This document shows positions 1 through 64,000 of a DNA stretch of 64,000 nucleotides, piece by piece. Numbering within the stretch: position 1 is the stretch's first letter; each line of letters opens with the position of its first letter. The stretch is taken from NCBI RefSeq assembly GCF_009931435.1, contig NZ_CP043414.1; one strand, 5' to 3'. The notes beneath the pieces are model-generated. The model was not told the origin of the DNA. It saw only the letters and a list, made by a program, of their open reading frames with translations, and did not search any database. The position numbers were made by a program, and so were the translations under genes. The stretch is from Escherichia coli (GTDB taxonomy: Bacteria > Pseudomonadota > Gammaproteobacteria > Enterobacterales > Enterobacteriaceae).

Positions 1-245
1 TGCTGAAAGCAGGGAGGCAAAGCGGGGAAAGCGGAGTCGATCGTTACTTTGAGCAACAGGTTTCGCTGGCGGCATTTACCGATGCAACGGCAACCACACT
101 TGATGATATACCCGTTACCTGGGCCAGCACGCCAGCGCGGGAACTTGGTACCACACTTGCGGATCGCATGATGCAAAAAATCACCCATGAAGAGACGCAT
201 TCACGCAATCTTATTATTCCCGCCCGGCTCATTGCGGCGAAATAA
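1..245 (+). CDS. malI: MalI (LacI-family maltose regulon repressor), C-terminal part; 5' end outside window
   Basis: Frame 3 is open from the window edge and ends ...HSRNLIIPARLIAAK, TAA at 243-245. It lies 111 bp upstream of hdhA, as in remembered K-12 synteny. Confidence 0.7.
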   Translation, partial: LKAGRQSGESGVDRYFEQQVSLAAFTDATATTLDDIPVTWASTPARELGTTLADRMMQKITHEETHSRNLIIPARLIAAK

Positions 246-356
246 TCCTCTCTTTATCTGCTATACCTGGTAGTGTCCTTTCCTCAAGGTTAATGATAAA
301 AAATGTGGCACACAGGCGGTGCCTTTTATTTTTACTGAAGTTCACAGGAGGTTTAT

Positions 357-1124
357 GTGTTTAATTCTGACAACCTGAGACTCGACGGAAAATGCGCCAT
401 CATTACAGGTGCGGGTGCAGGTATTGGTAAAGAAATCGCCATTACATTCGCGACAGCTGGCGCATCTGTGGTGGTCAGTGATATTAACGCCGATGCAGCT
501 AATCATGTTGTAGATGAAATTCAACAACTGGGTGGTCAGGCATTTGCCTGCCGCTGCGATATTACTTCCGAACAGGAACTCTCTGCACTGGCAGACTTTG
601 CCGTCAGTAAGCTGGGTAAAGTTGATATCCTGGTTAACAACGCCGGTGGCGGTGGTCCTAAACCGTTTGATATGCCAATGGCAGATTTTCGCCGTGCTTA
701 TGAACTGAATGTATTTTCTTTTTTCCATCTGTCACAACTTGTTGCGCCAGAAATGGAAAAAAATGGCGGTGGCGTTATTCTGACCATTACTTCTATGGCG
801 GCAGAAAATAAAAATATAAACATGACCTCCTATGCATCATCTAAAGCTGCGGCCAGTCATCTGGTCAGAAATATGGCGTTTGACCTGGGTGAAAAAAATA
901 TTCGGGTGAATGGCATTGCGCCGGGGGCAATATTAACCGATGCCCTGAAATCCGTTATTACCCCAGAAATTGAACAGAAAATGTTGCAACACACACCAAT
1001 CAGACGTCTGGGCCAACCGCAAGATATTGCTAACGCGGCGCTGTTCCTTTGCTCGCCTGCAGCCAGCTGGGTAAGCGGACAAATCCTCACGGTCTCCGGT
1101 GGGGGGGTACAGGAGCTCAATTAA
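357..1124 (+). CDS. hdhA: 7-alpha-hydroxysteroid dehydrogenase (SDR family)
   Basis: 255-aa ORF with GTG start. Carries the TGAGAGIG Rossmann motif and YASSK catalytic motif. Matches remembered HdhA. Confidence 0.95.
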   Translation: MFNSDNLRLDGKCAIITGAGAGIGKEIAITFATAGASVVVSDINADAANHVVDEIQQLGGQAFACRCDITSEQELSALADFAVSKLGKVDILVNNAGGGGPKPFDMPMADFRRAYELNVFSFFHLSQLVAPEMEKNGGGVILTITSMAAENKNINMTSYASSKAAASHLVRNMAFDLGEKNIRVNGIAPGAILTDALKSVITPEIEQKMLQHTPIRRLGQPQDIANAALFLCSPAASWVSGQILTVSGGGVQELN

Positions 1125-1136
1125 TACACTAACGGA

Positions 1137-1167
1137 CCGGTAAACAACCGTCCGTGTTGTTTACCGG
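1137..1167 (+). terminator. 12-bp perfect hairpin downstream of hdhA
   Basis: CCGGTAAACAAC-cgtccgt-GTTGTTTACCGG, 13 nt after the hdhA stop. No clear U tract follows. Confidence 0.45.
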
Positions 1168-1217
1168 GATAAACTCATCAACGTCTCTGCTAAACAACTG
1201 GCAACCAAATCACGGCT

Positions 1218-1231
1218 ATTGGTTAACCAAT
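1218..1231. promoter_or_regulatory. Perfect 14-bp palindrome ATTGGTTAACCAAT upstream of uidR; putative UidR (TetR-family) operator
   Basis: Perfect dyad. A near-identical copy lies upstream of uidA at 2264-2277. Confidence 0.45.
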
Positions 1232-1344
1232 TTGCGAGTGAAAAGTATACGAATAGAGTGTGCCTTCGCACTATTCAACAGCAATGATAGGCGCTCACCT
1301 GACAACGCGGTAAACTAGTTATTCACGCTAACTATAATGGTTTA

Positions 1345-1935
1345 ATGATGGATAACATGCAGACTGAAGCACAACCGACACGGACCCGGATCCTCAATGC
1401 TGCCAGAGAGATTTTTTCAGAAAATGGATTTCACAGTGCCTCGATGAAAGCCATCTGTAAATCCTGCGCCATTAGTCCCGGGACGCTCTATCACCATTTC
1501 ATCTCCAAAGAAGCCTTGATTCAGGCGATTATCTTACAGGACCAGGAGAGGGCGCTGGCCCGTTTCCGGGAACCGATTGAAGGGATTCATTTCGTTGACT
1601 ATATGGTCGAGTCTATTGTCTCTCTCACCCATGAGGCCTTTGGGCAACGGGCGCTGGTGGTCGAAATTATGGCGGAAGGGATGCGTAACCCACAGGTCGC
1701 CGCCATGCTTAAAAATAAGCATATGACGATCACGGAATTTGTTGCCCAGCGGATGCGTGATGCCCAGCAAAAAGGCGAGATAAGCCCAGACATCAACACG
1801 GCAATGACTTCACGTTTACTGCTGGATCTGACCTACGGTGTACTGGCCGATATCGAAGCGGAAGATCTGGCGCGTGAAGCGTCGTTTGCTCAGGGATTAC
1901 GCGCGATGATTGGCGGTATCTTAACCGCATCCTGA
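1345..1935 (+). CDS. uidR: TetR-family repressor of the uid (gus) operon
   Basis: 196-aa ORF with a TetR N-terminal HTH (RILNAAREIFSENGFHSASMKAICKSCAISPGTLYHHF). Sits directly upstream of uidA. Confidence 0.93.
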   Translation: MMDNMQTEAQPTRTRILNAAREIFSENGFHSASMKAICKSCAISPGTLYHHFISKEALIQAIILQDQERALARFREPIEGIHFVDYMVESIVSLTHEAFGQRALVVEIMAEGMRNPQVAAMLKNKHMTITEFVAQRMRDAQQKGEISPDINTAMTSRLLLDLTYGVLADIEAEDLAREASFAQGLRAMIGGILTAS

Positions 1936-2263
1936 TTCTCTCTCTTTCCGCGGGCTGGTGACAACTGAGCCCGCGTTTCATATCGTAATTTCTCTGTGCA
2001 AAAATTATCCTTCCCGGGTTCGGAGAATTCCCCCCAAAATATTCGTCGTAGCCATATGTCATGAGAGTTTATCGTTTTTAAGATACCCGAACGAACGTTC
2101 GATTGCTTATTTTATGGCTTCTGTCAACGCTGTTTTAAAGATTAATGCGATCTATATCACGCTGTGGGTATTGCAGTTTTTGGTTTTTTGATCGCGGTGT
2201 CAGTTCTTTTTATTTCCATTTCTCTTCCATGGGTTTCTCACAGATAACTGTGTGCAACACAGA

Positions 2264-5505
<3,242 letters not shown>

Positions 5506-5543
5506 TATTCAATAAAAATAATCAGAACATCAAAGGTGCAACT

Positions 5544-6809
5544 ATGAGAAAAATAGTGGCCATGGCCGTTATTTGCCTGACGGCTGCCTCTGGCCTTACC
5601 TCTGCTTACGCGGCGCAACTGGCTGACGATGAAGCGGGACTACGCATCAGACTGAAAAACGAATTGCGCAGGGCGGATAAGCCCAGTGCTGGCGCGGGAA
5701 GAGATATATACGCATGGGTACAGGGAGGATTGCTCGATTTCAATAGTGGTTATTATTCCAATATTATTGGCGTTGAAGGCGGGGCGTATTATGTTTATAA
5801 ATTAGGTGCTCGTGCTGATATGAGTACCCGGTGGTATCTTGATGGTGATAAAAGTTTTGGCTTTGCCCTGGGTGCAGTAAAAATAAAACCCAGTGAAAAT
5901 AGCCTGCTTAAATTAGGTCGCTTCGGGACGGATTATAGTTATGGTAGCTTACCTTATCGTATTCCGTTAATGGCTGGCAGTTCGCAACGTACATTACCGA
6001 CAGTTTCTGAAGGAGCATTAGGTTACTGGGCTTTAACGCCAAATATTGATCTGTGGGGAATGTGGCGGTCACGAGTATTTTTATGGACCGATTCAACAAC
6101 CGGTATTCGTGATGAAGGGGTTTATAACAGCCAGACGGGAAAATACGATAAACATCGCGCACGTTCTTTTTTAGCCGCCAGTTGGCATGATGATACCAGT
6201 CGCTATTCTCTGGGGGCATCGGTACAGAAAGATGTTTCCAATCAGATACAAAGTATTCTCGAGAAAAGCATACCGCTCGACCCGAATTATACGTTGAAAG
6301 GGGAGTTGCTCGGCTTTTACGCGCAACTCGAAGGTTTAAGTCGTAATACCAGCCAGCCCAATGAAACGGCGTTGGTTAGTGGACAATTGACCTGGAATGC
6401 GCCGTGGGGAAGCGTATTTGGCAGTGGTGGTTATTTGCGCCATGCAATGAATGGTGCCGTGGTGGACACCGACATTGGCTATCCCTTTTCATTAAGTCTT
6501 GATCGTAACCGTGAAGGAATGCAGTCCTGGCAATTGGGCGTCAATTATCGTTTAACTCCGCAATTTACGCTGACATTTGCACCGATTGTGACTCGCGGCT
6601 ATGAATCCAGTAAACGAGATGTGCGGATTGAAGGCGCGGTTATCTTAGGTGGTATGAACTATCGGGTCAGCGAAGGGCCGTTACAAGGGATGAATTTCTT
6701 TCTTGCTGCCGATAAAGGGCGGGAAAAGCGCGATGGCAGTACACTGGGCGATCGCCTGAATTACTGGGATGTGAAAATGAGTATTCAGTATGACTTTATG
6801 CTGAAGTAA
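5544..6809 (+). CDS. uidC: outer-membrane glucuronide porin
   Basis: 421-aa ORF with a signal peptide (…TSAYA/AQ) and a beta-barrel-like C-terminal F-rich end. Third gene of the uid operon. Confidence 0.92.
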   Translation: MRKIVAMAVICLTAASGLTSAYAAQLADDEAGLRIRLKNELRRADKPSAGAGRDIYAWVQGGLLDFNSGYYSNIIGVEGGAYYVYKLGARADMSTRWYLDGDKSFGFALGAVKIKPSENSLLKLGRFGTDYSYGSLPYRIPLMAGSSQRTLPTVSEGALGYWALTPNIDLWGMWRSRVFLWTDSTTGIRDEGVYNSQTGKYDKHRARSFLAASWHDDTSRYSLGASVQKDVSNQIQSILEKSIPLDPNYTLKGELLGFYAQLEGLSRNTSQPNETALVSGQLTWNAPWGSVFGSGGYLRHAMNGAVVDTDIGYPFSLSLDRNREGMQSWQLGVNYRLTPQFTLTFAPIVTRGYESSKRDVRIEGAVILGGMNYRVSEGPLQGMNFFLAADKGREKRDGSTLGDRLNYWDVKMSIQYDFMLK

Positions 6810-6817
6810 GAAAAAAC

Positions 6818-6845
6818 GCCGGAGAGAAAAATCTCCGGCATTTTG
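6818..6845. terminator. Hairpin between convergent uidC and ydgA (bidirectional terminator)
   Basis: GCCGGAGA-gaaaaa-TCTCCGGC followed by ATTTTGG. Confidence 0.65.
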
Positions 6846-6853
6846 GCTGTGAA

Positions 6854-8362
6854 TTACTGCTGCGGAATAGCGGGTACAGCCGGAACGTTTAATGCCGGCA
6901 TCGCAAACATGCCAACAAAATCTTCCAGTGGCATTTTCTGGCCGTTTAACGTGATCTGACCGTTAGCATATTGCAGGCTGGTGGTGATGGTATTGTCCTG
7001 CAAGGTGGTCAGACGGAACATCTGCCCCATTGCTGATGCACCTTCAACTTGCTGTTTCGCCAGTTTTTTCGCTTGATCTTCCTGATAACCTTCCAGCTTC
7101 GCTACCTGAGTCATCAACTCAGTTGCCATATCCACCGGAATGGTCAGTTTCGCATCCAGAGATTTAACCGAGCGGTCTACTTCCTGTGCCAGCGTTTGCG
7201 GCGCTTCTTTTGTCGTTGCCGGATCTTTCAGGAACAGCGACAGATTCAACGCACTTTCACCCTGACTGTTTTTCCAGCTTAACGGCGCGATAGTGATCAC
7301 CGGATCGCCTTTCAACATCAGCGGCAGGGCGCTAAAGAAGGCTTCCGTCACTTTCTCCTGATAAAGTTCGGGATTGTTGGCAATCTCTGGCTGTGCCAGA
7401 AGCGCCTGAGTTTGCGCGTTATATTGCTGACTAAACTGATGCCAGGCTTCGCCATCAATCTGGCCGACTTTTAAAGTCAGCTTGCCGCTGCCCAGATCCT
7501 GATTCTGTACCTTAAGGCTATTTAGCGAGTAATCCAGTTGGCTATTGATCGTTTTACCGTCATTGACCAGATCCGATTTACCGCTGATCTCCATGCCTTC
7601 CAGCAGTGCCAGTTCTTTGCCTTCCACTGAAATGGTCATTTTCTCCAGCGACAGTTTTTGGTTTCCTACGCGCTCACCAAAACTTGCCAGCGTGCTGGAA
7701 CCGTCGGTTTTCAGATTATTAAAGGTCAACTGCACTTTCTGGTTGTATTCGTTAACCGCGTCTATCCGACCACTTTGCGCCTCCCCTGAAAGGGAGATAG
7801 TTTTACCGTCTCTGTCAGCATTTAACTGGAACTCGCCGCCGCTAAAGGCGACTTTTTCATCCTTTTGCTCGTAATTCAGTGGCTTGAGCGAAATATCGGA
7901 ACTGGAATCACCGCTATAACCAATGCGGGAGTTAATCTCAAAAGGCGTTTCACCCTTTGCCATATCAAACAGTGGCTTGCTTACTTCGTTATTGACCAGC
8001 GTGGTTTGAATTGATGCCATAGACGGGATCAGGTTCAGTTTTTTAAGCTGGGCAAAGGGGAAGGGGCCATGATCAACTGATTCGTTGAAGATGACGCTCT
8101 GACCACTTTTAATCCACGGATTTTCTTTTCCGGCAACGGGTTTCACCAACAGCTGCAACTGGCTGCTGAATACGCCGCGATGATAGTTTTGATAACTTAC
8201 TTCCAGGTTGGATTCAGGAGCTGTCAGTTTGAGTTGCGCGTTCGCCTGCGCGACCATGTCTTCGAGATGGGTTTCTATCTTCTTGCCTGTATACCATGCG
8301 CCGCCTGTCCAGACTACGCCTAGCGCAACAATGACGCCTACCGCTACCAGCGATTTATTCAT
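6854..8362 (-). CDS. ydgA: DUF945 inner-membrane-anchored protein YdgA
   Basis: 502-aa ORF with an N-terminal TM helix (MNKSLVAVGVIVALGVVWTGGAWY). Synteny between uidC and manA. Confidence 0.9.
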   Translation of the reverse strand: MNKSLVAVGVIVALGVVWTGGAWYTGKKIETHLEDMVAQANAQLKLTAPESNLEVSYQNYHRGVFSSQLQLLVKPVAGKENPWIKSGQSVIFNESVDHGPFPFAQLKKLNLIPSMASIQTTLVNNEVSKPLFDMAKGETPFEINSRIGYSGDSSSDISLKPLNYEQKDEKVAFSGGEFQLNADRDGKTISLSGEAQSGRIDAVNEYNQKVQLTFNNLKTDGSSTLASFGERVGNQKLSLEKMTISVEGKELALLEGMEISGKSDLVNDGKTINSQLDYSLNSLKVQNQDLGSGKLTLKVGQIDGEAWHQFSQQYNAQTQALLAQPEIANNPELYQEKVTEAFFSALPLMLKGDPVITIAPLSWKNSQGESALNLSLFLKDPATTKEAPQTLAQEVDRSVKSLDAKLTIPVDMATELMTQVAKLEGYQEDQAKKLAKQQVEGASAMGQMFRLTTLQDNTITTSLQYANGQITLNGQKMPLEDFVGMFAMPALNVPAVPAIPQQ

Positions 8363-8462
8363 AATGATTATCCATAAAATGAAATCAGGCGGACTGGCCG
8401 CCTGAAGGTGTTATAAGCCTTTAATAAGCTTAGCAAGAGATGTTAATTTTTTCAGTAAGCTC

Positions 8463-9638
8463 TTACAGCTTGTTGTAAACACGCGCTAAACGGCCGTGGC
8501 CTTTGACAGTCACCGGTGATTCGTTGGCGGCAATAAACGCTGATTCACCCGGTTTAAGCTGTAACTGCTGAGAACCTTTACACAGCGTTGCATCGCCTTC
8601 GACGCAGAACAAAATGGCGGCACTCTGCTGGCTGATGGTGGTTTCTTTATCACTAAGGTCATGCAGCGAGAAGGCAAAATCATCCACCGGAATCGGGAAG
8701 TCCAGTTCTGCACCTTGTTTCACTGGCTGGGTCAACAACTGGTTAGCCGGTTTGGCTTCGAACTTCACGTTGGCAACCAGTTCCGGAATATCAATATATT
8801 TAGGCGTCAGACCCGCACGCAGCACGTTATCGGAGTTCGCCATCACTTCCAGCGCCACACCTTGCAGGTAAGCGTGCGGCGTTTCAGCGAACAGGAACAT
8901 CGCTTCGCCAGGATTCAATTTCACCACATTCAGCAACAGCGGGGAGAACAGACCGCTGTCATCCGGGTAAAATTCAGAAATTAAACGAATCGTTTGCCAC
9001 GGTTCACCCTGCTGACTGTCGAGCGCCGATTTTAAAATCGCCAGCGCGCGGGATTTTTCTTCCCCCTGCATATTCAGCAGGCTGGCGAACAGTTCGCTTA
9101 AACGTTCGGCATCAGGCTGTTGTAAAAAGTGAGCAATCGCCGGATGTGCACCTGCGACTGGCTGGAGTAGGGAGACAATCTCGGAAAACTCACGAAACGC
9201 GTTCATCGCAAGGAAAGGCGTCAGCGCAAAAACCAGCTCCGGCTTGTGGTTAGGATCTTTATAGTTACGCTCAGCGGCATCCATCGGAATACCTGCAGCA
9301 TTTTCTTTGGCAAAACCGATTTCAGAATTGCGTTTGTTTGGATGAACCTGAATGGAGAGCGGCTGTGCTGCGCACAATACTTTGAACAGGAAAGGTAGTT
9401 CGCCAAAGCGTTTGGCAACGGCCTCTCCGAGCAGAGTCGATTTATCACTCTCAATCACATCACGCAGTGAAACGATATCTCCGGCGGCATTCTTCACCTG
9501 TGAACTGCTTTTCGGATGTGCGCCCATCCACAGCTCGGCCATCGGCTGGCTGGACGGATTTTCCATACCATAAAGTTCAGTCAACGCCGTTTTGCTGCCC
9601 CAGGCATAGTTTTGCACTGAGTTAATGAGTTTTTGCAT
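8463..9638 (-). CDS. manA: mannose-6-phosphate isomerase
   Basis: Start taken at the internal Met (MQKLINSVQNYAWGSK...), giving 391 aa. The ORF-track version carries a 26-codon upstream extension. Confidence 0.95.
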   Translation of the reverse strand: MQKLINSVQNYAWGSKTALTELYGMENPSSQPMAELWMGAHPKSSSQVKNAAGDIVSLRDVIESDKSTLLGEAVAKRFGELPFLFKVLCAAQPLSIQVHPNKRNSEIGFAKENAAGIPMDAAERNYKDPNHKPELVFALTPFLAMNAFREFSEIVSLLQPVAGAHPAIAHFLQQPDAERLSELFASLLNMQGEEKSRALAILKSALDSQQGEPWQTIRLISEFYPDDSGLFSPLLLNVVKLNPGEAMFLFAETPHAYLQGVALEVMANSDNVLRAGLTPKYIDIPELVANVKFEAKPANQLLTQPVKQGAELDFPIPVDDFAFSLHDLSDKETTISQQSAAILFCVEGDATLCKGSQQLQLKPGESAFIAANESPVTVKGHGRLARVYNKL

Positions 9639-9836
9639 GATCAATCCCTGTTTAAATGTGGAAATTAATCCCGCTATTAAAGCAAGAATCCTACGGGAAG
9701 TAACCTGGAGCAGCAAAAAGTCGTACTAGTCTCAGTTTTTGTTAAAAAAGTGTGTAGGATATTGTTACTCGCTTTTAACAGGGCAACGGAACACCCGCCC
9801 AGAGCATAACCAAACCAGGCAGTAAGTGAGAGAACA

Positions 9837-11483
9837 ATGTCAAACAAACCCTTTCATTATCAGGCTCCTTTTCCACTCAAAAAAGATGATACTGAGTATT
9901 ACCTGCTAACCAGCGAACACGTTAGCGTATCTGAATTTGAAGGGCAGGAGATTTTGAAAGTCGCACCCGAAGCGTTAACTTTGTTGGCGCGTCAAGCGTT
10001 TCATGATGCGTCATTTATGCTGCGTCCGGCTCACCAACAACAGGTGGCCGACATTCTGCGTGACCCGGAAGCCAGCGAAAATGATAAATATGTGGCGCTG
10101 CAATTCCTGCGTAACTCCGACATCGCGGCAAAAGGCGTTCTGCCAACCTGTCAGGATACCGGCACCGCGATTATTGTTGGTAAAAAAGGGCAGCGTGTAT
10201 GGACCGGTGGCGGTGATGAAGCAGCGCTGGCGCGCGGTGTCTATAACACTTATATCGAGGATAATCTGCGCTACTCGCAAAACGCGCCGCTGGATATGTA
10301 TAAAGAGGTGAATACCGGCACTAACTTACCAGCGCAGATCGATCTTTATGCCGTTGATGGTGACGAGTACAAGTTCCTCTGTATCGCCAAAGGTGGCGGT
10401 TCGGCAAACAAGACGTATCTCTATCAGGAAACCAAAGCGTTACTGACGCCGGGGAAACTGAAAAATTACCTGGTTGAGAAGATGCGCACGCTGGGTACGG
10501 CGGCCTGTCCTCCGTATCATATTGCGTTCGTTATTGGTGGAACTTCTGCAGAAACGAATCTTAAAACGGTGAAACTGGCTTCCGCTAAATACTATGATGA
10601 ACTGCCAACGGAAGGAAATGAGCACGGTCAGGCGTTCCGCGATGTGGAACTTGAAAAAGAATTGCTGATCGAAGCGCAAAATCTTGGTCTGGGTGCGCAG
10701 TTTGGTGGTAAATACTTCGCTCACGACATCCGCGTGATTCGCCTGCCACGTCACGGCGCATCCTGCCCGGTCGGTATGGGCGTCTCCTGTTCTGCTGACC
10801 GTAATATCAAAGCGAAGATCAACCGTCAGGGGATCTGGATCGAAAAACTGGAACATAATCCAGGCAAATATATCCCGGAAGAGCTGCGCAAAGCGGGAGA
10901 AGGCGAAGCGGTGCGCGTTGACCTTAACCGTCCGATGAAAGAGATCCTCGCACAGTTGTCGCAGTATCCCGTTTCTACACGCTTATCGCTGAATGGCACG
11001 ATTATCGTCGGTCGTGATATTGCTCACGCCAAACTGAAAGAGCGGATGGATAACGGTGAAGGGCTGCCGCAGTACATCAAAGATCATCCGATTTACTATG
11101 CGGGTCCGGCCAAAACGCCGGAAGGTTATGCCTCCGGTTCTCTTGGCCCAACGACCGCCGGACGGATGGATTCTTATGTCGATCAACTGCAAGCGCAGGG
11201 CGGCAGTATGATCATGCTGGCGAAAGGCAACCGCAGCCAGCAGGTGACGGATGCCTGTAAAAAACACGGCGGTTTCTACCTCGGTAGTATCGGTGGTCCG
11301 GCAGCAGTATTGGCGCAGGGAAGTATTAAGAGCCTGGAATGTGTTGAATATCCGGAACTGGGAATGGAAGCCATCTGGAAAATTGAAGTAGAAGATTTCC
11401 CGGCGTTTATCCTTGTGGATGATAAAGGAAATGACTTCTTCCAGCAGATACAACTCACACAGTGCACCCGCTGTGTGAAATAA
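9837..11483 (+). CDS. fumA: class I (Fe-S) fumarate hydratase
   Basis: 548-aa ORF starting [31 protein letters not shown]. Confidence 0.96.
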
Positions 11484-11488
11484 ACAGA

Positions 11489-11512
11489 GCCGCCCTTCGG
11501 GGCGGTTTTTTT
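11489..11512 (+). terminator. Rho-independent terminator after fumA
   Basis: GCCGCCC-ttcg-GGGCGGT followed by T7. Confidence 0.8.
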
Positions 11513-11625
11513 ACATGGCACGAAAGACCAAACATTTGTTATCAAATAGTAAATAATGAGTGAGCTAAAAGTTGCTTAACGAAAGCAAAACAGAAAGAAA
11601 AAATTAATCAGGTGAGGAGCAGGCC

Positions 11626-15333
<3,708 letters not shown>

Positions 15334-15336
15334 CGC

Positions 15337-16056
15337 TTATTCCCATGCATGAGGCGCAAAAAGATAGCCTTTGTTACGCACAGTTTTAATGCGATAAGGT
15401 TCTGCGGCGTTATCGAGCAGTTTTTTTCTTAATCGCGAAATAGCCACATCCACGCTACGATCCAGACCATCATAACTGACGCCACGTAAGTTCTTCAGCA
15501 ATGCATCGCGGTCCATGATTTGCCCGGCATGAGTGGCTAATTCCCACAATAATTCGAAATCAGCCGTCGAGAGCGAGATTTCAGCATTAGCCAGAGTGAC
15601 TACGCGGTTGATGGGATCGATAGTCAACGTGCCGAAATGCATGGCTTTGTAGGGAGTCAGCGTCGTTTCCTGAAGACCTTTGCTCAGTGTGGCTTGCTCA
15701 TTCTGACGCAAATGCAAACGTAAACGCGCTAACAAAACAGCAGGGGGCGTCGTTTTGAGAATATAGTCGCAGGCACCCATTTCTAGTGCCAGGATGTGGT
15801 TCATATCGCTATCGAGAGAGGTTAGAAGAACAATCGGTCCGGACCACTTTGCGCGTAAATCACGACAAATGGTCATGCCGTCCTTGCCTGGTAGCATGAT
15901 ATCGAGTAACACCAAATCCGGATTTTCTCGCAGAATAGTTTCTTCGGCCTGGTCGCCGCGCGGCTCTACGGTAACCTGCATATCATGTTTTGCCAGGTAC
16001 GCGGCAATCAGTGAACCGACTTCCGCATCATCTTCCACAAATACGATAGTGTTCAT
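15337..16056 (-). CDS. rstA: OmpR-family response regulator RstA
   Basis: Start at MNTIVFVEDDAEVG (239 aa). Receiver domain plus winged-helix C-terminus. Confidence 0.93.
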   Translation of the reverse strand: MNTIVFVEDDAEVGSLIAAYLAKHDMQVTVEPRGDQAEETILRENPDLVLLDIMLPGKDGMTICRDLRAKWSGPIVLLTSLDSDMNHILALEMGACDYILKTTPPAVLLARLRLHLRQNEQATLSKGLQETTLTPYKAMHFGTLTIDPINRVVTLANAEISLSTADFELLWELATHAGQIMDRDALLKNLRGVSYDGLDRSVDVAISRLRKKLLDNAAEPYRIKTVRNKGYLFAPHAWE

Positions 16057-16184
16057 ATTATTCACGGTAGATATAAAAACGTCACAATACACCGCGCTGT
16101 TTTTACTTACTATCAATCGTTTCTAAACAAGGTTTCATCAGGTATTCTACTGGTGACTTGTTATGGAAGTGTTAAGGTAAAAAG

Positions 16185-16520
16185 ATGGGGCTGGTAATCA
16201 AAGCCGCGCTCGGTGCGCTGGTAGTGCTGTTGATTGGTGTTTTAGCAAAAACGAAAAATTATTATATCGCCGGGCTGATTCCACTTTTCCCGACCTTTGC
16301 GCTCATCGCGCATTATATTGTTGCCAGCGAACGCGGCATTGAAGCCTTACGCGCAACCATCATTTTTAGCATGTGGTCGATTATTCCCTATTTTGTTTAC
16401 CTGGCGTCGCTGTGGTATTTCACCGGAATGATGCGCTTGCCCGCCGCTTTTGTTGGTTCTGTTGCATGCTGGGGGATAAGCGCATGGGTGTTGATTATAT
16501 GCTGGATTAAGCTGCATTAA
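16185..16520 (+). CDS. ydgC: GlpM-family inner membrane protein
   Basis: 111-aa hydrophobic ORF. Synteny. Confidence 0.85.
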   Translation: MGLVIKAALGALVVLLIGVLAKTKNYYIAGLIPLFPTFALIAHYIVASERGIEALRATIIFSMWSIIPYFVYLASLWYFTGMMRLPAAFVGSVACWGISAWVLIICWIKLH

Positions 16521-17239
16521 CGCAGATGACGACCGCCATCAAGAGGGAAACTGCGTCCGGTGACAAAGCAGCTGGTAAGTAAGTAATCGACCAGGTCGAT
16601 CACTTCTTTCTCGCCAGGCGCGGTTTTCATCAGTGATTTATTCAGCGCCTGTTGTCGATATTCGGCATCATCATGCTCATTAAACAGGATCAGCGATGGC
16701 GCAATAGAATTCACTTTCACTTCCGGTGCCAGCTTGCGGGCAAACGAGCGGGTCATATTATCCAGTGCCGCTTTGCTTGCAGCATAGGCAATATGTTTGT
16801 CGCTACCGCGCTCCACCACATAATCGGTAAAGTGAATGATATCGCTGGCGGCGTGTCCGTGCCCACGCAGTAATCTTTCCAGCGCGTGGTTAAGTAGGTA
16901 TGGGACATTAACGTGGATCTGCATCATGCAGGCCAGTACGTCGGTGAGTGGCATACCTGGTTTTTCTGCCATCCACGCACTGGCATTGTGCAACACCGCA
17001 CGCAGGCCGTGGGTGCTTTTTAGCACTTCATCGGCAAACGCCATCACACCGTCGTTGGTCGAAAAATCAGCCTGAATACACAGCGCACCCGCATTCATCA
17101 GCCCATCAATGGCAGGATAGTGTGTCCGATAGCTGACTATCACCGGTTGCTTTTGATTAATGAAATGCCATGCGAGGGCGAGGCCGATGCGACGGCCGCC
17201 TCCAGTAATTAATATTGGCAAGGGCTGGGTTTTACCCAT
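16517..17239 (-). CDS. folM: dihydromonapterin reductase (SDR)
   Basis: 240-aa ORF with the ILITGGGRRIG motif. Its stop overlaps the ydgC stop. Confidence 0.92.
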   Translation of the reverse strand: MGKTQPLPILITGGGRRIGLALAWHFINQKQPVIVSYRTHYPAIDGLMNAGALCIQADFSTNDGVMAFADEVLKSTHGLRAVLHNASAWMAEKPGMPLTDVLACMMQIHVNVPYLLNHALERLLRGHGHAASDIIHFTDYVVERGSDKHIAYAASKAALDNMTRSFARKLAPEVKVNSIAPSLILFNEHDDAEYRQQALNKSLMKTAPGEKEVIDLVDYLLTSCFVTGRSFPLDGGRHLR

Positions 17240-17275
17240 CGTTATCTCCTTTGCTATCCAACGATGGGATGAACG

Positions 17276-18658
17276 TTATCCCACCAGCATCCAGGTCGCC
17301 GGAACTGAGGCAATTAACAGCATGCCAATCAGCACCATTTCCTGACGATTCAGTACATTATCATGTGTATGCGTTTTACGCGCGTACAGGAAGACCAGTA
17401 GCCCTGGCGCATACAGAACGACGGACAACAGCAGATGCATTGGACCAGAGGCGTACAATAACCATAAGCCATAAATGCAGGCACCGACACCTACCGCTTT
17501 ATGCAGTGGACGGGTTGCAATTTTCAGCAAGAACGCGCCGACCAGGAAATAAGGCACCAGAATCATTTCTGAGGCGATGGTCAGCAATGTGTTGTAATCG
17601 GAACCGGTCAGCCAGATCAGTACCAGACAAATTTGCACGCAGATATTGGTCAGCCACAGTGAGGCGGATGGCGCGGCTTGTGCGTTCTGGCGCGCGAAAA
17701 TGCGCGGGAATGCTTTATGGGTGGCTGCCAGGAACGGAACTTCTGCCGCCATGATGGTCCAGCTTAAGTACGCACCGCAAACGGAAACGATCAAACCGGC
17801 AGCGATGATGATTTCGCCCCACGGTCCCATCATTTCCACCATCAGACCGGCCATTGACGGGTTACGAATTTCAGCCAGTTCAGGACGTGCTACCACGCCC
17901 AGCGAAAGCAGCGTTACCAGCAAGTAAACGCCCAGAGCGGAGAGAACCGCCAGCAGTGTTGCTTTACCTACATCACGTTTATTACGCGCACGCGCCGAAA
18001 CGACCACAGCACCTTCCACACCAATGAAAACCCACAGGGTGATCAGCATGGTGTTTTTCACCTGTTCCCATACCGGTACGCCAAGTGCAAGGCCAGTAAA
18101 GTCGAGCTTGAAGGTGTCCAGTTTGAACATCATCATCGCCAGCACAATAAACAGGCCCAGCGGCAACAATTTTGCCAGTGTCGCCACCAGGTTAATGCTG
18201 GCAGCGGTTTGTACCCCGCGCAGGATCAAAAAGTGAACAATCCACAATAAAGCCGAGGCACCGACGATCGATTGCCAGGTATTGCCATCGCCAAACAGAC
18301 GCAATTCCGGCGTGTCCGTAAAAAAGCTTAACGCGGAAAAAACGATCACCAGATAGGAGACGTTGGCGATAACCGCGCACAGCCAGTACCCCCATGCGGA
18401 ACAAAAGCCGATTAACTCACCAAATCCTTCGCGGGCATAGGTAAAGATGCCGCCGTCAAGCTCGGGGCGAATGCGTGTGAGGATCAGCATGGCAAAGGCC
18501 AGCAATAAAATGCCAGCACCAGTAATGCTCCAGCCGATGAGCAGTGCTGCCGGGCTGGCAACTGCCGCCATATTTTGCGGCAGACTGAAAACACCCGCGC
18601 CCAGCATTGAGCTTAATACCAGCGCGGTGAGTGCGCTCAGTCCCAGTTTCTTTTCCAT
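17276..18658 (-). CDS. ydgI: APC-family arginine:ornithine antiporter homologue
   Basis: 460-aa polytopic ORF. Synteny. Confidence 0.88.
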   Translation of the reverse strand: MEKKLGLSALTALVLSSMLGAGVFSLPQNMAAVASPAALLIGWSITGAGILLLAFAMLILTRIRPELDGGIFTYAREGFGELIGFCSAWGYWLCAVIANVSYLVIVFSALSFFTDTPELRLFGDGNTWQSIVGASALLWIVHFLILRGVQTAASINLVATLAKLLPLGLFIVLAMMMFKLDTFKLDFTGLALGVPVWEQVKNTMLITLWVFIGVEGAVVVSARARNKRDVGKATLLAVLSALGVYLLVTLLSLGVVARPELAEIRNPSMAGLMVEMMGPWGEIIIAAGLIVSVCGAYLSWTIMAAEVPFLAATHKAFPRIFARQNAQAAPSASLWLTNICVQICLVLIWLTGSDYNTLLTIASEMILVPYFLVGAFLLKIATRPLHKAVGVGACIYGLWLLYASGPMHLLLSVVLYAPGLLVFLYARKTHTHDNVLNRQEMVLIGMLLIASVPATWMLVG

Positions 18659-18843
18659 CGATATCCAGTGGTTAAAACGTGATTAGAAGAATAAATATTA
18701 GGGCAAAACGCATAAAAATGGAGTTTGCCACTGAAGCGCGGGATTTTACGAAGAGATGTGTCTGCATGCAATGGTCGTGGGGAAATTTGTGACTAAAAAT
18801 GCGAAAGGCGGCATTAAGCCGCCTTATAGTGGTAACTGAATAG

Positions 18844-19788
18844 TTATTTATACAGATCTGCGCTAACGGTGAGGTTATTACCACGTTCCTGCCACTGGCG
18901 GGTGATGTGGTAATACTTAGCGCCTTTCTTCGCGGCACGTTTCGCAACCTGATAGGAGACTTCGGTCATGTTGCCATAGTTGCCAGAGAATTTGATGCTG
19001 TCGAATGGAACCATCATCGCTGCTGTTGCTTTGTTCAGTTCTTCGACTTTAGTACCATCAGGAAGCGTGACAGTGTAACGCCCGCCTTTTGATGACTGGG
19101 TTTCAAAGAAGCGACCAACTTCAGAACTTGGTGATGCGGTTGTCGCAACCCCTGGGATCTCTACTTTCTTCGCTGCTTCGCCACCCGCAGCCAGAGCTGC
19201 ACGTCCCGCTTCGGAATCTGCCGGGATCACATCCGGGCTTTGTACGACGCGTTTCTTAGCATCTTTTTTATAGATGAACGCTGTAATGCGCTGGTTACCG
19301 CCCTGGTTAGCATCGATTTGACGAACAATGTAGAAAGCGTAAGCGCCTTTCGCTTTTGCCGCTTTGGTGATGGCGTCATTGACTTCAGGCTGGCTACGAT
19401 AGAAGCCCTGAACGGTAACCGTATCAAACGGTTCAATCAGAACGGCCTGATCTTTTGGCAGTTCGACAACACCGTTGATAACGCGATTACTTGTTTCTTC
19501 GGCTTTTTCAGCATCGGCTTTATAGAGGTCAGCGACCACACGCCAGTTACCGCTGTTACCAAAATCAGAAGTGTCGACAACATAAAAAGAGGCGGCACCT
19601 TCTTTATCAGCGCGACGAGAAACGGCTTTCACCGCTTCGCCAATAGCATTAAAACGACCGGTAACCACTACACGGTCAAAAGGTTTAACCGCTGCCGCTT
19701 GCTCCGGTGTCAGTTCTGTTGCTGCGTTAACGGAAAAGGCCGTAGCAGAAAGCAGTGCCGACGCCAGGAGGGTGTTCTTAAGCTTCAT
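18844..19788 (-). CDS. ydgH: periplasmic protein with three DUF1471 (YdgH/BhsA-type) repeats
   Basis: 314-aa ORF with a signal peptide (…SVNA/ATE). An internal triplicated motif ends ...VSADLYK. Confidence 0.88.
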   Translation of the reverse strand: MKLKNTLLASALLSATAFSVNAATELTPEQAAAVKPFDRVVVTGRFNAIGEAVKAVSRRADKEGAASFYVVDTSDFGNSGNWRVVADLYKADAEKAEETSNRVINGVVELPKDQAVLIEPFDTVTVQGFYRSQPEVNDAITKAAKAKGAYAFYIVRQIDANQGGNQRITAFIYKKDAKKRVVQSPDVIPADSEAGRAALAAGGEAAKKVEIPGVATTASPSSEVGRFFETQSSKGGRYTVTLPDGTKVEELNKATAAMMVPFDSIKFSGNYGNMTEVSYQVAKRAAKKGAKYYHITRQWQERGNNLTVSADLYK

Positions 19789-20248
19789 AAAAATAATCCT
19801 TCGCCTTGCGCAAACCAGGTACTGGTATTGTTATTAACGAGAAACGTGGCTGATTATTGCATTTAAACGGTGTAACTGTCTGCGTCATTTTTCATATCAC
19901 ATTCCTTAAGCCAATTTTAATCCTGTTCAAATGACGGTCTATGCTTAAAAAACAGCCGTATCAGCATCAATACTACTGAAGCAACTGAATTGTATAAGTT
20001 AATTTAATGTTAAGTAATGATTCGTGCCGGGGCGATATCACGTTTTACCTGTCCACCGAAGATAATTATCAGTCTTTATCTAGCGTTCTAAGGTGTTTAT
20101 CCCACTATCACGGCTGAATCGTTAATATTTTGCGAGTTCACGCCGAAATACTGATTTTTGGCGCTAGATCACAGGCATAATTTTCAGTACGTTATAGGGC
20201 GTTTGTTACTAATTTATTTTAACGGAGTAACATTTAGCTCGTACATGA

Positions 20249-21844
<1,596 letters not shown>

Positions 21845-21851
21845 GGGGTAA

Positions 21852-23243
<1,392 letters not shown>

Positions 23244-23247
23244 ACTT

Positions 23248-23276
23248 GACGGCCTCTGCGGAGGCCGTCACTCTTT
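23248..23276. terminator. Hairpin between convergent pntB and tqsA
   Basis: GACGGCCTC-tgcg-GAGGCCGTC followed by a T-rich stretch. Overlaps the tqsA stop. Confidence 0.7.
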
Positions 23277-24302
23277 ATTGAGATCGCTTAACAGAACGGC
23301 GATGCTTTGACCTCCCGCTGTTTGTTCAAGCGCAATTTTGACAATAATTGTCAACGGCACGGAAAGCAGCATACCCACCGGTCCTAACAACCATCCCCAA
23401 AAAATCAACGACAGAAATACCACCAATGTGGAAAGCCCCAGCCCACGCCCCATGATCCGCGGCTCCAGAATATTGCCGAAGACCAGATTAATCAGCAGAT
23501 ATCCCGCCAGCACCAGCAACGCTTCGTAGAAGCCATTAAACACCAGTACCTGAGCGATAGGGGGGATTGCCGCGAGGACTGAACCAATATTCGGGATGTA
23601 ATTAAGCGCAAAGGCCAGCAATCCCCAGACAAAAGCGAAGCGAACATCGAGTGCGGCGAGCATCGCCCAGGCGACCAGGCCGGTGATGATGCTGATGGCT
23701 GTTTTCAGCACCAGATAATGAGACACACTGTCAATCGCGCGCTGAATCGCCGCCATCCCTTCAACCGGACGCGCCATCATTTGCTGAAATTTTCCGGGCA
23801 ATTGTGGCACTTCGAGCAGCATAAACAACACCGTCAGCAGCAATAAAAATATTGATGACATGGCATTAGATAACTGCGTCAATAAGTTGGTGAGCAACGT
23901 CATCGCCGCGTTCGGATCAATGTAATGCGCCAGTTGGTCAACTGAGACGTCAATCCCTACGCGTTGCAACAACGGCTCAAGAGCTTGCAGCGGCGTCATA
24001 ATAGAGTTGCGATATTGCGGTAACGTCCGCGTCAACTCGTTGAGCGCGGAACCCAGATAAGCTAACAGCAACACCATAGCCATCACGATGATGGTCATCA
24101 AAATCGACACCGCCAGTACACGCGGCACTCGCCAGCGGACCATGTGTTGCACCAGCGGGTTAAGAATAACAGCAATAAATAATGCGAGAATAAACGGCAC
24201 GATGATCTCGGCGGCAAAACGGATACCGCAGAGAATAATGACCAGCATTCCCAACATAATGACGATTTTTAGACCATTGAGCGTGATGATCGGCTTTGCC
24301 AT
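23268..24302 (-). CDS. tqsA: AI-2 exporter (PerM/AI-2E family)
   Basis: 344-aa polytopic ORF. Synteny (formerly ydgG). Confidence 0.9.
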
Positions 24303-24469
24303 GCTTGTCCCCGTTTTTTCTTTCTTTGCTAATAATAATGTCTTTTTCGTTCCGTCATCATAACGAAAATCAAACTGCTCAGGTAAAGAAGTGAAAATAT
24401 TTTGAGTTAATTCTTAAGCTATGATACAAATCAGGCGTGTTCAACTACCGAGGACAATTATCATCCGCG

Positions 24470-24607
24470 ATGATGAGAAGCAACACTGCGGATAATTGTA
24501 ATATTATGGACAATTTGTTCAGGACGTTATTTTCTACATTTACCCATCTTCGTACCTCATCCACTATTTTGCTCGTAGGTGAGCAGCACTGGCGCAACGC
24601 GCTTTAG
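24470..24607 (+). CDS. Upstream ORF in the mdtJI leader (45 codons from ATG 24470, or 33 from ATG 24506)
   Basis: Reads MMRSNTADNCNIMDNLFRTLFSTFTHLRTSSTILLVGEQHWRNAL. Overlaps an imperfect long inverted repeat (ACAATTATCATCCGC / GCGGATAATTGT). May correspond to the reported mdtJI uORF (mdtU), but I cannot confirm this. No clear SD sequence. Confidence 0.3.
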   Translation: MMRSNTADNCNIMDNLFRTLFSTFTHLRTSSTILLVGEQHWRNAL

Positions 24608-24713
24608 TCCTTTCTTCTGCCTAACCTTGCGCTATGCGCGGGGCTTGATCACTTTGCTCTGGTTTCGCTGAATTGAGCGAAAGATAAAATAATTCTCTTG
24701 CAGGAGAAGGACG

Positions 24714-25079
24714 ATGTATATTTATTGGATTTTATTAGGTCTGGCTATTGCTACGGAAATTACCGGCACGCTGTCAATGAAATGGGCGAGCGTCAGTGAG
24801 GGTAATGGCGGTTTTATTTTAATGCTGGTGATGATTTCTCTGTCGTATATATTTCTCTCCTTCGCCGTTAAAAAAATCGCCTTAGGCGTAGCTTATGCGC
24901 TGTGGGAAGGTATCGGTATTTTATTGATTACCTTGTTTAGCGTTTTGTTATTCGATGAAAGTTTATCGCTGATGAAAATTGCCGGGTTAACGACCCTGGT
25001 GGCTGGGATTGTATTAATCAAATCAGGTACCCGTAAAGCGTGTAAACCTGAGCCGGAGGTGAACCATGGCGCAGTTTGA
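24714..25079 (+). CDS. mdtJ: SMR-family spermidine exporter subunit MdtJ
   Basis: 121-aa ORF with four TM segments, starting [26 protein letters not shown]. Confidence 0.94.
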
Positions 25080-25395
25080 ATGGGTACACGCCGTCTGGCT
25101 GGCATTGGCAATCGTGCTGGAAATCGTTGCTAATGTCTTTTTGAAATTTTCTGACGGCTTTCGTCGCAAAATCTATGGTTTGCTCTCCCTGGCGGCGGTG
25201 CTGGCTGCCTTTAGTGCGCTTTCTCAAGCCGTTAAAGGGATTGACTTGTCTGTAGCCTATGCATTGTGGGGCGGATTTGGTATTGCCGCCACGTTAGTCG
25301 CAGGTTGGGTTTTGTTTGGTCAACGTTTAAATCGCAAAGGCTGGATTGGCCTGGTCTTGCTGTTGGCTGGAATGATTATGGTGAAGTTTGCCTGA
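25066..25395 (+). CDS. mdtI: SMR-family spermidine exporter subunit MdtI
   Basis: 109-aa ORF ([29 protein letters not shown]). Overlaps the mdtJ 3' end. Confidence 0.94.
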
Positions 25396-25400
25396 TGAAC

Positions 25401-25429
25401 ACGCTGCCCGTGCTGTCGGGCAGCGTTTG
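25401..25429. terminator. 10-bp hairpin between convergent mdtI and ydgD
   Basis: ACGCTGCCCG-tgctgt-CGGGCAGCGT followed by TT. Confidence 0.55.
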
Positions 25430-25433
25430 AATG

Positions 25434-26255
25434 CTATTTTTGCAAAAGTTGGTCTAGCTTGTCGCGAAAACCAGTGACAGAAATGGCCCGGTTATCGGCA
25501 CGCCAGCGATCTTTCGCGGCAGGAGCCGAACTTTGCACGCCAATTAACTGCCAGCCGTCATCGGTATGCAACATCAGAGGCGAACCGCTGTCACCCGGCA
25601 AGGTATCGCACTGATGTGACATCACCGACGTTTGCGCCCAGCCAGTTACTTCACAGTTTTGATGACTGTACAACGTATCGAGATGATCTTCAGGGTATCC
25701 CGCTTGAGTCACTTTTCGACCTGCCGCTTTTAATGCGGCGGTAAGTGCGGCTTTATCTCCCGCAAATAACGGCAATGGTGTAATGCCAGAAGGGGGATTA
25801 CGTAGCACAATCAAACCGAAGTCCCACGGCGCAGCTGCGGGAGGAACAATCCAACCATCCCCATCTGCTTTTAACCGCTTTCCCAGTGTCGGGTCAACGC
25901 GGCCTTCTATGTCGTGGATCTCATAGCGCCAAAGACCTTTATTTGACACAAAACGCAGCGCCACCGCTTTATCGGCTTTACCCTTTGGCGGCGTCAATAA
26001 ACAGTGTCCTGCCGTTAATGCCAGATTGGGTGCAATTAGCGTCGCCGTACATAAATTGCCGCTGGCCGTTTCCAGTTGCCCAACCGCATCCCACGGTGAT
26101 TGGGTCGTGTCATTCACTGGCACACGATCATCATGACCAAAAAACAGGGTGCTGACCTCATCGTTTGCCGATTTGGCAACGTCTGGTTTATCTGCAAACA
26201 CAAAAGCAGACGTCAAACTAATTGCACCCAACACTACTGCAATGGTTGTACGCAT
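25434..26255 (-). CDS. ydgD: secreted trypsin-like serine protease
   Basis: 273-aa ORF with a signal peptide, TAGHC histidine motif and GDSGSP serine motif. Confidence 0.9.
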
Positions 26256-26354
26256 ATCACACTCTGGTGGGTAATTATGATTATTAAAAGCAAACCCTCA
26301 TAAATACTATAGACGGGACGGGATGAAAGTGGGAGCAAAATCAGATAACTACGA

Positions 26355-26438
26355 TCAGGAAAGATAAAAACGGGTGGCAATCAGTGCGCATAAAATAAGG
26401 ATGATAAGAATGAACTCAAAGCGATAACGGCCCACCAT
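26355..26438 (-). CDS. ydgU: 27-aa small hydrophobic protein YdgU
   Basis: My own translation of the minus strand gives MVGRYRFEFILIILILCALIATRFYLS. Not in the ORF track because it is shorter than 60 aa. Matches the remembered K-12 small protein. Confidence 0.7.
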   Translation of the reverse strand: MVGRYRFEFILIILILCALIATRFYLS

Positions 26439-26530
26439 ACTACCCTCCGCTAAAGGCGGTGCCAAACGTTACCCGCTTAGCACCGTAATTTTCAGGCGCG
26501 AGGGGGCGCGCCAGCATTACTGTTGAAAAC

Positions 26531-26839
26531 TTACGCTGCGGGTTGTGCAGCAGGTTTTGCCGGTTGCTGATGGCTGTGTTTCTTGGCGTGTTTCTTCGCT
26601 GCCTGCGCTTTTTGTTCAGGGGCTTTCTGTTCAGCTTTCGCATTTTTATGATGCTTTTTAGCCGCCTGCGCTTTCTGGGCAGGTGCTGCTTTATGCTGTT
26701 TTTTATGATGTGTAGTTTTCGCCGGCGCTGCTTTGGTGGTCGTCGCAGTCGGAGCAGGTGTGGTCGCAGTCTCTGCAGCAAAGGCGGCAGAAGACAGACC
26801 CATAGCAGCGGCAACAACCAGAGCTAATACTTTTTTCAT
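26531..26839 (-). CDS. asr: acid shock protein
   Basis: Start at [21 protein letters not shown] (102 aa). Lys/Ala/Gln/His-rich low-complexity mature part. Confidence 0.93.
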
Positions 26840-26942
26840 TGTCATACCCTCAATTTGTTTTTTCATTTAACCCCACTGCGGGGCCGTTGAAATAACTATA
26901 TCCCTGGGAATGGCAGACTTCCGTGAGTGGTTGGTTTCAGCG

Positions 26943-26956
26943 TGTAACGATATGTA
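26943..26956 (-). promoter_or_regulatory. RstA-box-like site upstream of asr
   Basis: The minus strand reads TACATATCGTTACA, fitting the remembered RstA box TACATNTNGTTACA. It lies about 105-118 bp upstream of the asr ATG. Confidence 0.5.
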
Positions 26957-27261
26957 CAAACGTTAAATAAATTACAGCGTTGATAATAACGTATTGTGAC
27001 TTAAGGGAAATTTAGCTACCAATAATAGTAGTCTTGATCGGGTTAACTATTTTACTACTTACAAAGCGGTAGAATAACTGCGCATCAGTAATAAATGACA
27101 CACAGCAAAATGAATCCGTTTATTTGGGTACTTATAATCCTGATGACACTAGATGCGCTGCGGGAATTGGCTGGCGCTTCGTCTATTTTAGGATGGCTAT
27201 TAACGTTGGTTTGAGCAGGCAATAAGTCCGGATGGGTATTTACCGCAGTCCGGACTTATTT

Positions 27262-28515
27262 TTAGGCGTGCAGACGACGATGCAAACGCGTCCCGACCAG
27301 CAGAGCAATGACCAGCATCAGAGCAATAAATGCGCCGACGCCGTTCCAGCCATAGTTATGCCAGAAAACACCACCCAGCGTCCCGGCAATACTCGACCCC
27401 AGATAGTAACTGAACAGATACAGCGAGGAGGCCTGGCCTTTAGCGCGTTTTGCGCGGGGGCCGATCCAGCTGCTGGCAACTGAGTGGGCTGCGAAGAATC
27501 CGGCTGAGAAGAGTAACATTCCGGCAAAGATTAGCCACAGCGAGCTGAATAAGGTCATCAGTAAACCAAACAGCATAACCCCCGTCGAAAACAACATCAC
27601 CGGACCGCGCCCATAACGGGTGGTCATGGTTCCGGCTTTGGGTGAGCTCCATGTACCGGTCAAATAAGCCAGCGATAATAAGCCAACCACGGCCTGACTG
27701 ACATGCCAGGGGGAGAGCATCAACCGATAGCCGATGTAATTAAACAGCGTGACGAACGACCCCATCAGCAAAAAGCCTTCTGCGAACAATAACGGCAATC
27801 CCCGGTCACGCCAGTGCAGACGAAAGTTGATAAATAACGTCTTTGGTCGCAGGGAAGTCGGGCGAAAATGGCGTGATTCCGGGAGGATTTTCCAGAACAT
27901 CAACGCCGAGGTCAGCGCGAAACAGCCGATAGCCGCCAGAGCAATTCGCCAGTTGAAAAAGTCCGTGAAGACACCGCTAATTAAGCGTCCGCTCATGCCG
28001 CCAATTGAGTTGCCGCTGATATACAACCCCATCGAAAAGGCCACGAAACTGGGGTGGATTTCCTCGCTAAGATAAGTCATGCCAACAGCTGCAACGCCAC
28101 TTAACGAAAGCCCAATCAAGGCGCGCATAATCAAAATGCCGTGCCAGCTGGTCATCATTGTCGAAAGTAACGTACAAATGGAGGCCAACAGTAGCGCCGT
28201 GACCATCACTGGTTTGCGACCAATGGCATCGGATAGCGGGCCAGTAAACAGCAAACCGATAGCCAACATCGCCGTTGAAATGGACAGTGAAATACTACTG
28301 TTCGCAGGCGTTAAGCCAAACTCCTGCGAAAGCACCGGAAGGATAGGTTGCACACAATAGAGAAGTGCGAAGGTTGCCAGTCCGGCAGAGAAAAGCGCCA
28401 GGGTGACGCGCATAAATTGCGGCGTACCGCGTTTAATAAATTGATTTGGCTGAGAAATGCTTTGCTTGTCAGTGACGCTTGCCGGAGCGCCATCAACAGT
28501 TGTAGTACGGCTCAC
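27262..28515 (-). CDS. ynfM: MFS transporter
   Basis: 417-aa ORF with about 12 TM segments. Divergent from the LysR gene ynfL. Confidence 0.9.
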   Translation of the reverse strand: MSRTTTVDGAPASVTDKQSISQPNQFIKRGTPQFMRVTLALFSAGLATFALLYCVQPILPVLSQEFGLTPANSSISLSISTAMLAIGLLFTGPLSDAIGRKPVMVTALLLASICTLLSTMMTSWHGILIMRALIGLSLSGVAAVGMTYLSEEIHPSFVAFSMGLYISGNSIGGMSGRLISGVFTDFFNWRIALAAIGCFALTSALMFWKILPESRHFRPTSLRPKTLFINFRLHWRDRGLPLLFAEGFLLMGSFVTLFNYIGYRLMLSPWHVSQAVVGLLSLAYLTGTWSSPKAGTMTTRYGRGPVMLFSTGVMLFGLLMTLFSSLWLIFAGMLLFSAGFFAAHSVASSWIGPRAKRAKGQASSLYLFSYYLGSSIAGTLGGVFWHNYGWNGVGAFIALMLVIALLVGTRLHRRLHA

Positions 28516-28621
28516 TTGAAATCCTTGCTAAATATGCCTGTGGATCAGGCTTATGAATAGATTAGGAAAATCGAATTGTTCTGTCTAATATATTAATAAT
28601 CTCAAATAAGATGTTTTAAAT

Positions 28622-29515
28622 ATGAATATTGAACTTCGTCATCTGCGTTACTTTGTTGCTGTTGCGGAAGAGCTGCATTTCGGGCGCGCCGCTGCCCGCC
28701 TGAATATTTCGCAACCACCGCTAAGTCAGCAGATTCAGGCGCTGGAGCAACAAATTGGTGCCCGACTGCTGGCACGGACCAATCGCAGTGTATTGCTGAC
28801 GGAAGCAGGAAAACAGTTTCTTGCAGATAGTCGGCAAATCCTGTCTATGGTGGATGACGCTGCCGCTCGCGCTGAAAGGCTGCATCAGGGCGAAGCGGGG
28901 GAGTTGCGCATTGGTTTTACTTCGTCCGCTCCTTTTATTCGGGCGGTGTCCGATACGTTATCGCTGTTTCGTCGTGATTATCCCGATGTCCATTTACAAA
29001 CCCGCGAAATGAACACTCGCGAGCAAATCGCTCCGCTCATTGAAGGAACGCTGGATATGGGATTGCTGCGTAACACAGCGTTACCGGAGACGCTTGAACA
29101 CGCAGTCATCGTCCATGAACCGCTTATGGCGATGATCCCGCACGATCATCCCCTGGCAAATAACCCGAGTGTAACGCTGGCTGAACTGGCGAAAGAACCC
29201 TTTGTCTTTTTTGATCCGCACGTAGGGACAGGGCTGTATGACGATATTCTCGGGCTGATGAGACGTTACAATTTGACGCCCGTCATCACTCAGGAGGTGG
29301 GTGAGGCAATGACCATCATCGGTCTGGTTTCCGCTGGTCTGGGTGTTTCAATTTTGCCTGCGTCATTTAAACGTGTTCAGCTCAACGAAATGCGCTGGGT
29401 GCCGATTGCTGAAGAGGATGCGGTTTCTGAAATGTGGTTGGTCTGGCCGAAACACCATGAACAAAGTCCGGCTGCGCGTAACTTTCGTATTCATCTGCTG
29501 AATGCTCTCAGGTGA
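28622..29515 (+). CDS. ynfL: LysR-family transcriptional regulator
   Basis: 297-aa ORF with an N-terminal LysR HTH (MNIELRHLRYFVAVAEELHFGRAAARLNISQPPLSQQIQALE). Confidence 0.9.
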   Translation: MNIELRHLRYFVAVAEELHFGRAAARLNISQPPLSQQIQALEQQIGARLLARTNRSVLLTEAGKQFLADSRQILSMVDDAAARAERLHQGEAGELRIGFTSSAPFIRAVSDTLSLFRRDYPDVHLQTREMNTREQIAPLIEGTLDMGLLRNTALPETLEHAVIVHEPLMAMIPHDHPLANNPSVTLAELAKEPFVFFDPHVGTGLYDDILGLMRRYNLTPVITQEVGEAMTIIGLVSAGLGVSILPASFKRVQLNEMRWVPIAEEDAVSEMWLVWPKHHEQSPAARNFRIHLLNALR

Positions 29516-29649
29516 GGGAAATTTCAGCGAAAAAGCCCGAAAAATGTGCTGTTAATCACATGCCTAAGTAAAAATTTGACGACACGTATTGAAGTGCTTC
29601 ACCATAGCCTACAGATTATTTCGGAGCGCGAAAATATAGGGAGTATGCG

Positions 29650-30870
29650 GTGGTTGCTGAAAACCAGCCTGGGCACATTGATCAAATAAAGCAGACCAAC
29701 GCGGGCGCGGTTTATCGCCTGATTGATCAGCTTGGTCCAGTCTCGCGTATCGATCTTTCCCGTCTGGCGCAACTGGCTCCTGCCAGTATCACCAAAATTG
29801 TCCGTGAGATGCTCGAAGCACACCTGGTGCAAGAGCTGGAAATCAAAGAAGCGGGGAACCGTGGCCGTCCGGCGGTGGGGCTGGTGGTTGAAACTGAAGC
29901 CTGGCACTATCTTTCTCTGCGCATTAGTCGCGGGGAGATTTTCCTTGCTTTGCGCGATCTGAGCAGCAAACTGGTGGTGGAGGAGTCGCAGGAACTGGCG
30001 TTAAAAGATGACTCGCCATTGTTGGATCGTATCATTTCCCATATCGATCAGTTTTTTATCCGCCATCAGAAAAAACTTGAGCGTCTGACTTCTATTGCCA
30101 TTACCTTGCCGGGAATTATTGATACGGAAAATGGTATTGTACATCGCATGCCGTTCTACGAGGATGTAAAAGAGATGCCGCTCGGCGAGGCGCTGGAGCA
30201 GCATACCGGCGTACCGGTTTATATTCAGCATGATATCAGCGCATGGACGATGGCTGAGGCCTTGTTTGGTGCCTCACGCGGGGCGCGCGATGTGATTCAG
30301 GTGGTTATCGATCACAACGTGGGGGCGGGCGTCATTACCGATGGTCATCTGCTACACGCAGGCAGCAGTAGCCTCGTGGAGATTGGTCACACGCAGGTCG
30401 ACCCATATGGGAAACGCTGTTATTGCGGGAATCACGGCTGCCTCGAAACCATTGCCAGTGTGGACAGTATTCTTGAGTTGGCACAGCTGCGTCTCAATCA
30501 ATCCATGAGCTCGATGTTACACGGACAGCCGTTAACCGTTGACTCATTGTGTCAGGCGGCATTGCACGGCGATCTGCTGGCAAAAGACATCATTACCGGG
30601 GTAGGCGCACATGTTGGGCGCATTCTTGCCATCATGGTGAATTTATTTAACCCACAAAAAATACTGATTGGCTCACCGTTAAGTAAAGCAGCAGATATCC
30701 TCTTCCCGGTCATCTCGGATAGCATCCGTCAGCAGGCCCTTCCTGCGTATAGTAAGCACATTAGCGTTGAGAGTACCCAGTTTTCTAACCAGGGTACGAT
30801 GGCGGGCGCTGCGCTGGTAAAAGACGCGATGTATAACGGTTCTTTGTTGATTCGTCTGTTGCAGGGTTAA
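29650..30870 (+). CDS. mlc: ROK-family global regulator Mlc (DgsA)
   Basis: 406-aa ORF with GTG start (MVAENQPGHIDQIKQTNAGAVYRLID...). Zinc motif CYCGNHGCLE. Confidence 0.95.
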   Translation: MVAENQPGHIDQIKQTNAGAVYRLIDQLGPVSRIDLSRLAQLAPASITKIVREMLEAHLVQELEIKEAGNRGRPAVGLVVETEAWHYLSLRISRGEIFLALRDLSSKLVVEESQELALKDDSPLLDRIISHIDQFFIRHQKKLERLTSIAITLPGIIDTENGIVHRMPFYEDVKEMPLGEALEQHTGVPVYIQHDISAWTMAEALFGASRGARDVIQVVIDHNVGAGVITDGHLLHAGSSSLVEIGHTQVDPYGKRCYCGNHGCLETIASVDSILELAQLRLNQSMSSMLHGQPLTVDSLCQAALHGDLLAKDIITGVGAHVGRILAIMVNLFNPQKILIGSPLSKAADILFPVISDSIRQQALPAYSKHISVESTQFSNQGTMAGAALVKDAMYNGSLLIRLLQG

Positions 30871-30994
30871 CATTTTTTAACTGTTCTACCAAAATTTGCG
30901 CTATCTCAATTTGGGCCAGGAAAGCATAACTTAGACTTTCAAGGTTAATTATTTTCCTGGTTTATATTTGTGAAGCATAACGGTGGAGTTAGTG

Positions 30995-31690
30995 ATGCTG
31001 AAGCGTTTCTTTATTACCGGTACAGACACTTCTGTAGGGAAAACGGTGGTTTCCCGCGCATTGCTACAAGCGTTAGCCTCCCAGGGAAAAACGGTTGCGG
31101 GATATAAACCCGTAGCGAAGGGGAGCAAAGAGACACCCGAAGGGCTGCGTAATAAAGATGCCCTGGTGTTGCAGAGTGTTTCAACCATCGAACTGCCTTA
31201 TGAAGCAGTTAATCCTATCGCGTTAAGCGAAGAAGAAAGTAGCGTGGCGCACAGTTGCCCAATCAATTACACCCTCATTTCAAACGGCCTGGCAAACCTG
31301 ACCGATAAAGTCGATCATGTGGTGGTCGAAGGTACTGGCGGTTGGCGCAGTCTGATGAATGATTTGCGTCCGCTCTCTGAATGGGTGGTGCAGGAACAAC
31401 TGCCGGTGTTGATGGTTGTCGGTATTCAGGAAGGTTGCATTAACCATGCACTGCTGACAGCTCAGGCGATTGCCAACGACGGGCTGCCGCTCATTGGCTG
31501 GGTGGCTAACCGAATCAACCCAGGACTGGCGCATTATGCGGAAATCATTGATGTGCTGGGTAAAAAACTTCCAGCACCGCTCATTGGTGAACTGCCTTAT
31601 TTACCGCGCGCCGAACAGCGTGAACTGGGGCAATACATCCGCTTAGCTATGCTGCGCAGTGTGCTGGCGGTAGATAGAGTCACGGTGTAA
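30995..31690 (+). CDS. bioD2: dethiobiotin synthetase paralogue
   Basis: Start at [17 protein letters not shown] (P-loop), giving 231 aa. Formerly ynfK. Confidence 0.9.
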
Positions 31691-32899
31691 CGTCCGCGAG
31701 ATTACCGACGCAATTACGCAGGCTATCAATAAACCGGGGAGTAGCTGATACTCCCCGGTCATTTCACATATCATCAACGTCGACATAATCGGCGCGTGCG
31801 TGGTTGCCGCCAACAGTGTCGCCATCCCGGTCAATCCGAGTAAAAGCGTAATTTCTTCGCCATCAGGGAACCATAATCCCAGGCTACGACCATACAACAT
31901 GCCAATGGCAAGACCGATAAATAGCGTCGGTGTAAAGACACCACCGGGTGCGCCGGAACCGCTACTCGCCAGCACGGCACACAGTTTACAAAGGAAGATC
32001 CCGCCAATGATCATTAACAGTGGTGGGGCGGTTAAAAAGGATTGTACGGTGCTATAGCCGTTGCCCCACACTGCAGGTGTGAACAGGGAAAGCAGACCCA
32101 CGATCAACCCGCCTAGTGCCAGTTGCCAGGGCGGCGCAAGTTTGAGACTCACAAATCCACGATGACAGGCGTTCATTAACGTTAACAACAGTGGTCCGCA
32201 CAGACCTGCCAGCACACCTGTACTGATAATCAGCGCATAGTCACGAGCCTGAACCGTCACTGAGAGTTGTACGCTGTAGAGTAACGCGTCGCTATGATTA
32301 ATCAGATTGCTAACCAGCAATGCCACGACGGCGGAAATAATCACCGGGCCGAGAGAGGCCAACATCATAGTGCCAAACAGCACTTCGGCTATAAATAAAC
32401 TGCCAGCAAGCGGGGCACGATAGGCCGCAGCCATTCCCGCCGCGGCCCCACAGGCGATCCATAATTTCCACTCCTGGCGTGGCGTAAAACGTTGGGCAAA
32501 ACAGGAGGCGGCAAGGGCAGCTAAAAGAATCATCGCACCTTCGCGACCAATTGCACTGCCGCTGGTTACTACCAGCAGCGAGGCAAGCGATTTAACCAGG
32601 CTTGCTGCGTAATCGAACTGTCCATCGGTTTGCAACGCTTCTATGTAATCGGTCGGCGCATGAGGGCGTTGTTGGGTAAATTTCTGCCAGCCCATCAGCA
32701 ACAAACCCGCCGCCAGTCCGCCGAGCGCCGGAGTTAGCAGCCGTCGCCAGGGGGAAAGGTTTGTCGCTGCATTGACCAGACTGCCGGAGTCATTATTGAG
32801 GAACAACCACTCCAGTAGCAGCATCGCGTGACGAAACGCGGCAACGGCAAAGGCCGCAAGAATACCGACTATTGTTGCGATAAGCAGACGGCGGAACAT
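31643..32899 (-). CDS. clcB: ClC-family voltage-gated chloride channel/antiporter
   Basis: Start at [17 protein letters not shown] (418 aa). GSAIGREG selectivity motif. Its 3' end overlaps bioD2 by 48 nt (convergent). Confidence 0.92.
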
Positions 32900-33092
32900 A
32901 GTGCGCAGATCCGGATAGCTGTGTAGATGGTGCATGAGCAGAAATGGACAATGAAACACGAGCGACTATTTTGCGGCAAAACAGGTTATCGGCAAAAGCA
33001 GTGCGTGCTTAAAGCGATAAAATACGTGACGTTGTAACGTATTATTGCCGAATAACGCGTGATTGTCGCCATCCGGCAATATTGCGGCAACT

Positions 33093-33707
33093 TTATCGAA
33101 ACAGTGGTTTAACCGCGACAGGAATCAACAGTTGTGATTGCCATTGCGCCAGCGTTAAGCGAGCCAGTTCACCCAGCGCACGGTAGAAAGGGTGTTCTGC
33201 TTTTTCGATAAAAACGTCGAGAAAACGTGTTGACCACGGAAAAAGATGCCATGCCAGCAATTCTTCGCATTCTGTCTGGCGACCATTCTCCGCCAACCAT
33301 GCAACCATCAACAGCAGTGAGCCAAAATGATCTTCCGGTTCATTTTGCTTCATTTCAAACTGAATGCCTTTCTCGCGCATCCACTGACGAAGTGCCAATG
33401 TTGAATCGCCAAACATCACAGATTCGCGATCCAGCCAGACAGATCCCCATGGAGGAGACGGCAGAGCCCACGGGCCGACAAATAGACGCTGCCAGGCCTG
33501 GGTTCGAGTCTCTTCACTCTGTGTTTGAAACGCCGTCACCAGCGGCGCTAATGACGCTTCTGGTAGAGGCCACTGAGTTTCCCAGCCGTCACTGGTGAGT
33601 ACCGCAACCAGAGGTGCGGCTTCTGCACTCTCTGGAGCGTAATAAAACAGCGCGCCCAACACGCGCGCCGCGACAGAAAAATTATCTTGCTGTGAAAAAT
33701 GGGTCAT
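33093..33707 (-). CDS. dmsD: Tat proofreading chaperone for DmsA/YnfE/YnfF
   Basis: Start at MTHFSQQDNFSVAARVLGALFYYAPES (204 aa). Confidence 0.93.
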   Translation of the reverse strand: MTHFSQQDNFSVAARVLGALFYYAPESAEAAPLVAVLTSDGWETQWPLPEASLAPLVTAFQTQSEETRTQAWQRLFVGPWALPSPPWGSVWLDRESVMFGDSTLALRQWMREKGIQFEMKQNEPEDHFGSLLLMVAWLAENGRQTECEELLAWHLFPWSTRFLDVFIEKAEHPFYRALGELARLTLAQWQSQLLIPVAVKPLFR

Positions 33708-33749
33708 TCCTAACATCCTGAAATGTGCGGGTTGCCCCGCACCAATTTG

Positions 33750-34604
33750 TTAACCTGCAATAGCCATTCCTACCGTCATGTGCAGGCCATAAAAGAGCAC
33801 ACGCCCGATCATCTCACCGCCAAGTATGAGGATTAGCCCCAGAATAAGTCCGGCAACGTGAGGTTCACGGCGACGAATGAGCGGACAAAGCCAGCATCCT
33901 AGACCTGCGCATAACAATACCACACGCCAGACCTGTAAGGAGGCGTAATCTGGTACCAGTGCGCTGGCTTGTTGTACGGATGAGTGAATAGACGCCAGAG
34001 ACAAACCTTGCAGCACAATCACCCCGGCACAAGCGATCAGCGCCAGAACGCTAATGATGGCAAATGGTGTGGTATTAAATGTAACGCGGGCTGCCCGCAG
34101 AATTGCGGCAGCAAGTATTGGACCGCTCAATAAAACTGTCAGGAAGAAAGCCAGCGTAGTGTAACCGTTATGCCAGGTTGGCACAGTGTCGATTTGATAC
34201 ACGCAGGTCATCATCCAGACGAAAATGACGCCGAGCGCCATGCTGACAAGTAACCAGAGTTTCCCCAGCGCTTGCGGCATTTTACCAATGACCGCCACCA
34301 GCCACCATAATCCGCCAACGGCAAAAAATATTGAACCGGCAGCAATCTCGTTACTCAGGCCGGAAGCTCCGATTCGATTCAGCGAGTTAAACGCCCGCAG
34401 TGGCGATCCCAGGTGCATGACAGAGGCAATAAACCCGATGCCCATCAGCAGCCAGAGGAAAAACATGCCACGGACAATACGCTGACGGTCTGCGTCATTT
34501 TTGCTGGCGAACCAGCCGATTCCGCTAATAATCAGCGCGCCTACGACGCATTGGCCCAATACGGTAAAGATAACCAGTGGCCATTCGTGCCATCCATTTC
34601 CCAT
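33750..34604 (-). CDS. ynfH: DmsC-type membrane anchor subunit
   Basis: 284-aa ORF with 8 TM segments. Last structural gene of ynfEFGH. Confidence 0.92.
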   Translation of the reverse strand: MGNGWHEWPLVIFTVLGQCVVGALIISGIGWFASKNDADRQRIVRGMFFLWLLMGIGFIASVMHLGSPLRAFNSLNRIGASGLSNEIAAGSIFFAVGGLWWLVAVIGKMPQALGKLWLLVSMALGVIFVWMMTCVYQIDTVPTWHNGYTTLAFFLTVLLSGPILAAAILRAARVTFNTTPFAIISVLALIACAGVIVLQGLSLASIHSSVQQASALVPDYASLQVWRVVLLCAGLGCWLCPLIRRREPHVAGLILGLILILGGEMIGRVLFYGLHMTVGMAIAG

Positions 34605-34605
34605 T

Positions 34606-35223
34606 TTAAACTTCCTCCGGATTAGCCAGGTAACCAGTGGTATCGCCGGTCGGGCGGCTGTTGGCGTTAGGTTTGATTACGATATTAGGTTTTGTAAAAT
34701 GCGCGCGCGGCAGTGGCGCGACGGCAGCCAGAGTACCGTGTTTCTGGCGCAGTTCTTCAATTGGACCGAATTCAAGTGCACGCAGCGGGCAGGATTCGAC
34801 ACATATGGGTTGTTTCCCCTCGGCGACGCGCGAATAACAACCATCGCACTTCGTCATGTGTCCTTTTTCAGCATTGTACTGTGGCGCGCCGTACGGACAG
34901 GCCATGTGGCAGTAGCGGCAGCCGATACAAACGTCTTCATCAACCACCACAAAGCCATCTTCACGCTTATGCATTGCGCCGCTGGGGCAGACTTTTGTAC
35001 ATGCGGGGTCATCGCAATGGTTACAGGAGATGGAGAGATAATAAGCGAACACGTTCTGGTGCCAGACGCCATTATCTTCCTGCCAGTCGCCGCCAGCGTA
35101 TTCATAAATACGGCGGAAACTGACTTCCGGGCCAAGATCTTTAAAATCTTTGCACGCCAGTTCGCAGGTTTTACAGCCAGTACAGCGGCTGGAATCGATA
35201 AAAAATCCATATTGTGTGGTCAT
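34606..35223 (-). CDS. ynfG: DmsB-type 4x[4Fe-4S] electron-transfer subunit
   Basis: 205-aa ORF with four CxxCxxCxxxCP-type clusters. Confidence 0.94.
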   Translation of the reverse strand: MTTQYGFFIDSSRCTGCKTCELACKDFKDLGPEVSFRRIYEYAGGDWQEDNGVWHQNVFAYYLSISCNHCDDPACTKVCPSGAMHKREDGFVVVDEDVCIGCRYCHMACPYGAPQYNAEKGHMTKCDGCYSRVAEGKQPICVESCPLRALEFGPIEELRQKHGTLAAVAPLPRAHFTKPNIVIKPNANSRPTGDTTGYLANPEEV

Positions 35224-35233
35224 GGGCTACTCC

Positions 35234-37660
35234 TTAAACCTTTTCGATCTGGACGAGATTGCTGTGCGACGGGTTTCCCTTTGCCAGCGGTGAAGGGCGG
35301 TGAGAGGTCAGAATATTGATACTGCCGCCGTGATCGACCCGGTCACCAAACATATCCGCTTTAAGCCACGCACCTTGCCCGATGGCGGTAACGCCAGGCA
35401 GAATACGCGGAGTCACTTTTGCGGCAATCAGCATTTCTCCATTATTGTTAAATACCCGCACTGTATCGCCATGACGGATACCGCGTGCCTGAGCATCAAT
35501 GGGGTTGATCCACACCTCTTGTGGGCAGGCCTGCTGTAACACATCAATATTGCCGTAACTGGAGTGGGTACGCGCTTTGTAGTGGAAGCCCGTTAGCTGC
35601 AGTGGATAGGTTTTGCGCAGGGGATCGTCCCAGCCATCAAAACCTGGGGTATACGCAGGAAGGGGATGAATTATTTCATCTTTTTTCAATTCCCATGTGT
35701 CAGCAATCGTCGCCAGCCGTTCAGAATAAATTTCGATTTTCCCCGAAGGTGTTTTCAACGGGTTTGCCTGTGGATCTTCACGGAATGCGCGGAAAGCGAC
35801 GTAATGTTCTTCCGGGCATTTTTTCTTAAAGATCCCGGTCGTTTTCATCTCCTCGTAGTCCGGCATCTCAGGGTTACGTTCCTTCGTTTTCGCATGGAGA
35901 TATTTGATCCATTCATGCTGACTGCGACCTTCAGTAAAGGTTTGATAAACGTCTGGTCCTAAGCGTTTGGCGACTTCACTCAGCATCCAGTAGATGGGTT
36001 TGCGTTCAAATTTTGCTGAGGTTGCGGGTTGGGCGAGGATCACATAGCCCATATTCCCTGCAGATTCATGAGAGATAAGGTCTTCTTGCTCTGTTGGCAT
36101 CAGGTCGGGCAACAGGATATCGCAATACTTAGCCGAGGCCGTCATGAAGTGGTCAATGCCAACAATCATCTCGCACTTGCTGTCATCCTGAAGCACCTCA
36201 TGGGTGTGATTGATGTCGCCATGTTGATTGATCAATGTGTTACTGGCGTAGCACCATAAAAACTTGATTGGCACATCCAGTTTTTCTTTTCCACGAATAC
36301 CATCACGGGTCGCGGTCATTTCCGTACCGTGGTCGATGGCATCTGTCCATGTAAAGACGGAAATCTGCGTTTTAACAGGATTATCAAGCATCGGGAACCA
36401 TTCGACCCCCAGATCCCAGCTACCTTCGCGTACACCTGAGTTGCCGCCGTTTATGCCGACGTTACCGGTGAGAACGGAAAGCATGGCAATAGCGCGGGAC
36501 GTTTGCTCACCGTTGGAGTGTCGTTGTGGCCCCCAACCCTGACAAATATAAGCAGGTTTTGCGGAACCGATCTCTCGTGCCAACTGGATAATTTTTTCTT
36601 CCGGGATGCTGGTGATTTTTGCTGCCCATTCCGGCGTTTTAGCTATGCCGTCAGGCCCTTCGCCCAGAATATAGGCTTTATAATGCGCGTTACGTGGTGC
36701 GTTGGCGGGCAGCGTTTTTTCATCGTAACCAACACAATATTTGTCGAGAAATGGCTGATCGACCATGTTTTCCGTAATCAGTACCCAGGCAATCGCACAG
36801 GCCAGTGCGCCATCGGTGCCGGGGCGAATGGGCAGCCATTCATCTTCACGCCCGGCAGCTGTGTCGTTATAACGTGGATCAATGACGATCATGCGTGCGT
36901 TTGAACGTTCGCGGGCTTGCTCGACGTAGTAAGTGACACCACCGCCGCTCATCCGGGTTTCTGCCGGGTTATTTCCGAACATAACGACCAGCTTCGTATT
37001 GGCGATATCATCCGGACTGTTGCCATCATTGGCACCGAACATATAACTCATTGCGGCACTGATCTGTGCGGTACTGTAGCTGCCATAGCGACTGAGAAAA
37101 CCACCACAAGAGTTCATCAGACGGTACGGGACGTTTGAGTTGGTGATGTTTCCGCCATCTACGCCTGTTCCGTACAGGACATGTACAGCCTCATTGCCGT
37201 AATCTTTTAGGATCCGCCGAAGATTATCACTGATGGTATCCAGGGCTTCGTTCCAACTTATCCGTTCAAATTTACCTTCACCGCGCTTGCCGACGCGCTT
37301 CATGGGATATTTCAGCCGATCAGGATGATTCATCCGTCGGCGGATAGAGCGCCCGCGTAAACAGGCCCGAACCTGATGATTGCCGTAAACGTCGTCACCT
37401 GTCGTATCAGACTCCACCCAGTACACAGTGTCATCTTTCACATGCAAACGTAACAGACAGCGGCTCCCGCAGTTAACGGTGCAGGAACTCCAGACCGCTT
37501 TCTCTTCTACCGGAGCCTCTGCCGCTCGGACCATTTGGGAAAATGGCAGAGTGAAAGCACTGCTTGCCAGCGCGAGACTGCCAAGTGCGGAGGTTTTCAT
37601 CAGACTTCTACGGCTGATTTCAGCCTTCATGAGCGCCTCTGTGGTATGGATTTTCATCAT
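35234..37660 (-). CDS. ynfF: Tat-exported molybdopterin oxidoreductase (DmsA paralogue) YnfF
   Basis: 807/808-aa ORF (MMKIHTT; either Met could be the start). Twin-arginine signal SRRSLMKTSALG. N-terminal Cys cluster. Confidence 0.93.
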   Translation of the reverse strand: MMKIHTTEALMKAEISRRSLMKTSALGSLALASSAFTLPFSQMVRAAEAPVEEKAVWSSCTVNCGSRCLLRLHVKDDTVYWVESDTTGDDVYGNHQVRACLRGRSIRRRMNHPDRLKYPMKRVGKRGEGKFERISWNEALDTISDNLRRILKDYGNEAVHVLYGTGVDGGNITNSNVPYRLMNSCGGFLSRYGSYSTAQISAAMSYMFGANDGNSPDDIANTKLVVMFGNNPAETRMSGGGVTYYVEQARERSNARMIVIDPRYNDTAAGREDEWLPIRPGTDGALACAIAWVLITENMVDQPFLDKYCVGYDEKTLPANAPRNAHYKAYILGEGPDGIAKTPEWAAKITSIPEEKIIQLAREIGSAKPAYICQGWGPQRHSNGEQTSRAIAMLSVLTGNVGINGGNSGVREGSWDLGVEWFPMLDNPVKTQISVFTWTDAIDHGTEMTATRDGIRGKEKLDVPIKFLWCYASNTLINQHGDINHTHEVLQDDSKCEMIVGIDHFMTASAKYCDILLPDLMPTEQEDLISHESAGNMGYVILAQPATSAKFERKPIYWMLSEVAKRLGPDVYQTFTEGRSQHEWIKYLHAKTKERNPEMPDYEEMKTTGIFKKKCPEEHYVAFRAFREDPQANPLKTPSGKIEIYSERLATIADTWELKKDEIIHPLPAYTPGFDGWDDPLRKTYPLQLTGFHYKARTHSSYGNIDVLQQACPQEVWINPIDAQARGIRHGDTVRVFNNNGEMLIAAKVTPRILPGVTAIGQGAWLKADMFGDRVDHGGSINILTSHRPSPLAKGNPSHSNLVQIEKV

Positions 37661-37717
37661 TACTCACTTATTGCTTTTCAAACAAAATGTCATGCCAGAA
37701 TTTATGGTTGTAGTGGG

Positions 37718-40144
37718 TTATATTTTTTCGATCTCGACCAGATTAGTGTGCTGCGGGTTTCCCTTCGCCAGTGGTGAAGGGCGCAGAGTGGTTAGCGTAT
37801 TTACACAGCCGCCGTGGTCGATTTTATCGCCAGACATATTGGCCTCGTGCCAGGCTCCCTGGCCCATAGCGCTAACTCCAGGGAGAATGCGTGGTGTCAC
37901 TTTGGCTGGTAGCCGAACTTCGCCACGATGGTTAAACACCCGCACCATATCGCCGTTGGCAATCCCACGTTTCTGTGCATCTATAGGGTTGATCCACACT
38001 TCCTGACGGCAGGCTGCCTTCAGGACATCAATGTTGCCGTAGGTCGAGTGAGTACGGGATTTGTAATGGAAACCAAACAGTTGCAGTGGGAAGGTACTAC
38101 GTTCAGGGGAGTCCCAGCCTTCAAAGGTTGAGGCATAAACCGGCAGTGGGCTTATCACTTCATCTTTTTCCAGTTCCCAGGTACGGGCAATTTCCGCCAG
38201 CTTGCTGGAATAAATTTCAATCTTACCGGAAGGCGTTTTAAGTGGATTTGCCTCGGGGTCGTCACGAAATGCTTTGTAGGCGACAAAATGACCATTGGGA
38301 TCTTTACGCTTATAGATACCCATTTTTTTCAGTTCGTCGTAAGACGGTAACGCCGGATCTTTGGCAAGCATTTTGGCGTACAGATGTTGTAACCATTGTT
38401 CCTGGGTGCGACCTTCAGTGAACTTTTGATAGACGTCAGGTCCAAGACGATTCGCGACTTCACTCAGGATCCAGTAAATCGGTTTGCGTTCGAATTTTTC
38501 GCTGGTGACTGGCTGGAGGAAAATGAGATATCCCATGTTACCGGCGTAATCGTTAGGAATAATATCTTCCTGCTCAACGGTCATCAGGTCTGGCAGCAGA
38601 ATGTCGGCATATTTTGCCGATGAGGTCATAAAGTTTTCGATGACCACAATCATTTCGCATTTCGATTCGTCCTGCAGAATTTCATGCGTTTTGTTAATGT
38701 CAGAATGCTGATTAACCAAGGTATTTCCCGCGTAGTTCCAGATGAACTTAATGGGCACATCCAGTTTATCTTTGCCGCGGACGCCGTCGCGGATTGCCGT
38801 CATTTGCGGGCCATGATCGATAGCATCCGTCCAGCTGAAGCAGGAGATTGATGTTTTGACCGGATTATCCAGCACCGGCAGGCGTTCTATGGTAATGGTA
38901 TAGGTGGATTCACGCGCGCCACTATTTCCGCCGCTGATGCCGACATTGCCCGTCAGAATAGGCAACATCGCAATAGCGCGTGCGGTCAGCTCACCGTTTG
39001 CCTGGCGTTGCGGTCCCCAACCCTGGCAGATATAAGCGGGTTTTGCTGTGCCGATTTCACGCGCCAGTTTGATGATACGGTCCACCGGGATACCGGTAAT
39101 TTGCGAAGCCCACTGCGGCGTTTTCGCTGTGTTATCATCACCTTCACCAAGAATATAGGCTTTATAGTGACCATTTTTTGGTGCATCTGCGGGTAAGGTT
39201 TTTTCGTCATAGCCGACGCAGTATTTATCGAGAAAAGGTTGATCAACGAGATTTTCGTTAATCAATACCCAGGCAATACCCGCAACCAGCGCGGCATCGG
39301 TGCCCGGGCGAATAGGAAGCCATTCGTCTTCACGACCGGCAGCCGTATCGGTATATCGCGGATCGATAACAATCATTTTTGCGTTCGATTTCTCGCGCGC
39401 TTTTTCAAGAAGATAAGTGATGCCACCGCCGCTCATGCGGGTTTCTGCCGGGTTGTTACCAAACATCACGACCAGCTTGCTGTTTTCAATATCCGTGGTG
39501 CTGTTGCCATCATTACTGCCGTAGGTGTAGGGCATGGCACAGGAAATTTGCGCGGTGCTGTAGGAGCCATACTGATTGAGTGAACCGCCGTAGCAGTTCA
39601 TCAGGCGTTTGACCGCCGAGGCTGATGGTGAAGAGCGGGTCATATTGCCGCCAACAATCCCCGAAGAGTACTGAATATATACAGCCTCATTGCCATATTG
39701 TTCGACGGTTTTTTTCAGGCTACTGGCGATAGTATCCAGGGCTTCATCCCAGCTAATCCGTTCGAATTTGCCTTCGCCGCGTTTGCCCACGCGTTTCATT
39801 GGGTAATTCAAGCGATCGGGATGATTAATACGCCGACGGATGGACCGACCGCGCAAACAGGCGCGTACTTGATGATTGCCATACTCGTCGCTGCCGGTGT
39901 TGTCAGTTTCCACCCAGGTGACTTCATTATCTTTAACATGTAGACGAAGTGCACAGCGGCTACCACAGTTGACGGAACAGGCACCCCAGACCACTTTTTC
40001 GCTGGCCTGTTGTACCGCTGCCGCTGCACTGCGCAGGGTGAACGGTAAAGAAAAACCGCCTGCAGCCAGCGCCAGAGAACCTATCGCGGTAGATTTAACG
40101 AGTGTTCTGCGGCTGATGCCCACCATTTGTTCATTTTTGGACAT
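37718..40144 (-). CDS. ynfE: Tat-exported molybdopterin oxidoreductase (selenate reductase) YnfE
   Basis: 808-aa ORF with twin-arginine signal SRRTLVKSTAIG. Long stretches identical to YnfF, so a tandem paralogue. Confidence 0.93.
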   Translation of the reverse strand: MSKNEQMVGISRRTLVKSTAIGSLALAAGGFSLPFTLRSAAAAVQQASEKVVWGACSVNCGSRCALRLHVKDNEVTWVETDNTGSDEYGNHQVRACLRGRSIRRRINHPDRLNYPMKRVGKRGEGKFERISWDEALDTIASSLKKTVEQYGNEAVYIQYSSGIVGGNMTRSSPSASAVKRLMNCYGGSLNQYGSYSTAQISCAMPYTYGSNDGNSTTDIENSKLVVMFGNNPAETRMSGGGITYLLEKAREKSNAKMIVIDPRYTDTAAGREDEWLPIRPGTDAALVAGIAWVLINENLVDQPFLDKYCVGYDEKTLPADAPKNGHYKAYILGEGDDNTAKTPQWASQITGIPVDRIIKLAREIGTAKPAYICQGWGPQRQANGELTARAIAMLPILTGNVGISGGNSGARESTYTITIERLPVLDNPVKTSISCFSWTDAIDHGPQMTAIRDGVRGKDKLDVPIKFIWNYAGNTLVNQHSDINKTHEILQDESKCEMIVVIENFMTSSAKYADILLPDLMTVEQEDIIPNDYAGNMGYLIFLQPVTSEKFERKPIYWILSEVANRLGPDVYQKFTEGRTQEQWLQHLYAKMLAKDPALPSYDELKKMGIYKRKDPNGHFVAYKAFRDDPEANPLKTPSGKIEIYSSKLAEIARTWELEKDEVISPLPVYASTFEGWDSPERSTFPLQLFGFHYKSRTHSTYGNIDVLKAACRQEVWINPIDAQKRGIANGDMVRVFNHRGEVRLPAKVTPRILPGVSAMGQGAWHEANMSGDKIDHGGCVNTLTTLRPSPLAKGNPQHTNLVEIEKI

Positions 40145-40243
40145 AACTCACTCCCTGTTCTTTATCGTTATATAAAAGTTTATATATTGAATATTTAGCG
40201 CGCTAACAATAGAGGGAGTCTACCCATTTTGGGTTAAGAATTA

Positions 40244-40257
40244 TTAATGCATATCAA
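40244..40257. promoter_or_regulatory. FNR-like dyad TTAAT-GCAT-ATCAA upstream of ynfE
   Basis: 9/10 match to TTGAT-N4-ATCAA, centred about 106 bp upstream of the ynfE ATG. The operon is known to be anaerobically expressed. Confidence 0.4.
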
Positions 40258-40342
40258 TAGAAGGGTATGAGTAATAAGGCGGGATTATGTTGTATGTTCA
40301 TATCGCCGGACCTGTTGAATCCGGCGTTTAGTCAATAATGTG

Positions 40343-40648
40343 TTACTGCGGTTCGGCAGGCGCGCCATCCTGAGTAGACTGCGCGGGGGCAGAGACATTA
40401 CCGCTGGTGGTGCGGGTGTAAAGAATTTTATGCGTATCATTGGCGCAATGCCCGACGACCTGGGAATCAGGCTGATCAACCTGGTCATTGGGTACAATAC
40501 TTAACGTGAAGCTGCTTTCGGGTACGCCATTATTGATAATGCGCTGTGATATATCGCTCTGTATGCGCTCACAGGAAACCGGCACGGCGAGTACCGCGGG
40601 TGAGGTGAGTGCGAGCAGAAGCGCGGCACAGCAAGTTGAGAGTTTCAT
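40343..40648 (-). CDS. ynfD: DUF1161 periplasmic protein
   Basis: Start at MKLSTCCAALLLALTSPAVLA (101 aa). Confidence 0.88.
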   Translation of the reverse strand: MKLSTCCAALLLALTSPAVLAVPVSCERIQSDISQRIINNGVPESSFTLSIVPNDQVDQPDSQVVGHCANDTHKILYTRTTSGNVSAPAQSTQDGAPAEPQ

Positions 40649-40755
40649 CATAAGCTCCTTACGCGAATATAACTTCTTTAAGCATAGCATTTAACGTGTA
40701 AAGTACTGTATTTGCTACTATGATTGAGAATCATCTCTACTGTCTGGTGACTGTT

Positions 40756-41466
40756 GTGAAATACAAATTACTACCATGCTTACTCGCGATATTACTCACA
40801 GGATGTGACCGCACAGAGGTAACACTTTCATTTACCCCTGAGATGGCCAGTTTCTCTAATGAATTCGATTTTGATCCGCTGCGTGGTCCGGTAAAAGATT
40901 TCACTCAGACATTAATGGATGAGCAAGGGGAAGTAACGAAGCGTGTTTCGGGGACTTTGTCGGAAGAAGGCTGTTTTGATTCACTCGAATTACTGGATCT
41001 GGAAAATAATACCGTGGTTGCCCTGGTATTGGACGCCAATTATTACCGTGATGCCCAGACGCTGGAGAAAAGAGTTCGTTTGCAGGGAAAATGCCAGCTA
41101 GCAGAATTACCTTCTGCCGGGGTGAGTTGGGAAACCGATGATAATGGCTTCGTGATTAAAGCCAGCAGCAAACAGATGCAGATGGAATATCGCTATGATG
41201 ATCAGGGTTATCCGCTGGGTAAAACCACGAAAAGTAACGACAAAACATTATCTGTTAGCGCTACGCCATCAACGGATCCGATCAAAAAATTAGATTACAC
41301 AGCGGTTACTTTACTGAATAATCAACGGGTAGGTAATGTAAAACAGAGCTGTGAATATGACAGTCACGCCAATCCGGTGGACTGTCAGCTAATCATTGTT
41401 GATGAAGGAGTAAAACCCGCCGTCGAACGGGTTTATACCATCAAAAATACAATAGATTATTATTAA
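40756..41466 (+). CDS. ynfC: UPF0257 lipoprotein
   Basis: GTG start (V/MKYKLLPCLLAILLTGC, with a lipobox), giving 236 aa. The ORF-track start is 12 codons upstream. Confidence 0.88.
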   Translation: MKYKLLPCLLAILLTGCDRTEVTLSFTPEMASFSNEFDFDPLRGPVKDFTQTLMDEQGEVTKRVSGTLSEEGCFDSLELLDLENNTVVALVLDANYYRDAQTLEKRVRLQGKCQLAELPSAGVSWETDDNGFVIKASSKQMQMEYRYDDQGYPLGKTTKSNDKTLSVSATPSTDPIKKLDYTAVTLLNNQRVGNVKQSCEYDSHANPVDCQLIIVDEGVKPAVERVYTIKNTIDYY

Positions 41467-41468
41467 TG

Positions 41469-42029
41469 CTATTGTGCGGTCGGCTTCAGGAGAGTCTGCC
41501 CCGGTGTTTTGTGCTCTGCCAGATACTGATGCTGGAATATGCACATACGAATGGCATTACGATATTGACCATTAATAAAGAACTCATGCATCAATTCACC
41601 TTCAACCGTAAAGCCAAGCTTACGGTAAATGTGAATTGCTTTTTCGTTCTCTTTATCGACGATCAGATACAGCTTATAAAGATTGAGAACGGTGAAGCCA
41701 TAGTCCATTGCTAATTTTGCGGCGCGGGTAGCCAGACCTTTCCCCTGATATTCCGGGGAGATAATTATCTGAAATTCTGCGCGGCGATGGACATGGTTAA
41801 TTTCCACCAGCTCCACCAGACCGGCTTTTTCGCCGTCACATTCCACCACAAAGCGCCGTTCGCTCTGATCGTGAATATGCTTATCGTACAGATCAGAGAG
41901 TTCAACAAAGGCTTCGTAGGGTTCCTCAAACCAGTAACGCATCACACTGGCGTTATTGTCGAGTTGATGTACATAGCGTAAATCTTCACGCTCCAGCGGG
42001 CGTAGCTTAACACTGTGGGCGCTTGGCAT
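41469..42029 (-). CDS. speG: spermidine N1-acetyltransferase (GNAT)
   Basis: 186-aa ORF starting [39 protein letters not shown]. Confidence 0.96.
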
Positions 42030-42063
42030 AACGTGTCCTTACATTCCTTAAATCAATAACAGG

Positions 42064-42405
42064 TTAGGGGGTAATAACGCGGCCAGTTCGACGGTCCAGG
42101 CAGCGCAATGTATTTGGCTCCCAGTAGGCATTGATATTGGCGCTTTGCTCACATTTATCGCGGTTATCAAAAGCGGCGTCGGCTTTATCCCACTCTTTTT
42201 CAGTGCGTTTATTCACTTTCTGGCGCAGATTGCGCGTGTCATTCCATTGCTCTTTTTCCATAGCGGCGTGCTGGCGGCTTTGTGCACTGTCGCCAGACTC
42301 AATCACCAGTTTGTTAGTTTCGGCATGAACAGTTGTGCTCAATGCCAGTGTGCAAGGCAGCAGAAAAGCGAGCAGGCCAATTCGTTTGCTGAGAGTAGTT
42401 TTCAT
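42064..42405 (-). CDS. ynfB: UPF0482 secreted protein
   Basis: 113-aa ORF with a signal peptide. Synteny. Confidence 0.88.
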
Positions 42406-42539
42406 AATTCATTCCCTGTATGAATGATTAAAGGTGATTCTACACCATCCACTGCGAACGCAAAACGTACCAGGAGGATGTTTATATTGATGATATTATG
42501 TCGTCCTATAACTATACATGATGTCAATAAGTGACAAAG

Positions 42540-42866
42540 ATGATTAAAACAACGTTACTGTTTTTTGCTACTGCGCTGTGTGAAATTATTGGATGCTTTC
42601 TGCCCTGGTTGTGGTTAAAACGAAACGCCAGTATCTGGCTGTTGCTTCCGGCGGGGATTTCTCTGGCACTGTTTGTCTGGTTGTTAACGTTGCATCCTGC
42701 GGCGAGTGGGCGTGTTTACGCGGCTTATGGTGGCGTTTATGTCTGCACGGCGTTGATTTGGCTGCGCGTTGTGGATGGCGTAAAACTGAGTCTTTATGAC
42801 TGGACGGGGGCGTTGATTGCGCTTTGCGGCATGTTGATCATTGTTGCGGGCTGGGGGCGCGCGTAA
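42540..42866 (+). CDS. ynfA: UPF0060 four-TM membrane protein
   Basis: Start at [25 protein letters not shown] (108 aa). Confidence 0.88.
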
Positions 42867-43071
42867 GGACATAAATCCATTTTATCAATAAGATACAAGG
42901 AAGTGTCAGCTGACAAAAGGTATTCTATTTCATCTTTTGTCAACCATTCACGGCGCAAATATACGCCTTTTTTTGTGATCACTCCGGCTTTTTTCGATCC
43001 TCATACTTGTATGGTAGTAGCTCAGTTGCGTAGATTTCATGCATCACGACAAGCGATGCAAGGAATCGAAC

Positions 43072-44286
43072 ATGAAGATCGTAAAGGCTGAAGTTTTTGT
43101 TACCTGTCCGGGGCGTAATTTCGTCACATTAAAAATCACCACTGAGGACGGTATTACGGGCCTTGGGGATGCCACCCTCAATGGACGTGAGCTTTCCGTG
43201 GCCTCTTATTTGCAGGATCACCTTTGTCCGCAGCTTATTGGTCGCGATGCACAGCGTATCGAAGATATCTGGCAGTTTTTCTATAAAGGTGCTTACTGGC
43301 GTCGCGGTCCGGTGACGATGTCGGCCATTTCAGCGGTTGATATGGCGCTGTGGGATATTAAAGCCAAAGCTGCCAACATGCCGCTTTACCAGTTACTCGG
43401 CGGCGCGTCTCGTGAAGGGGTGATGGTTTATTGCCATACCACCGGTCACAGTATTGATGAAGCTCTGGATGATTATGCCCGTCATCAGGAGCTGGGATTC
43501 AAAGCCATCCGCGTGCAGTGCGGAATCCCTGGTATGAAAACCACCTACGGCATGTCGAAAGGCAAAGGTCTGGCTTATGAACCCGCAACCAAAGGACAGT
43601 GGCCGGAAGAGCAGCTGTGGTCGACGGAGAAATACCTCGATTTCATGCCGAAATTGTTTGACGCGGTACGTAACAAGTTTGGTTTTAATGAACATTTGCT
43701 GCATGACATGCACCATCGCTTAACGCCTATTGAAGCGGCGCGCTTTGGTAAAAGCATTGAAGATTATCGCATGTTCTGGATGGAAGACCCGACGCCTGCG
43801 GAAAACCAGGAATGCTTCCGCCTGATTCGCCAACACACCGTCACGCCAATTGCAGTGGGTGAAGTCTTCAACAGCATCTGGGACTGCAAACAGCTGATTG
43901 AAGAACAACTTATCGACTATATCCGCACCACGCTGACTCACGCGGGGGGGATTACCGGTATGCGCCGGATTGCCGATTTTGCTTCGTTGTATCAGGTACG
44001 TACTGGCTCACACGGTCCTTCCGATTTGTCACCAGTCTGCATGGCTGCGGCGCTGCACTTTGATCTGTGGGTCCCCAATTTCGGTGTCCAGGAATACATG
44101 GGCTATTCCGAACAAATGCTCGAAGTCTTCCCGCACAACTGGACTTTCGATAACGGCTATATGCATCCGGGAGACAAACCGGGTCTTGGCATCGAATTCG
44201 ATGAAAAGCTGGCGGCGAAATATCCCTATGAACCTGCTTATCTGCCAGTCGCACGTCTGGAAGATGGCACGCTGTGGAACTGGTAA
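43072..44286 (+). CDS. rspA: enolase-superfamily mannonate dehydratase-like starvation sensing protein
   Basis: Start at [27 protein letters not shown] (404 aa). Confidence 0.94.
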
Positions 44287-44297
44287 GGAGTAAGATA

Positions 44298-45317
44298 ATG
44301 AAAAGCATTTTAATTGAAAAACCGAATCAACTGGCAATTATCGAACGCGAAATACCCACCCCGTCAGCGGGTGAAGTTCGAGTAAAAGTGAAACTTGCCG
44401 GAATTTGTGGTTCAGATAGCCATATTTATCGTGGGCATAATCCTTTTGCGAAATATCCGCGCGTCATTGGACATGAATTCTTTGGCGTCATTGATGCAGT
44501 GGGTGAAGGCGTGGAAAGCGACAGAGTCGGTGAACGCGTTGCTGTCGATCCGGTGGTCAGCTGTGGGCATTGCTATCCGTGCTCTATAGGTAAGCCGAAC
44601 GTTTGTACGACACTGGCTGTATTAGGTGTGCACGCTGACGGTGGTTTCAGTGAATATGCCGTGGTGCCGGCAAAAAATGCGTGGAAAATTCCTGAAGCAG
44701 TGGCCGATCAATATGCGGTGATGATCGAACCTTTTACCATTGCGGCTAACGTTACCGGTCATGGTCAACCGACTGAAAATGATACCGTTCTGGTTTACGG
44801 TGCAGGTCCAATCGGCCTGACGATCGTTCAGGTATTAAAAGGCGTCTATAACGTTAAGAATGTGATTGTTGCCGATCGCATTGATGAACGACTGGAAAAA
44901 GCGAAAGAGAGCGGGGCAGACTGGGCGATTAATAACAGCCAGACACCGCTTGGCGAGATTTTCGCTGAAAAAGGCATAAAGCCGACATTAATTATCGATG
45001 CGGCTTGTCATCCTTCAATCCTGAAAGAAGCCGTAACGCTGGCTTCTCCAGCGGCACGTATTGTATTGATGGGCTTCTCCAGTGAACCGTCTGAAGTGAT
45101 TCAGCAAGGAATTACCGGAAAAGAACTCTCTATTTTCTCTTCACGCTTAAATGCAAATAAATTCCCGGTCGTTATCGACTGGTTAAGTAAAGGGTTAATT
45201 AAACCAGAAAAACTAATTACCCATACGTTTGATTTCCAGCATGTTGCTGATGCCATTAGTTTATTTGAACAGGATCAAAAGCATTGCTGCAAAGTCTTAC
45301 TCACTTTTTCTGAATAA
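44298..45317 (+). CDS. rspB: Zn-dependent alcohol dehydrogenase-family starvation sensing protein
   Basis: Start at MKSILIEKPNQLAIIEREIP (339 aa). GHEFFG and GAGPIG motifs. Confidence 0.94.
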   Translation: MKSILIEKPNQLAIIEREIPTPSAGEVRVKVKLAGICGSDSHIYRGHNPFAKYPRVIGHEFFGVIDAVGEGVESDRVGERVAVDPVVSCGHCYPCSIGKPNVCTTLAVLGVHADGGFSEYAVVPAKNAWKIPEAVADQYAVMIEPFTIAANVTGHGQPTENDTVLVYGAGPIGLTIVQVLKGVYNVKNVIVADRIDERLEKAKESGADWAINNSQTPLGEIFAEKGIKPTLIIDAACHPSILKEAVTLASPAARIVLMGFSSEPSEVIQQGITGKELSIFSSRLNANKFPVVIDWLSKGLIKPEKLITHTFDFQHVADAISLFEQDQKHCCKVLLTFSE

Positions 45318-45374
45318 TACCAATAACGGCGAGTAAGTAGTACGCATCTTACCTCTTTTTTAGAGATAACCATT

Positions 45375-45467
45375 ATGACAATAGAAAAACACGAAAGAAG
45401 CACTAAGGATTTGGTGAAAGCAGCAGTATCGGGATGGCTGGGCACTGCGCTTGAATTTATGGATTTC
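45375..45467 (+). pseudogene. ydfJ: 5' fragment (about 31 codons) of MFS transporter gene ydfJ, truncated by prophage insertion
   Basis: MTIEKHERSTKDLVKAAVSGWLGTALEFMDF matches the remembered YdfJ N-terminus. After MDF the frame diverges (KSHTCQLFDKY, stop at 45501-45503) and runs into the integrase 3' end. Confidence 0.75.
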
Positions 45468-45504
45468 AAGAGTCATACGTGTCAACTATTTGATAAATAT
45501 TAAA

Positions 45505-46785
45505 TTAATTTTTCATTGCTTCGTTATGGGGCATGGTTGGGGCAAACTCGCTTAACTGTGTATTTAACAAAGCTACCTGTGCATTATTGTTTTCAGACAT
45601 CCATTTTCCGTATACCTGAAATACCATTTGCGCATCTGCATGGCCCATCTGGTTTGCTATAAATGCTGGGTTAGCACCAGCTGTCAGCGACCAGCAGGCA
45701 TAAGTATGTCTCGACTGATATGATTTTCGATGGCGGAGTCCGGCACGTTTTATCGCTGCGTCCCACATCTGCCTTATTGAGTCAACGGTAAAATGGTCAC
45801 CATAATTTTTTACTCTCGCTGACACTTCAGGTTGAAAAACAAAGGTGCATTTATGTTTTTCTGTTCTGCCATACTCTCTGAGGTGAACATCAATGATATG
45901 CTCTTTGCTCAGTCTCGTTAATGTCATCTGACTCCGGAGAGCGTCGATTGCTGGCTTAATAAGATGAATGACCCGATTGGTTCCCGCCTGTGTTTTTGGT
46001 ACCGTGAAACGGTCTTTTGCTAAATTTCTCCTGATCATCATTGTTCCATTTTTCAGATCTATGTCCTCCCATCCAAGTGCACACAGCTCACCAGGGCGAA
46101 CGCCAGTATAAACAGAAACACACCATAAATTTTTGGCTTGCTGATTTCTGCACGCATCGATAAGACGGATGAATTCCTCCCGCGAAAGAGGATCCGGAAT
46201 GGTTCTTGATTCCTTTAATGGCGAGATCCCCTTAAACGGGTTATCTGCCAGGTAACCGTTATCAACACCAAACTGGAACACGGCGTTAAGATTTGTCATG
46301 TAATTATTTACAGTTACAGCCGATCTCCCTGGTTGTGTAACAATATAGTTACTTTTGGGGATCTGGTATCCAGTCAGTAGCTCTTTACGAACCTCCAGTA
46401 ATTTTTCTTTATTAATCGATGAGGCAAGATTTTTTTCACCGATTATGCTCAGGATATTTTTGATGACGGCACGGTATGTGTTGAGTGATGTTTTTGCGAC
46501 TTCAGTTTCTTTCAGTGCCAGAAATTTTTCAGCCAGTTCTTTTATGGTTAAATCTTGTCGGGCCTCACCAAATTTTTCCAGATTGCGTGAGGAGGGAAAC
46601 TGTTTTGCATAGTCGAAAACACCAGTTTTTATTGCGTAACAAACAGAGGCGCGTAGCTCACCTGCAACGCGCCTGTTTTTTGCTGTGTCAGGAACCCCCA
46701 GGTTTTCCCTGACTCTTACGCCTTTATAAACAAACCAGATACGTAATTTCCCTCCATGGTTTTCCACGCCTGTCGGATATTTCAT
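45505..46785 (-). CDS. intQ: tyrosine recombinase (prophage integrase)
   Basis: 426 aa from the Met in MKYPTGVENHGGKLRIW, which has a GAGAAG SD-like sequence. The ORF track adds 5 codons. Catalytic signature: ...GVRPGELCAL..., SRHTYACWSL and GHADAQMVFQVYGKW (Tyr). Appears uninterrupted. Confidence 0.88.
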   Translation of the reverse strand: MKYPTGVENHGGKLRIWFVYKGVRVRENLGVPDTAKNRRVAGELRASVCYAIKTGVFDYAKQFPSSRNLEKFGEARQDLTIKELAEKFLALKETEVAKTSLNTYRAVIKNILSIIGEKNLASSINKEKLLEVRKELLTGYQIPKSNYIVTQPGRSAVTVNNYMTNLNAVFQFGVDNGYLADNPFKGISPLKESRTIPDPLSREEFIRLIDACRNQQAKNLWCVSVYTGVRPGELCALGWEDIDLKNGTMMIRRNLAKDRFTVPKTQAGTNRVIHLIKPAIDALRSQMTLTRLSKEHIIDVHLREYGRTEKHKCTFVFQPEVSARVKNYGDHFTVDSIRQMWDAAIKRAGLRHRKSYQSRHTYACWSLTAGANPAFIANQMGHADAQMVFQVYGKWMSENNNAQVALLNTQLSEFAPTMPHNEAMKN

Positions 46786-46819
46786 TTCAACTTCTCTCAT
46801 TAGTTAGTGTGGCTTTTAG

Positions 46820-47071
46820 TCAAGTAAGATGACGTCTTGGTCTTGCTGATGCCTGGCGCTCAATCCAGCGATCAATTTCTTCCAGGTTGTAAAAGCATGG
46901 ACTGTTATCCCATGGCATACCGTCATGAGCGACATGCTTATATTCCCTTCCTTCCATAAACGATTTTTCCCGGGCCTTTTTTAACGTACCTTTTTTTATT
47001 CCTTTCAGCGCAATTAACTGCTCTTCGGATACCCATTTGCCGGGAGAGACAATCATGATTACTTCGCTCAT
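46820..47071 (-). CDS. excisionase-like protein (DUF1233/Exc-like)
   Basis: 83-aa ORF directly upstream of int. The pattern GKWVSEEQL...GTLKKAREKSFMEGREYKHV...YNLEEIDRWIE resembles excisionase-like proteins of E. coli lambdoid prophages. Confidence 0.65.
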   Translation of the reverse strand: MSEVIMIVSPGKWVSEEQLIALKGIKKGTLKKAREKSFMEGREYKHVAHDGMPWDNSPCFYNLEEIDRWIERQASARPRRHLT

Positions 47072-47143
47072 CGATTTCTTTATCTCTTACATCAGACGAG
47101 CGCCGGTTGCAGAATACCAGTCACAACCGGCGACAGTTGAACA

Positions 47144-49615
47144 TTAAGAATCAGCCTGACTCGGGATCAGTTTTTGCCAGATAGCTGAAACGCATTTTGC
47201 CTGGTAACGGGCGTCATCAAGTGCATTATGGCGCTCACCTTCGAATGGAATAGCCGTTCTGGCATCGAAGTCTATGGCTTTCCCCAGCTCAACGATTGTG
47301 CGTACATCGCGATCGTTGTAGTAACGCCACGGGCAGGGGATCCCCTGCCGTTCGTATGAACGGCGCAAAATCGTGTTGTCGAAGTTGGCTCCATTTCCCC
47401 AGACCTGAACAAAAAATTCACCGGAGTTTTCGTCGATAAATTCCCGCAATTGTAACAGTGCATCATCTAACGGGATTTCATCGGTCATAATGGCAGATTG
47501 CGCTTCGCGTGATTGTTTAAGCCACCATTTAATGGTGTCCCGATCAATGACTCCGCCAGCAGTTTCCAGATCGATAGTCTTACTAAATTCCGGTCCCATA
47601 TCTCCGGTTTGCGGATCGAAAAATATTGCACCTATTGAGATAATCGGGGCATCGGGATTTTTTCCCATGGTTTCAAGGTCGATCATCAGATGAATCCCCG
47701 CTCTGCTGGTGGATGTGAGATTATGATGACCGTTCGCCTTAATTAAGGGATCTGACGCCTCGCCAGTTTCACTATCGCTGGCATGATGCTGATTGCCGCC
47801 AGTGTTCTCCTTGTGCTGATGCGCAGTGCCTTCCATTTCCTCCGGATCATTTTCCTGAACTTCAGGCTGATTCTCTCCATCGAATATTTCCTGGTATGTT
47901 GCGTCACCCATCACCGCACCACAATCAGGGCAGTTGCCGCCACCGCTATGACCGCAGGCGGTGCAGATCTTTTCCGGTTCCTGTTGCACTACTGGTTCAG
48001 GTTGTTTCGTTTCTGGCTCGTTTTGTTGCGTATTTGGGCTGTTTTGTTCCGCTTTCTGGTCGTTCTGTTCCGTTTCTTGCTGGTTCTGGTTCACAGAATC
48101 GCGGGTCTGGATCCCCTTAACCCATTTCGGATCATTCGGGTCGCTAATCCCTTCAACAAATTCACCACGTGATACTGCAAGCAGTTCATCGGCGTCAGGC
48201 TGGCTGATATTGGCTGCCTGCATAATTTTGTTTACTTCGTCAGCGGTAACTTTTACTGACCCTGGTTGTGCGGTCGTGTCAGATGCACCAGTATTTTGTT
48301 GTGAACCTGAGTATGTACCGTTTTTGCGGGCGAAATATTCTTCTTTCGTGATTTCAGTAGCCCCAGCAGACAGCGCCTTATCCAGACCAGAAAGTTTGTT
48401 TGCGCGACCGTATTTTTCGCCATCCTTGTCGGTGAAGAGGAAGTAGAACGGCCCCTCACGTTCTACAGATGGTTCGACTTCCACTTTGCATTCGGTTTTT
48501 TCGTTGTCTGGAATTGCCGTTTCCACTGCATCAGTTTCTGGTACTGGCGACGAGAGAGTATCAGTTGCGCTCTGATTTGTTCCTTCATCTTCAAACACGC
48601 CCTTTGTAGTCAGGTATTCAGTAATGTATTTGTTCAGTGCCACAGGGTCTTTGTGAATGTCGATCGGACGTTCACGGACAAGGCCAAAAATAGTCTGGCG
48701 GTCGTAGCGAAGGGCATCAGGCTGTTTGCGCATTGATGCCGAGATACGCTTCCAGTCTTCGCGGTCGTTGTCGATAACTTCATTTTTTGCCCAGCGATGG
48801 ATGCTGCCGTCAATGTTTCCGGCATCTACATCACCAGGCCAGAGAGCGTAGGCCAGTTCGTCATCCAGTGTTTTCCATGTCTGCTTGTATTCGCGATGAA
48901 TGGCAGCAATGACCGGGTTGATTTTTCCTGTTGAATTTTCAGTGTGCTGTTGATTGGCTCTGGCGCGGGCGAGATCAACAACAGACGTGTATTTTCCGGC
49001 TTCCTTGCGTTCACCTTCGCGACGTTTTTTCCAGATGCGCATCTCTGCCTGAATTTCGGGCCATTTGGCACCAGGCTTACATTTATGCTTAACCCACCCG
49101 ATGGCATGCAGCTTAAGCTCCGGATACATAGCGTTAACTTCTGGCATTTTCATCAACGCTTCAACGATATGGCCGTCGAATGTTGCCATGTCTTCCTGCA
49201 ACAATTCCTGTGCGCTAATCACCATATCAACAGTGATGTTTTCACATGTGTGGAACTTAACCATGACAGCGTTCTGTACTTCAGGGGCTAGGTTGTCAAA
49301 AGTGACGTTCATCGGATCGGATTCAGTCTCGACCGGGACAAAGGAAGCAGACGCCTCATCCCAGCGGTTTTCCTGCATATATTCAGCATCCCAGGAATCG
49401 AGGGCAGGGCGGGGTATACCGGGTTTATCCTCGCAAACAAGAAATTTATAAGCGCAGTCCTGAGCAGCCGGATAATGTTCCAGGAATTGCCAGTGAAATT
49501 TTGCGCGGGCGCGACGTTCATCACCGGCTTCAATGGCAGTGGCTACAGCGACGGCACCTTCTTCCTTTATTGCCTGTTCGTCCGGAATGGCGGCGCAAAT
49601 AAAGACTTTACTCAT
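47144..49615 (-). CDS. ydfE: 823-aa early-region protein with three parts: YdfE-like N-terminus, acidic/Gln-rich linker with a CxxC...CxxC zinc ribbon, and a C-terminal DnaQ-like DEDDh 3'-5' exonuclease
   Basis: N-terminus MSKVFICAAIPDEQAIKEEGAVAVATAIEAGDERRARAKFHWQFLEHYPAAQD matches remembered K-12 YdfE, which I recall as a truncated remnant. C-terminus carries MIDLETMG, WGNGANFDNTIL and HNALDDARYQ exonuclease motifs. Zinc ribbon: CTACGHSGGGNCPDCG. Confidence 0.8.
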   Translation of the reverse strand: MSKVFICAAIPDEQAIKEEGAVAVATAIEAGDERRARAKFHWQFLEHYPAAQDCAYKFLVCEDKPGIPRPALDSWDAEYMQENRWDEASASFVPVETESDPMNVTFDNLAPEVQNAVMVKFHTCENITVDMVISAQELLQEDMATFDGHIVEALMKMPEVNAMYPELKLHAIGWVKHKCKPGAKWPEIQAEMRIWKKRREGERKEAGKYTSVVDLARARANQQHTENSTGKINPVIAAIHREYKQTWKTLDDELAYALWPGDVDAGNIDGSIHRWAKNEVIDNDREDWKRISASMRKQPDALRYDRQTIFGLVRERPIDIHKDPVALNKYITEYLTTKGVFEDEGTNQSATDTLSSPVPETDAVETAIPDNEKTECKVEVEPSVEREGPFYFLFTDKDGEKYGRANKLSGLDKALSAGATEITKEEYFARKNGTYSGSQQNTGASDTTAQPGSVKVTADEVNKIMQAANISQPDADELLAVSRGEFVEGISDPNDPKWVKGIQTRDSVNQNQQETEQNDQKAEQNSPNTQQNEPETKQPEPVVQQEPEKICTACGHSGGGNCPDCGAVMGDATYQEIFDGENQPEVQENDPEEMEGTAHQHKENTGGNQHHASDSETGEASDPLIKANGHHNLTSTSRAGIHLMIDLETMGKNPDAPIISIGAIFFDPQTGDMGPEFSKTIDLETAGGVIDRDTIKWWLKQSREAQSAIMTDEIPLDDALLQLREFIDENSGEFFVQVWGNGANFDNTILRRSYERQGIPCPWRYYNDRDVRTIVELGKAIDFDARTAIPFEGERHNALDDARYQAKCVSAIWQKLIPSQADS

Positions 49616-49707
49616 TTTGTTTTACCTCATTACAGATTTAAGGGTGAACAAATCCCTGCCATTGCTGGCATATAAGAATGAAATCGGATGTTTATTACGG
49701 AACTGTT

Positions 49708-49899
49708 TTAAAGACCTGCCGGGATTTCGTTATTATCCTGGTGAATAACTTTATCGACCGGGTAACAGTTACCGGGAATTTTCTGTTCGGTTGCTGCAGT
49801 CACACACTCCTGCATTGTCCTGTGAACACTGACTGCAATATCAACTGGCTCTCCGGAAACAAGAAAAACTGTCAGAACAAGTGCAAATGCTGTATTCAT
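49708..49899 (-). CDS. ydfD: 63-aa DUF1482 small membrane/lysis protein YdfD
   Basis: Internal start gives MNTAFALVLTVFLVSGEPVDIAVSVHRTMQEC.... Its ATG overlaps the dicB TGA (ATGA). Confidence 0.8.
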   Translation of the reverse strand: MNTAFALVLTVFLVSGEPVDIAVSVHRTMQECVTAATEQKIPGNCYPVDKVIHQDNNEIPAGL

Positions 49900-50084
49900 T
49901 GCCAGCATCCTTTTTGTATCGGACGTAAACGGGCCAACATTGAAAGAATGCATATTTTATTTAATAGCTCCCGTTCGTGTTTTCTCTTGTTAATGGCATC
50001 TTCAGTAAATACAGGGTTACTGATAGTGACACCAATTTCAAAACAACCTTCAGACGTATTAACGTTTGGTAATAACGTTTCCAT
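49896..50084 (-). CDS. dicB: cell-division inhibitor DicB
   Basis: Internal start gives METLLPNVNTSEGCFEIGVTISNPVFTEDAINKRKHERELLNKICILSMLARL... (62 aa). Near-identical to remembered DicB. Confidence 0.92.
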   Translation of the reverse strand: METLLPNVNTSEGCFEIGVTISNPVFTEDAINKRKHERELLNKICILSMLARLRPIQKGCWQ

Positions 50085-50258
50085 TATCGCGTCCTCAACA
50101 ATGAATTTTGTGATGCGGTGCCTGGTGCTTCCAGGTGACGTTAACCAGTTAACAATTAACGCCGGATACAGAGAATCCACCCATAACACTGTTTTTGGTT
50201 TTAACTGTTCCGCGTGCGCTCAGCCGCATTCACCGCATCACAAAATTCACTTTAAAAA

Positions 50259-50311
50259 GGGCGGCAGAGCAGTCACGGAGTAAAACTGATACCGCCAAAC
50301 GTCACCAGAAA
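50259..50311 (-). ncRNA. dicF: DicF small RNA (antisense regulator of ftsZ and other mRNAs)
   Basis: The minus strand reads TTTCTGGTGACGTTTGGCGGTATCAGTTTTACTCCGTGACTGCTCTGCCGCCC followed by TTTTT. This matches the remembered 53-nt DicF, lying between ydfC and dicB. Confidence 0.92.
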
Positions 50312-50652
50312 ATTGATAACAGAGGGCGTTGCAGCGGGGTTGTCACTTAAGCGTATGGTCAACCTGACAACCCGGTGTCCTCAACGGGGGAAGGAATAAC
50401 CCCGCCATACTTACCGCCGCGCCATTTCGCGGATTGCCACAACCGGAAGCGCACGGTCGACGAAAATTTAACGACAGGCTATCTATGAACCAGCTACCTC
50501 GCCGTGCGCTTTCGCGTTATGGTCTGACTTTTCAGGGAAATATCCTTTCAGTAAACTGTCAGTGCCGGATGCTCACCCGTGTCCGGCGCAAGCACTCCAC
50601 CTTACCCGTGGAGAACTCCTTAATTACCAACCTTAGCTTCGTTGGTTAGCTA

Positions 50653-50871
50653 TTAACGCGGGTATGTAATCATTCTGGCAATGGTTAATGCCGCTGCTTT
50701 TTCCAGATTGGTGATATCCTGCTCCAGAGAGGACAGATTTTCAGCCTGCTTAGCCCTGACTTCATTAGCCCATTTCAGATCCTGCGCTGCATTAATTTTC
50801 TGGTGCATCCACTCATAAAGTTCATCATTGGTATAGTCTGGCGCGATGATGACGGGTTCTCGTTTCTGCAT
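50653..50871 (-). CDS. ydfC: 72-aa prophage protein YdfC
   Basis: MQKREPVIIAPDYTNDELYEWMHQKINAAQDLKWANE.... Position and sequence as in the K-12 dicB operon. Confidence 0.8.
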   Translation of the reverse strand: MQKREPVIIAPDYTNDELYEWMHQKINAAQDLKWANEVRAKQAENLSSLEQDITNLEKAAALTIARMITYPR

Positions 50872-50900
50872 ACTGATTCCTCGCGGTGCTGTTTCGCTTA

Positions 50901-51029
50901 TCAGCCATTAGATTTTGCCGAACTGGAAAGCGCCTGTTTAAATTCGTTGAAGCTGTGAGCTTCTTCGCCTTCGGCAAGGCCTTCGAAGTATTCTTCGTAA
51001 GCCTTTTCCATGATTGTGTCGAAATCCAT
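50901..51029 (-). CDS. ydfB: 42-aa acidic protein YdfB
   Basis: My own translation gives MDFDTIMEKAYEEYFEGLAEGEEAHSFNEFKQALSSSAKSNG. Not in the ORF track (shorter than 60 aa). Confidence 0.8.
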   Translation of the reverse strand: MDFDTIMEKAYEEYFEGLAEGEEAHSFNEFKQALSSSAKSNG

Positions 51030-51030
51030 A

Positions 51031-51186
51031 TCACCCACCTGAATTTCTTTCCAGCCAGCGACGCGCTCCAGATTCGGTTTTAAACGTTTTGCTTTTGGTA
51101 TACGTCATTGCGGTGAACGTACCGTCCTGGTTGGGGAACACGCCACATACCAGAGATTCGCTGTTGCCAAGATTGATAGTATCCAT
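51031..51186 (-). CDS. ydfA: 51-aa DUF1391 protein YdfA
   Basis: Internal start gives MDTINLGNSESLVCGVFPNQDGTFTAMTYTKSKTFKTESGARRWLERNSGG. Confidence 0.82.
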   Translation of the reverse strand: MDTINLGNSESLVCGVFPNQDGTFTAMTYTKSKTFKTESGARRWLERNSGG

Positions 51187-51368
51187 GCTGACCTCATTTC
51201 CCCTTAACGCCGGGGTAGCGGAACAAAAACCTGCTGCATAGTTATTAAAGTTGTACCCTGCCGTCATGTTCTTACGCCTCGGGCTGGCTACTTAACCCCT
51301 GACCACTGCCTGGTAACTCGAAGTATTGCCCTGCATTCTGTGGAGCGGGGTGAGTTGGTATGAAAAGA

Positions 51369-51410
51369 AGGATACCCATAGGTATTTAAAAAGTAAATAC
51401 CCATGGGTGA
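51369..51410 (-). promoter_or_regulatory. PL-like leftward promoter with two operator dyads (OL)
   Basis: The minus strand has TTTACT-17-TATCCT (51397-51369). Dyads ATACCCATAGGTAT (51372-51385) and ATACCCATGGGTGA (51397-51410) fit ATACC-N4-GGTAT and are 25 bp apart. Confidence 0.5.
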
Positions 51411-51451
51411 CTTTTTGCAGTGTCTTAACTGGTGACTAGTTGTTTGGTGAG

Positions 51452-51871
51452 CTATGATGCGTTTTGTGCTTTCTTTTTACGGATTTCTTCGTAGATCATA
51501 TTGTAATACTGTTTTTTCTCTTCAAGAGTTTTTAATAAGTTATCCGCTTCACTTTCTGGCAGTTCGTCTAAGAGATCTAAAAAAATACGTTGTCGTGGCG
51601 TTAGAACCCTTGTTTCATAACTGGAGGCTGTGTTCGTTGATGATGAAACGATACCATCCATCCATCCCCGGGGTAACCCAAAGGACTCTTCGATAATCTC
51701 CACCATATCATCAGCGATCCGTTTTTTTCCCTTTTTCCCCTCTGGGTACAACATTCTTGATACATAAGAAGGCTCGCGCCCGATCTTTCTGGCCACGTTA
51801 ACCGCTTTACCATCGCATTTCTCATCACGAATTTTGATGAGTTGCTGTCGTCTAAATTCATATTTGTCCAT
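51452..51871 (-). CDS. prophage immunity repressor (functional analogue of CI/DicA; no S24 peptidase domain)
   Basis: 139-aa ORF divergent from a cro-like gene. HTH around GKAVNVARKIGREPSYVSRML. The C-terminal third (LTPRQRIFLDLLDELPESEADNLL...) resembles the DicA C-terminus. No SD sequence precedes the ATG. Confidence 0.7.
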   Translation of the reverse strand: MDKYEFRRQQLIKIRDEKCDGKAVNVARKIGREPSYVSRMLYPEGKKGKKRIADDMVEIIEESFGLPRGWMDGIVSSSTNTASSYETRVLTPRQRIFLDLLDELPESEADNLLKTLEEKKQYYNMIYEEIRKKKAQNAS

Positions 51872-51905
51872 AGGTAAATAATAGATGCGATTACTGCAAG
51901 GTAAA

Positions 51906-51946
51906 CAACCTGTGGGTATTGACTTTTGTTTACCTGTAGGTATTCT
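51906..51946 (+). promoter_or_regulatory. PR-like rightward promoter with two operator dyads (OR)
   Basis: TTGACT (51919-51924), 16-nt spacer, TATTCT (51941-51946). Dyads CAACCTGTGGGTAT (51906-51919) and TTACCTGTAGGTAT (51930-51943) fit the same ACC-N4-GGTAT pattern as OL. Confidence 0.5.
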
Positions 51947-51971
51947 TTGCTGTGTTTACTAAGGAGTAGCT

Positions 51972-52253
51972 ATGGAAGAATTAAGAATATTTCTCAATTC
52001 TCTTTCGTCAGATGAACAGCGTATGTTTGCATGCGAGTGTGGTACCAGCATCGGTTATCTAAGAAAGGCATTGAGTAAAGGTCAAGTGTTAGGGGCATCG
52101 TTATGTGTCCTTATTGAGCGAGCCAGTAATGGTGAAGTTACACGTCAGCAACTAAGGCCTTTTGATTGGATGAATATTTGGCCCGAGCTGGAAGATACCA
52201 AAACGTTAACACAACCACTTTCTAGGAGCTTGATTCATGAAAATCAAGCATGA
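51972..52253 (+). CDS. Cro/YdaS-like HTH protein
   Basis: 93-aa ORF with an AAGGAG SD sequence; first gene of the rightward operon. HTH around CGTSIGYLRKALSKGQ. Confidence 0.7.
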   Translation: MEELRIFLNSLSSDEQRMFACECGTSIGYLRKALSKGQVLGASLCVLIERASNGEVTRQQLRPFDWMNIWPELEDTKTLTQPLSRSLIHENQA

Positions 52254-52662
52254 ACACATCCGCATGGCGATGAATGCCTGGGCGCATCCGGACGGTGAAA
52301 AAGTTCCGGCAGCTGAAATAACCAGGGCTTATTTTGAACTGGGTATGACGTTCCCAGAACTGCATGACGACAGCCATCCGGAAGCCCTGGCTCGCAATAC
52401 CCAGAAAATTTTCCGCTGGGTAGAGAAAGACACCCCTGATGCAGTTGAAAAAATTCAGGCGTTGTTACCAGCGATCGAAAAGGCAATGCCACCTTTGCTG
52501 GTGGCCAGAATGCGCAGCCACAGTTCAGCTTATTTTCGGGAGCTGGTGGAGACGCGGGAGCGACTGGTGAGAGACGCTGATGATTTTGTCGCAGTGGCAA
52601 TCGCCGGTTTCAATCAGATGAACCGTGGTGGCCCGGCAGGAAATGCTGTGGCAGTGCATTGA
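52237..52662 (+). CDS. YdaT-like protein (CII-position regulator/toxin-annotated family)
   Basis: 141-aa ORF. The N-terminus MKIKHEHI, the KIQALLPAI motif and the ...VAVH C-terminus parallel Rac YdaT as I remember it. Overlaps the cro-like 3' end. Confidence 0.65.
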   Translation: MKIKHEHIRMAMNAWAHPDGEKVPAAEITRAYFELGMTFPELHDDSHPEALARNTQKIFRWVEKDTPDAVEKIQALLPAIEKAMPPLLVARMRSHSSAYFRELVETRERLVRDADDFVAVAIAGFNQMNRGGPAGNAVAVH

Positions 52663-52733
52663 GTGATAATAGCCATATCGAATCGCTTCCGGCAACTCGT
52701 GAGTAAAAAGATTCGGTATCAGAAGAGGTGAGT

Positions 52734-53804
52734 ATGGCTAACGCCTGGCTCAGATTATGGCATGACATGCCAAATGACCCTAAGTGGCGAACAATTGCCA
52801 GGGTGTCAGGGCAGCCAATTGCAACAGTGATGGCAGTGTATATCCACCTCCTGGTGAGCGCGTCACGAAATGTCACGCGAGGTCACATTGATGTCACGAC
52901 AGAAGATTTGGCAAGTGCGCTCGACGTGACAGAAGAGGTAATTGATTCAATTTTGCAGACGATGCAGGGGCGGGTACTTGATGGTGATTTAATCACTGGA
53001 TGGGAAAAACGCCAGGTGCTTAAAGAGGACAACGGCAATATTTCGCAAACCGCAAAATCTCCTGCAGAGCGCAAGAGGGCGCAGCGAGAGAGGGAAAGAA
53101 AGCGGGAACAAAATGGCGATTGTCACGGCGCATCACGAAATGTCACGCACATGTCACGACGAGTCACGACAGATAAAGATACAGATAAAGATACAGATCA
53201 AGAAGATCAAAACACTATGGTCCATGGCGTAAAAAACGCTACGAACCAGGCAGGGGATGTTCAGACCGTCAATCCTGGTCAGCCAGCAGGCACGACACCG
53301 GAAGCCGATTCAGCGTATGCGCTGAAACCCGATTCGGGCGCTGTGCAGCAGGTGATGACCCAAAGGCCGGAACAATCACACCAACTGCAGCAGCCTGAAG
53401 CCGATTCCGCCATTCAGCGGGAAGCCGATCGGGTAGTCCCGGAAAACACCGGGCTGTCTGTGGGACGAGTGGATTATCCGGATGTGTTCGAACAGGTCTG
53501 GCGGGAGTACCCGTTGCGTGCCGGAGCAAACCCGAAGAAATCCGCTTTCAGTGCCTGGAAGGCCAGATTACGCGAGGGGGTGCCACCAGAGGCCATGCTG
53601 GATGGCGTGAGGCGTTACGCAAGATACTTGGCGGCTACCGGGAAAACGGGAACGGAATTTGTTCAGCGAGCGACGACGTTTTTTGGACCGGACCGGAATT
53701 TTGAGAACCCCTGGTTGCTCCCGGTAAGCGGCACGAACAACCAGCGTTGTGTGAATCATATTTCTGAACCGGATAACGAAATTCCGCCGGGCTTCAGGGG
53801 GTAA
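52734..53804 (+). CDS. replication initiator (lambda O-like replisome organiser)
   Basis: 356 aa from ATG 52734, with a GAAGAGG SD sequence; the ORF track starts at GTG 52728. N-terminus MANAWLRLWHDMPNDPKWRTIA.... Contains iteron arrays within its own coding sequence and a conserved-looking C-terminal domain (VFEQVWREYPLRAGANPKKSAFSAWKARL). Confidence 0.65.
   Translation: MANAWLRLWHDMPNDPKWRTIARVSGQPIATVMAVYIHLLVSASRNVTRGHIDVTTEDLASALDVTEEVIDSILQTMQGRVLDGDLITGWEKRQVLKEDNGNISQTAKSPAERKRAQRERERKREQNGDCHGASRNVTHMSRRVTTDKDTDKDTDQEDQNTMVHGVKNATNQAGDVQTVNPGQPAGTTPEADSAYALKPDSGAVQQVMTQRPEQSHQLQQPEADSAIQREADRVVPENTGLSVGRVDYPDVFEQVWREYPLRAGANPKKSAFSAWKARLREGVPPEAMLDGVRRYARYLAATGKTGTEFVQRATTFFGPDRNFENPWLLPVSGTNNQRCVNHISEPDNEIPPGFRG
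52862..52900 (+). repeat. Iteron cluster A: four GTCAC(G) repeats at 10-11 bp phasing
   Basis: GTCAC at 52862, 52872, 52882 and 52893. The 16-mer TCACGAAATGTCACGC (52863-52878) recurs exactly at 53133-53148. Confidence 0.6.
53122..53214 (+). repeat. Iteron cluster B plus an A/T-rich tract: putative prophage replication origin inside the O-like gene
   Basis: (G/A)TCAC at 53122, 53132, 53142, 53153 and 53163. Immediately followed by AGATAAAGATAC x2 and an A-rich tract (53171-53214). This mirrors lambda ori architecture. Confidence 0.55.
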
Positions 53805-53844
53805 GTGTTAATTTCTGGTCATGAGGTAATTTTCAGGAGGGCTT

Positions 53845-54270
53845 GTGGCAAAAGTTTTTACACAAGAAGAGCGGGAAAAAATTAAAGGGCAGGTTGTTGA
53901 ACTCGTACGCCAGAGTGGGCGCGAGACGTTACGACAACTGGAAACTAAAACTGGGGCAACAAGATATCTGATGAGCGTTCTGGCCAGAGAGCTGGTTGCC
54001 AGTGGCGATGTATACAACTCTGGTTACGGGTTATTCCCGTCTGAACAGGAGCGTAAGGACTGGCAAAATGCCCGTAAAAAGCTCTCAAGGGCAAAGCTGA
54101 AGAAACCATCTGCGGTTGATCCGGACCTTATCTGGTCATTACCTGACGGAGAAATACGTCGCTACGATAGTTGTCTAAACATAATCTGTCGCGAGTGCCG
54201 GAAGAGCGAAGTTATGCAGCGCATTATGGCATTTTATCAGGGAAATGTTAGGTATTTTAGACGTTACTAG
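53845..54270 (+). CDS. 141-aa hypothetical protein in the helicase-loader (P) slot
   Basis: GTG start 6 nt after AGGAGG. Basic; I recognise no family. Confidence 0.55.
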   Translation: MAKVFTQEEREKIKGQVVELVRQSGRETLRQLETKTGATRYLMSVLARELVASGDVYNSGYGLFPSEQERKDWQNARKKLSRAKLKKPSAVDPDLIWSLPDGEIRRYDSCLNIICRECRKSEVMQRIMAFYQGNVRYFRRY

Positions 54271-54427
54271 ATTAAAGGGCATTAGTTCAGATATGCATTG
54301 ACATTTTCATGGCACAAGGTAGAGCTAGCGTGGTTGTTCGCTTTGTGCCAAGAGTGGTCATTGATAATATTTTGGTGGGTTACATCTGTCAATGTTTCAG
54401 GTGATATGATATACAAATAGCCAGACT

Positions 54428-54456
54428 TAGACTGGCATGCTGTTTATTTTTATATT
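54428..54456 (+). promoter_or_regulatory. Candidate sigma70 promoter for the 341-aa gene
   Basis: TAGACT-17-TATATT in an AT-rich 227-bp spacer, about 40 nt upstream of ATG 54498. Confidence 0.3.
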
Positions 54457-54497
54457 ATGGGTGTGCCACATGGATTTAAAACTTATTGAGATATGAC

Positions 54498-55523
54498 ATG
54501 GATACTTTTCATAATATTTTGCTTGAGCACATAGACAGCCTTTTAAAAGAGAGACTTGATTTATCTGGTGACGCTGATATCGAAAAAGAAATTAATAACC
54601 TAATTCCCAAAATAGTCATTGTCGTTAAAAAATCTCTTATTGGCTCGGCCAATGCAATGCTTAGAGAACATCGTTCTCTTTGTGATGAATTTGTTGAGAG
54701 AAATATTTCAAGATGGGCAGAGGCTTTTGATTTGCTCGAAACACTTATAGTGATATGCACGGAGTCCGGTGAAGAGTTCAATCGTTCTTATAGACCACAA
54801 GCTGCCTCTGAAGAGGATGTGGTTTTTGATTTAGTCGTTCGGCATCACGCAAGAGCTTGCCACATCGCCAACGAAATTTTGTGTCTCTTAAAGAATGGAT
54901 TTGCAGATGCTGCCCAAGCGAGATGGCGAGCACTTCATGAGGTAGCAGCCACAGCTATGTTTATAGCAAAGCATGGAAAAGAGTGTGCTGAGCGCTTTTA
55001 CTACCATGAAGTGGTTGATTCATATACTGGAATGTTGGAACACAAAAAGTACGAGCACCGGTTAGAAGCAAAAGGTCCAACTATTGAAGAAATAGCTGAG
55101 TGCAAAGTTCAATTTGATCTATTAATAAAAAAATACGGCAAAAAATATGCAGATAATTATGGGTGGGCATCTTATATTTTCCCTAACCATAATAAAGTGG
55201 GGTTTGGAGCTATTGAGAAAGATGTTCAGTTAGAACACATGCGCCCTTATTATAAGTGGGCGAGTCAGAATGTACACACCGGTTCCAAGGCAATGAGAAA
55301 TAGGCTTGGTCTCTGTGAAACTGGTGATGATATATTATTGGTCGGGCAAAGTGATTCAGGAATGGCTGATCCAGCCCATGCTACTGCTATTAGTTTGATG
55401 CAGATTACTGTGACACTTTTATTCTTAAAACCAACCATTGATCATGCCGTCATTTCAAAAATAATACAGGATTATTCTGATGAGATTGGAAATGTATTTC
55501 TTAAAATTGATAAGGGTAATTAA
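54498..55523 (+). CDS. 341-aa helical protein with a central Rx4H (HEPN-like) motif; possible DUF5677/AbiV-type protein; candidate defence/abortive-infection gene
   Basis: ORF in a visibly AT-rich segment. I prefer ATG 54498 over the track's TTG 54486. Motif ...HHARACHIANEILCLLKNGFADAAQARWRALHEVAATAMFI..., with R142-x4-H147 at nt 54921-54938. Second block: YYKWASQNVHTGSKAM. No TM segment or signal peptide. Confidence 0.6.
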   Translation: MDTFHNILLEHIDSLLKERLDLSGDADIEKEINNLIPKIVIVVKKSLIGSANAMLREHRSLCDEFVERNISRWAEAFDLLETLIVICTESGEEFNRSYRPQAASEEDVVFDLVVRHHARACHIANEILCLLKNGFADAAQARWRALHEVAATAMFIAKHGKECAERFYYHEVVDSYTGMLEHKKYEHRLEAKGPTIEEIAECKVQFDLLIKKYGKKYADNYGWASYIFPNHNKVGFGAIEKDVQLEHMRPYYKWASQNVHTGSKAMRNRLGLCETGDDILLVGQSDSGMADPAHATAISLMQITVTLLFLKPTIDHAVISKIIQDYSDEIGNVFLKIDKGN

Positions 55524-55808
55524 AAATTGGAAAAGTGATAGTATATTCTTGTTTTTTTACTGGTAATTAAATGTTTTTAAAGTTACTAGTTCACACCTAT
55601 CGAACGTCCGGTCTTCGCCCAAAGCGGACTAGAAGGTTAGCTTGCGTCGGATTTGGCGTATTTAAAGAATCGCTGGTGGTTACTGGTTGTTGTGTTCCAT
55701 TTCTACAGAACAAAATCACAGAAACTATACCCAATAGTTGTATCTCATCAATGATGAGAGAGCCTCATATTTATCAGGACTGGTGTACGTCCAATACAGG
55801 AGGTTGTC

Positions 55809-55898
55809 GTGCTGGTTCTCAAATGTGCGCTGGCTATTGCAGCTGTAATGGCAATTTATTGTCTTGCTGTTGTTCTTATGGATCGCCTTTCTGATTGA
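55809..55898 (+). CDS. 29-codon hydrophobic small ORF (possible small membrane toxin/peptide)
   Basis: AGGAGG (55798-55803), a 5-nt spacer, then GTG. Encodes MLVLKCALAIAAVMAIYCLAVVLMDRLSD. Overlaps the 3' part of the track's 107-aa Cys-rich frame in another phase. Confidence 0.4.
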   Translation: MLVLKCALAIAAVMAIYCLAVVLMDRLSD

Positions 55899-55905
55899 TT
55901 TTATA

Positions 55906-55934
55906 TTGGCCAGGTGACGGGAGTTAAGTAGAAT
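55906..55934 (+). promoter_or_regulatory. hok mRNA promoter
   Basis: TTGGCC-17-TAGAAT. The predicted 5' end (about 55939) begins the segment GCGGGTGCTTGAGG, which is complementary to 56315-56329 (fold-back pairing typical of hok mRNAs). Confidence 0.5.
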
Positions 55935-55999
55935 GGCTGCGGGTGCTTGAGGCTATCTGTCTCAGGCATGAACACCAAAGGCAGATAGAGAAAAGCCCC

Positions 56000-56061
56000 A
56001 GTTAACATTACGCGTCCTGCAAGACGCTTAACATTAATCTGAGGCTCAATCTATGAACGGC
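56000..56061 (-). ncRNA. Sok-like antisense RNA
   Basis: Minus-strand TTGCCT-17-TAACCT (56096-56068) inside the mok 5' region. The transcript would cover the mok start and end at hairpin GCGTC-ttgcag-GACGC (56012-56027). Coordinates are approximate. Confidence 0.35.
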
Positions 56062-56265
56062 AAATCTAGGTTAGCCTCTTACGTGCCGAAAGGCAAGGAG
56101 AAGCAGGCTATGAAGCAGCAAAAGGCGATGTTAATCGCCCTGATCGTCATCTGTTTAACCGTCATAGTGACGGCACTGGTAACGAGGAAAGACCTCTGCG
56201 AGGTACGAATCCGAACCGGCCAGACGGAGGTCGCTGTCTTCACAGTCTACGAACCTGAGGAGTAA
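56053..56265 (+). CDS. mokD: Mok regulatory reading frame (in frame with hok)
   Basis: 70-aa ORF MNGKSRLASYVPKGKEKQA+Hok, the same arrangement as annotated mok/hok pairs. Confidence 0.6.
   Translation: MNGKSRLASYVPKGKEKQAMKQQKAMLIALIVICLTVIVTALVTRKDLCEVRIRTGQTEVAVFTVYEPEE
56110..56265 (+). CDS. hokD: Hok-family type I membrane toxin
   Basis: MKQQKAMLIALIVICLTVIVTALVTRKDLCEVRIRTGQTEVAVFTVYEPEE (51 aa). Near-identical to remembered HokD/RelF. Confidence 0.92.
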   Translation: MKQQKAMLIALIVICLTVIVTALVTRKDLCEVRIRTGQTEVAVFTVYEPEE

Positions 56266-56333
56266 GAGACTTGGCGAGGGAGAAATCCCTCGCCACCTCT
56301 GATGTGTCAGGCATCCTCAATGCACCCGCACTT

Positions 56334-56358
56334 AACCCGCTTCGGCGGGTTTATTTTA
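56334..56358 (+). terminator. hok mRNA terminator
   Basis: AACCCGC-ttcg-GCGGGTT followed by a T-rich run. Preceded by the 9-bp hairpin GGCGAGGGA-gaaa-TCCCTCGCC (56273-56294). Confidence 0.75.
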
Positions 56359-56723
56359 TCTGTAAATATTTTTATAAAAATAATGCCCACACACAGCATA
56401 AAACAAAAAGTATCACAGATAAAAAAGGAGCGTAATGTGCAGATTTGTTGTTTTCCATATTTACTCACTTTAACATAATCAATATTGATATGGTTGTTGT
56501 TTCGGTGGTTTCAAACGAGATGTTATGGTGATCTGGTAAAATTGCATAACATTAAAATTTAATTTATCTAATCGCTTTTAATAATAAGCGTTGTGTTTAT
56601 CCCAATAATCTGTTGTTTGACTTTTATTCCATTAATGTAGGGGCTTTACACTGGAACCAGTTTATTTATACTTTATACGCCAGCCTGAACAACTGGCACC
56701 TGCTGCGCCAGCAGAGACAACCG

Positions 56724-57002
56724 ATGGCGCACGATACCAAATTACACAATTCTGATGATTCTGCCGTCTTTGCCAGCAGGTGCGGACGGCGTTTTCATGC
56801 ATTCAAATCGGACTGGTTCCAGCATCCACCATGCACTGAAGAGCAGGCTGAATGGATAATTCAGTGTTACCGCAGGCGCGGATACGAGGTTAAAAAAGCC
56901 CTTAGCCTCGACTACCGTCACTGGATAATCTCAGTCAGATTGCCTTACTCCGAACGCCCACCGCGTCCGTCCCACACATTCCAGCAACGCATCTGGAGGT
57001 AA
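56724..57002 (+). CDS. Rem-like small prophage protein
   Basis: 92 aa from the internal ATG (MAHDTKLHNSDDSAVFASRCGRRFHAF...). Occupies the rem position between hokD and ydfU. The ORF-track TTG start is 37 codons upstream. Confidence 0.55.
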   Translation: MAHDTKLHNSDDSAVFASRCGRRFHAFKSDWFQHPPCTEEQAEWIIQCYRRRGYEVKKALSLDYRHWIISVRLPYSERPPRPSHTFQQRIWR

Positions 57003-57003
57003 C

Positions 57004-58053
57004 GTGCGGGTATTACTTCGACCTGTTCTGGTACCGGAACTCGGGCTGGTGATCGTTAAGCCGGGCCGTGAATCCATGCCGGTATTCCACAATACCCGGT
57101 TACTGGTGGAGCCGGAACCGAAAAGCATGCGTAATCTGCCGTCCGGGGTCGTTCCTGCCGTTGGCCAGCCGCTGGCGGAAGACAAAACATTGCTGCCGTT
57201 TTTTAGTAACGAACGGGTGATTCGTGCTGCTGGCGGCGTTGGCTCATTGTCTGACTGGCTATTACGTCATGTTACATCCTGCCAGTGGCCTAATGGCGAT
57301 TACCATCACACTGAAACAGTCATTCACCGTTATGGTACCGGCGCAATGGTGTTGTGTTGGCACTGCGACAACCAACTGCGTGACCAGACATCGGAATCAC
57401 TGGAGCTGCTTGCTCAACAAAATCTGACAGCATGGGTGATTGACGTCATCCGTCACGCAATAAGCGGTACGCAGGAGCGGGAATTATCTTTGGCTGAATT
57501 ATCCTGGTGGGCGGTCTGCAATCAGGTGGTGGATGCACTACCTGAGGCTGTATCGCGTCGTTCGCTGGGATTACCAGCGGAAAAAATCTGCTCGGTGTAC
57601 CGCGAAAGCGACATCGTACCGGGAGAGCAGACCGCCACCAGCATATTGAAACAACGCACAAAAAATCTTGCACCGTTGCCTTACGCCCACCAGCAACAAA
57701 AACTACCACAGGAAAAGACGGTGGTAAGCATCACCGTTGATCCAGAGTCTCCGGAATCTTTCATGAAGCTGCCTAAACGTCGCCGCTGGGTTAAGGAGAA
57801 ATACACACGTTGGGTTAAGACACAGCCGTGTGCTTGCTGCGGTATGCCAGCCGACGATCCGCATCATCTGATTGGTCACGGGCAGGGCGGAATGGGAACA
57901 AAAGCACATGATCTCTTTGTGTTGCCTTTGTGCAGAAAGCATCACAACGAGCTGCATACGGATACAGTGGCATTTGAAGAGAAGTATGGCTCCCAACTGG
58001 AGCTGATATTTCGTTTTATCGATCGCGCGCTGGCAATTGGCGTACTGGCGTAA
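57004..58053 (+). CDS. ydfU: DUF968 protein YdfU (HNH-like C-terminus)
   Basis: 349-aa ORF with GTG start. C-terminus reads CACCGMPADDPHHLIGHGQGGMGTKAHDLFVLPLCRKHHNELH. Confidence 0.82.
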   Translation: MRVLLRPVLVPELGLVIVKPGRESMPVFHNTRLLVEPEPKSMRNLPSGVVPAVGQPLAEDKTLLPFFSNERVIRAAGGVGSLSDWLLRHVTSCQWPNGDYHHTETVIHRYGTGAMVLCWHCDNQLRDQTSESLELLAQQNLTAWVIDVIRHAISGTQERELSLAELSWWAVCNQVVDALPEAVSRRSLGLPAEKICSVYRESDIVPGEQTATSILKQRTKNLAPLPYAHQQQKLPQEKTVVSITVDPESPESFMKLPKRRRWVKEKYTRWVKTQPCACCGMPADDPHHLIGHGQGGMGTKAHDLFVLPLCRKHHNELHTDTVAFEEKYGSQLELIFRFIDRALAIGVLA

Positions 58054-58066
58054 GTGGAGAACGAGC

Positions 58067-58819
58067 ATGAACCTTGAAGCCTTACCAAAATATTACTCCC
58101 CAAAATCTCCAAAATTGAGCGATGACGCTCCAGCGACAGGCACCGGTTGTTTAACAATTACGGATGTAATGGCAGCGCAGGGGATGGTGCAGTCGAAAGC
58201 ACCACTTGGGTTGGCCTTATTTCTGGCAAAAGTTGGTGTTCAGGACCCTCAGTTTGCGATTGAAGGCCTGCTAAATTACGCGATGGCACTGGATAACCCG
58301 ACATTGAACAAATTGAGTGAAGAAATCCGGTTACAGATTATTCCTTACCTCGTGAGTTTTGCCTTTGCTGATTACTCCAGGTCTGCGGCAAGTAAGGCTC
58401 GCTGTGAGCATTGTTCAGGTACGGGATTTTATAATGTATTGCGCGAAGTGGTGAAACACTACAGACGCGGGGAATCTGTAATCAAGGAAGAATGGGTGAA
58501 GGAACTATGTCAGCATTGCCATGGTAAGGGCGAAGCCAGCACAGCGTGCAGAGGGTGTAAGGGTAAAGGGATTGTTCTGGATGAAAAAAGAACCCGGTTT
58601 CATGGCGTACCGGTATATAAGATTTGTGGGCGTTGTAATGGAAACCGGTTTAGTCGTTTACCGACCACGCTGGCACGACGTCATGTCCAGAAGCTGGTAC
58701 CAGACCTGACCGATTATCAGTGGTATAAGGGGTATGCGGACGTCATTGGTAAACTGGTAACAAAGTGCTGGCAGGAAGAAGCATACGCGGAAGCGCAATT
58801 GAGGAAGGTGACGAGATAA
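58067..58819 (+). CDS. quuQ: late-gene antiterminator Q
   Basis: 250 aa from MNLEALPKYYSPKSPKLSDD. Cys-rich zinc motifs (CEHCSGTG, CQHCHGKG, CRGCKGKG, CGRCNGN). Confidence 0.88.
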   Translation: MNLEALPKYYSPKSPKLSDDAPATGTGCLTITDVMAAQGMVQSKAPLGLALFLAKVGVQDPQFAIEGLLNYAMALDNPTLNKLSEEIRLQIIPYLVSFAFADYSRSAASKARCEHCSGTGFYNVLREVVKHYRRGESVIKEEWVKELCQHCHGKGEASTACRGCKGKGIVLDEKRTRFHGVPVYKICGRCNGNRFSRLPTTLARRHVQKLVPDLTDYQWYKGYADVIGKLVTKCWQEEAYAEAQLRKVTR

Positions 58820-58850
58820 ATGATTTTTGCTGAAGATGGCGACATGATGT

Positions 58851-58879
58851 TTGCATTTTTCAAAAAATATGGATAAAAT
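58851..58879 (+). promoter_or_regulatory. PR'-like late promoter
   Basis: TTGCAT-17-TAAAAT, 32 nt after the Q stop. Confidence 0.55.
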
Positions 58880-58925
58880 TTTTTCAACGATGGGCTTTGT
58901 ATACCCGACGTTAAGAAAAAGTAGA

Positions 58926-58953
58926 AAACCCGCTGATGAGCGGGTTTTGTGCT
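58926..58953 (+). terminator. tR'-like terminator about 45-65 nt downstream of PR'
   Basis: AAAACCCGCT-gatg-AGCGGGTTTT followed by GTGCTTT. Confidence 0.7.
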
Positions 58954-59240
58954 TTAAATGGGGCAATGGTAATGTTGAATCTCATCCCGGGACTCATGTC
59001 TGTTAACTTATTATTTAGCTGGTGACTTGGTTATTTGCCTGATGTTTAAAATGTTTTCTTCCAGTACAATGCCCCTAAACACAATGAGTCTGCTTATTAT
59101 ATTATTAGCAGAGCTATTACGGCCAAAGTACAGCATAAGCTTTTAAAGCCAATCAACCAGTCATCAAGACAGACGGGGTTATTCATAAAAACTCTCCATG
59201 TGTGATCCGATGGGGCCTGAAATTAAAGCTTTAATATAGC

Positions 59241-59453
59241 TCATGAAAGGTAAACATTGGCAGCTGAAGGGCCACGCAGACCATTTATCCGGCAAAATTC
59301 CACGCGTAATCCGGTGGTAATTTCTTCTGCATCGCGGAGATTGAGCGCTGAAACATGAAGCTGGACATCGATACGACCATCGGATGGGGTGATAAGACCC
59401 TTGCCGCTTTTGCCGTCAAAGGTTTTGACAATTCCTGTCATTTTACGGGACAA
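59241..59453 (-). CDS. cspF: CspA-family protein CspF
   Basis: 70-aa ORF starting [37 protein letters not shown]. Confidence 0.92.
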
Positions 59454-59557
59454 AAAAATTCCTTAATACTGATAACTTGGCGCACTATACACACGTTCCT
59501 GAAGAAAGCTATAGTTTTTTGATGGGGTTGAAGATGGCTGGATGTCTAAAATAAACA

Positions 59558-59586
59558 TTGCTTCATATGTTCAACTATGCGTTAAT
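59558..59586 (+). promoter_or_regulatory. cspB promoter
   Basis: TTGCTT-17-GTTAAT, with ATGC immediately upstream of the -10. Gives a 5' UTR of about 160 nt. The same ATGCGTTAATG block is found upstream of cspI. Confidence 0.45.
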
Positions 59587-59753
59587 GATTGCGTCGGTTT
59601 GAAGAACAGACGATATACGAAGTAGTTTACTAAAGCAGTTCTCATTTCAGGTGTTATTCACTTATTCCTTCTTTGAGTCTCTCCAATTAAGTACGAAGTC
59701 GTTTCTGTTATGCAAACCATTTATGCCGAAAGGCTCAAGTTAAGGAATGTAGA

Positions 59754-59969
59754 ATGTCAAATAAAATGACTGGTTTAGTAAAATGGTTTAACGCTGATAA
59801 AGGTTTCGGCTTTATTTCTCCTGTTGATGGTAGTAAAGATGTGTTTGTGCATTTTTCTGCGATTCAGAATGATAATTATCGAACCTTATTTGAAGGTCAA
59901 AAGGTTACCTTCTCTATAGAGAGTGGTGCTAAAGGTCCTGCAGCAGCAAATGTCATCATTACTGATTAA
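59754..59969 (+). CDS. cspB: cold shock protein CspB
   Basis: 71-aa ORF ([38 protein letters not shown]) with RNP1/RNP2 motifs. Confidence 0.95.
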
Positions 59970-60250
59970 AATTCATCGCTCGTCTGTATACGATAACGAA
60001 GAAGGCTGATGCCTGAGTAGAGATACGGACAGAGTAGTGAATATTGGATTTCTTTAATAAAAATTAAGGAGGTCCAATACATGAAACAATGGCCAGCATA
60101 TTTGGCAAAATCTTAATCAGGAAAAGTATGCTAACCATTGTGGTGAAGTGCAGGTTTGCTGCATGAATAGTTTTACAGCAGAAGCTAACTGCTGGCATGG
60201 CAAAACAAAGTGCGTAAGTGGATGACTCCCACAAAAAGCACCACAATCTC

Positions 60251-60275
60251 AAACCCGCTCAGGCGGGTTTTTTAT
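60251..60275 (+). terminator. Rho-independent terminator
   Basis: AAACCCGC-tcag-GCGGGTTT followed by TTTATT. Confidence 0.75.
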
Positions 60276-60332
60276 TATCTGCTTTAAATATATTATTAAA
60301 ATATAAAAAATACTTGTTACTAATAAAATCAA

Positions 60333-60503
60333 TCAGGCTACAGCTTTAAGATTTGTCTGGAATACTTTGTTGCAATGAGGGCAGATCAAAAGGGCACCTT
60401 TTTGTACTCTTGAAAAACTGTGTTCTGACTCTTGGGTGCAGTTTGGGCAGGAACATTTAACGAGATAATTACGGCGTGATTTTGAGTCTTTACGTTCTGA
60501 CAT
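60333..60503 (-). CDS. 56-aa zinc-ribbon small protein (possibly YnfU)
   Basis: Internal start gives MSERKDSKSRRNYLVKCSCPNCTQESEHSFSRVQKGALLICPHCNKVFQTNLKAVA, with CxCPxC...CPxC. An AGGA sequence lies upstream. Confidence 0.55.
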   Translation of the reverse strand: MSERKDSKSRRNYLVKCSCPNCTQESEHSFSRVQKGALLICPHCNKVFQTNLKAVA

Positions 60504-60722
60504 AGGCTTTTCCTGTATAAATGGCCGTATACAGTACACTAAATATGAAAACATTTCTCGTATTATTATTTTATATATGACTTTCTTTCAAAATAATTAC
60601 TCACATTTTTAATGTGTATGTTTCTTTAGCGCCGTTGAGAACAGCGTGTGCTGTCAAAACTACCCCGTAGACTCCGATCTTTTCAAACATATTGCACCAT
60701 CCGTGTACATCGGGGTGAGGAT

Positions 60723-60938
60723 ATGAAATCAATGGATAAGTTAACAACAGGTGTTGCCTATGGCACATCGGCGGGTAATGCTGGTTTCTGGGCATTGCAG
60801 TTACTCGATAAAGTAACTCCGTCACAGTGGGCTGCAATCGGTGTGCTGGGTAGCCTGGTTTTTGGCCTGCTGACGTATCTGACAAATCTTTATTTCAAGA
60901 TTAAAGAAGACAGGCGTAAGGCTGCGAGAGGAGAGTAA
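60723..60938 (+). CDS. essQ: class II holin (S21-type pinholin) with dual start MKSM
   Basis: 71 aa, [31 protein letters not shown]...[13 protein letters not shown]. Two TM segments. Met1/Met4 form an antiholin/holin start pair. Confidence 0.9.
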
Positions 60939-60942
60939 TCCA

Positions 60943-61250
60943 ATGACTCAAGACTATGAACTGGTCGTGAAAGGAGTCCGTAATTTTGAGAATAAAGTTA
61001 CGGTAACTGTAGCCTTACAGGACAAAGAACGCTTTGACGGTGAAATTTTTGACCTGGATGTCGCCATGGACCGTGTTGAAGGAGCTGCGCTGGAGTTTTA
61101 TGAGGCAGCAGCCAGAAGGAGCGTCCGGCAAGTCTTCCTGGAAGTAGCAGAAAAATTGTCAGAAAAAGTTGAGTCTTATCTGCAGCATCAGTACTCCTTT
61201 AAGATTGAAAATCCTGCCAATAAGCACGAGCGTCCTCATCATAAATATAT

Positions 61251-61254
<4 letters not shown>
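60943..61254 (+). CDS. ydfR: DUF1327 protein YdfR
   Basis: 103-aa ORF between the holin and endolysin genes, as in K-12 Qin. Confidence 0.8.
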
Positions 61255-62278
<1,024 letters not shown>

Positions 62279-62461
62279 GGTAATATTAAATCGGAACATT
62301 TACATCGCGGAATGTAAAATTTAAATAAAAAGGACTCTTCCATGAGCCAAAATTCCTGAAATCTTAAGGGTAAGATAAAAGGTCTTAATCAGAATGACAC
62401 GTTATTATTAATAAATAAAGCTATTCTTTCATTGCTGTGTTTTTCTTTACAAAAGTAATCC

Positions 62462-62490
62462 TTGCTATGGGTGGTTAATCATGCGTTAAT
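62462..62490 (+). promoter_or_regulatory. cspI promoter
   Basis: TTGCTA-17-GTTAAT. Same ATGCGTTAATG block as cspB. 5' UTR of about 145 nt. Confidence 0.45.
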
Positions 62491-62641
62491 GGTGTTCTGG
62501 TTTGTTACAAATTTATCTGAAGCAGTCATTGTTATAATTTTATTATTTGTACCTCTTGAGATTTCCTTGTTGGTTTTTCTCTCTGATATTTTTTTTCGGA
62601 CCATTCTGCCCAAGGGCTAATTTCTTCAAAAGGTAATAATT

Positions 62642-62854
62642 ATGTCTAACAAAATGACTGGTTTAGTGAAATGGTTTAACCCTGAAAAAGGTTTTGGTTT
62701 CATCACGCCGAAAGATGGCAGCAAAGATGTGTTTGTCCATTTCTCAGCAATTCAGAGCAACGATTTCAAAACATTAACTGAGAATCAGGAAGTTGAATTT
62801 GGTATTGAGAACGGACCTAAAGGCCCTGCCGCTGTTCATGTAGTGGCGCTTTGA
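62642..62854 (+). CDS. cspI: cold shock protein CspI
   Basis: 70-aa ORF starting [38 protein letters not shown]. Confidence 0.94.
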
Positions 62855-63058
62855 GGTAGACAATATTACAAACCATATTCACTTTAGATGCCCGTGTTGT
62901 CATGGTTCCCAGTATAGAACATCATCTTTTGATGTTTCTGACATGAATCCTTTCGGGGCAAAATGTATCTTTTGTAAATCAATGATGATTACATTTGATA
63001 ATATTTCACAATACTTAAATGCCAGCCGTCTGTCGTTGGATTTAAAAAAGTGAAAATG

Positions 63059-63082
63059 AAGGCTCCTTCGGGAGCTTTTTTG
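63059..63082 (+). terminator. Rho-independent terminator downstream of cspI and the zinc-ribbon frame
   Basis: AAGGCTCC-ttcg-GGAGCTT followed by a T run. Confidence 0.7.
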
Positions 63083-63125
63083 CTTGGTATCTATTCGATG
63101 GATACTCACATACTACGGTAACATC

Positions 63126-63356
63126 ATGAAAAAAATCATAGTTTTTTTTAACTCTGAACCAGCAGTGGTAGTGCCAGCGATGACTGGAGTTAACACCATC
63201 ATGCGTGAATATCCAAATGGCGAAAAAACACACCTTACTGTAATGGCCGCAGGGTTTCCATCTCTGACCGGAGATCATAAAGTCATTTATGTAGCCGCGG
63301 ATCGACATGTTACTTCAGAAGAAATTCTGGAAGCAGCAATAAGGCTCTTGAGTTGA
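63126..63356 (+). CDS. 76-aa hypothetical prophage protein
   Basis: ATG 63126 gives MKKIIVFFNSEPAVVVPAMTGVNTIMREYPNGEKTHL.... The ORF-track start is 14 codons upstream. I recognise no family. Confidence 0.5.
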   Translation: MKKIIVFFNSEPAVVVPAMTGVNTIMREYPNGEKTHLTVMAAGFPSLTGDHKVIYVAADRHVTSEEILEAAIRLLS

Positions 63357-63527
63357 TTTGATGCTATTGTATTGATAATTCAGGAAAATTCTCTTTGTCT
63401 GTTTGTGTAAAATTTAGACTATCGTATGTTGATTATTGCGATGTTTCATCTTATCTTTTACACGTTTGCACCATATAATCGACTTACTGTGTAACTGGAA
63501 AGTCATAACAGACTAAAAGAGGAAATG

Positions 63528-63701
63528 ATGAATATTGAAAACTTAAAAACAAAAGCAGAAGCAGATATTTCTGAATATATAACAAAAAAAATTATTGAAC
63601 TTAAGAAAAAGACCGGGAAAGAAGTTACCAGTATTCAGTTTACCGCACGGGAAAAAATGACGGGTCTTGAAAGCTATGATGTCAAGATTAATTTAATCTG
63701 A
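63528..63701 (+). CDS. gnsB: Gns-family small protein (GnsA/GnsB-like)
   Basis: My own translation gives MNIENLKTKAEADISEYITKKIIELKKKTGKEVTSIQFTAREKMTGLESYDVKINLI (57 aa). It parallels the remembered GnsB sequence and the Qin position next to ydfO. Confidence 0.7.
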   Translation: MNIENLKTKAEADISEYITKKIIELKKKTGKEVTSIQFTAREKMTGLESYDVKINLI

Positions 63702-63852
63702 TGTATTCAATAATAAAATTTATCCATAAACCTCGTTTTTACGGGGTTTTGTTATATTTGAATGGTTCCGAATATCTAAATCACAATTGTTGATGGTTTT
63801 TATTAAACCAATGCAGTCCGGCTCAGGAGTGAGAGAAGCCGGACGTTATGGT

Positions 63853-64000
63853 TTAGCGTGGTAAGATCTGTGTAGTTTTCTGGATGCTTTCAGTAAATAG
63901 TAATGAGTTATCAAAGGCATAGTAATATCTTTGGTGTTCCTGGATATTTGTAACCCATCGGAAAACTCCTGCTTTAGCAAGATTTTCCCTGTATTGTTGA
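63853..64000 (-). CDS. ydfO: DUF1398 protein YdfO, C-terminal part (5' end outside window)
   Basis: The minus-strand frame reads ...[48 protein letters not shown] then stops. Confidence 0.65.

Follow-up and report, generated by a model that had tools for sequence, protein, structure and literature searches.

The window analysed here is a stretch of 64,000 nucleotides from Escherichia coli (contig NZ_CP043414.1, RefSeq assembly GCF_009931435.1). Between positions 53805 and 56360 its list of open reading frames places four units, all on the plus strand and each where an initial annotation had put it:

53845–54270, plus strand: DUF977 protein of 141 aa, pI 9.74 (Pfam PF06163, E 2.6e-28)
54498–55523, plus strand: DUF5677 protein of 341 aa (RefSeq WP_000379313.1; Pfam match E 6e-34)
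55809–55898, plus strand: hydrophobic 29-aa ORF with a GTG start, an AGGAGG SD and GRAVY 1.81
55941–56352, plus strand: full-length hok mRNA, with the leader, mok (56053–56265) and hok (56110–56265)

That annotation read the region as a cargo hotspot for addiction or defence cassettes in which three toxin-type elements are stacked and the uncharacterised genes possibly act jointly. It correctly described the first gene as encoding a basic protein. The protein is not an unknown as had been supposed: residues 1–135 match positions 1–133 of the 134-position DUF977 profile (99 bits), and there is a further match to phrog_142 'Ren-like exclusion protein'. The gene follows the replisome organizer and lies upstream of the variable slot described below in most relatives. 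DUF977 is the left flank of this slot and belongs to the phage backbone, where it is part of the replication and early region.

At the right-hand end, the proposed complete hok/mok/sok locus was confirmed, with the HOK_GEF peptide, the mok frame, the Rfam sok element, the pairing of 5′ and 3′ regions and the terminator all present. The following elements accompany the mRNA:

55906–55934, plus strand: promoter-like site for the hok mRNA, TTGGCC-17-TAGAAT (consensus scan)
55990–56096, minus strand: sok antisense gene, inside the Rfam RF01794 match
~56314–56326, plus strand: fbi complement in the 3′ part of the hok mRNA
56334–56351, plus strand: terminator of the hok mRNA

The Hok peptide (PF01848, E 6.4e-22) differs from K-12 HokD by one amino acid, and mok is a 70-aa ORF with hok in frame and a match to phrog_251 'MokW-like'. 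The full Rfam sok model aligns at 55941–56115 (110 bits compared to a gathering threshold of 59), its position 1 coinciding with the mRNA 5′ end GGGTGCTTGAGG at 55941. In the minimum-energy fold of the mRNA (-173.9 kcal/mol, z -7.75) this 5′ end is joined to the 3′ region, GGGUGCUUGAGG with CCUCAAUGCACCC. By analogy with plasmid R1 sok, the putative sok promoter would consist of TTGCCT (56096–56091), a 17-nt spacer and TAACCT (56073–56068), with an RNA extending from ~56061 to ~55990. The locus shares with plasmid R1 and chromosomal hok/sok loci the Hok/Gef peptide, in-frame mok, the sok region, the 5′–3′ fold-back and the terminator; no notable difference was found, and it is apparently intact within a phage backbone. 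These features suggest an ordinary type I toxin-antitoxin locus that probably acts independently.

The 29-aa ORF preceding hok is hydrophobic and SD-driven, as had been proposed. All 10 loci in which it is retained have it intact; the substitutions are conservative and pairwise pN/pS is ~0.34 (from non-independent pairs), and it thus represents a small hydrophobic peptide under purifying selection, as is expected of a type I toxin. The ORF is linked to hok and is a backbone feature; it is present in phages Tritos, Evi, mEp460_ev081 and HannyBb, a variant is annotated by RefSeq in strain AH01 (WP_000960667.1), and plasmid and other chromosomal hok loci lack it. No match was found in Pfam, PHROG, PADLOC or NCBIfam for the peptide, nor in Rfam for an RNA at this site, and a weak promoter-like site lies nearby on the minus strand (55927–55898). 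We consider the product likely to be a conserved small membrane peptide.

Together with the complete hok/mok/sok locus, the 29-aa ORF forms a single conserved block: sequence from 55605 onward is present in ~1,379 of 5,426 E. coli genomes, while 72 of them carry the interval in full. In relatives closer than K-12, breakpoints cluster at two places, with backbone homology ending at 54345–54371 and restarting at 55601–55615, which sets the slot edges at ~54346–54371 on the left and ~55601–55615 on the right. The slot is positioned between the replication module (replisome organizer and DUF977) and the 29-aa ORF-hok/sok block, itself followed by the rem-like gene, ydfU and Q. Two similar 24-bp palindromes often bracket it:

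54336–54359, no strand: left boundary palindrome, decayed here (GTTCGCTTTGTGCCAAGAGTGGTC); consensus of relatives GTCYGCTTTGYRYCARMAGCRGAC
55606–55629, no strand: right boundary palindrome, GTCCGGTCTTCGCCCAAAGCGGAC here; consensus TCCGCTCCTCGCTCAAAGCGGAC

Exact copies of the left consensus are present in at least 120 IMG/VR contigs, in most cases 80–100 bp past DUF977, and among inverted repeats the two palindromes rank as the top pair in the window and in loci L023 and L027. The copies in the window are decayed, and their folding was no better than that of shuffled sequence. A role as terminators was rejected, since the palindromes have no T-run and no Rfam match and the copies in the window are not unusually stable. 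Exchange of the interior most likely proceeds by recombination in short conserved flanks that often include both palindromes.

The K-12 Qin gene content given in the initial annotation (ydfX, ydfW, flxA, ydfV and relBE) was accurate when checked against K-12. The segment without nucleotide homology to K-12 spans 51225–56095 and so takes in the hok leader as well as the genes for immunity and replication; because it exceeds the slot, K-12 is a poor reference for the slot itself. K-12 Qin, with its relBE-hokD (relBEF) region, belongs to one family with the prophage in the window: its hokD shows 97% identity, beginning shortly before the start codon, and conservation extends downstream through the rem-like gene, ydfU and Q. 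K-12 Qin differs in lacking the hok leader (mok, sok), the 29-aa ORF, DUF977 and the replication genes, with relBE directly abutting hokD. K-12 relBE-hokD is a truncated derivative of a fuller locus found elsewhere, in which swappable cargo lies upstream of a complete hok/sok.

Across isolated phages and the Qin-like prophages of other E. coli, the interval from DUF977 to hokD holds many different cargos: viral contigs yield at least 20 clusters of them and E. coli genomes more than 12 annotated types; in BL21 the flanks enclose no cargo at all. Known or candidate defence genes among these cargos were called with PADLOC. In E. coli prophages and phage Tritos the slot cargos include Kiwa (KwaA 1e-101, KwaB 1.5e-159), PDC-S33 RelA/SpoT, SIR2, DUF262 NsnA/PD-T4-2-like, DUF4145 PD-T7-3-like, a SEC-C protein and PDC-S15. 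Viral contigs contribute PDC-S39, AbiH, DarG, TIR PDC-S35, GmrSD_N+HNH (GmrSD-like) and putAbiC. The SEC-C cargo was considered as a link to a neighbour of DUF5677 in Enterobacter, and the idea was dropped because the two proteins have only a C-terminal SEC-C motif in common.

The interval is thus not collinear and conserved across Qin-like prophages, one of the points on which the initial annotation had staked its hotspot proposal; flanks are kept while the interior varies, and known defence systems are among the alternatives. Two parts of that proposal required revision: the cargo in this prophage is limited to the DUF5677 cassette, and the cargos swapped are not confined to addiction or defence genes. 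In the sampled viral contigs QueH (14 contigs) and NUDIX/HAD (11) are the most frequent, and an MFS/GGCT/LysR transporter operon also occupies the slot. The data therefore support a real swap site for accessory genes, which include many known anti-phage defences but are not exclusively of that kind. Since non-defence morons are frequent, location alone is weak evidence for defence.

Conserved phage flanks around a highly variable low-GC interior of 1–3 genes, a combination of known defence genes with unknowns, and cargo that recurs in other mobile elements are also seen at P2/P4 hotspots (Rousset et al. 2022, PMC9122126) and at prophage hotspots (Vassallo et al. 2022, bioRxiv 10.1101/2022.05.12.491691). 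Unlike those hotspots, this slot lies between DUF977 and hokD in a lambdoid Qin-type backbone, takes many non-defence morons and often has the 24-bp palindromes. No description of this particular slot was found in the searchable literature. It is now delimited to within a few tens of bases in a prophage type that is very common in E. coli, with the right-hand block present in about a quarter of complete genomes, and so is open to systematic mining for new defence genes, as was done with the P2 and P4 hotspots.

The cargo in the window is a single-gene cassette:

54361–55631, plus strand: DUF5677 cargo cassette, 1.27 kb, 37.5% GC
54420–54436, plus strand: terminator-like hairpin (consensus scan only)
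54428–54456, plus strand: promoter-like site TAGACT-17-TATATT overlapping the hairpin (consensus scan only)

The gene was rightly described as AT-rich, having 38.5% GC compared to 48% for the window. The cassette is 88.9% nucleotide-identical over exactly 54361–55631 in Providencia islands (L018–L020), where the copy resides in an integrase island and adjoins a 545-aa deaminase-domain protein, and it is also found in a lambdoid prophage of Klebsiella, at the equivalent slot. A DUF5677 gene also lies at the end of an Enterobacter island with a D5/P4-type primase, others are found near YoeB/FRG and HipA genes, and a 419-aa relative adjoins DarT-Macro. No conserved neighbour gene of DUF5677 homologues was detected. 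The hairpin and promoter-like region lies inside the cassette upstream of the DUF5677 ATG and is conserved with the gene in Klebsiella and Providencia, which suggests a regulatory function. The cassette probably brings its own upstream regulatory region, from which the 341-aa protein would be made in the prophage; the consensus scan gave no clear terminator after the gene.

These results bear directly on whether DUF977, DUF5677, the 29-aa peptide and hok/sok constitute a stacked toxin-type set, perhaps one addiction or defence system. In favour of such a set, the four units lie side by side in one orientation, the Rx4H motif of DUF5677 is conserved, the 29-aa ORF encodes a hydrophobic peptide behind a strong SD, and hok is a genuine toxin gene. 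Against this, DUF977, the 29-aa ORF and hok persist alongside at least 20 other cargos or, as in BL21, none; DUF5677 occurs without any of the three in Providencia, Enterobacter, Kushneria, Desulfuromonas and Klebsiella; and DUF977 shows no toxin signature and is located among the replication genes. The distribution data largely refute such a set, which we regard as very improbable. Hok is the only recognised toxin among the four, and the other two flanking units are, like hok/sok, backbone because they are retained whatever the cargo; joint action is contradicted by a cassette that travels alone into unrelated contexts. The interval is one genuine cargo slot in a Qin-type lambdoid prophage, the DUF5677 cassette is its only true cargo, and the DUF5677 gene moves as a unit of its own. 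This removes a misleading composite of three toxins.

The DUF5677 protein scores 118 bits against Pfam PF18928 (cut-off 27.1), and its aligned relatives match in 88 of 88 cases. The family comprises 3,534 clusters at 50% identity across Bacteria, and at least 60% identity is kept across distant phyla within it. The Rx4H motif reported at residue 142 (RWRALH) is present as part of a near-invariant RWRxLHE (R142-W143-R144-x-x-H147-E148): among the 88 sequences, down to ~32% identity, R144 and E148 are invariant, and at least 90% retain R142 and H147. The AF2 model is all-helical (pLDDT 93.5), with predicted long helices at 28–72, 74–104, 108–132 and 136–184 and the motif on the fourth. No match for the protein or its 88 relatives was found in the PDB, PADLOC or NCBIfam, and the 341-aa fold has no solved counterpart. 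Domain fusions were considered as a functional clue and set aside, as the long relatives (419–840 aa) show only DUF5677 in Pfam.

The motif agrees with the Rx4-6H pattern required of HEPN proteins. HEPN Abi and toxin RNases (AbiV, RnlA, Csm6 HEPN) would share with the modelled DUF5677 protein a helical-bundle core carrying Rx4H on the fourth helix, and their occurrence as single-gene mobile cargo of low GC is matched as well. Profile and fold comparisons of DUF5677 to HEPN members gave no significant similarity, the fold not being separable from generic helical bundles. HEPN-like RNase chemistry appears unlikely in our estimation, and a bona fide HEPN-superfamily RNase toxin, either self-inhibited or forming half of an unrecognised toxin-antitoxin pair, is distinctly so. 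In the reading favoured below, the conserved RWRxLHE helix of the bundle core would serve as the active site, possibly of a HEPN-like nuclease.

The only published functional links of the family are Aditi and a machine-learning prediction. A Pfam DUF5677 domain is common to the protein and to Aditi DitA (Millman et al. 2022, bioRxiv 10.1101/2022.05.11.491447), a system of unexplained mechanism, and PF18928 has been assigned to the DitA cluster by HHblits (DefensePredictor, PMC13092281 Table S5). Aditi differs in having two genes, with the domain at residues 276–427 of a longer DitA, where the window has a lone gene. Membership in DitA was rejected: PADLOC gave no DitA hit for the protein with E as high as 0.1, nor for the 88 relatives with E as high as 1, and no DitB partner is adjacent, the neighbours being DUF977 and the 29-aa ORF/hok. 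Another E. coli DUF5677 protein, WP_235778200.1, possibly of a different subfamily, was scored as a predicted novel defence gene (DefensePredictor, PMC13092281 Tables S5/S10).

DUF5677 might instead be a moron or other phage-benefit gene without a defence role (a host-physiology modifier, an early lytic accessory or a counter-defence gene), placed in a slot that accepts any cargo. The prevalence of QueH, NUDIX/HAD and the transporter operon fits this explanation, as do the orientation of the gene as in the early-right operon with no clear terminator after it and a homologue in the temperate SPbeta-like Bacillus phage SPR. Moreover, the one experimentally tested DUF5677 ORF, from Enterococcus or another lactic acid bacterium and expressed in E. 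faecalis against six phages, was outside the five protective ORFs (PMC12632615). However, SPR is the sole match in 50,697 phage records, so that DUF5677 is almost absent from sequenced phage isolates, which argues against a common lytic-phage counter-defence gene. The family also has members away from phages, in integrase islands where deaminase-, DarTG-, TA- and FRG-type genes lie next to them, and both the DitA domain and the prediction for an E. coli homologue point towards defence. A non-defence role of this kind seems somewhat unlikely to us.

We moderately favour the explanation that a real slot holds a self-contained DUF5677 cassette, whose product would most likely act as a stand-alone anti-phage effector of the abortive-infection type, next to an independent hok/sok. 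DUF5677 is a plausible candidate defence gene, compact, highly conserved and borne singly, and we judge the prospects of an actual defence role to be about even. A more far-reaching version, in which DUF5677 is a new stand-alone anti-phage effector spreading as a 1.3-kb cassette and the palindrome pair is a dedicated signal for cargo exchange or insulation, is rather doubtful. If true, RWRxLHE would form an active site in a fold without a solved homologue, the cassette would move among lambdoid prophages and islands that carry a primase or an integrase, and the palindrome signal would be common to several lambdoid backbones in which Kiwa, DarTG, AbiH, TIR and other systems reside.

Between 50 and 60 kb, the window carries the early-right arm of a Qin-type lambdoid prophage. 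E. coli STEC308 has an annotated prophage that is essentially identical (99.8%); it adjoins rspB and has the gene order int, xis, exo, dicB, ydfC/B, DUF1391 (YdfA-like), repressor, cro-like, YdaT-family, replisome organizer, DUF977, DUF5677, hokD, 92-aa hypothetical, ydfU and Q. The initial annotation had proposed that one accessory interval here stacks three toxin-type elements, possibly working together. All four units that it named exist on the + strand, in the following setting.

Features in and around the variable slot (window positions)
52728-54270: replication module, the replisome organizer followed directly by DUF977
53845-54270, + strand: DUF977 protein, 141 aa, pI 9.74, full-length DUF977 match
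54336-54359: left boundary palindrome, decayed copy of the left type GTCYGCTTTGYRYCARMAGCRGAC
54498-55523, + strand: DUF5677 protein, 341 aa, 38.5% GC, DUF5677 match, RWRALH at residue 142
55606-55629: right boundary palindrome, decayed copy of the right type TCCGCTCCTCGCTCAAAGCGGAC
55809-55898, + strand: 29-aa ORF, GTG start, AGGAGG SD, GRAVY 1.81
55906-55934: hok promoter-like site (consensus scan)
56334-56351: hok terminator

The limits of the slot were determined by BLAST against 12 relatives. Left-flank homology stops at 54345-54371, which is 75-100 bp past the DUF977 stop. For most relatives right-flank homology returns at 55601-55615, and for a few it does so at 55729-55856. The whole interval was found in 72 of 5,426 complete E. 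coli genomes, while the 450 bp upstream of hok (from ~55605, including the 29-aa ORF) were found in 1,379 of them. Together, the genome counts and breakpoints identify DUF977, the 29-aa ORF and hok/sok as backbone; judged by homology, only ~54361-55631 is cargo. The stack of cooperating toxin-type elements is therefore unsupported, and its "unknown" 141-aa basic protein is a full-length DUF977 protein, a family that PHROGs names "Ren-like exclusion protein". The N-terminus of this protein also weakly matches a PHROG "DNA binding protein" family.

Upstream of the slot, the replisome organizer shows a weak DnaT-like C-terminal match, and no lambda-P/DnaC-type loader gene was found in the replication module (52728-54270). 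The Klebsiella relative instead carries DnaT-like, lambda-P-like and 146-aa genes. The YdaT-family gene at 52237-52662 occupies the cII position and matches the PHROG "CII-like transcriptional activator" at 6e-46, versus 7e-10 for Pfam YdaT_toxin; the toxin label is probably misleading.

The initial annotation gave the K-12 Qin gene content correctly (dicC, ydfX, ydfW, flxA, ydfV, relB, relE, hokD, rem, ydfU, ydfT), and the interior does differ as expected, but the difference extends beyond the slot into immunity and replication genes. Nucleotide homology covers 48849-51224 (the dicB operon), returns only 14 nt ahead of the hok start codon (56096), and appears again at 56707, so K-12 differs over 4.9 kb (window 51225-56095 versus NC_000913.3 1645289-1648469). 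This block takes in the immunity genes, the entire replication module, DUF977, the slot, the 29-aa ORF and the hok leader with mok/sok. In K-12, the junction between relE and hokD falls 14 nt ahead of the hokD ATG, mok/sok are missing, and ydfX is only a YdaT-family remnant. On this alignment, K-12 is a poor yardstick for the slot.

Alternative cargos in E. coli were taken from a spread sample of genomes, with six loci checked one by one. Between DUF977 and hokD these encode a SEC-C protein, DUF7167 with hypotheticals, QueH, FRG, RelA/SpoT, DUF4209, DUF262, SMEK with a methyltransferase, SIR2, a KwaB-like protein, NUDIX with HAD, DUF4145, or RelE/ParE with an HTH protein; BL21 has an empty slot. 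PADLOC recognised a complete Kiwa system (KwaA 1e-101, KwaB 1.5e-159) and SIR2 among the cargos, assigned RelA/SpoT to the candidate defence family PDC-S33, found the DUF262 cargo NsnA/PD-T4-2-like and the DUF4145 cargo PD-T7-3-like, and detected the candidate family PDC-S15 as cargo in phage Tritos. The suggestion of a cargo hotspot is thereby supported and sharpened, with bounds for the slot and many cargos, known defence genes among them. Prophage hotspots are an established general concept (PMC9122126; 10.1101/2022.05.12.491691). No prior description of the slot between DUF977 and hokD was found in the searchable literature, Brenes and Laub 2025 lying outside this scope. It is a newly found, well-delimited cargo site that supplies a good experimental candidate, the DUF5677 cassette.

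Similar 24-bp palindromes lie at both slot boundaries. As a left/right pair they rank first among the inverted repeats of the window, and likewise in comparison loci L023 and L027.

Palindrome pairs in comparison loci (locus positions)
L023: 803-826 and 2496-2519
L021: 1994-2017 and 3795-3818
L003: 1435-1458 and 4501-4524

Consensus copies have folding energies of -12 to -15 kcal/mol; both window copies have decayed and are no more stable than shuffled sequence, and the palindromes have neither a T-run nor an Rfam match. An exact scan of IMG/VR with the left element returned at least 120 contigs. Among the matches listed, DUF977 ends 80-100 bp upstream of the left palindrome in most, and the right boundary could be placed in 80 contigs, whose cargos, 0.5-4.2 kb long, fall into 20 distinct clusters. 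Cargos in these listed matches include QueH (14 contigs), NUDIX-like with HAD (11), a 269-aa unknown (11), the candidate family PDC-S39 (9), AbiH with a 465-aa unknown (7), an MFS/GGCT/LysR operon (5), PDC-S15 (4), GmrSD_N+HNH (4), RelA/SpoT (3), TIR candidate family PDC-S35, DarG and putAbiC (1 each), plus several unknowns. Some pairs have no DUF977 or hok nearby (for example L036 with a TIR protein and L054 with DarG), and the palindrome arrangement is therefore wider than the Qin-type backbone.

The MFS transporter/gamma-glutamylcyclotransferase/LysR operon was also seen at 1459-4500 of L003 and L006 (E. coli WWCOL-256 and 40EC), between left-type and right-type palindromes. The 29-aa ORF and hokD follow it, and no DUF977 precedes it; its viral contigs are L066, L079, L085, L138 and L140. 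The operon resembles metabolic cargo of the slot, or else marks a join to chromosomal genes.

On the right, the 29-aa ORF retains its GTG start and reading frame in all ten loci that keep it. Its nine distinct nucleotide sequences differ by conservative A/V/T/I changes, with a pairwise pN/pS of ~0.34 from non-independent pairs. Phage isolates also carry the ORF (Tritos, Evi, mEp460_ev081 and HannyBb), and in strain AH01 its RefSeq entry is a hypothetical protein. A promoter-like site matching the consensus (TTAACT-18-TAAAAT, 55898-55927, minus strand) is aimed leftward into its 3′ end; if real, it could yield an antisense transcript in the fashion of type I toxin-antitoxin loci. The complete hok/mok/sok locus reported initially was borne out by a HOK_GEF match (6e-22), an in-frame mok of 70 aa, an Rfam sok hit of 110 bits (gathering score 59), the promoter-like site and terminator, and a predicted hok mRNA fold (z -7.75) in which the 5′ end base-pairs to the 3′ fold-back element. 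By sequence, this is a type I toxin-antitoxin locus of the ordinary kind, apparently intact.

The DUF5677 cassette recurs in unrelated settings. A Providencia rettgeri island contains a segment 88.9% identical in nucleotides to the interval 54361-55631, a match that takes in 137 bp upstream of the ATG and a decayed copy of the right palindrome; in the island the gene has an integrase on one side and a 545-aa deaminase-domain protein on the other. The island cassette is flanked by the 15-bp direct repeat CATTAGCTGACGTTG, with one copy immediately to its left (L018 ~5850) and the other ~35 bp past its right end (~7165), which hints at a cassette-like insertion in this island. A 77% identical gene occupies the equivalent slot of a Klebsiella lambdoid prophage, after replication genes and a 146-aa ORF without Pfam match and upstream of DinI and DUF968. 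A 69% identical gene ends an Enterobacter island with a D5/P4-type primase, adjoining a SEC-C protein, and further DUF5677 genes lie near YoeB/FRG or HipA genes. Since no conserved neighbour was found across these settings, the 341-aa form works by itself, or at any rate is mobilised by itself. The family comprises 3,534 clusters at 50% identity and is unusually conserved, with at least 60% identity kept in Sulfurovum, Nitrospiraceae, Desulfuromonas, Vibrio and Colwellia. A search of 50,697 phage records turned up a single homologue, in the temperate SPbeta-like Bacillus phage SPR (L028 5001-6122, OM236515.1 83976-85097; full-length, 29% identity over 99% of the query). The SPR gene sits among hypothetical genes, upstream of a site-specific recombinase.

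The model built from a shallow alignment was mediocre (pLDDT 72); the one from a deeper, 88-sequence alignment had pLDDT 93.5 and pTM 0.89. The predicted protein is all-helical, with long helices at 28-72, 74-104, 108-132 and 136-184, followed by shorter ones. In the larger alignment W73, L130, G134, R144, E148, W223 and H260 are invariant, and H117, E126, R142, W143, H147, R249 and P250 are kept in at least 90% of sequences. Residue conservation shows the Rx4H motif (RWRxLHE) to be real, and the model places it near the start of the fourth helix, which would correspond to its place in HEPN domains. All tests of HEPN kinship that we ran were nevertheless negative or non-discriminating: Foldseek of the model against PDB gave no match at E < 0.3, profile searches of PDB sequences and Pfam likewise yielded nothing, and hhalign against the DUF4145 cargo protein was negative.

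In searchable full texts, DUF5677 is named in two papers. DefensePredictor (PMC13092281) predicts that WP_235778200.1, a DUF5677 protein of 219 aa from E. coli, is a novel defence gene (log-odds 5.7, Table S10), and it places PF18928 at residues 276-427 in the DitA cluster of Aditi (Table S5); Millman et al. (10.1101/2022.05.11.491447) described Aditi as two proteins with a recognisable domain in neither. The PADLOC DitA models did not match the window protein, which has this domain in common with DitA but falls outside Aditi. In the RADS preprint (PMC12632615), a DUF5677 ORF enriched beside serine recombinases was assayed against six phages after cloning in E. faecalis, and was outside the five protective ORFs. 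We consider the cassette a plausible single-gene defence candidate, with a defence role having roughly even chances; a non-defence or phage-benefit moron is the less probable reading, and HEPN-like RNase chemistry specifically is unlikely. A two-gene form may also exist, as a 419-aa relative in L149 (2437-5260) follows a 501-aa gene without Pfam match after a 58-bp gap, beside DarT-Macro (DarTG), in an apparent two-gene unit recalling two-gene Aditi.

A second, smaller variable region (56353-56706) lies directly past the hok terminator; in the window it is 354 bp of 31% GC without a convincing gene. Many relatives, including K-12, BL21 and AH01, carry rem there, and phage Tritos carries a 204-aa hypothetical and an ImmA/IrrE-HTH protein.

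Follow-up and report, generated by a model that had tools for sequence, protein, structure and literature searches.

The question raised by this locus is whether a lone AT-rich gene, lodged between the replication module and the hok/sok locus of a Qin-type lambdoid prophage of Escherichia coli, is a stand-alone defence or toxin gene and, if so, of what kind. A preliminary description of the DNA (a stretch of 64,000 nucleotides, here called the window) had read the gene as horizontally acquired cargo with an HEPN-like motif and a resemblance to DUF5677 and AbiV-type proteins. The locus is laid out as follows, with the two outermost genes listed for context.

53845-54270, plus strand: DUF977 gene, which ends the replication module (left neighbour)
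54323-54362, no strand assigned: left arm (40 nt) of inverted repeat I1, in prophage backbone bordering the cargo slot on the left
54361-55625, plus strand: mobile single-gene cassette of ~1.26 kb (~137 bp 5' leader, ORF, and ~100 bp 3' tail)
54361-54497, plus strand: 5' leader, co-inherited with the gene, with a hairpin and a weak promoter-like element within it
54498-55523, plus strand: ORF for the 341-aa DUF5677 protein (Pfam PF18928, PHROG 27456, AF2 model)
55603-55642, no strand assigned: right arm (40 nt) of I1, bordering the cargo slot on the right
55941-56265, plus strand: hok/sok type I toxin-antitoxin locus (right neighbour)

Reading of the open frames confirmed the single ORF first described, which runs on the plus strand from the ATG at 54498 to the stop at 55523 and encodes 341 amino acids; the cassette holds no other ORF of ≥40 aa except overlapping frames of the gene. 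The N terminus (MDTFH) is conserved, and an in-frame TTG at 54486 is not. The predicted product is a soluble, 38.7 kDa, net acidic (pI 5.8), all-alpha protein which, as had been claimed, shows no transmembrane segment (the maximum 19-aa Kyte-Doolittle window was 1.44) and no HTH by Pfam. The segment had also been called more AT-rich than both of its flanks. GC content is 0.370 in the spacer (54271-54497), 0.385 in the ORF, and 0.374 across 54271-55600, relative to 0.483 for the whole window; the corresponding values are 0.537 for the O-like replication gene and 0.469 for the DUF977 gene on the left, and 0.502 for hok/sok and 0.528 for ydfU on the right. The contrast of 0.37 with 0.47-0.54 stands, but the right flank is not uniformly GC-richer (0.403 in 55524-55940 and 0.361 in 56266-56700), and to that extent the claim was too broad. 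The AT-rich ORF segment is real, far beyond chance; the gene has 546 word-index homologues and, by profile search, relatives in 3,540 representative clusters at 50% identity, spread over many bacterial phyla.

The slot between the DUF977 gene and hok/sok is variable. The DUF977 gene is found at 6,218 places, spread over 4,071 of 5,426 E. coli genomes, while the cassette gene is rare and patchy (73 of the 5,426). On the right, the Rfam sok model (RF01794) scores 110 bits at 55941-56115, and hokD is annotated in sibling genomes. The preliminary description had placed relBE at the equivalent site of K-12 Qin, and relB-relE does lie there, directly upstream of hokD in the same slot; K-12 differs from the window across 51225-56095, and homology returns at 56096. 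Other strains fill the slot with toxin- or defence-type cargo (relBE, a RelA/SpoT protein, or a DUF4209 HEPN protein) or with non-defence cargo (QueH, an alpha/beta hydrolase, or a BCCT transporter), and no empty slot was found among the 5,426 genomes. The cassette thus shares with relBE its position immediately upstream of hokD, but RelE, an mRNA interferase that depends on the ribosome and is countered by a protein antitoxin, has no sequence relationship to the DUF5677 protein, and relBE is paired with an antitoxin gene whereas the cassette is not.

We delimited the transferred unit from both sides. Homology of the flanks to sibling prophages carrying other cargo stops at 54345-54368 and returns at 55604-55614; over ~1,700 E. 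coli genomes, and also in L018 and L019, right-flank homology begins at ~55603-55620. A copy in a Providencia island independently aligns with 54361-55625 (89%). The arms of I1 are imperfectly complementary (28 of 40 positions), and the left arm coincides with the left breakpoint. The unit had been given as 54271-55523; the AT-rich gene segment so delimited is real, but by flank and Providencia homology what has been transferred is 54361-55625. Deviant GC, a co-inherited leader, presence/absence polymorphism, and copies in unrelated elements, by which mobile cargo or morons are recognized, were all found here, and the borders, composition, rarity, and alternative cargos uphold the view that the gene came in horizontally, as cargo of a variable slot. 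Judged by these sequence comparisons, the cassette is a horizontally mobile, self-contained, single-gene unit.

The unit recurs at 86-89% protein identity in the Providencia island, a Salmonella plasmid, and a Serratia P4-like satellite, with more distant copies at 77% in a Klebsiella prophage and at 69% in an Enterobacter satellite. Its settings differ widely: the Klebsiella copy sits in a lambdoid prophage with different replication genes; the Providencia copy in an integrase island, next to genes for a 545-aa deaminase and a 2,147-aa NACHT-like protein; the Salmonella copy on a Rep3/ParA plasmid just after a MazE/PIN pair; a Pectobacterium copy in an islet followed by an RHH/ParE pair; and the Serratia and Enterobacter copies at the cargo ends of P4-like satellites. 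Toxin-antitoxin pairs adjoin homologues in Salmonella, Pectobacterium, Kushneria, and Serratia, and these are complete known pairs of differing families. The family extends to archaeal (haloarchaeal) and bacterial plasmids and chromosomes, and a homologue lies among the early accessory genes of the temperate Bacillus phage SPR.

The preliminary description had proposed scoring homologue neighbourhoods for enrichment near defence genes, and the picture was mixed. A minority of homologue loci, but a sizeable one, lie in defence islands or toxin-antitoxin islets or at the cargo ends of satellites, and ~25 of 286 immediate neighbours (~9%, an estimate from the best 25 families) match PADLOC models at E <= 1e-10, including PD-Lambda-1, PsyrTA, viperin, Old, PD-Lambda-2, type II/IIG restriction-modification, and AriA; at many loci, however, the neighbours are ordinary housekeeping genes. 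The single-gene character that had been proposed was supported. After clustering the neighbours within ±4 genes of 80 loci, we rejected a conserved protein partner, with no family recurring in more than four of the 80, and across the same loci there was no adjacent, co-oriented, conserved small antitoxin gene of the type II, relBE-like kind.

We also considered whether the leader might encode an RNA partner. About 150 nt of leader are kept in copies down to 78% protein identity and across different host elements, and this conservation is restricted to close relatives. The leader contains a hairpin, GCCAGACTTAGACTGGC, at 54420-54436. Tandem repeats were not found in the cassette flanks, and alifold detected no conserved RNA structure in the leader (-0.5 kcal/mol); with no repeats, conservation in close copies only, and this folding energy, a type III RNA antitoxin or structured leader was rejected. 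The promoter-like hexamers previously noted, TAGACT-17-TATATT at 54428-54456, exist but are weak, matching at 9 of 12 positions, and 14 such matches occur in 54000-56300 (5.2 ± 2.5 expected in shuffles). A strong promoter-like element on the minus strand, TTGACA-17-TATTAT at 54392-54364, was treated as chance and rejected because it is not conserved in the Klebsiella and Providencia copies.

We are confident, from profile matches, that the protein is a member of the DUF5677 family, as had been guessed. It matches Pfam PF18928 with E = 6e-34 (117.9 bits against a cut-off of 27.1; aa 112-274 on profile positions 3-162 of 166) and PHROG 27456 over its full length, the RefSeq annotation of an identical protein reads "DUF5677 domain-containing protein," and all 90 aligned relatives match PF18928. 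It is a direct member, and nothing sets it apart from the family (PF18928/PHROG 27456). Cross-phylum identity within the family reaches at least 60%. A search for informative domain fusions yielded N-terminal extensions and long forms without a Pfam domain and was abandoned; an apparent DDE_5 "fusion" in L051 was an artefact of crude ORF calling.

The conserved residues of the family fall in three places.

54873-54875, plus strand: codon of E126, an acidic residue 95% conserved, in the helix before the motif
54921-54941, plus strand: family signature R142-W143-R144-A-L146-H147-E148, which includes the Rx4H pair
55158-55277, plus strand: second conserved block, through H260 (Y221-G222-W223-A224, E240, R249-P250-Y-Y252, H260)

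R142 (nt 54921-54923) and H147 (nt 54936-54938) lie where they had been placed, and the peptide blocks quoted for the two regions are present. In an alignment of 149 divergent sequences (median identity 37%), conservation of the signature is 99% at R142, 99% at W143, 100% at R144, 97% at H147, and 100% at E148, and these residues are also invariant or near-invariant in alignment A2. The proposed check on conservation of the R142/H147 pair thus came out in its favour, with Haloferax having Y in place of H147. Three polar residues are strictly invariant: R144, E148, and H260. In the second block, W223 and H260 are 100% conserved and the rest 90-98%; R249 is replaced in SPR and Haloferax.

Because the Rx4H pair had suggested a HEPN RNase, we compared the protein with that superfamily. 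The AF2 model (pLDDT 94.1, pTM 0.89) is all-alpha, in line with the helix-rich product anticipated. The core of that superfamily is a four-helix up-down bundle built from two alpha-hairpins. In canonical HEPN domains, Rx4-6H closes helix 3 at its C-terminal end and extends into the loop between helices 3 and 4, and a polar residue (N, D, or H) comes right after the R (PMC3710099). Our protein has an Rx4-6H motif in which R142 is 99% and H147 97% conserved, yet the invariant positions are R144 and E148. The motif had been described as following a long helix; in the model, RWRxLHE (142-148) instead lies near the N terminus of its helix, 6-12 residues into helix 136-189 and right after the turn at G134, and the residue after R142 is W143, itself 99% conserved. 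HEPN domains also have a conserved acidic residue upstream that lies close to the motif in space; here E126 and R142 are each eight residues from the G134 turn and therefore probably face each other across the modelled hairpin. The best and tightest structural match was a HEPN domain (HEPN-T/AF0298-type, PDB 2HSB), with non-HEPN bundles scoring nearly equal. Against this fold, whose motif stands at the end of helix 3, the DUF5677 protein has its motif at the start of a helix, a W where the superfamily has N, D, or H, and an extra conserved C-terminal half with invariant H260.

The database searches that had been proposed gave no further tie to HEPN. No Pfam HEPN_* model matched at E <= 1 among 90 members; the query matched no PADLOC, NCBIfam, Pfam HEPN, or Abi model; and the PADLOC hits among the 90 relatives were singletons with E >= 6e-4. 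Against PDB sequences, phmmer and hmmsearch with the family profile returned zero matches, and Foldseek with the AF2 model found nothing below E = 0.1 in PDB or BFVD. The resemblance of RWRALHE to RMRIDHE in the DUF4209 HEPN protein is a coincidence, because that DUF4209 stretch is not conserved, the true DUF4209 motif is LRNxMAHG (with an invariant glycine directly after the His), and hhalign of the two families gave a probability of 0.2%. An internal duplication, as in the double HEPN of Cas13, was rejected (hhalign of N- against C-terminal half, probability 3-6%). A faint repetition of "G-x-A-D-x-A-H-A" can be seen at 134-141 and again at 288-295. We conclude that the link of the DUF5677 protein to HEPN RNases is only suggestive.

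Two phage-defence proteins invite comparison. Lactococcus AbiV (HEPN_AbiV, PF18728) and the DUF5677 protein are both helical, with an Rx4-6H-type motif and a phage-defence context. AbiV is ~200 aa, with its motif (RNHKSKH) in a flexible insert, and requires the abiV2 RNA antitoxin, whereas the cassette flanks hold neither repeats nor conserved RNA structure. The "AbiV-type" label had to be dropped: neither Pfam HEPN_AbiV nor the PADLOC AbiV model matched among the 90 members, and AbiV membership was rejected on that ground. HepS, a solo HEPN abortive-infection protein of under 250 aa from the Salmonella prophage Gifsy-1, works without a partner, is inactive by default, and has its pair at R100/H105 (Nature 2026, PMC13043305). 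Like HepS, the cassette gene is a partnerless single gene in a lambdoid accessory slot after the replication genes, its product is modelled as a bundle of helices in which an Rx4H pair is conserved, and the logic proposed for it follows HepS, with the protein made but kept inactive until a trigger arrives; homology of the 341-aa protein to HepS was established in neither sequence nor structure. STM2620, from Gifsy-1 of LT2, was tried as a HepS candidate and set aside, having no PDB match; HepS is apparently specific to the 14028 version.

That the cassette encodes a stand-alone anti-phage or toxin enzyme is plausible. The explanation we place first, tentatively and at somewhat less than even confidence, is a conflict effector that acts by itself as a HEPN-like endoribonuclease and causes abortive infection. 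On this proposal the protein would be expressed in the lysogen from its own leader and held inactive until phage infection, whereupon it would act as a metal-independent HEPN-like endoribonuclease, with catalysis by the polar cluster of the RWRxLHE helix (R142, R144, H147, and E148, with E126 opposite) plus H260; the outcome would be abortive infection, in a scheme parallel to that of the solo HEPN protein HepS. In its favour are the intact ORF and its family membership, the AT-rich cassette with defined borders and a patchy distribution, the copies in unrelated elements, the toxin- and defence-type cargo of the slot, the lack of a recurring partner, conserved RNA, or repeat, the defence-model matches among immediate neighbours, the RWRxLHE motif (97-100% conserved), and the precedent of HepS; in Bacillota, moreover, DUF5677 is statistically enriched beside defence-marker serine recombinases (PMC12632615). 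Against it stand the Bacillota ORF described below that gave no protection, the searches of defence, HEPN, and PDB resources that returned no match, the position of the motif in its helix and the W after R142, the Y of Haloferax at position 147, the strict invariance of R144, E148, and H260, the net acidic charge, and the housekeeping neighbours of many loci. The cross-phylum identity noted above is unusual for a rapidly evolving immune sensor and counts against a conflict-effector reading.

The protein might instead be a conflict or defence effector that is not a HEPN RNase, which we consider rather unlikely. It would have a distinct helical fold with a site formed by R144, E148, and H260 (with W223 and Y221) and another substrate or chemistry, such as hydrolysis that depends on a metal or the modification of nucleotides or proteins; the Rx4H spacing would then be incidental to the broader RWRxLHE. 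The mobile-element and defence context serves this reading equally well. The invariance of these three polar residues rather than of R142 and H147, the tyrosine of Haloferax at position 147, the motif position and the W after R that break the canonical description, the missing profile link to HEPN families, and a second conserved block (aa 214-300) outside the minimal HEPN core all argue for it. A HEPN domain is still the best and tightest structural match, however, R142 and H147 are almost always conserved, and none of the searches turned up an alternative family or ligand site.

Also doubtful, in our estimate, is an accessory (moron) gene with a role outside defence: a regulatory or scaffolding protein, a lysogenic-conversion or stress-fitness factor, or a factor that benefits the mobile element, for example by counter-defence or by helping its replication or maintenance. 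Two papers mention DUF5677, neither characterising it, and in the sole published functional test of the family a Bacillota DUF5677 ORF challenged with six Enterococcus phages did not count among the five ORFs that protected (PMC12632615). The lack of protection in that test favours a non-defence role, as do the many homologue loci among housekeeping genes, a cross-phylum identity that would suit an enzyme or binding protein whose target in the cell is conserved, the QueH, hydrolase, and transporter cargos of the same slot, and the accessory homologue in SPR. Repeated placement at satellite cargo ends, in integrase islands, and beside toxin-antitoxin pairs and strong defence-model matches points the other way, and so does the conserved charged and polar cluster, which is typical of catalysis. 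Occurrence on archaeal and bacterial plasmids and chromosomes means that the family is not phage-specific, which counts against a role in the phage life cycle.

That the protein serves as toxin in an unrecognised toxin-antitoxin or addiction module and stands in for relBE functionally, its antitoxin being a small unannotated ORF or an RNA encoded in cis, located in the leader or tail, is very improbable: the relBE pair in the K-12 slot, the toxin-antitoxin pairs beside homologues in four genera, the RNA antitoxin precedent of AbiV, and the co-inherited leader are in its favour, but there are no tandem repeats or conserved RNA structure, the leader is unconserved beyond close relatives, no neighbouring ORF recurs in 80 loci, and the adjoining pairs are already complete, known, and of differing families.

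A broader proposal, which we consider unlikely, would make DUF5677 a new class of immune effector that works alone and is shared by bacteria and archaea. One ~340-aa helical enzyme with a non-canonical site (R144, E148, and H260 around the RWRxLHE helix) would both sense infection and kill or arrest the cell, and it would spread as a 1.26-kb cassette between prophages, satellites, plasmids, and islands. The unit is compact, has defined borders, and is very highly conserved, so that cloning it, mutating it, and solving its structure should be easy. Should it prove not to defend, the case becomes a caution that an Rx4H in a helical protein at a defence hotspot is insufficient to call a HEPN nuclease. 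If it does, the anti-phage repertoire would gain a widespread one-gene system, the protein would be the second partner-less nuclease-type abortive-infection protein, after HepS, in the lambdoid post-replication slot, and a function could be assigned to a DUF family to which current defence finders are wholly blind.

The DUF5677 unit is a mobile, self-contained single-gene cassette whose product is a conserved, enzyme-like helical protein, and it is inserted in a cargo hotspot of a Qin-type lambdoid prophage. The core E. coli chromosome (malI to rspAB) occupies window positions 1 to ~45.4 kb, and the prophage starts at the integrase adjoining rspB, continuing through int, xis, exo, dicB, the DicF RNA, ydfABC, the repressor and cro-like genes and YdaT, and then through the O-like replication gene, DUF977, the DUF5677 gene, hok/sok, ydfU, Q, csp genes, lysis genes and terminase. 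K-12 differs from the window across all of 51225-56095, and its Qin prophage carries relB-relE directly upstream of hokD, as the preliminary description had proposed.

Features of the cassette and its edges
54323-54362 and 55603-55642: arms of a 40-nt imperfect inverted repeat in the prophage backbone, 28/40 positions complementary
54271-54497: spacer, GC 0.370
54498-55523, plus strand: DUF5677 ORF, ATG to stop, 341 aa, GC 0.385
54921-54923, plus strand: R142 codon
54936-54938, plus strand: H147 codon

The ORF and both codons lie exactly where first described; an in-frame TTG upstream of the ATG (54486) is not conserved, and the MDTFH N terminus is aligned among homologues. The segment is indeed AT-rich relative to the O-like replication gene (GC 0.537), DUF977 gene (0.469), hok/sok (0.502), and ydfU (0.528), but the right flank is not GC-richer throughout, with values of 0.403 at 55524-55940 and 0.361 at 56266-56700. 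The promoter-like TAGACT-17-TATATT is present at 54428-54456, but it is a weak 9/12 match and one of 14 such matches in the region, where 5.2 ± 2.5 were expected.

Elsewhere in the prophage, Rfam matches above the gathering score were the sok antitoxin RNA of the hok/sok locus (55941-56115), the DicF sRNA (50259-50310, minus strand), and two cspA-type thermoregulator 5' UTRs of cspB-/cspI-like prophage genes (59593-59985 and 62496-62881). A YdaT-family protein (RefSeq name "toxin YdaT family protein"), encoded at 52237-52662 in the immunity region directly after the cro-like gene, is kept in every sibling prophage examined. A second short AT-rich stretch between hokD and ydfU (56353-56706, GC about 0.32-0.36) has no homology to K-12 Qin, where rem sits, and sibling genomes annotate a 279-bp hypothetical gene there; it looks like another small variable segment.

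Two independent comparisons define a cassette of ~1.26 kb, made up of a leader of about 137 bp, the ORF, and a tail of about 100 bp. In sibling prophages sharing both flanks but carrying other cargo, homology stops at 54345-54368 and returns at 55604-55614; the Providencia copy, which lies in an integrase island, aligns with 54361-55625 at 89%. The leader, including a hairpin at 54420-54436, travels with the gene in copies whose protein identity is as low as 78%, and neither conserved RNA structure in the leader nor tandem repeats were found. Of the complete E. coli genomes (5,426), 73 carry the cassette, in all cases on the chromosome, and 4,071 have the neighboring DUF977 gene, at 6,218 places in total.

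Cargo of the DUF977-to-hokD interval in other strains
L018 4436-5461: 341-aa RelA/SpoT-domain protein
L019 4121-5908, minus strand: 595-aa DUF4209 protein with a canonical RNxxxH HEPN motif
L020 4264-6261: BCCT transporter, occurring with a DUF2254 protein
L021 4100-4765: QueH
L022 4265-5038, minus strand: alpha/beta hydrolase

Further occupants are small unannotated ORFs and, in K-12, relBE. In Qin/Rac-type prophages this slot is a hotspot for cargo, and several of the alternative occupants look like candidate defense genes. The inverted-repeat arms sit exactly at its two edges and enclose three different cargos (the DUF5677, RelA/SpoT, and DUF4209 genes), and none of the 5,426 genomes has an empty slot with the arms adjacent; the repeat may act as a hotspot where recombination swaps cassettes, or it may represent a hairpin that has been split. 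The cassette borders, the copies in unrelated elements, and the alternative slot cargo bear out the proposal of horizontally acquired cargo.

The suspected DUF5677 resemblance was substantiated by a Pfam match (PF18928, E = 6e-34), and PHROG 27456, of unknown function, matched over the full length; the protein had zero matches in PADLOC, NCBIfam, and PDB sequences. A word-indexed search returned 546 homologues, the top 120 of which are all at least 59% identical and span Enterobacterales, Vibrionaceae, Campylobacterota, Nitrospirota, and Desulfobacterota. A profile search extended this to 3,540 representative clusters. Carriers include 442 species representatives from many bacterial phyla and one archaeal MAG, and copies also lie on haloarchaeal and bacterial plasmids, in temperate Bacillus phage SPR, and on 22 IMG/VR viral contigs.

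Among 149 divergent sequences (median identity 37%), ~30 positions are at least 90% conserved: F65, W73, E126, L130, G134, A139, A141, R142, W143, R144, L146, H147, E148, A164, G214, Y221, G222, W223, A224, E240, R249, P250, Y252, A255, H260, G283, S285, G288, P292, and S299. Strictly invariant in a 90-sequence alignment are W73, L130, G134, R144, E148, W223, and H260; R249 is replaceable. RWRxLHE is kept in phage SPR and Planctomyces, and the homologue on Haloferax gibbonsii plasmid pHG3 (L106 5953-7368) reads RWRSLYE, with Tyr replacing the His of the Rx4H pair, and retains R144, E148, W223, and H260. From its sequence, the pHG3 protein would be either a natural inactive variant or a sign that H147 is not the essential catalytic residue. 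Together, these data indicate that the R142-x4-H147 pair first pointed out is genuinely conserved and belongs to a broader signature, in which the polar residues that never vary, judged from the alignments, are R144, E148, and H260. Residues 134-141 (GFADAAQA; 54897-54920) resemble residues 288-295 (GMADPAHA; 55359-55382), and both G-x-A-D helix-start motifs are conserved in the family; an internal duplication is unsupported (hhalign probability 3-6%), and the likeness may be a shared helix-capping motif.

The protein is mildly acidic (pI 5.8) and, in keeping with the original description, lacks a transmembrane segment (hydropathy over 19 residues peaks at 1.44), and its predicted fold is all-alpha. 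A structure model from a shallow alignment was mediocre (pLDDT 72.5), and one from a divergent alignment was confident (pLDDT 94.1, pTM 0.89), with helices predicted at 2-18, 28-72, 74-104, 108-132, 136-189, 196-213, 215-218, 222-227, 236-242, 246-259, 290-308, and 314-340. In this model RWRxLHE would lie near the N terminus of helix 136-189, right after the G134 turn, with E126 as far before the turn as the motif is after it. Foldseek searches of the PDB (best E = 0.32) and BFVD gave no match.

Compared with the HEPN definition of Anantharaman et al. 2013 (PMC3710099), the protein has the conserved Rx4-6H; a four-helix bundle core is plausible but not set apart from other helical bundles, and the upstream acidic residue is possibly E126. 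In HEPN domains, however, the motif closes helix 3 at its C-terminal end and runs on into the helix 3-4 loop; in this protein it stands at the start of a helix, and the polar residue following R is replaced by W143. No profile relationship to HEPN families was detected: 90 members gave no Pfam HEPN_* match, the family profile had zero PDB matches, and hhalign against a DUF4209 family profile built here, whose motif is the textbook LRNxMAHG, gave a probability of 0.2%. On these results we do not class the protein with the HEPN superfamily. AbiV-type membership is rejected, with no AbiV model match among the 90 members. Working like a HEPN RNase is still, with modest confidence, the single most likely chemistry; a defense effector with non-HEPN chemistry centered on the fixed R144, E148, and H260 is the less probable course.

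The cassette recurs in mobile-element cargo positions, often near defense or toxin-antitoxin genes.

Homologue loci, with protein identity
Klebsiella, 77%: same relative position in a lambdoid prophage whose replication genes differ
Providencia, 86%: integrase island that also encodes a cytidine-deaminase-domain protein (545 aa) and a NACHT-like protein (2,147 aa)
Salmonella, 89%: immediately following a MazE/PIN pair on a Rep3/ParA plasmid
Pectobacterium, 88%: chromosomal islet, then an RHH/ParE pair
Serratia, 86%, and Enterobacter, 69%: in each, the cargo end of a P4-like satellite
Kushneria, 61%: adjoining FRG and MtlR-like proteins and YoeB/YefM

The Providencia island looks like a compact defense island adjoining a P4-type integrase (L012 9334-10971, the dCMP/cytidine-deaminase protein; 15073-17026, the 2,147-aa protein, with faint NACHT/AAA_22 matches). 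In Enterobacter hormaechei P4-like satellites (L003-L006 9194-11533), a 777-779-aa protein is encoded some 170 bp downstream of the DUF5677 gene and in the same orientation, with a SEC-C motif as its sole Pfam match (in L004 the stretch is called as two ORFs, 264 and 464 aa long). None of the other loci examined shows this pairing, and the protein could be either the product of an additional cargo gene or a partner restricted to this lineage.

By Pfam, 286 immediate (±2) neighbors from diverse species mix housekeeping with defense and mobile-element domains. Roughly 25 of the 286 matched PADLOC models at E ≤ 1e-10 (our estimate from best-25 tables), including PD-Lambda-1, PsyrTA, viperin, a 2TM effector, SoFic, Old, PD-Lambda-2_B, type II and IIG restriction-modification, AriA, and several PDC candidates; this share is well above our rough, uncontrolled expectation for random genes. 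Several DUF5677 loci lie plainly amid housekeeping genes, and an accessory function other than defense is an unlikely reading, on a par with the non-HEPN effector. No recurrent partner gene was found within ±4 genes at 80 loci, so the gene is a solo unit, and a toxin of a cryptic toxin-antitoxin module, for all the toxin-antitoxin pairs nearby, is very improbable.

Our leading, if tentative, proposal from this analysis is that the gene encodes a conflict effector that works on its own, in all likelihood an abortive-infection RNase that has a HEPN-like site and is triggered by phage: the protein would act alone, and infection would trigger RNase activity at that site, leading to abortive infection. 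It would thus resemble HepS, the solo HEPN abortive-infection protein of Salmonella prophage Gifsy-1, which sits in a comparable slot without a partner and stays inactive until triggered (PMC13043305). Published work on DUF5677 is almost nil; one preprint (PMC12632615) found it enriched beside serine recombinases in Bacillota and challenged one DUF5677 ORF with six Enterococcus phages, and it was not among the five protective ORFs. The family is already named, has once been flagged as defense-associated, and was negative in its single test; the DUF5677 cassette is not a discovery but a reasonable, testable candidate.

Follow-up and report, generated by a model that had tools for sequence, protein, structure and literature searches.

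A 29-codon reading frame in the 64,000-nucleotide stretch of Escherichia coli DNA analysed here (the window) is, judged from its sequence and that of its homologues, a genuine protein-coding gene that is almost never annotated. The small gene is found at the right border, the constant side, of a hotspot for cargo genes in lambdoid prophages; it usually lies directly upstream of a hokD-type hok/sok locus and depends on neither neighbouring gene. It probably constitutes a compact, self-contained membrane-peptide gene unit, independent of its neighbours, in Qin/mEp460-like prophages.

The 29-codon gene and the conservation of its frame

The gene and its ribosome-binding site comprise the following features:

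55798-55803, plus strand: Shine-Dalgarno sequence (SD) AGGAGG, followed by a 5-nt spacer and GTG at 55809
55809-55898, plus strand: 29-codon gene with a GTG start and a TGA stop (55896-55898), encoding MLVLKCALAIAAVMAIYCLAVVLMDRLSD, a predicted single-pass membrane peptide

These elements lie exactly where the original prediction had placed them, and its description of a translated-looking hydrophobic frame, with one transmembrane (TM)-length helix and a short charged tail, is borne out. The 29-aa peptide has a GRAVY of 1.81 overall and 2.7 for core residues 6-24 (Kyte-Doolittle). In the 64-kb window, AGGAGG stands 4-8 nt before the start codon of only three frames of 25 codons or more; besides this one, they are two long genes of the ordinary kind. 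Because such frames are so rare, and because this one is conserved as a frame, the ORF exceeds what would be expected by chance. The SD reads AGGAGG in 124 of 134 copies, ten having AGGGGG instead; it is also AGGAGG in an approximately 20%-diverged relic carried on the invasion plasmid (pINV) of Shigella/EIEC.

The peptide had been described as belonging to no recognised family, and searches of Pfam, NCBIfam, PHROG, and PADLOC likewise gave no family match. The sole PHROG match, at E = 0.74, is meaningless. An origin by duplication of Hok, or membership of the Hok/Gef family, was considered and rejected, since BLASTP of the peptide against HokD gave no alignment and neither Pfam nor NCBIfam returned a match. 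RefSeq occasionally annotates the frame as a 29-aa hypothetical protein (WP_000960667.1) and other sources label it a hypothetical or membrane protein, but none of 60 sampled complete-genome copies had an annotation at the ORF. The peptide and its accessions were absent from a full-text literature search, the Sakai small-gene supplements, and the Pro-SMP supplement, and a 2026 Hok survey held nothing relevant to it.

The check that had been proposed, whether the frame rather than just the DNA is conserved, came out in favour of the frame. Copies were collected independently of the ORF by a leader-anchored search; the ORF was intact in 135 of 136 homologous copies and was lost in L058. The 22 ORF haplotypes hold 15 synonymous and 14 non-synonymous changes (few of them independent, the copies being closely related), giving a pN/pS of 0.33, compared with 0.63 and 1.67 for the other two frames of the same stretch. 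Sixteen substitutions fall at third codon positions versus four at second positions, and diversity at codon positions 1, 2, and 3 is 0.039, 0.015, and 0.102. The sole indel within the ORF is of 3 nt and in frame, while the region upstream has indels of 1, 2, 4, 5, and 14 nt. Variants of the ORF with an ATG start were sought in viral contigs and none was found.

The upstream region and its putative signals

Boundaries of BLAST matches across E. coli genomes, alignments, and diversity by segment delimit a conserved module that includes the gene. The features upstream of and around the start codon are:

55524-55605, plus strand: 3' flank of the DUF5677 cargo gene, outside the small-gene unit, containing the extended -10-like element TGATAGTAT (55536-55544)
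55606-55913, plus strand: conserved module common to prophages, consisting of a drifting part (55606-55698), a constrained promoter/5' region (55699-55808), the ORF, and 15 nt past the stop
55606-55630, plus strand: hairpin GTCCG...CGGAC with a variable loop, at the module's left edge, the point from which loci share homology
55724-55751, minus strand: promoter-like site TTGATG-16-TATAGT, 9/12 matches in the promoter scan
55743-55771, plus strand: putative sigma-70 promoter of the small gene, with the -35 at 55743-55748 and the -10, CATATT, at 55766-55771
55743-55759, no strand: haplotype-specific 8-1-8 inverted repeat (55743-55750 / 55752-55759) that overwrites the plus-strand -35
55776-55819, plus strand: possible stem-loop, the minimum-free-energy fold, in which the GTG start and part of the SD (GGA) are base-paired

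The region upstream of the start is non-coding, as originally predicted. The 107-aa frame within it can be rejected as a gene, its start lying in the non-conserved flank and its homologues being broken by the indels listed above. The description of this region as one leader of about 280 nt does not hold, however. Positions 55524-55605 have a pairwise diversity of 0.69 and are not conserved with the ORF, and they therefore belong to the DUF5677 cargo; the extended -10-like element is present as described, but it too belongs to this flank and is not conserved with the ORF. The next segment, 55606-55698, has a diversity of 0.124 compared with 0.102 at third positions of the ORF, and so drifts at approximately the synonymous rate, with indels of 1-14 nt. 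Constraint upstream of the start is limited to about 40-110 nt (approximately 55699-55808). By eye, variants of the left-edge hairpin (GUCUGC/GCGGAC and GUCUGCU/AGUGGGC) maintain pairing through G-U pairs on the plus strand only.

Across 121 copies, the plus-strand -35 is TTGAAT in 102, TCTCAT in 15, and TTGATT in four, and all copies have the -10 CATATT and a 17-nt spacer. In pINV the site reads TTGAGT-17-CATATT, and 9 of its 17 spacer bases differ. From these hexamers we infer a promoter with a transcription start near 55778-55780, although TTGAAT-17-CATATT matches the consensus at 8 of 12 positions, below the threshold of the promoter scan. The -35 in this window is TCTCAT, a poor match, and the window's copy may be poorly expressed or rely on read-through because its -35 is ruined. 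The cause is the inverted repeat, which had been reported as 7-1-7 at 55744-55758; the repeat exists but is one pair longer, and it is found in only 15 of the 121 copies, the majority sequence being TTGAATCACTGACGAG. Copies of the L004 type have an intermediate form, TTGAATCAATGATGAG, which suggests that the repeat arose by stepwise perfection of a quasi-palindrome.

Folding of the whole leader is not unusually stable on either strand (z = -0.96 on the plus and +1.31 on the minus strand). The stem-loop at the start codon has a free energy of -13.5 kcal/mol with a z of only -0.96, i.e., it is no more stable than shuffled sequences. Over 24 haplotypes, pairing holds in 98.1% of cells; 11 of the 13 pairs vary on one side yet stay paired, and no double compensatory changes were found. 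The structure may, on this weak evidence, partly occlude the SD and start codon.

The minus-strand site is present as the original prediction described it. It lies back to back with the putative plus-strand promoter, and the two -35 hexamers overlap. Its -10 and 16-nt spacing are the same in 121 of 121 copies, but the -10 lies within the search anchor; both are also kept in copies found by BLAST and in pINV (CTGACT-16-TATAGT). A second minus-strand site, TTAACT-18-TAAAAT (55927-55898), which would be antisense to the whole ORF, was rejected: the key A of its -10 is missing from most haplotypes, and its -35 is present solely in hok contexts.

The minus-strand site allows the locus to be read as a type I toxin/antitoxin pair, in which a membrane toxin is kept in check by an RNA that starts at 55751-55724, is antisense to a long 5' leader, and blocks translation or stability of the mRNA. 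The format is like that of TisB or ZorO (29 aa, one TM helix, a strong SD, and a mobile element beside another type I locus), TATAGT with its 16-nt spacing occurs in every copy including diverged pINV, whose -35 improves to CTGACT, and the fold at the start can occlude the SD and start codon. Even the neutral-looking drift of 55606-55698 would be tolerable to a cis-antisense pair, because complementarity is automatic. The 8-nt GTGCTGGT repeat, however, is part of a stretch missing from L005-type and pINV copies, and in O55:H7 and E. albertii the ORF persists behind only about 48 nt of its native sequence, the whole antisense promoter and leader having been lost. No plus-strand promoter was found upstream of 55717 that would make the minus-strand RNA overlap the ORF mRNA. 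The scan found no intrinsic terminator for the putative RNA, which also has no stable fold (the alignment fold gave -12.7 on the minus strand versus -37.3 on the plus strand); across 54000-57500, the only Rfam match at E <= 1 was the neighbouring hok/sok locus. Pairing in trans of the putative leftward RNA with the ORF or proximal mRNA was no better than that of shuffled sequences for five haplotypes, and the peptide resembles neither Hok nor any family model. The toxin/antitoxin reading is possible but unsupported, and we regard it as rather unlikely.

Neighbouring genes and distribution

The small gene is flanked in the window by the following:

54498-55523, plus strand: 341-aa DUF5677 gene (Pfam PF18928, E = 6e-34; PHROG 27456; RefSeq annotation)
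55906-56355, plus strand: hokD-type hok/sok locus (Rfam RF01794, 110 bits; RefSeq hokD annotation)
55906-55934, plus strand: hok promoter TTGGCC-17-TAGAAT, from the promoter scan
55941-56115, plus strand: hok mRNA 5' region, the sole stretch matching the Rfam sok/hok model
56053-56265, plus strand: mok, part of the hok/sok locus
56110-56265, plus strand: hokD, from RefSeq
56334-56351, plus strand: terminator of hok/sok, from the terminator scan

The ORF with its proximal 5' region is found in 1703 of 5426 complete E. coli genomes (about 31%), with UTI89 (locus at NZ_CP064825.1 1399759-1399890), ATCC 25922, and O55:H7 among the carriers; genomic copies number roughly 1,900. It also occurs in four isolated phages and on 135 Shigella/EIEC plasmids, the copy on the invasion plasmid being located upstream of icsP by about 290 nt. 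Escherichia and Shigella were the only carriers among the species-representative genomes that were scanned. Its upstream neighbours in 90 loci belong to at least 36 ORF families, on either strand, and the cargo exchanged at the hotspot includes SIR2, PLD, DUF4145, DUF5677, OLD-like, and retron-associated genes. Downstream, hok follows in 71 of the 90 loci (79%). The 19 loci without hok include a widespread L004-type remnant and the chromosome of S. flexneri; in L003 and L004, a DUF1971 gene takes the downstream place of hok. The module in turn is absent from some hok loci, such as H90, which matches just the promoter part of the query. These loci, together with the loss of the ORF in L058, show that the module is present in some related prophages and absent from others.

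The proximity of hok could mean that the ORF belongs to hok/sok, as a 5' extension or an upstream cistron that is transcribed into hok and modulates the folding or expression of hok mRNA. The ORF stop is 8 nt before the hok -35, hok is the next gene in most loci, and the promoter and terminator scan found no terminator between the two; because none separates them, the RNA of the unit is not cleanly separate from that of hok. Beside its ORF, the pINV relic also retains the promoter of hok and about 70 nt from its 5' end. Its hok coding region has been lost, yet its ORF has stayed under purifying selection, and the loci with only one of the two partners also count against such a role. In hok/sok of plasmid R1, moreover, the 5'-3' pairing of the hok mRNA depends on a defined 5' end of its own. 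We consider an extension of hok improbable.

The pINV copy also bears on whether the ORF is a chance frame without function, conserved merely through the youth of the surrounding prophage DNA. Most copies are at least 90% identical, which leaves little time for decay, and the neighbouring non-coding DNA is conserved as well. The pINV copy keeps the frame, with ATG where the window has GTG, at a dS of 0.62 and a dN of 0.12 (dN/dS 0.20), despite its decayed leader and hok partner. Identity to the window is 74/90 in the ORF and 37/42 in 55767-55808, whereas 55606-55698 is largely eroded (34 matches, 30 mismatches, and 29 gaps). Together with the codon-position bias of the substitutions, a low pN/pS in this frame alone, and a lone in-frame indel against frame-breaking indels in the flanks, this makes a chance ORF very improbable.

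The suggestion that the 341-aa "HEPN-like" gene has the peptide as its small membrane partner or effector, co-transcribed and perhaps always co-occurring with it, draws on their shared strand, their adjacency in this window, and the lack of a predicted terminator between them, but is refuted as a general rule and has next to no probability left: DUF5677 is the upstream neighbour in only 9 of the 90 loci, at least 35 other unrelated families replace it elsewhere, and conservation begins only at about 55606, 82 nt past its stop. Since at least 36 unrelated genes take that position, the small gene is not a partner of the 341-aa gene, which had no PADLOC match and is one of many alternative cargo genes at its position.

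Comparison with known small membrane peptides and possible role

In the self-contained unit that we favour, most copies would have a weak sigma-70 promoter (TTGAAT-17-CATATT), followed by a 5' untranslated region (UTR) of about 30 nt, which may render the SD and start codon partly inaccessible, and then by AGGAGG, a 5-nt spacer, GTG, and 29 codons. The peptide would span the inner membrane once, with the N-terminus likely in and the acidic C-terminus out according to the positive-inside rule. The weak promoter and the GTG start, perhaps together with the SD hairpin, would limit its expression, and the unit would travel as a "moron"-like accessory gene in Qin/mEp460-like lambdoid prophages of Escherichia and Shigella. 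Purely by inference, the peptide may act within the cytoplasmic membrane after inserting into it, either as an effector that perturbs membranes or mediates exclusion, or by modulating a host membrane protein.

Several known groups of small peptides share part of this description. The short type I toxins of E. coli include TisB and ZorO (29 aa), ShoB, DinQ, Ibs, and Ldr; like the small gene product they have fewer than 30 aa, one hydrophobic helix, and charged ends, and like the small gene they have a strong SD, a place on a mobile element or island, and a start region that may be occluded by folding. The small gene differs in that its product has no sequence similarity to these toxins, no small RNA gene with a terminator or stable structure was identified, and, where they have a long processed UTR, its constrained 5' region is short. 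Part of this comparison is drawn from PMC2887945 and PMC3919570. The hokD-type hok/sok locus shares its prophage segment with the small gene and likewise encodes a membrane peptide, but the small gene product does not align with HokD and the small gene occurs without hok as well.

The chromosomal small inner-membrane proteins of E. coli (the YohP, YncL, MgtS, CydX, and AcrZ class), reportedly found by Hemm et al. 2008 through models of ribosome-binding sites (RBS) and conservation, have 15-50 aa, a single TM helix, a strong RBS, and a conserved frame, and are omitted by annotation pipelines. The small gene has the corresponding features, with no more than 50 aa, one predicted TM-length hydrophobic helix, an RBS, and a frame under purifying selection; in contrast to that class it is borne by prophages and plasmids rather than the core genome, has no homologue in the set, and was found only in Escherichia and Shigella. 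Phage morons are independent accessory transcription units in prophages (PMC3594210). The small gene is similarly a small accessory gene with its own promoter-like hexamers at conserved spacing, is present or absent among related lambdoid prophages, and is located in the accessory region of the early-right operon; unlike morons, it has no terminator of its own that could be found before hok, and it is the constant border of the hotspot, not variable cargo.

A bolder proposal is that the peptide represents a new family of membrane toxins or exclusion effectors borne by prophages and plasmids; it would be controlled by the divergent minus-strand RNA or by mRNA folding and would aid maintenance of the prophage or pINV, or abortive infection, alongside hok/sok. 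We hold this to be doubtful; if it were true, an addiction or defence function in about one third of E. coli genomes and on Shigella pINV would have escaped annotation. What is already evident is that a selected gene in 31% of complete E. coli genomes is covered by no protein family. Because it marks the constant right edge of the hotspot, the small gene is also a practical anchor for mining the prophage cargo exchanged there. If the peptide is membrane-active, it would be a new small toxin or exclusion factor beside hok/sok; if it is benign, it would be one more example of the conserved small membrane proteins that are still unlisted.

Sequence and coding evidence of the 29-codon frame

The frame at 55809-55898 (+) opens with AGGAGG (55798-55803), a 5-nt spacer and GTG at 55809, encodes MLVLKCALAIAAVMAIYCLAVVLMDRLSD, and closes with TGA at 55896-55898, all as originally predicted. 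In the 64-kb window, AGGAGG stands 4-8 nt 5' of a start codon in only three frames of 25 codons or more, the other two being long genes. Homologues were collected with the upstream non-coding sequence AAACTATACCNAATAGTTNTAT, an anchor independent of the ORF, which gave 120 IMG/VR loci; the set was widened with E. coli copies found by BLAST and six hits in species-representative genomes. The frame is complete in every collected copy except L058 (IMGVR_UViG_2778261226_000002, around 3883-4000), where the ORF is deleted and the conserved upstream DNA is kept, fused directly to the 5' region of hok.

Among 22 ORF haplotypes, 15 single changes are synonymous and 14 non-synonymous, codon positions 1, 2 and 3 carry 9, 4 and 16 changes, and pN/pS is 0.33 in the ORF frame versus 0.63 and 1.67 in the remaining two frames. 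The amino-acid replacements are conservative (A/T/V, V/I/L, M/V/I/T, D/E/N, L/F). The sole indel inside the ORF is a 3-nt in-frame deletion (locus L003), while the 200 nt upstream have indels of 1, 2, 4, 5 and 14 nt. The frame itself is therefore conserved and not just the DNA, and the 29-codon frame is very probably a real, translated small gene. A 107-aa frame upstream is ruled out as a gene, because these upstream indels break it in homologues.

Upstream region, putative promoter and possible antisense RNA

Homology between loci begins abruptly at about 55606 and ends at 55913 or runs onward into hok. The ~280 nt upstream of the ORF, predicted to be one leader, are therefore three parts with different conservation.

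Features around the small gene (window positions)
54498-55523: DUF5677 gene, 341 aa (Pfam E = 6e-34; PHROG 27456)
55524-55605: DUF5677 cargo flank, including the extended -10-like element; diversity 0.69
55606-55698: drifting upstream part; diversity 0.12-0.20, at or above ORF third positions (0.102)
about 55699-55808: constrained part; diversity 0.065-0.088
55906-55934: hok promoter, TTGGCC-17-TAGAAT
55941-56115: hok/sok match, Rfam RF01794 (110 bits)
56110-56265: hokD coding sequence (RefSeq APEC O78)
56334-56351: hok/sok terminator

The extended -10-like element TGATAGTAT was found at 55536-55544, as described. The drifting part tolerates 14-nt deletions and has a 36-nt gap in pINV, the Shigella/EIEC invasion plasmid. 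In the constrained part, 55767-55808 is identical to pINV at 37 of 42 positions, a higher figure than for the ORF itself. TTGAAT (55743-55748) and CATATT (55766-55771) are spaced by exactly 17 nt in 121/121 copies, and the pINV equivalent is TTGAGT-17-CATATT with nine of the 17 spacer bases changed. A sigma-70 promoter would be expected to show just this pattern, with hexamers conserved at a fixed distance and a spacer that drifts; TTGAAT-17-CATATT is thus the putative sigma-70 promoter of the small gene, which would start transcription near 55778-55780 and leave a 5' UTR of ~30 nt. In the copies from O55:H7 and E. albertii, SIR2 cargo replaces all DNA upstream of 55760 and the ORF is intact, which fits this compact layout.

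The predicted inverted repeat is present, with arms of 8-1-8 at 55743-55759 instead of 7-1-7. It turns the -35 into TCTCAT in the window and in 15/121 copies overall, which makes it a change particular to one haplotype and no conserved element; the perfect repeat destroys the -35 of the putative promoter. The majority sequence at these positions, TTGAATCACTGACGAG, and the intermediate of the L004 type, TTGAATCAATGATGAG, suggest that the repeat arose by stepwise perfection of a quasi-palindrome (template-switch mutation). At 55606-55630, exactly where inter-locus homology starts, lies a hairpin with a hypervariable loop and a preserved CCGC/GCGG stem, whose variants keep pairing through G-U on the plus strand only; it could mark a recombination boundary or form a structure at the RNA ends of cargo transcripts.

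The minimum-free-energy fold of 55774-55822 (-13.5 kcal/mol) engages both the start codon GTG and the SD bases GGA in pairing. In 24 haplotypes, pairing is kept in 98.1% of cells, and 11 of 13 pairs change on a single side yet remain standard pairs; double compensatory changes are absent from these haplotypes, and the fold has no excess stability over shuffled sequences (z = -0.96). Occlusion of the start region by this modelled fold is plausible.

The original prediction offered a type I toxin/antitoxin-like unit as one reading, with an RNA from the minus-strand site TTGATG-16-TATAGT, which was found at 55751-55724. The -10 and the 16-nt spacing are the same in all copies, the -10 lying partly within the search anchor, and both recur in the BLAST-found copies and in pINV (-35 there CTGACT). 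The site and the plus-strand promoter stand back to back with overlapping -35 hexamers. With the putative plus-strand start near 55778, an RNA from ~55717 (-) would not overlap the ORF mRNA. The putative RNA also has no detectable intrinsic terminator, no stable fold (z = +1.31; alignment-fold energy -12.7 versus -37.3 for the plus strand), no Rfam match and no complementarity to the proximal mRNA above shuffled controls. Because these expected features are lacking, the type I reading is left with only the peptide format and one promoter-like site, and a genuine type I toxin paired with an RNA antitoxin is unlikely. The reading somewhat favoured here is a gene for a small membrane protein, compact, self-contained and not demonstrably of type I.

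Prophage setting, hok and the diverged copy on pINV

The prophage of the window is an E. coli lambdoid one of Qin-like type; at 55524-55940 it matches E. coli APEC O78 and numerous other strains with 100% identity. The APEC O78 RefSeq gene order is DUF977, DUF5677, an unannotated gap, hokD, a hypothetical gene, ydfU (DUF968) and the ydfT antiterminator. APEC O78 has IS2 between the replication gene and the DUF977 gene (L001 3125-4353), which the window (52728-54270) does not; the window thus belongs to a relative of APEC O78 and not to APEC O78 itself. A second 29-codon ORF at 59097-59186 (-), hydrophobic in its C-terminal half, lies between the ydfT antiterminator gene and cspF, and is hypothetical protein WP_120795389.1 in APEC O78 RefSeq.

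Directly 3' of the small gene is a complete hokD-type hok/sok locus. Neighbours were surveyed in 90 loci with enough flank; on the upstream side, the closest ORF of 80 aa or more was counted. Downstream, hok is found in 71 of the 90, and elsewhere a DUF1971 gene on the opposite strand; hok-less loci include a prophage remnant by chromosomal MFS and LysR genes, common to the S. flexneri chromosome. As no terminator separates the ORF from the hok promoter, transcription may run on into hok. Copies without hok show that such read-through is dispensable, and a functional link of the small ORF to hok is quite improbable.

A diverged copy (79% amino-acid identity) is present on 135 Shigella/EIEC pINV plasmids, ~290 nt upstream of icsP. 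The SD is unchanged, ATG stands exactly at the GTG position of the prophage copies, and the frame is intact (MLVLKGTLAIAAVMTIYCLIVVLMERFSD); compared with the prophage consensus, dS is 0.62, dN 0.12 and dN/dS 0.20. This copy is the strongest single evidence that the frame is a gene. That the ORF is non-functional is very improbable, given pN/pS of 0.33 in the prophage copies and the low dN/dS of this intact frame. The relic of the prophage segment (L150 3330-3700; S. flexneri NZ_CP026794.1, about 167.5-167.9 kb) lies within the long regulatory region of icsP. Its distal upstream part has eroded, and the small ORF is followed by the hok promoter and ~70 nt of the hok 5' end, the rest of hok being deleted.

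A compact small gene independent of both neighbours

Upstream neighbours in the 90 loci belong to at least 36 unrelated families on either strand, among them DUF4145, SIR2, a phospholipase D gene adjoining a retron HNH gene, and an OLD-like ATPase; DUF5677 accounts for nine. The left border of the variable segment is the DUF977 ("Ren-like") gene, and between it and the shared module (55606-55913) lies a hypervariable cargo hotspot (window about 54271-55605, equivalents in L001-L128). With upstream families so interchangeable, the small gene is the constant right border of this hotspot, and its proposed role as a co-transcribed membrane partner of the 341-aa DUF5677 protein, which has no PADLOC match, can be dismissed. 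The gene is compact and independent of the genes on either side.

Of 5426 complete E. coli genomes, 1703 carry the ORF together with its proximal 5' region, in up to three places each. The ORF is also present in four isolated phages (Tritos, Evi, mEp460_ev081 and HannyBb). The ORF is annotated in 0 of 60 rows sampled across the ranking of genomic copies; an earlier sample contained one genome where it is listed as 29-aa hypothetical protein WP_000960667.1, and other sources label the product hypothetical or membrane protein. Among the species-representative genomes scanned, the gene is confined to Escherichia and Shigella, bar three short MAG contigs labelled Collinsella, Candidatus Scatousia and Haemophilus (L129, L130, L132), which carry the Escherichia module at near identity and are probably binning contamination.

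Searches of Pfam, NCBIfam, PHROG and PADLOC with the peptide gave no family match and it does not align with HokD, in agreement with the original prediction, which recognised no known family in it; papers and searched supplements do not mention it. One N-terminal Lys, the DRLSD tail and the positive-inside rule would give an N-in/C-out topology, and the peptide would act at the membrane. Nothing yet points to an unusual mechanism. The peptide represents an unnamed family of single-pass small proteins borne by prophages and by a virulence plasmid; the kind of system is not new. Widespread, conserved and missing from annotation, the small gene marks a cargo hotspot and is also found upstream of icsP on pINV.
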